Assembly (NCBI GenBank): GCA_038217285.1
Contig: JBBQPO010000112.1
Location: forward strand, 1 to 18,346
Length of the DNA stretch: 18,346 nucleotides
Reading direction: 5' to 3'
Origin: Chthonomonadales bacterium
GTDB lineage: Bacteria > Armatimonadota > Chthonomonadetes > Chthonomonadales > Chthonomonadaceae
Position 1 is the first letter of the stretch, and every line of letters begins with the position of its first letter. The translations under genes were made by a program, and so were the position numbers. This document shows positions 1 through 18,346 of the stretch, piece by piece. The notes under the pieces are model-generated. The model searched no databases. It worked only from the letters and a program-made list of their open reading frames with translations, and had not been told where the DNA came from.

Positions 1-140
1 ACCGAACTAAACCAGCTATCGGCGAGGACATAGCGAAAGGGGAGTTGGTTTTTGAGACAGCAGGCTACCATTTCCCGAAAGTAGTCATTCTTGGTCTTGG
101 GACAGACCCGTCTCTCTTTGCCCGTTTTCTTGTTGGTGGT
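1..140 (-). pseudogene. IS701-family (DDE) transposase fragment, 5'-truncated, running off the left window edge
   Basis: Not in the ORF track. Minus-strand translation from 140: TTNKKTGKERRVCPKTKNDYFREMVACCLKNQLPFRYVLADSWFSS, matching the IS701-type KTG..KN..FREM...NQLPFRYVLADSWF segment with a catalytic Asp. An in-frame TAG lies 12 codons upstream, so the N-terminus is missing. Confidence 0.75.
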
Positions 141-176
141 CGAATGGAGTAGCAGAATTGTACGGGGGGCTCGCTA

Positions 177-215
177 AAAATACGCCTGGTTGGATTCGAA
201 CCAACGGCTTTTTGC
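177..215 (-). repeat. att-like direct repeat: copy of the 3' half of tRNA-Arg(CCG)
   Basis: 177-215 matches 2140-2178 at 38/39 positions (177-210 is identical to 2140-2173). It covers the 3' anticodon-stem strand, T-arm, acceptor 3' strand and 4 flanking bases. Confidence 0.95.
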
Positions 216-435
216 GGGCGATATTTCACGACTCATGCCCTTTGCCTCCTGCCCTGGCCTACCACCACGCCTATCGTGAAAGAAGGAAGTCCGATACCGA
301 AGGTCGAATTGTCTCCCTGTCTCCTGAAACATCAGACCTTTTGCCAACCGATAGTCCTCCACTGGAACGCCGGATGGTTTTTGTTTATGATGAAATCCAG
401 CAAAAGACATTCTGCATTCGGAAGGGAGAATCCCC

Positions 436-1893
436 ATGTCATCTTATCTTCGGTCTGCCCGGTATCTTTCCGGAGCCTGTAGCCTAATAGGGTTGTTTGC
501 TGCCAACGCCGTTCATGCTCAGGTCGTGATTGGTCAGAATTTCTCGGGGAACGCCTTTTCGGAAGGGGTTGGCGTAACGCCACCCGATACCGACGGAGCG
601 GTCGGCTTGAGCCATTATGTCGAATTTACCAACGGGAAGTTCGCGATCTTCAACAAGAGTAATGGCTCCCTGGCAACCGCAAAAATTTCCGACACGACTT
701 TCTGGCAGAACGCCGGCCTTAGCATTACGACGGGTCTGAGTGATACGCGCATCCTGTTTGACCACGCCAGTCAGCGCTGGTTCGCTGTCGAAATCACGAC
801 AGCGGCCACCGGCAACTCCGTATTGGTCGCCCGCTCGAACACCTCCGATCCTACGGCGGGCTGGAAAGCTACTTCCTACGTTGCGAACTCCGGCTTTGGG
901 GACTATCCTACCGTGGGAGTCAATGCAGACGGCCTCTATGTCGCGACCAACAACTTCACCAGCAGCACGGGAACTTTCTCCGGTGTTTCCATTACTTCCA
1001 TCCCTAAATCGGACTTGCTTGCGGCGACACCGACCGCAACCAACAAGACGACTTTCGTGAACCCCAGCGCCTCTCTTGGGTTCACGCTTCAGGCGGCGAT
1101 CGATTACGGCGCTTCCAATGGGCACGCCTCGATCCTGGCGGCTGACGCCAATTTCTTCAGCAAAGTGGACCGAACCAACATCTTTAATGTGGCCGGGCCG
1201 GGAGCGGCTACGCTGGGATCCACTACCGTAATCAATGTGCAGACGACCAGCGATCCCAATCTGGGCCACCAGCCGGATGGTACGCGGCAACTGGATAACT
1301 CGGACAGTCGGTTTAGCGGGACCGTCTATAAGGTTGGCAATCTGCTCTATGGCGCTCACAGCATCAGTGACCCCGTCACCGGCTTCACGGACATCCGGTG
1401 GAGTGTCTTCAACGAGGCCACCAACGCCGTGGTTCAGGAGGGCACGATTGCGAGCCCGCACTTCGACTACTTCTACCCCTCCCTATCGGTCAACACGTTC
1501 GGAGAAGCCATTATCGGGTTCACGCGATCCGGCGATAACACCACGGGAGCGGCAGGCGATACAAGCACCTATGCCGTTGCTGGAACGACGTCCGGTGGGC
1601 TTCTCAACTTCGGGGCTCCCTTCGTACTCCATGCAGGCACGGTGAACAACTATCATCTGCTTGGCGGTGATGGCGAGCGCTGGGGCGACTACAGTGCGAC
1701 CAGCCTGGACCCGACCGATCCCCATTCATTCTGGACAGTACAGGAGTTCGCCGAGGCCTCCAACTCCTGGTCCACCCGAGTCACGCAACTCACCTTCACC
1801 GCCACACCCGAGCCCGGCACCTGGGCCATGTTCATCGGCATGACCGTTTCCGGGAGTCTCTTCCTGAAACGCCGAAAGCGCATCATTCGCTGA
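436..1893 (+). CDS. Secreted PEP-CTERM (exosortase-sorted) surface protein, 485 aa
   Basis: Signal peptide (..ANAVHA|QVV). Ser/Thr/Gly-rich beta-type body with PPDTDGAVG..HYV and RWGDYS motifs. C-terminal TPEPGTW + hydrophobic helix + KRRKR. GGGAG RBS upstream. Confidence 0.92.
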   Translation: MSSYLRSARYLSGACSLIGLFAANAVHAQVVIGQNFSGNAFSEGVGVTPPDTDGAVGLSHYVEFTNGKFAIFNKSNGSLATAKISDTTFWQNAGLSITTGLSDTRILFDHASQRWFAVEITTAATGNSVLVARSNTSDPTAGWKATSYVANSGFGDYPTVGVNADGLYVATNNFTSSTGTFSGVSITSIPKSDLLAATPTATNKTTFVNPSASLGFTLQAAIDYGASNGHASILAADANFFSKVDRTNIFNVAGPGAATLGSTTVINVQTTSDPNLGHQPDGTRQLDNSDSRFSGTVYKVGNLLYGAHSISDPVTGFTDIRWSVFNEATNAVVQEGTIASPHFDYFYPSLSVNTFGEAIIGFTRSGDNTTGAAGDTSTYAVAGTTSGGLLNFGAPFVLHAGTVNNYHLLGGDGERWGDYSATSLDPTDPHSFWTVQEFAEASNSWSTRVTQLTFTATPEPGTWAMFIGMTVSGSLFLKRRKRIIR

Positions 1894-1956
1894 CATCCCT
1901 GTATACATCTGTGCCACTATGGAGTCACTACGGCCTACGCTGGAGACTACGAAAGC

Positions 1957-1994
1957 AAAAGACGGAGAGGCAATTGAATGCCTCTCCGTCTTTT
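1957..1994 (+). terminator. Intrinsic terminator, probably bidirectional
   Basis: Perfect 16-bp inverted repeat AAAAGACGGAGAGGCA-attgaa-TGCCTCTCCGTCTTTT between the convergent PEP-CTERM gene and tRNA. A second hairpin GGAAAAGG/CCTTTTCC lies at 2001-2023. Confidence 0.8.
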
Positions 1995-2143
1995 CTATGT
2001 GGAAAAGGCTGCACACCTTTTCCGGTTTTCGGTCTATACTGCGAGTGGTCAATCGGGAGGAGGCGAACGGTGCAAGGTTCGGCTTTGACCCTGTCGGTCA
2101 AGAGTTAGAGAAGTCTACTCATACCGGGGACGCATCCCCAAAA

Positions 2144-2216
2144 TACGCCTGGTTGGATTCGAACCAACGGCTTCTTGCTCCGGAGGCAAGCACTCTATCC
2201 ACTGAGCTACAGGCGC
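2144..2216 (-). tRNA. tRNA-Arg(CCG), CCA not encoded
   Basis: GCGCCTG-TAGCTCAGTGGATAGAG-TG-CTTGC-CTCCGGA-GCAAG-AAGCC-GTTGG-TTCGAAT-CCAAC-CAGGCGT-A: complete cloverleaf, anticodon CCG, 73 nt. Confidence 0.97.
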
Positions 2217-2230
2217 GGATTGCTGCTGAT

Positions 2231-2259
2231 AATATAACAGACTATCCGCGTCCTGTCAA
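2231..2259 (-). promoter_or_regulatory. Sigma70-type promoter of tRNA-Arg
   Basis: On the minus strand, TTGACA (2259-2254), a 17-nt spacer, then TATATT (2236-2231) with an extended -10 TG. Confidence 0.85.
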
Positions 2260-2283
2260 GACATCTCCGTGATTTCGGCTGCT

Positions 2284-4689
2284 TTAGCGTGGGGCGACCG
2301 GAGGGGCTGCGGCGGCGGGAACGATCGTTGTTCCGGGCAGAACCGGCGAGGCGCTCGTCGTGACAGCGCCCTTCGTGGCCTTGCCCTTGCGGCCTCGGGA
2401 GGAGCCGGGGGGAGGCGTACCGGCGCGCACCACATAGAGTGCAACGTCGCGAACGATGGGCGGAGTCGCCAGAGCGACCGCCTCCTTCGCACTGGTGACG
2501 CTTAGATCCGTCGCATCCAGCGATTTGCCCGCGTAGGTGTCCCACCACGTCGCGCGATACTTGCCCGCTTGCAGGCCAGTCAGTTGCAACTGACCGCTGA
2601 TCCCCGTCGTCTCTTTCGTCTGTGCCAGGGGGGTATCGACCGTGGCGCGGTTGTAGACCCAGACCGCCGCGTAGTCCTTCCCTACCCGCCCCTGCGCTCC
2701 CAGCGCCGACACGTAGTTGGAAAGCGCAAACTGCTGTACGACGAACCAGTCTTTGCCCGTGTTCTCCACGGTGATCGTATGCGCGCCCGCAGGCACCTCT
2801 ACCGTCAGTGTCGCCTCCGCCGCCTTCGGGCTATAGTCGGTGGCAGCAGTCGGGAAGTCGCGCTCCGACGCCTTGCCATCGACGCTCAACTTCACATGCG
2901 CCCCGGCTTTCGCCACCTGCGCGACCGAAACCGCGAAGGTGCCCGGCTGCGCGTAGCTGACCTGCAGCGTCAGGGGTTTGGGCATCATGTCGGCATGGGT
3001 CTTGCCCTGAATAAAGGTCGGAAAGCGATCCATCCCGGCCGGTACGCCGCTCGCGCCCACCACGAACTCGTTCTGCGTCGCGCTGCCGAAGCCGCCGCCC
3101 GGCGCGAAGCGGAGCGCGGCCCGCTGCGTGGTTTCCACAACCGGATTCACTGTTGTCAGCCCGCCCTTGTTGGCGAAACCGGAGGCGGTCAGAAAGCCCG
3201 ACATCGCCAGATAGTGGCTGTAGAGATCCTGTTTCTCGACCGTGTCCCAGTCCCAGTACTCCGGCACCCCGGCGTGGCCACTCATCAGCCCCGCCCAGAT
3301 CCCGAGATGCAGGCCCGCGCCGTCGTCCTTCAACTCTTTCGGCCCGAACTCGCCGACGAAGCCCGGCCTGTCGGTCTTCTTTTTGCCGGTGGTCGTCTCC
3401 GGGGTCGCAAGGGTCGTCAGCAGATCGGTCGGGTAGGTGTGCGTCTGCGTGTAGTCTACCGTCTCCCATATCGGGCTGTCGGCGGCGATGGAGGGCGCGG
3501 AGCTGGTGGTCAGCAGATGGCGGTTGCCGTCGAACTGGCGCAGAAACAGCGCCATCTCGCGGTGCCAGAGCGCGATGTCGTCCCAGAGCTTGCCCTGCGC
3601 CGCATCGGTGAACTCGACCTCATTAAATAGCTCGTAGGCCAGAATATTCGGCGAGTAGCCCCAGCGCGCCGCGATATAGTAGAGCTTGCGCTTGGTCAGC
3701 AGACGTGCCTGGGGATCGGTAAAGAAATCTTCGGGGTTCTTCAGGAAACCGCCGTTCTTGACGTTGTACGGGTTCTGTTCCCAGTTGGGGTTGACGTTGT
3801 GGGAGTACTTATAGCCGCTCGCGCTGGAGTACTGCCCGTGATGCTGCAGCACCCACTGGAAATAGATGTCGTTCTTCTCCGCGCCCTCCACGATGCCGTC
3901 CCACTTCTTGGCGACGCCCAGATCTATGGTGATGGCGGCCTTGTCCGCTTTGGCGGTCTCGGGCCAGTCGAGGTTTTTGCCGTCGAAATGCGTCATCCAG
4001 ACACGGGACCAGTTCTCTCCGGCAGCGTGCATCTTGCCGAACAACTCGGGGATCTCGGGCAGCCCTTTGTTGTGCCACGCCTGATTGTGCCCGAGGGGCA
4101 GATACCGCTCACCGGTGTCGAAGACGAAGCGGTTGTGGTCGCCGGGATCGAGGCGGACGAAGCCGGGCTTGGGACTGCCGTTGACCGTCCACTCTTTCTT
4201 CTCCAGCTTCTCCTCATGCGCTGTCTCGCGATTCAGCTTTACATCGACCAGCGCATAAGCGCCTGGCCGCGTCGGAGTGAAGCGCATGCGCCAGGTCTTG
4301 CCGCCGTCGAAGAAAGCCGGAACCTGCACGGTGCCGCCGTCCGGTTTGCGCAGGGTGACCTGAACATTGACTTTCTCATAGTCGAACGGATCGCCGGGCA
4401 GACTCGCCAGCTCGAACGACGTTTCCAGCCGGGGATACGCACCGCGCTCCAGTGCACTGACGGGGCTGCCGTTGGCACCCTGCCCTCCGTTCCCGTAACG
4501 TCCCGCCAGAGAGCCGTTATAACTGCTGCCGATGTCGCCCCCCAGGCTGCGCGTCAGGCCGCTGCCATAGTCCTGCGCCCCGCCGCCACATCCGGCCAGC
4601 ATCGCTATCGGCGCTACGACCGACGCACAAGCCAACCGTCCGAAAATTTTCTTCCTCAACTCCGACCTCCCTGCACAAATCACGCGCAC
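2284..4689 (-). CDS. Lipoprotein with DUF5060-type N-terminal domain, GH5-like (clan GH-A) TIM barrel and C-terminal beta-sandwich; putative glycoside hydrolase
   Basis: Lipobox MLAGC. DUF5060-like PFD..V.V....PDG....VPAFFDGGKTWRMRFTP. YIAARWGYSPNILAYELFNEV (acid/base Glu) and VGEFG (nucleophile Glu). Strong GC3 bias in this frame. Confidence 0.8.
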   Translation of the reverse strand: MRVICAGRSELRKKIFGRLACASVVAPIAMLAGCGGGAQDYGSGLTRSLGGDIGSSYNGSLAGRYGNGGQGANGSPVSALERGAYPRLETSFELASLPGDPFDYEKVNVQVTLRKPDGGTVQVPAFFDGGKTWRMRFTPTRPGAYALVDVKLNRETAHEEKLEKKEWTVNGSPKPGFVRLDPGDHNRFVFDTGERYLPLGHNQAWHNKGLPEIPELFGKMHAAGENWSRVWMTHFDGKNLDWPETAKADKAAITIDLGVAKKWDGIVEGAEKNDIYFQWVLQHHGQYSSASGYKYSHNVNPNWEQNPYNVKNGGFLKNPEDFFTDPQARLLTKRKLYYIAARWGYSPNILAYELFNEVEFTDAAQGKLWDDIALWHREMALFLRQFDGNRHLLTTSSAPSIAADSPIWETVDYTQTHTYPTDLLTTLATPETTTGKKKTDRPGFVGEFGPKELKDDGAGLHLGIWAGLMSGHAGVPEYWDWDTVEKQDLYSHYLAMSGFLTASGFANKGGLTTVNPVVETTQRAALRFAPGGGFGSATQNEFVVGASGVPAGMDRFPTFIQGKTHADMMPKPLTLQVSYAQPGTFAVSVAQVAKAGAHVKLSVDGKASERDFPTAATDYSPKAAEATLTVEVPAGAHTITVENTGKDWFVVQQFALSNYVSALGAQGRVGKDYAAVWVYNRATVDTPLAQTKETTGISGQLQLTGLQAGKYRATWWDTYAGKSLDATDLSVTSAKEAVALATPPIVRDVALYVVRAGTPPPGSSRGRKGKATKGAVTTSASPVLPGTTIVPAAAAPPVAPR

Positions 4690-4788
4690 TAAATCCTTCT
4701 CGTCCCTCTTGTTTCGGCACGACCGTGCGGAATCCCTTTTGGTCGCTGGCCTATGCCGCAGCAGAGAGCCGCCATACCTCGCCCCATT

Positions 4789-5133
4789 TCACAGCGGCAT
4801 TCTCCATTTACAGACGCATTCCGCGCTTACAACGTTCCGGTGGACGGTCTGTAGCGCGCCTGCCTGCTCCAGCATCGGCAGAATCAGAGCGAGCACAGGC
4901 GAAATGATCTCCTCCGCCGACGAACGTCCAGGCGTGGAGAATCACTGTTTCACGGCACCGCAGATGGCCCCGCTTGCTGCAGCGGCGATCACCTCCGGCG
5001 GCAGCGCTGAACCGGTAAGCGTTGGCAGGCCCTGCATCAGGATGCGCTGAATGGCGGTCGCCATTGCAGCGTCCATAAGAGGCTGAAACGGGTTTTGACG
5101 TTCGCGGGCGTCTTCGCGGCCCGTGTGCAGACT
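4789..5133 (-). pseudogene. Remnant of a TetR/AcrR-family regulator C-terminal domain
   Basis: Frame not in the ORF track: SLHTGREDARERQNPFQPLMDAAMATAIQRILMQGLP...PPEVIAAAASGAICGAVKQ*FSTPGRSSAEEIISPVLALILPML. In-frame TGA at 4944-4942 where this family usually has Trp. The HTH N-terminus is absent. Confidence 0.55.
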
Positions 5134-5173
5134 CTGGAGGGAACGGAACTGTCCTGAAAACGGGCAACGCCGC

Positions 5174-6077
5174 CTAACGCCGTGCTCCGTGCTGCTCCAG
5201 CAGGTGAATAACGGCGCGATTACGCGTCGCCCGCGCGAGGGCTAAGGGGGTTCGGCCTTGCGCGTCACGTACGTTCGCATTCGCGCCTCGGGCGAGCAAC
5301 AGCCGCAGCATAGTCAGATCGGGCGCGTCCGTATTCAGCGGATCTGTTTCCAGAGCGACCAGCAGCGGCGGCTCACCGACAGAAGGATTGACATGGGCGC
5401 CCTTCGCCAACATCGCCTCCACCATCGGAATGTCATTGCGGTGGACGGCGGCGGCGAAAGGCGTCCATTTTCCGACACTATCGGCGTGATTGGGATCGGC
5501 AAGCCGGGCGAGAAGATCGGCGACAATCTCCTGTTCATTCCTCAGCGCCGCATGCCAGAGCGCCGTCTCTCCCTGTTCGTCGCCATCTTCCAGCGGAGCC
5601 CCCCCGTGCCAGCAGCGCCCGTACGCTCACCGTGTCGTCCTGTTCCACGGCTAGCGTCAAGGCGGAGGCCTCCCGATTCTGGCCCTCCGTACTGTTGGAC
5701 ATGCGGTCGAACAGGTTGGTCAGGCGCTGCCACAAAGAGAGGCTGACATAGTGACTCTCCCGGGCGTTTGAGTCGGCTCCCTGCTCCAGGAGGGCGGTCA
5801 CGGCGGCACTCTTCTTCTGCCGGATTGCAGTCAGGAGGGCGTTACCGAGTCGTTCCTGGCGAAGCGCCAGGTAGACGGGCCAGAACAAGACGGCGGCGAT
5901 CCCTAGAACCGCTGCCATGAAAGAAGCAGTTCGCCGCCCCCCTCTCCTTCTTCCAACGCTTTCCATCCTCGTTGGTTGGAGGATCCCCTCTCCCTCTTGC
6001 GCGTCGTTTCTCCGGCTTGCCTGTTCCATCGACTTCCTGTTCCTCCGACGTCCGTCGTCGTTTCGCTGCTGCTTCAT
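5174..6077 (-). pseudogene. N-terminal TM-anchored ankyrin-repeat protein, split by a +1 frameshift in a G7 run
   Basis: ORFs 6077-5535 and 5425-5174 join if one G is removed from G7 (C7 at 5599-5605), giving LLARGAPLEDGDEQGETALWHAALRNEQEIVADLLARLADPNHADSVGKWTPFAAAVHRNDIPMVEAMLAKGAHVN, i.e. continuous ankyrin repeats (~300 aa). Confidence 0.85.
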
Positions 6078-6149
6078 TCCGCCCTCATTCGCCAGACTCC
6101 TTTCTAGCGTACCCTGCGCAGGCAGAATGGAACGAGAAAGCAGGTACTA

Positions 6150-6170
6150 TGCTATAATCGGCTATAGGAG
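6150..6170 (+). promoter_or_regulatory. Extended -10 promoter and RBS for the WD40/FG-GAP gene
   Basis: TG-C-TATAAT at 6150-6158, AGGAG at 6166-6170 and ATG at 6181. Confidence 0.65.
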
Positions 6171-6180
6171 TATACAAGTC

Positions 6181-9100
6181 ATGGTGCATTCTTTTTTTTA
6201 TGCCCCGCTGCCCGCTGCAAGGCGCGCACTGGGGAGACTGATCGGTCTCCTCACTCTCGTCCTTCTCTTATCCTTCCTGGGCACGCAACCCGTCAAGGCA
6301 CAGAATCGTCCCGATATAAAGTGGATGCACGGCATTCATTTCCTTACCGTTCAGGCCGTTCTTTCTCCGGACACAACTACTCTTGTCACGGTGGGCCTGG
6401 ATAACACGATCAAGATCCGACGCACCAGCGACGGTATCCTCCTACGCACGATCGATAACAAAGGACCCTACTCCCAGGTGAGTGCATTGGCTATGTCACC
6501 GGATGGAACGAAAATCGTGGTCGGGTCCATGACCTCCCTCACCGATAACAGCCTCTCCAACCGTATCTATCGGATCTCCGATGGGGCTCTGCTTCTCTCC
6601 TGGGCTGTTTCGAATCACACGGATGCGCTGGCCTGGTCACCGGATGGCACCAAAATCGCTGAAAGTATCCTCGGCTCGAATGACATTCACCTTCGAAGCG
6701 CAACGGACGGCAGTATTCTCACGACTCTCACCGGACACACGAGTTCTGTCGGCCCGCTCGCTTTCTCACCGGACGGCGCGCGTCTTGTCTCAGGCAGCAA
6801 TGATTTTACCGTGCGTCTCTGGAATACGGCCGATGGCACCCTGCTGCATACCTTTATCGGCGCCACCAACTTTATCGACAGCGTCGCCTTCTCGCCCGAC
6901 AACCATACCCTGGCCTCCACCAGCGATGATGGGATTCTTCGTCTCTGGGACGCCAACAGTGGTCTGTTGCTGCACTCGATCCCCCACTCGGCCTCCCGCT
7001 TGACCGATGACCTGGCGTTCTCTCCGGATGGCAGCGTCCTCGCGACAGGAGTCTCGCAGGTACAGACCTGGAATGTTGCCACCGGCGCGCTACTGCATAG
7101 CGCCACACTGGGACCTGTCCCAACAGCGGCAATAGCCGTAAGTTACACACCGAATGGAACCTATCTGATGGCGGTCGGTCAGGACCCCGCTGTCACCTTC
7201 TATAATAGCGCCGATCTCTCTATAGCCCGATCGCTGACTTTGGAACTAAACGGCCTTGTCGGCGTTACGCCTGACAGCGCGCATGTCGTCAGCGTCGGAT
7301 TTGACCGCACTATCTGGAATACCGGCACGGGCGCGCTCGAATCGTTGGCACCCAGTTTTGGCCGGCTTGGAACCATGGCACTCTCCCCGGATGGCACCAC
7401 TATCGCCGCTACCGACGACCTTAACACACTGCGTGTCGTGCGCCTATCGGATGGGGTCCTCCAGGTGAAGGTACAGATAGGCTTTGCGCCGTATGCCGTA
7501 GCCTGGTCTCGTGATGGCAAGGAACTCTTCCACTGCGACTCGCAAGGCGCTATTACTATTCGCAAGGCTTCCGACGGTTCCAAAATCGGCACACTTACCG
7601 GCAGCCCAGGCGAAGTCCGTGCTCTGGCGGTTTCGCCGGATGGCAAACTGCTGGCCGGGGCCGGGGTCGGGGTCGGGGCCTCCAACGTCTACCTCTGGCG
7701 TCTTGCCGACTCCAGCCTCCTTTCCACATTCACCGGTCATACCGATGTCGTAAACTCTCTAGCCTTCTCTCCGGACAGCGCCAAGTTGCTTTCGGGCAGC
7801 GCAGACGGTACGGCCATCCTCTGGAACGTCGCAGACGGCACGAAACTCCGGATCCTCCCCAATGGCAGTTATGTCGGCAATGTCGCCTTCGCTCCGGACG
7901 GACAGTCCTTTGCCACCGCTGCCTTCTCCCCCCTCGCCCCCCTCTTTCCCCTCTCCCCGATTTTCTGGCACCTCTATTTCTGGCGAGTATCGGATGGCGG
8001 CTTGTTCGGTGACTTCATCAACGAAACACAGAACATCACCTCGCTGACCTACACACCTGACAACGCCAATATCGTCTACACTCGCCTCGATGCAACCGTC
8101 GTGTTGGCCGCCAACCCGGCCCTCAATCCTTTCCAGGCCAACCTGGTGTTCAATCCCGCGACCGTCGTCGGAGGAGTGCCTGCGACCGCAACCCTCACAC
8201 TGGCCCAACCCGCCCCGGCAGGAGGAGTCGCCTTCACCCTCGGCGGCGGCATCTCCGGCGTGACCCTCTTCCCCAACAGCGTGACCATCGCGGAAGGCGC
8301 GACCTCCGCGACCTTCACGGTCACTACCACGCCCGTCCTCGTCAACACCAGGGTCCCCATCACTGCCACCAACAGCGGCTATACCGTGAACGCCACGCTC
8401 AACATCCTGGCGCATCTGCCCGCAGATTTCACCAACTCCGGGCATAACGCCCTGATCTTCCAGAGCCAGACCAACAACACCGTCGCTCTCTGGTTCACCA
8501 ACGTCCTCAACATCATCGGCGGAAGCACCCTCAGATCTGTCCCCCAACCGGGCTGGAAGGTAGTCGGAGCGGGGGACTTCAACCGTGACACCAACTCCGA
8601 TCTGGTGTTTCAAAACCAGACAACCGGCCAGGTGGTGATCTGGTACATGATGGGCACGACCTACATCGGCGGGGAGGCGCTCTCCTTCCCGCCGGGCGCA
8701 GGCTACAAGGTGGTGGGCATCGGCGACTTCAATGGCGACGGCAAGCCGGACATTCTGTTTCAGCAGCAGGGCACGGGGCAGCTCGTGATCTGGTTTATGG
8801 ACGGCGCGACGGTAACGGGCGGAGTGTCGATCCCGCAGATCCCGCCTGCCAGCTACAAGGTCGTCGGCGTCGGAGATCTCGAGGGCGATGGCAATGTGGA
8901 CATCGTTTTCCAGGATCAGACCAACAACCAGGTGGTCGCCTGGCGCATGAGAGGCACGCAGTTTCAATACATCAACGGCGTTGTCTATTTGCCCCCGACG
9001 GCCTGGAAGGTGCAGGCGGTCATCGACATCAATGGAGACGGTAAGGCGGACATCGTCTTCCAGAACCAGACGACGAACCAAATGGACGTGTGGTATCTCA

Positions 9101-9195
9101 ATCCACTCGCTCCGGGGAACCCGACGACGGTCACAGGAGGAGGCTTCCTGTCCCTGGTTCCCTTCTCAGACTACAAGCTCATGGGCCCGCACTAA
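6181..9195 (+). CDS. Secreted protein: two WD40 7-blade propellers + Ig-like domain + five FG-GAP/VCBS repeats (~1004 aa)
   Basis: The ORF track start (5917) overlaps the divergent ankyrin gene, whereas ATG 6181 has an RBS and is followed by a signal peptide (..QPVKA|QN). Fourteen (S/T/A)PD(G)-type blade motifs with GH..V..LAFSPDG..L.SGS.D.T..LW. Ig-like VVGG..ATATLTL..PAP.GG. Five DxNGDGxxD-type repeats. Confidence 0.9.
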   Translation: MVHSFFYAPLPAARRALGRLIGLLTLVLLLSFLGTQPVKAQNRPDIKWMHGIHFLTVQAVLSPDTTTLVTVGLDNTIKIRRTSDGILLRTIDNKGPYSQVSALAMSPDGTKIVVGSMTSLTDNSLSNRIYRISDGALLLSWAVSNHTDALAWSPDGTKIAESILGSNDIHLRSATDGSILTTLTGHTSSVGPLAFSPDGARLVSGSNDFTVRLWNTADGTLLHTFIGATNFIDSVAFSPDNHTLASTSDDGILRLWDANSGLLLHSIPHSASRLTDDLAFSPDGSVLATGVSQVQTWNVATGALLHSATLGPVPTAAIAVSYTPNGTYLMAVGQDPAVTFYNSADLSIARSLTLELNGLVGVTPDSAHVVSVGFDRTIWNTGTGALESLAPSFGRLGTMALSPDGTTIAATDDLNTLRVVRLSDGVLQVKVQIGFAPYAVAWSRDGKELFHCDSQGAITIRKASDGSKIGTLTGSPGEVRALAVSPDGKLLAGAGVGVGASNVYLWRLADSSLLSTFTGHTDVVNSLAFSPDSAKLLSGSADGTAILWNVADGTKLRILPNGSYVGNVAFAPDGQSFATAAFSPLAPLFPLSPIFWHLYFWRVSDGGLFGDFINETQNITSLTYTPDNANIVYTRLDATVVLAANPALNPFQANLVFNPATVVGGVPATATLTLAQPAPAGGVAFTLGGGISGVTLFPNSVTIAEGATSATFTVTTTPVLVNTRVPITATNSGYTVNATLNILAHLPADFTNSGHNALIFQSQTNNTVALWFTNVLNIIGGSTLRSVPQPGWKVVGAGDFNRDTNSDLVFQNQTTGQVVIWYMMGTTYIGGEALSFPPGAGYKVVGIGDFNGDGKPDILFQQQGTGQLVIWFMDGATVTGGVSIPQIPPASYKVVGVGDLEGDGNVDIVFQDQTNNQVVAWRMRGTQFQYINGVVYLPPTAWKVQAVIDINGDGKADIVFQNQTTNQMDVWYLNPLAPGNPTTVTGGGFLSLVPFSDYKLMGPH

Positions 9196-9239
9196 ACGTC
9201 ACAAATGTTGCTCTGACTGTTAGCGGCTCCATGTTCCCA

Positions 9240-9265
9240 ATCCCCCTTGATGAATCAAGGGGGAT
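9240..9265. terminator. Perfect 11-bp hairpin (terminator or REP-like)
   Basis: ATCCCCCTTGA-tgaa-TCAAGGGGGAT between convergent genes. No clear U-tract. Confidence 0.5.
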
Positions 9266-9279
9266 GTAGTCACCGCGGG

Positions 9280-9667
9280 TCAGGGGGTATCGGTGGGGTG
9301 AAGAAGTTGTTCGGCAGGTTCCACAGAGGCGTGAGGCAGAGCAGGGCGCAGCAGAGTGTCCGGCCGTGCGGTCGGCCCCTCAATAGGACGCAGCAGCAGC
9401 GAACCGACCAGTCTACTCTCCACAGAGCTCGGTTCAGACAGCCCCGCTGCATCGGGCTCAGGAGACGGGAGTCACTCGCCTGCAGACGCGGCAGCAGGCG
9501 GGTCAAAGACTGTTCTACCGTGGTCACGACGTGCTTACTTCAAACTTTAGAAACTCCAATGCCTCCGCCAGCGGCCCTACAGCCCGCACATCATCGAATC
9601 GTGAGATCGCCAGAGCGGCCGCCTTCTGTGCGTCTCGTCCTCCGGTTCGACCTGTTCTTCTGTGCAT
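9280..9667 (-). pseudogene. Degenerate HEAT-like repeat protein remnant with triple-LLR C-terminal tail
   Basis: Three pieces separated by frame changes: QKAAALAISRFDDVRAVGPLAEALEF / VEQSLTRLLPRLQASDSRLLSPMQRGCLNRAL / ESRLVGSLLLRPIEGPTARPDTLLRPALPHASVEPAEQLLHPTDTP* (stop 9282-9280). D.RAVGPL.EAL is HEAT/PBS-like. Confidence 0.65.
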
Positions 9668-9708
9668 TGTCTATTCAGAGCGTTTCTCCAGGCGTTGTCG
9701 CGCGGTGA

Positions 9709-10593
9709 TCAGCGGTTTCCGCCAGGAGAGCGATAACTGTGAATAAGGCGGGCGGCAGGCTTGTGGCCGTAGGTGACGGCGAGATCTTCTGCCGTTTTGC
9801 CATACTGGGTACGCAAGGTTGGATCGGCTCCTGCCTTGAGAAGCAGGGCGACGGCCTCCACATGGCCCTTGTCGGCAGCAGCCATAAGCGCTGTTCGGCC
9901 CAGATAGCCGACCGCGTTCACGTGTGCACCCGCTCGCAGCAGGATCTGGATGGATTCCCGATTGTCGGCCGCCGCCGCATAGGTTAACGGCACCAAACCG
10001 TCTTTGTTGGGCCTATTCGGATCCGCGCCATGGGCGAGAAGGTAGGAGAGGTCTGCCGCATGCCGATGATTCACGATGACTTCTATCAGTGGCGTCATGC
10101 CCAAAACGCGGTAGTTCACGTCTGCACCGTGCTGCACAAGCAGTTCGACATTGCGATGGTATACCGAACTTATCGCGAAATCGAGGGCCGTGACTCCCTG
10201 GTCGGTCTGAGCATGGACGTCCCCTCCTGCCTCTAGCAGAGCCTGTACGATCCGGTCGTTCGGATGGAAAGCGGCAAACATCAGGATGGTCGATCCATGA
10301 GATCGTGGTCGTTTCCTCTGGAAGACGATCTGCGGAATATCGAGTAGGGTAAAGGAGGGTTCGTAGCCAGGAGCATTGGGATCCGCCCCCTCCGCCAGCA
10401 GCGCCTGCACCAGCGCCTCATTTCCGTGGGACACGGCCGCCGCCAGACGCAAGTTTCGATGGTGGCGCACGAGGGCTGTGGAAATAGTCCAGGCGACTGC
10501 GATGCAGGCCACGCCCAATACCGCCAAAATCGAGAAAGCCCTTCGCCGTCTCCGATTTATGTGGTCGCTTCGCTTCGAATCTTGAATTTCCAT
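9709..10593 (-). CDS. N-terminal TM-anchored ankyrin-repeat protein, 294 aa
   Basis: RRRRR followed by a hydrophobic helix, then about 6-7 ankyrin repeats (GVTALDFA, GMTPLIEV, GRTALMAAADKGHVEAVALLLKAGADP, GKTAEDLA). GGAGG upstream. Confidence 0.92.
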   Translation of the reverse strand: MEIQDSKRSDHINRRRRRAFSILAVLGVACIAVAWTISTALVRHHRNLRLAAAVSHGNEALVQALLAEGADPNAPGYEPSFTLLDIPQIVFQRKRPRSHGSTILMFAAFHPNDRIVQALLEAGGDVHAQTDQGVTALDFAISSVYHRNVELLVQHGADVNYRVLGMTPLIEVIVNHRHAADLSYLLAHGADPNRPNKDGLVPLTYAAAADNRESIQILLRAGAHVNAVGYLGRTALMAAADKGHVEAVALLLKAGADPTLRTQYGKTAEDLAVTYGHKPAARLIHSYRSPGGNR

Positions 10594-10741
10594 AGCTCAC
10601 CTGCCTCCGTACAGTCGATTTGGCTCGAACCGTGGCGACCCTCCTAAAAGATCGCTTTCATTCTCCTTTACGTCGCCCCGTGGGCCTGGTTTCGGATTAT
10701 CGGCTTCCTATTGCGAGGTCTGGTGCGCGGCCTGACGACCA

Positions 10742-11569
10742 TCAAAGATCGCTTTCGAGAAAGGCGATGGCTTGCGGCACTTCGGAGCGCGCGATCTCCA
10801 AAATACAGGGTGCCGGAGCGAACAGAGGATGGGCGCGCAGGCGGCGAAGTCCCTCTCCGATGGTGCCTGTGCCGGGCACGGCATGGCGATCACGATGGCT
10901 GCCGCAGGCTTCGCGGGCATCGTTGAGGTGCAGGGCCGTCAGGTAGGGTGCCAGACCGGCGGCCTCCATTTCGTCCGCCAACCGTTCCGGGGCATCAGGA
11001 GCCGCCAGATCGAAGCCTGCGACGTGCAGATGGCAGGTGTCGAGCACCAGCCCCAACTTTGCCGGATCAGCGTCGAGGGCGGCCACGACCTGCCCCAGTT
11101 CGGCGATGGTCTGGCCCAGTTCGGTGCCTTCGCAGCTGTTTTCCAGCAGAACCCGTGCCCCGACCGGCAGACGCCCCAGCACGTCGCGGAGTTTGTAAGC
11201 GAGAGCGTCCAGCGCGGCCTCGCGACGGGCATGGCCTTTCTGATACCCGCCATGAAAACAGACGCCCGCCAGCCCGAGCGACGCGGCGAGCGTGGCATCG
11301 GCGACCAGGGCGCTCGCCGAGCCGTTGCGGATGCGAGGATCGGGCGAGGGGAGATTGGTCAGCAGCGAGGCGTGCACGATTCCCCAGAGCGGCCCCGTCG
11401 CCGCGCAGGCGTTACGGAACGCCTCCTGATCGGCGGCATCCGGAATGCCGTCTTTGGAGAGCCGGAGCGGATCCCGCAGCGTTGTCTGAAACGTGTTATA
11501 ACCTGAACGCGTCAATAGACCGGGAATGTCGGCCAGGGGCGGATCGATATGAGGTCCAATACGGGGCAT
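10742..11569 (-). CDS. nfo: Endonuclease IV (AP endonuclease family 2), divergent
   Basis: IGPH, VHAS, FHGG, LLENS, LDTCH, HLND, HRDRH and ILE motifs supply all nine metal-ligand positions. GGAGG RBS. Confidence 0.8.
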   Translation of the reverse strand: MPRIGPHIDPPLADIPGLLTRSGYNTFQTTLRDPLRLSKDGIPDAADQEAFRNACAATGPLWGIVHASLLTNLPSPDPRIRNGSASALVADATLAASLGLAGVCFHGGYQKGHARREAALDALAYKLRDVLGRLPVGARVLLENSCEGTELGQTIAELGQVVAALDADPAKLGLVLDTCHLHVAGFDLAAPDAPERLADEMEAAGLAPYLTALHLNDAREACGSHRDRHAVPGTGTIGEGLRRLRAHPLFAPAPCILEIARSEVPQAIAFLESDL

Positions 11570-11736
11570 CGCAGCCTCCTTGGTTAGAATCGGTCAGGAT
11601 AACACAGATGGGAAGCACAAACCAGCACTTTTGCCGCAGGAGCAGAGGTGACGGCCTTGTGTTGAATATAATACTCTATCCTTGCCGATGAGAGCAAAGC
11701 AAAACCCGAACGCTATTTTTGAGGAGAAGTCATCTC

Positions 11737-12540
11737 ATGCATTCCACTTCTGATGCCGGAGTTCCCGAACTTCTGGCGAACGTCAACGTCGCCACTGTGT
11801 TTCTCATCGCGCTGGTGTTGACCTTGCTTCGACTGGTGCTGTTGAGCCTCAAGGTCACGACTCCACCGGGCAAGCCGCAGGAGACGCATCCGACCGCGCG
11901 CAGCGTTGCGGAGATTCTGGAATCGCTCCTCATCGCGGGCGTTCTGGTCTTTCTCATCATTCGCCCCTTTTTTGTGCAGGCGTTCTATATCCCTTCCGCA
12001 TCGATGGAGCCGACCCTGCTTGGTCATGACGCCAGCCATAATCTCGGTACTGGGGAGGATCATTCCGACACCGTGCATGACCACCTCTTCGTCAGCAAAC
12101 TGGCCTACCGAACGGGCGACCCACAGCACGGCGACATCGTTGTTTTCAAGGCGCCGAAAGAGGCGGATATGGAAGACAAATATCGGGGATTACCTCAGAA
12201 AGAGAATATCCTCATCAAGCGCTGCATGGGTCTGCCAGGCGATACGATCTGGGTCCACGACGGTGCGGTCTATCGCAAACAGCCCGGGCAGGCCGAATTT
12301 ACGCGGCTGGTCGAACCTTACCTCGATCCCAAACATCCTATAGATGACCCGCAGCCCAGCGAGGCCATATTCGGAGTACGCGAGCCGCTCGTGCTCTCTC
12401 CAGGCCAGTACTTCATGATGGGCGACAACCGTAACCATAGTAGTGACAGCCGCTTTTGGGGCATCGTCGAGCGTAAGCGCGTCCTCGGCAAAGCCTCCGT
12501 TATCTTTTTTCCCTTCAATCGTATCCGCGTCCTCCACTAG
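11737..12540 (+). CDS. lepB: Signal peptidase I
   Basis: Two N-terminal TM helices, PSASMEPTL (catalytic Ser), IKR (catalytic Lys) and GDNRNHSSDSR. GAGGAG RBS before ATG 11737. TATAAT at 11667-11672. Confidence 0.95.
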   Translation: MHSTSDAGVPELLANVNVATVFLIALVLTLLRLVLLSLKVTTPPGKPQETHPTARSVAEILESLLIAGVLVFLIIRPFFVQAFYIPSASMEPTLLGHDASHNLGTGEDHSDTVHDHLFVSKLAYRTGDPQHGDIVVFKAPKEADMEDKYRGLPQKENILIKRCMGLPGDTIWVHDGAVYRKQPGQAEFTRLVEPYLDPKHPIDDPQPSEAIFGVREPLVLSPGQYFMMGDNRNHSSDSRFWGIVERKRVLGKASVIFFPFNRIRVLH

Positions 12541-12668
12541 CCGGCGCGCTTGGCGGCAAAAACACACGGATCGATTTTCAGAAATTGTAGAGCGCTCTTC
12601 TTTCAAGAGGCAGACTTCAGATGGCACCGACTCGTGGTAGAGCCAGACGGGCGAAATCCTTCCTCAAG

Positions 12669-13154
12669 TCAGGATGCGCGTCGCAAGAGTCTCTCTATAT
12701 TCCCGACCCAGAGCAGGTAGGTTTCCAACGGACCGCCCTGAAGGGCGTTGTATAGCCGCTCATCTGCGGTCACCAGAAGTGCGTTCTCGCGCACAGCCAG
12801 GGCCACGTACAAGCTGTCGTAGACGGTGCGCCCCGTGTTGCATGCGATCTCCATAGCGGACATCACGAGTGGCCAGGACGGATGCACCACTAAAGGCAGG
12901 TCGCCCAGCACCTGTAGGAGCGCGGACGCCTCGTCCGGGGTGATCTCGCCGCTTCTTACCCGCTTCCAGAGGATGTTGCCGACCTCCGAGTAGAGCAGGT
13001 CGGGAATCAGGAGAACGAGACCGGGGGAAAGCAAGCGCAGCGCCTCCTCTGCATGAATCTCTGGCAGGAACCACTTTACCGCTACACTGGCGTCGACGAC
13101 CACAGGACGCATGGACTGCTCTTCCCCTCCCGCGCTCGTCGCCATGTCGCTCAT
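12669..13154 (-). CDS. vapC: VapC/FitB PIN-domain toxin
   Basis: VVVDASVAVKW, EVGNILWK, TVYDSLYVALA and LVTADERL PIN motifs. ATGA overlap with the antitoxin stop (alternative start 13112). Confidence 0.93.
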   Translation of the reverse strand: MSDMATSAGGEEQSMRPVVVDASVAVKWFLPEIHAEEALRLLSPGLVLLIPDLLYSEVGNILWKRVRSGEITPDEASALLQVLGDLPLVVHPSWPLVMSAMEIACNTGRTVYDSLYVALAVRENALLVTADERLYNALQGGPLETYLLWVGNIERLLRRAS

Positions 13155-13381
13155 CGCTCCCGATCCTCACGCAGCAACGCAACGCTGTCGCCAAATGTGC
13201 GGCCTGCGAACAGGGCGCGCACCCGCTCCACCTCAACCCGCATCTCAAAAGGATCGGATGCGACAGTCGAGCGAAAGATCGCGCGCACCTCTGCTTCCAG
13301 TGAGCGCCCGTTTCTCTGCGCCCGTGCCTTGAGCTTCTCCATAACGGCAAGGTCCACATCCCGTACAAGTACTTGCGACAT
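13151..13381 (-). CDS. FitA-like ribbon-helix-helix antitoxin
   Basis: MSQVLVRDVD..VMEKLKARAQRNGRSLEAEVRAI and C-terminal DSVALLREDRER. AAGGAGG RBS. Lies directly upstream of the PIN gene. Confidence 0.92.
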   Translation of the reverse strand: MSQVLVRDVDLAVMEKLKARAQRNGRSLEAEVRAIFRSTVASDPFEMRVEVERVRALFAGRTFGDSVALLREDRER

Positions 13382-13409
13382 CCTGAGAGCCTCCTTCAGT
13401 GCGATCTAT

Positions 13410-13448
13410 TGATAGCATTATGATAGCATACAGAGCATTGTCCGTCAA
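13410..13448 (-). promoter_or_regulatory. TA operon promoter with overlapping operator repeats
   Basis: TTGACG (13448-13443), 17 nt, then TATCAT (13425-13420) with an extended -10 TG. ATGCTATCA occurs twice (13429-13421 and 13418-13410). Confidence 0.8.
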
Positions 13449-13499
13449 CGTGCCCGTCCGTTTTCCGGTATGCGTGGGGCCATGTCTCCGCCTTCGATA

Positions 13500-13719
13500 T
13501 TCAGGAGGCACGGCGGTATCCCCCTGGCTACTCGCGCGTGCGCACCCTCTTGCGAATGCTGGAGTTGCAGGAGAAGCGAATGGATTGACCCGTCCCGGTG
13601 AACACCTCCTCCGCGCCTCCAACCCTTTCCCTTTGGGCTTGGAAAACCTGCTGCGTCCGGCCCAGAGCACGCAGCAAACTGATCCGCAGGAACTCCTCCG
13701 CCCCAGCGACCCCGAATAG
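13500..13719 (+). pseudogene. 3' remnant of a gene ending in a triple-LLR tail
   Basis: RPGEHLLRASNPFPLGLENLLRPAQSTQQTDPQELLRPSDPE* (13591-13719). The listed start (13399) lies in the TA leader and the frame runs through the TA promoter, so it is not credible. The left boundary is approximate. Confidence 0.55.
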
Positions 13720-13768
13720 ACCGCGCCACGCCGCTAGAGATGGCACCACTGGCTTTCAGTTGGCTCCC

Positions 13769-14122
13769 CTATGTTTCCAGGGCTTCCGCTTTCAGGTAGA
13801 GGTTCAGGGGCGCTTCCGCAAAATACTTGAACAACGCAGGACACAACCAGCCTTCCAGGTCCGTTCCTGCCCACCGATACCAGTTCCCCGGCATCTCCGT
13901 GTCTTCCCGTATCCATTCCAACCGCATCCAGTAGCCCGGAAACGGCGTCACCGAGAACAACAACCGGAAGCCTTTTTCCGCGTTAGGGATTTTCTCGGTC
14001 AGATATTCAAGCAGCACATCCGCCCCGGCGATGAAAAGCTCACCCTCAAGCCCGACGCGCACGTCGTCGAACATCCACATCCCGAACTGTTTGTAGGGAA
14101 TAATGACCGACAGAGAGTTCAT
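13769..14122 (-). CDS. DUF6717-family protein
   Basis: MNSLSVIIPYK..GMWMFDD..VGL..E.FIAGAD...GFRLLFS..PFPGY...GNWY...EGWLCPALFKYF.EAP..LY pattern. Confidence 0.8.
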   Translation of the reverse strand: MNSLSVIIPYKQFGMWMFDDVRVGLEGELFIAGADVLLEYLTEKIPNAEKGFRLLFSVTPFPGYWMRLEWIREDTEMPGNWYRWAGTDLEGWLCPALFKYFAEAPLNLYLKAEALET

Positions 14123-14132
14123 AACGTGAAAT

Positions 14133-14786
14133 TTACCCCTTCTCAAATAGATTGGCGACGTTGTTGCGATTGAACTTCAGGGCATCCGCCCGCGCGCTGC
14201 GCCCATTGGGAGAGGTTCGGTTAGGATCGGCTCCGCTCTCCAACAGCAAGCGGGCGACCTCGAAATACCCCTGATTGGTCGCATACATCAGCGCGGTAAG
14301 ACCGGTGAATCCCTGCGCATCCACTTTTGCGCCCGACTTTATCAGCAGCCATGCAATGTCGGGGTCGTTGTTCCGCGCTGCGCGGATCAGCGGTGTTTCC
14401 CCGCTCAGAGGGTAACGCGCTTCCGGATTGGCTCCCGCTTGCAGCAGCAGGCGAGCGACTTCGAGCCGTCGGTACTGGATAGCAAGATGCAGGGCCGAGA
14501 GACCGTTTGCCGACAGTGCCTCCGCTCCCATGCCCTGTTTGAGAGTGAGTTGTATGTCTTCCTGCTCATTGCGAATGATGACGCGCAGGAAAGCCTCCTC
14601 CACCGGTGCCCCCTTCCTGCATCGCCCCGCATGTCTGGTCCGCCAAAGGCGGACTTTAGTCTTAACGGCCCGCACGACCCGGGCGACGCGTCGCACGACA
14701 AACAAAAGACAGTCGAAAATACCCGTGAACAGAAGCTCGAAAAATCGCTCGTCCCAGCTCGGTTTTGCAGGCGATGTGTTGGACAT
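14133..14786 (-). CDS. Ankyrin-repeat protein, 217 aa
   Basis: GLSALHLAI, GETPLIRAA, GLTALMYATNQGYFEVARLLLESGADPN. Hydrophobic and then basic N-terminal segment. Confidence 0.9.
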   Translation of the reverse strand: MSNTSPAKPSWDERFFELLFTGIFDCLLFVVRRVARVVRAVKTKVRLWRTRHAGRCRKGAPVEEAFLRVIIRNEQEDIQLTLKQGMGAEALSANGLSALHLAIQYRRLEVARLLLQAGANPEARYPLSGETPLIRAARNNDPDIAWLLIKSGAKVDAQGFTGLTALMYATNQGYFEVARLLLESGADPNRTSPNGRSARADALKFNRNNVANLFEKG

Positions 14787-14835
14787 TGAAATGGCTTTTC
14801 ATCTCACCCAAAAGATACCCTGAACGGAGGAGTTG

Positions 14836-15660
14836 TCACGGTACCAGGTTGAAGAATGCCTGTGCGTTCGGATTCACGGCGTCGGCACAGTTGGGACAGG
14901 GGTTTTGCGGGTCGTCGTCGCGCTCCATCGGGCTTATATTTGCCGGGGTCAATGTCTTCACGTGACCGTCTACCATCAGGTAGTTGCCAATCCCCGCATG
15001 GCGGTTCGCCTGGGTATGGTCGCTATGGCGTGTATAGAACTGCTCCCCAACGAGCGCTCCCCCGATGGCGGTGTTGTTCTCCACGTTCGTACCGTCGTTG
15101 GCGTCTCCGTCCCGTGCCAGGACCGTCTGGGCGCTTCGTCCGATCTGGGCATAGGGCACGCCGTCCCCGGAGGTGGTTTCTTTGATGCCGTCTACCTGCG
15201 TGCCGGTCAGATAGAGATTGACATGGTAGCTGTCCGCATTGGCGACATTCAGTGAGCCGTTGGTATTGAGAAGCGCCGGATTGTACGAGATCGGATCCTG
15301 AGGGCAGCGCCAGATGGCCGTATTTTTGATATACGCAAACAGGAACCCCACCGGTCGGCCGACAGTCGGGTCGGCATTCGCGAAGGCGTTGTCGCCCAGC
15401 AGACGCTGCGCATTGTTCACCTGAAGCTTCTTGCCGGGTGACGCATTGTTGACCGCACGGGGAAAGGTTTCATCGAAATCCTGCACGTACATGAGGATAC
15501 TGGTGCCGAACTGTTTCTCATTGCTCATACAGACCGCTTGGCGTGCTCGGGAGCGCGCCTGCGCAAACACAGGAAAGAGTATGGCCGCGAGGATCGCGAT
15601 AATCGCGATGACCACGAGGAGTTCGATAAGCGTAAAAGCGCGTTTGTTGGCTTTGTTCAC
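14836..15660 (-). CDS. Prepilin-type N-terminal cleavage/methylation (DUF1559) protein with H-X9-DG motif
   Basis: GTG start after [38 protein letters not shown]...C.SN.KQ...MYVQDFDE, then C-terminal [16 protein letters not shown]. Confidence 0.93.
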
Positions 15661-16020
15661 GATATTCCTTTTCCGTCCGAAATGGCGGTCCGCAGTCGGC
15701 TGCCCTATTGATGGGACGAGAGCGCCGTGGGATGGTTTCACCGGGAGTACAGAAAGGTTCGTCGCGCCGTGCCTATTCTCCTCGGTAACGTTCGGTCTGC
15801 CGCGCCGTTTTAGAGTCGAGGGGAAGACAGCTCGCGCCCTCCTTTGCGGGGAGTCGCCGCCCGGAAATTCTCGTAACGATCCTTCGCATGGTCCGTCTAA
15901 TCCCTCGCAAACAGAAGAAGGCCCTTCGCGTCGAGCGCACTATAGTACGCAAGCCCGCCCACGTAACTGCCGGCAAAACATTGACAATCGAGCTTACCAG
16001 AGTGGTGGAGAATCCAAACG

Positions 16021-17061
16021 ATGCGACTATTTTTCTCGTCGGTGGCAGCCGGACTCGCGATGTTCGCGGTGACCGGGCTGGCCCAGCAAGCCCCTTCCGA
16101 AGGCCCTTACCGTGTGCTAAAGATCGCCAAAGTCGGCGGAGACGGTGGATTCGACTACGTCTACGCGGACTCCGACGGACGCAAGTTGTACATTGCGCGC
16201 GGTGGTTCCGCGCCCCGGGTTTCGGCGTTCAATCTCGATACGCTCGAACCCGCCGGTGAAATCCCGATGACCAATGCGCGCGGCGCGGCCTCGGACGCCC
16301 CGTCCCATCATGGCTTTTCTTCCAGCAGCCCGGTCGCGATGTGGGACACAAAGACGATGGCGCTCATCAAGACCATCCCGGTGGAGGGCCGACCGGACGG
16401 CATTCTGGCCGATCCGTTTAATCATCGGATCTATGTTTTCAGCCACAGCGCGCCGAACGCCACCGTTCTGGACGCGAAGGACGGCGCCGTGCTCGGCACG
16501 ATCGATCTGGGGGGGGCGCCCGAACAGGCCGCTACGGACGGCAAAGGCCACATCTATGTCGATATCGAAGATAAAGACACGGTCGCCGTGGTGGATGCGA
16601 AGACCATGAAAGTCACCACGCAGTACAGCCTGAACGGCAAGGGCGGCGGCAACGCTGGTCTGGCGCTCGATGTCAAGAACCATGTCTTGTTTGTAGCCTG
16701 CCGGAACCCGCAGGTCATGGTCATGCTCGATGCCAACGACGGCAAGTATCTGGGCGATGTCCCGATCGGGCGCGGCTGTGACGGCGCCGGGTTCAACGCC
16801 AAAACGATGGAGTGCTTCAGCTCTCAGGGCGACGGTACGCTGACGATCATCAAAGAGAACTCGCCGACAAGCTTTGCGGTGGCGCAGACCGTCAAAACCA
16901 TGCCGGGCGCAAAGACAATGACCATCGACAACAAAACAGGCAAGGTTCTGCTCATTGCGGCCGAGTATGCGCCGCCAACGACCCCCGCACCGGCGGGTGG
17001 ACGCGGCAACCGGGGCCCGATGTTGCCGGGTTCGTTCTCTATCGTGGTGGTCGGAAAATAG
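16021..17061 (+). CDS. Secreted YncE/YVTN-type beta-propeller protein
   Basis: Signal peptide (..GLA|QQ). GGDGGFDYVYAD..RKLYI, GRPDGI..DP, IDLGGAPEQA..DGKG.IYV.IED and PGAKTM..D, ending PGSFSIVVVGK. Confidence 0.85.
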   Translation: MRLFFSSVAAGLAMFAVTGLAQQAPSEGPYRVLKIAKVGGDGGFDYVYADSDGRKLYIARGGSAPRVSAFNLDTLEPAGEIPMTNARGAASDAPSHHGFSSSSPVAMWDTKTMALIKTIPVEGRPDGILADPFNHRIYVFSHSAPNATVLDAKDGAVLGTIDLGGAPEQAATDGKGHIYVDIEDKDTVAVVDAKTMKVTTQYSLNGKGGGNAGLALDVKNHVLFVACRNPQVMVMLDANDGKYLGDVPIGRGCDGAGFNAKTMECFSSQGDGTLTIIKENSPTSFAVAQTVKTMPGAKTMTIDNKTGKVLLIAAEYAPPTTPAPAGGRGNRGPMLPGSFSIVVVGK

Positions 17062-17128
17062 GCCGCGCAGGACGTCGGTAGAAGTCACTCACCCGTCTGC
17101 CACTGGGGCACGTTAAATCAGGCATGGA

Positions 17129-17152
17129 AACAGCGCCTTTCGAGGCACTGTT
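17129..17152. terminator. Stem-loop between the YncE-type gene and uvsE
   Basis: AACAGCGCCT-TTCG-AGGCACTGTT, 9/10 pairs. Weak U-tract. Confidence 0.4.
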
Positions 17153-17267
17153 GCTAGGAGAACTGACTGACACTGCAATCCACCCGGTATTCGTTCGCTA
17201 TCGTGAAAACCGGCCGAAAAGGGTACGATAGACAGAACCATAAGGGGACGGAACGAGAGGACGATAT

Positions 17268-18170
17268 ATGATACGTCTCGGACTTTGCTGCACTTTTCGC
17301 GACCAGCCGATCAAGTTTGTTGATACGACGGCGACCGCTCTCAGCCGTATGGCCCGTGCCGATGCGCTTGACAAGCTCGCCCGCCTTTGCGCCACGAATG
17401 CCGACGCGTTGTTGGCTGCGCTCGGCTTCTGCGCCGAACACGGCATCGGCAGCTTTCGCATCAACAGCCAGATCCTTCCTCTCAAGACGCATCCCCAGGT
17501 CGGATATGAGATGGGCGATCTGCCTGGAGGCGAGGAGATCGTCCGTCGCTTCCGTCACGCCGGGGAGTTCGCAACGCAGCATGGTCTGAGGGTCTGCTTC
17601 CATCCCGATCAGTTCGTGGTGTTGAACTCGCAGCGGCCCGAGGTCGTCGAAGCTTCGGTGCGAGAACTGGAGTATCAGGCCGAAGTCGCGACGTGGGTCG
17701 GCGCCGATGTCCTCAATATCCACGGAGGCGGGGCGTATGGGGATAAGCCGAAGGCGCTCGCCGATTTTGCCGCCAACCTTGCTCGCCTCTCTTCCACCGT
17801 CAGAAGCCGCCTGACGCTCGAGAACGACGACACGACTTACTCCCCTGCCGACCTCCTGCCCCTGTGCCGCGCCGAGGGGCTGCCGCTTGTCTACGATGTG
17901 CATCACCATCGGGTCCACCCAGACGGAATGTCTATAGAAGAAGCGACGGCGCAGGCGCTGGCCACCTGGAATCGGGAGCCGTTGTTTCATATCTCCAGTC
18001 CTCTCGAAGGCTGGAACGGGCCGAGGCCCCGACGTCATCACGATTTCATCGATATCGCCGACATCCCCTCGTGCTGGCGACCTCTTGATATTACGGTGGA
18101 GGTGGAGGCCAAAGCCAAGGAAGTGGCCGTTCTCGCCCTGAAGCTCCATCTGCAAGAGCAGAGAGGGTGA
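17268..18170 (+). CDS. uvsE: UV DNA damage repair endonuclease UvsE
   Basis: MIRLGLCC, FRINSQILPL.THP, FHPDQFVVLNS, NIHGGGAYGDK, LENDD, YDVHHHR, HISSP, HHDFI and VEAKAKE.A motifs. Confidence 0.95.
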   Translation: MIRLGLCCTFRDQPIKFVDTTATALSRMARADALDKLARLCATNADALLAALGFCAEHGIGSFRINSQILPLKTHPQVGYEMGDLPGGEEIVRRFRHAGEFATQHGLRVCFHPDQFVVLNSQRPEVVEASVRELEYQAEVATWVGADVLNIHGGGAYGDKPKALADFAANLARLSSTVRSRLTLENDDTTYSPADLLPLCRAEGLPLVYDVHHHRVHPDGMSIEEATAQALATWNREPLFHISSPLEGWNGPRPRRHHDFIDIADIPSCWRPLDITVEVEAKAKEVAVLALKLHLQEQRG

Positions 18171-18346
18171 AGAGTTAACTCGTTCTCTTCGCTAAACACG
18201 ATGACCATTCGACAGACCTGTTCCGGGCGGAGGACGCATGAACATGCTGCCGTTGTCATGAAATCTAGGGCTGAACGGTGTCTACGGCGGCGACTTTCCC
18301 CTCCGCCGTCAGGAAGAACTGGAGGCGTATTTTAGGTCACGGTCAC

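Follow-up and report, generated by a model that had tools for sequence, protein, structure and literature searches.

The window, which is the whole stretch of 18,346 nucleotides of Chthonomonadales DNA analysed here, contains two copies of a triple LL(R) motif on opposite strands (Table 1). Six-frame translation agrees with the letters and spacings reported in the initial annotation: successive motifs are 14 and 16 residues apart in the minus-strand copy and 14 and 15 residues apart in the plus-strand copy. In both, the stop codon lies 8 residues after the start of motif 3, and an acidic residue stands 1–2 positions ahead of motifs 2 and 3, also as claimed. The annotation had assigned the copies to two separate genes. 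Both copies are dead, however, and neither ends an intact gene: the frame at 9280 is the end of a decayed gene that has lost its start, and the frame at 13387-13719 is a deletion scar.

The minus-strand frame spans 63 residues from stop to stop and has no start codon. In tblastn searches it matched two proteins that carry the tail (hereafter carriers), C85:19730 at residues 245-292 and C7:17267 at residues 270-315. With C85:19730, an intact paralog, as the reference, three pieces of one pseudogene can be recognised in three frames; the N-terminal ~115 residues with the membrane hairpin gave no match in this comparison. Contigs of runs X2 and X4 hold ~250 nt more than the window at 9411-9420, and those of runs X2-X4 have one extra base at 9537. 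The window pseudogene has a ~250-nt deletion at the former site and a 1-nt loss near the latter. Run X1, possibly the source sample, equals the window letter for letter, so the breaks do not stem from an error of this single assembly. Upstream, contigs of X2 and X3 join 9787 to 10741 and lack the ankyrin-repeat gene that the window has in between; this gene is likely an insertion.

The plus-strand tail is 84% identical to the last 45 residues (270-314) of the 314-aa carrier P0092 and to that part only, and no homology to the P0092 body was found upstream of it. Contigs of X2 stop at 13506 and restart at 13585, preceded there by ~2.5 kb of other DNA; X1 crosses the 13506/13585 junction unchanged. 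The frame is a scar in which a deletion has joined the remnant of a repressor gene to the tail. A gene pair for a FitA-like RHH antitoxin and a PIN-domain protein (12669-13381, minus strand) adjoins the scar. Elsewhere in the window, minus-strand ankyrin-repeat loci also lie at 5174-6077 (apparently split) and 14133-14786, the plus-strand gene at 436-1893 has a PEP-CTERM-like tail and no Pfam match, and the plus-strand gene at 17268-18170 presumably encodes a protein resembling UV-damage endonuclease.

Table 1. Tail copies and adjoining gene remnants in the window
Feature	Position	Strand	Details
Stop-to-stop frame, last ~46 codons the triple tail	9280..9471	-	LLRP 9396-9385, LLRP 9354-9343, LLHP 9306-9295; stop 9282-9280; 3' end of 2-TM/HEAT-like pseudogene
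Second pseudogene piece, HEAT-like body, other frame	9411..9539	-	51% identity to C85:19730 aa 151-193
First recognisable pseudogene piece, start of HEAT-like body	9551..9643	-	76% identity to C85:19730 aa 116-149
Ankyrin-repeat gene at the place taken in relatives by the 5' part of the carrier gene	9709..10593	-	Pfam Ank
BlaI/MecI-type repressor remnant, frame differs from that of the tail	13468..13564	+	76% DNA identity to L272 gene, PF03965 at 98.9 bits
Orphan triple tail left by deletion	13582..13719	+	LLRA 13606, LLRP 13648, LLRP 13693; stop 13717-13719

The triple tail occurs more often than chance allows, because a strict regular expression for it matched 7 frames among the genome's 84,509 that end in a stop, against none in each of 20 shuffles, and because the best match of a tail HMM on reversed frames had an E-value of 0.11. 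The expression proposed in the initial annotation matched 3 frames. The HMM was built from 36 seeds, one of which (C226:8213) is probably a chance frame and was omitted from the 40-tail alignment, A1. It returned 44 rows at E<0.1 in G000, the genome of the window, one of them probably chance and two belonging to one frameshifted gene; the genome search with A1 gave 42 tail matches. Motif 3 lies within 46 residues of the stop in 37 of 38 stop-terminated G000 copies. In a library of 1.84 billion representatives, 2,473 clusters (50% identity) bear the tail at E<=0.001, and among the best 150 library matches the tail ends 40 residues or fewer from the C-terminus in 147, in line with the C-terminal enrichment that had been anticipated.

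Across 39 tail copies of G000, Leu and Arg are each encoded by the full set of their six codons. This full synonymous spread beneath an invariant L-L-R argues for selection on the protein, as the initial annotation had held, and largely refutes the notion that the tail lacks a role at the protein level, being a DNA repeat or the passive remnant of an ancestral gene family. That both window copies are remnants and that about half of the carriers fall into one HEAT-like group would be compatible with such a passive origin, but the tail is kept across the 2,473 library clusters at 50% identity and is borne by unrelated bodies. We therefore regard this explanation as very improbable.

Comparison of 303 distinct tails from 325 sequences reveals a unit of ~40 residues with three motifs at near-fixed spacing. 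The motif cores, L-[LV]-R, are near-invariant. Motifs 1 and 2 are 14-15 residues apart in 270 tails and motifs 2 and 3 are 15-16 residues apart in 285, figures that are biased by the HMM-based ascertainment of the set. The linkers had been described as unrelated, yet the flanks are conserved by position, with Ser after motif 1 (253/303), Ala after motif 2 (233/303) and Pro three positions before motif 3 (193/303); an acidic residue is found at most two positions before motifs 2 and 3 in 87-88% of the tails. Conservation of flanks and spacing across the set indicates that the tail is one inherited unit. Its linkers are rich in P, A, E, S, Q and T, and the tail is hydrophilic. The distance from motif 3 to the stop ranges from 5 to 91 residues with a median of 12, and the value of 8 seen in both window copies is shared by 26 of the 303.

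The tail was found in 63 of the 68 genomes of the order (presumably Chthonomonadales), with 3 to 84 matches each. All 41 genomes of family f1, 21 of the 24 of family f2 and neither of the two of family f3 have it. The tail-less members are G109, G247, G163, G136 and G334, and these five gave no convincing match to the HEAT-like body either. A phylum sample of 301 genomes, with at most 24 candidates scored per genome, included 267 from outside the order, of which a single one matched; this hit (G128, E 8.9e-4), which falls in the 5' portion of an ORF for an unrelated enzyme, is spurious. A DNA pattern scan covered 80 of 123 stretches: 74 of the 80 loci, taken with their flanks, lacked a tail and were mostly chance matches, and the six that scored are all titled Chthonomonadales or Chthonomonadaceae. 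Two hits come from sources named Chthonomonadaceae. The initial annotation had described such tails on many Armatimonadota proteins; the carriers are indeed many, but they are confined to one order within the phylum.

No Pfam or NCBIfam family covers the tail in the 42 proteins searched. PHROGs matched none of 40 tails and PADLOC none of 40 carriers, the best PDB match to the tail (E 0.013) is partial and unrelated, and the ESM Atlas yielded no usable tail match; queried with a whole protein, the Atlas returned HEAT clusters and an unnamed cluster composed mostly of Armatimonadota (0.92). The supposition that no domain model exists thus holds for Pfam, NCBIfam and PHROGs. We found no description of the tail motif in the literature, where a mention is possible in subscription journals or supplements. 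The tail is a real, unnamed, lineage-wide module.

The proteins that carry it are diverse. BLAST comparison of 279 carrier bodies produced two large groups without links between them (151 and 102 members), the remaining 26 falling into 21 small groups. The best Foldseek matches of the HEAT-like body are alphaRep/PBS HEAT folds (E 1.4e-3; none at E<=0.001), and repeats of the PBS-lyase type (PF13646, PF03130; alphaRep, CpcE/F) make up the body of the largest carrier group. These families cover the body only and not the tail, and many bodies score below their cut-off. One small-family body proved unlike the HEAT family in a profile comparison (probability 2%), and two carriers from one genus are Spo0M proteins above the Pfam cut-off. 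Judged by sequence, the tail sits on at least three unrelated bodies, namely HEAT-like, small 2-TM and Spo0M, and, in keeping with the initial annotation, it is not confined to one homologous full-length family. A possible fourth body is that of P0134 and of the carrier at L191:3823-4431, which have a TM hairpin and a small HTH-like domain before the tail (PF12728, E 0.016, below cut-off). P0145, apparently a chimeric assembly, was left out as a new body. Carrier bodies diverge fast, to 25-45% identity. A 650-aa carrier type, present in 31 of the 68 genomes, is conserved as a single copy in a housekeeping context.

Crude hydropathy analysis predicts a TM segment in 249 of 302 carriers. For 156 hairpins identified in the same crude way, K+R residues average 3.5 ahead of the loop, 0.7 inside it and 2.8 behind it, a positive-inside pattern that points to an N-in/C-in arrangement with both ends in the cytoplasm. 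Most carriers are predicted to be membrane-anchored and to expose a cytoplasmic tail at the inner membrane. A C-terminal amphipathic helix, which we take to be like the membrane-targeting helix of MinD, is present in 7 of 37 long TM-less carriers and absent in the other 30, compared with 1 of 226 TM carriers.

In some carriers the tail is internal. L046 and L048 have an extra HEAT-like unit after it, and in P0001, P0002, P0093 and P0155 two modules, both with a tail, are fused. The C178 carrier (G000:C178:9930-12143, L023), of the small 2-TM type, reads through its tail, the only internal one in G000, into a frame resembling a multiheme cytochrome c lipoprotein. The portable C-terminal tag envisaged by the initial annotation is portable and mostly C-terminal, but it does not need a free C-terminus.

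AlphaFold models of carriers contain a confident TM hairpin and a helical body with pLDDT >90, and the tail appears as an extended coil with neither helix nor strand at pLDDT 54-68 (54-59 with 40 sequences, 57-68 with 98 sequences). The tail is not folded back onto its own domain in either of two monomer models, which speaks against carriers binding each other, tail to HEAT-like body or tail to tail, to line the membrane as a network with no outside partner. Such self-assembly would suit the joint lack of HEAT-like body and tail in the five tail-less genomes, the finding that nearly all clear HEAT-like body matches in G000 bear a tail (one intact tandem paralog excepted), and the occurrence of tandem arrays and fused double modules. 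Yet a tail core that stays invariant while the bodies diverge is better explained by one conserved partner, and we consider self-assembly rather unlikely.

Carrier genes, single or tandemly arrayed, are dispersed among housekeeping genes, and their repertoire turns over fast. No dedicated neighbour gene family recurs across 79 carrier loci; ClpS-like, ARC-like and MoxR-like neighbours were rejected as partners because each recurs in 1-3 loci only. A ribosome-arrest peptide of the RAPP/RAGP type was also rejected, since the motif differs and the downstream genes are not conserved. Several loci have a composition of their own. At L195:4449-10321 (G314), and at this locus only, four tandem carriers lie between genes that we take to be MoxR-like AAA and DUF58-like. 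The operon at G000:C59:194-6309 (L010) consists of a coiled-coil membrane gene, three TM-less carriers and a lipoyl-synthase-like gene; the first of the carriers begins with a helix that looks amphipathic. L119 has a comparable carrier pair. At G000:C88:738-10166 (L275, L014), a TM-less HEAT carrier is transcribed divergently from a Pup-ligase/Dop pair accompanied by what are presumably an ARC-like ATPase gene and a 62-aa UBact-like gene. The gene after pspA is presumably a 2-TM coiled-coil gene in G163 (L282:1357-3162) and, at G000:C65:781-2216, a small gene with a J-domain-like C-terminus.

A large, scattered and fast-turning-over repertoire with pseudogenes is reminiscent of effector sets, and many PilB/PilT-like ATPases are recognisable by motif in the genome. 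Both observations would be expected if the tail marked the carriers for export as effectors destined for other cells. However, FHIPEP (PF00771), VipB (PF05943) and VirB4 (PF03135) were not found in the 95%-complete G000, although control genomes scored. The failure to find type III, type VI and VirB-type IV markers makes an export signal unlikely, as do the conserved single-copy carriers in housekeeping contexts, such as the 650-aa type, and the internal tails, and we judge export improbable. The G000 proteome includes a 56-member pilin-like N-methyl/DUF1559 group and about a dozen of the PilB/PilT-like ATPases, but a flagellar/type III export gate was not found in it.

An invariant core on divergent bodies, a fixed spacing and the dispensability of a free end together argue for docking on one oligomer. 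We infer that the tail probably docks carriers on one shared partner. The best explanation overall, to which we give roughly an even chance, is that the tail is a multivalent docking module for one oligomeric partner, most likely an AAA+ unfoldase. The triple-LLR tail would dock carriers with triple avidity onto a single conserved oligomer with equivalent sites, the variable HEAT-like bodies would serve as client-binding adaptors, and a ring-shaped AAA+ unfoldase, as the most likely partner, would remodel, extract or recycle the carriers.

A degron would make different use of an extended, P/E/S/T-rich and predicted cytoplasmic tail, which might hand membrane proteins to a housekeeping protease (FtsH, ClpXP via its N-domain, ARC/proteasome) and so keep them short-lived. 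FtsH is present in 17 of 17 genomes tested and Pup ligase in 45 of 45 near-complete genomes, and the ClpX-docking peptide of SspB contains a Leu-Arg pair, which also counts for a degron. Two carriers are Spo0M proteins, and Spo0M of B. subtilis is degraded by FtsH according to the available text of PMC5325327. FtsH and Pup ligase, however, also occur in tail-less genomes and leave the restriction to one order unexplained, and the internal tails in L046, L048, P0001, P0002, P0093 and P0155, together with end distances of 5 to 91 residues, do not favour a terminal degradation signal. The tight triple spacing, moreover, exceeds what a degron usually needs. We consider a degron unlikely.

The docking model calls for a partner, and six candidates picked from the P-loop inventory were profiled. 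The leading one is a 427-aa protein with TPR and AAA domains by Pfam (G000:C18:30744-32027; L233:760-2040, minus strand), for which we found no description in the literature. Its closest solved structures are VAT/p97/Cdc48; it has a single AAA module, a conserved aromatic-rich TPR region and a conserved hydrophobic insertion. This TPR-AAA protein is usually single-copy and belongs to the core of the order. Among 45 near-complete genomes it is present in all 41 that bear the tail (40 by N-domain; G275 at a contig edge); in tail-less G109 and G247, both of which retain Pup ligase and FtsH, it was not found. It is nevertheless present in tail-less G163 and G136, and family f29, in which searches gave no tail, has orthologues in 9 of 19 genomes. 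Searches of tail-bearing G312 and G314, which are 64% and 80% complete, did not recover it. TPR-AAA and tail were lost together in one event, in one genus, and any order-core gene would fit a pattern of presence wherever tails are. The gene adjoins a carrier in 1 of 30 loci, which at a chance expectation of 0.25 equals chance. TPR-AAA is thus a leading but weak candidate, and we hold it doubtful that it is the docking partner.

Other candidates were rejected. Pup ligase (45/45 near-complete genomes), PspA (44/45 genomes) and FtsH (17/17 genomes tested) fail to separate tail-bearing from tail-less genomes. The WD/TPR gene next to a second AAA ATPase (C143) was found in none of the 24 f2 genomes. 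Tandem Band_7 pairs looked absent from tail-less genomes, but those of different families are not orthologues, and four tail-bearing genomes gave no such pair.

Known recruiting motifs offer partial parallels. ESCRT-III MIM motifs are short, C-terminal and located on membrane-associated proteins, and they recruit an AAA ATPase via its helical N-domain (available text of PMC11218997). Bacterial Vps4-like ATPases beside TPR/6TM genes are mentioned in PMC11237479, whose available text does not contain the string 'Armatimonad-'. The tail is like the MIM1/MIM2 motifs that bind the Vps4 MIT domain in being a short linear C-terminal motif on membrane-associated proteins, and the candidate TPR domain might read LLR as the MIT domain reads MIM tails. 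The tail does not match the MIM2 consensus in the available text of PMC11218997, and its profile has no significant similarity to the MIM2 peptide of Vfa1 (E 0.56-0.68). Unlike MIM, the LLR motif is triple and has a fixed spacing; the carriers are HEAT-like, small 2-TM or Spo0M proteins and not Snf7/PspA as in ESCRT-III, and the candidate ATPase has TPR in place of a MIT domain and is closest to p97.

The p97/Cdc48 motifs (VIM, VBM, SHP) on ER membrane adaptors and the XB motif of SspB for ClpX likewise recruit a shared unfoldase. Carriers resemble these adaptors in joining a variable, putatively client-binding body to a constant flexible tail with a Leu/Arg core. As they are generally described, however, the p97 motifs and XB occur singly and are bound by the N-domain of p97 or the zinc domain of ClpX, whereas the tail is triple and the candidate TPR-AAA lacks the p97 N-domain and has one AAA module. 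By analogy, the tail would work like MIM-Vps4 or the p97/ClpX recruiting motifs, yet it belongs to none of these classes. With PEP-CTERM, sortase and GlyGly-CTERM signals it shares the placement of one short C-terminal module on many unrelated proteins of a lineage. Those signals end in a TM helix and a basic cluster and are found on exported proteins; the tail, in contrast to PEP-CTERM and sortase signals, is hydrophilic, triple and predicted to be cytoplasmic, and, unlike in those systems, no cognate enzyme gene lies beside the carriers at the 79 loci.

Lineage-wide shared tails have repeatedly hinted at unknown sorting or remodelling machines. The tail described here marks at least 2,473 protein clusters in an order that has received little study, and a genome may have as many as 84 matches. 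New are its order-wide profile with natural losses, the membrane-side rule, its portability to Spo0M and a candidate partner. In the most far-reaching reading, which we offer as speculation and think unlikely to hold in full, Chthonomonadales would possess a p97/ERAD- or Vps4/ESCRT-like recycling system: the tail would recruit a single-ring TPR-p97-like segregase to membrane-anchored HEAT adaptors (few to >80 per genome), each capturing a different client, be it the cell's own damaged proteins or those of invading phages, for extraction at the inner membrane. If the partner is a TPR-p97-like ATPase, the tail would reveal a eukaryote-like combination of variable adaptor, constant recruiting motif and segregase at a bacterial membrane.
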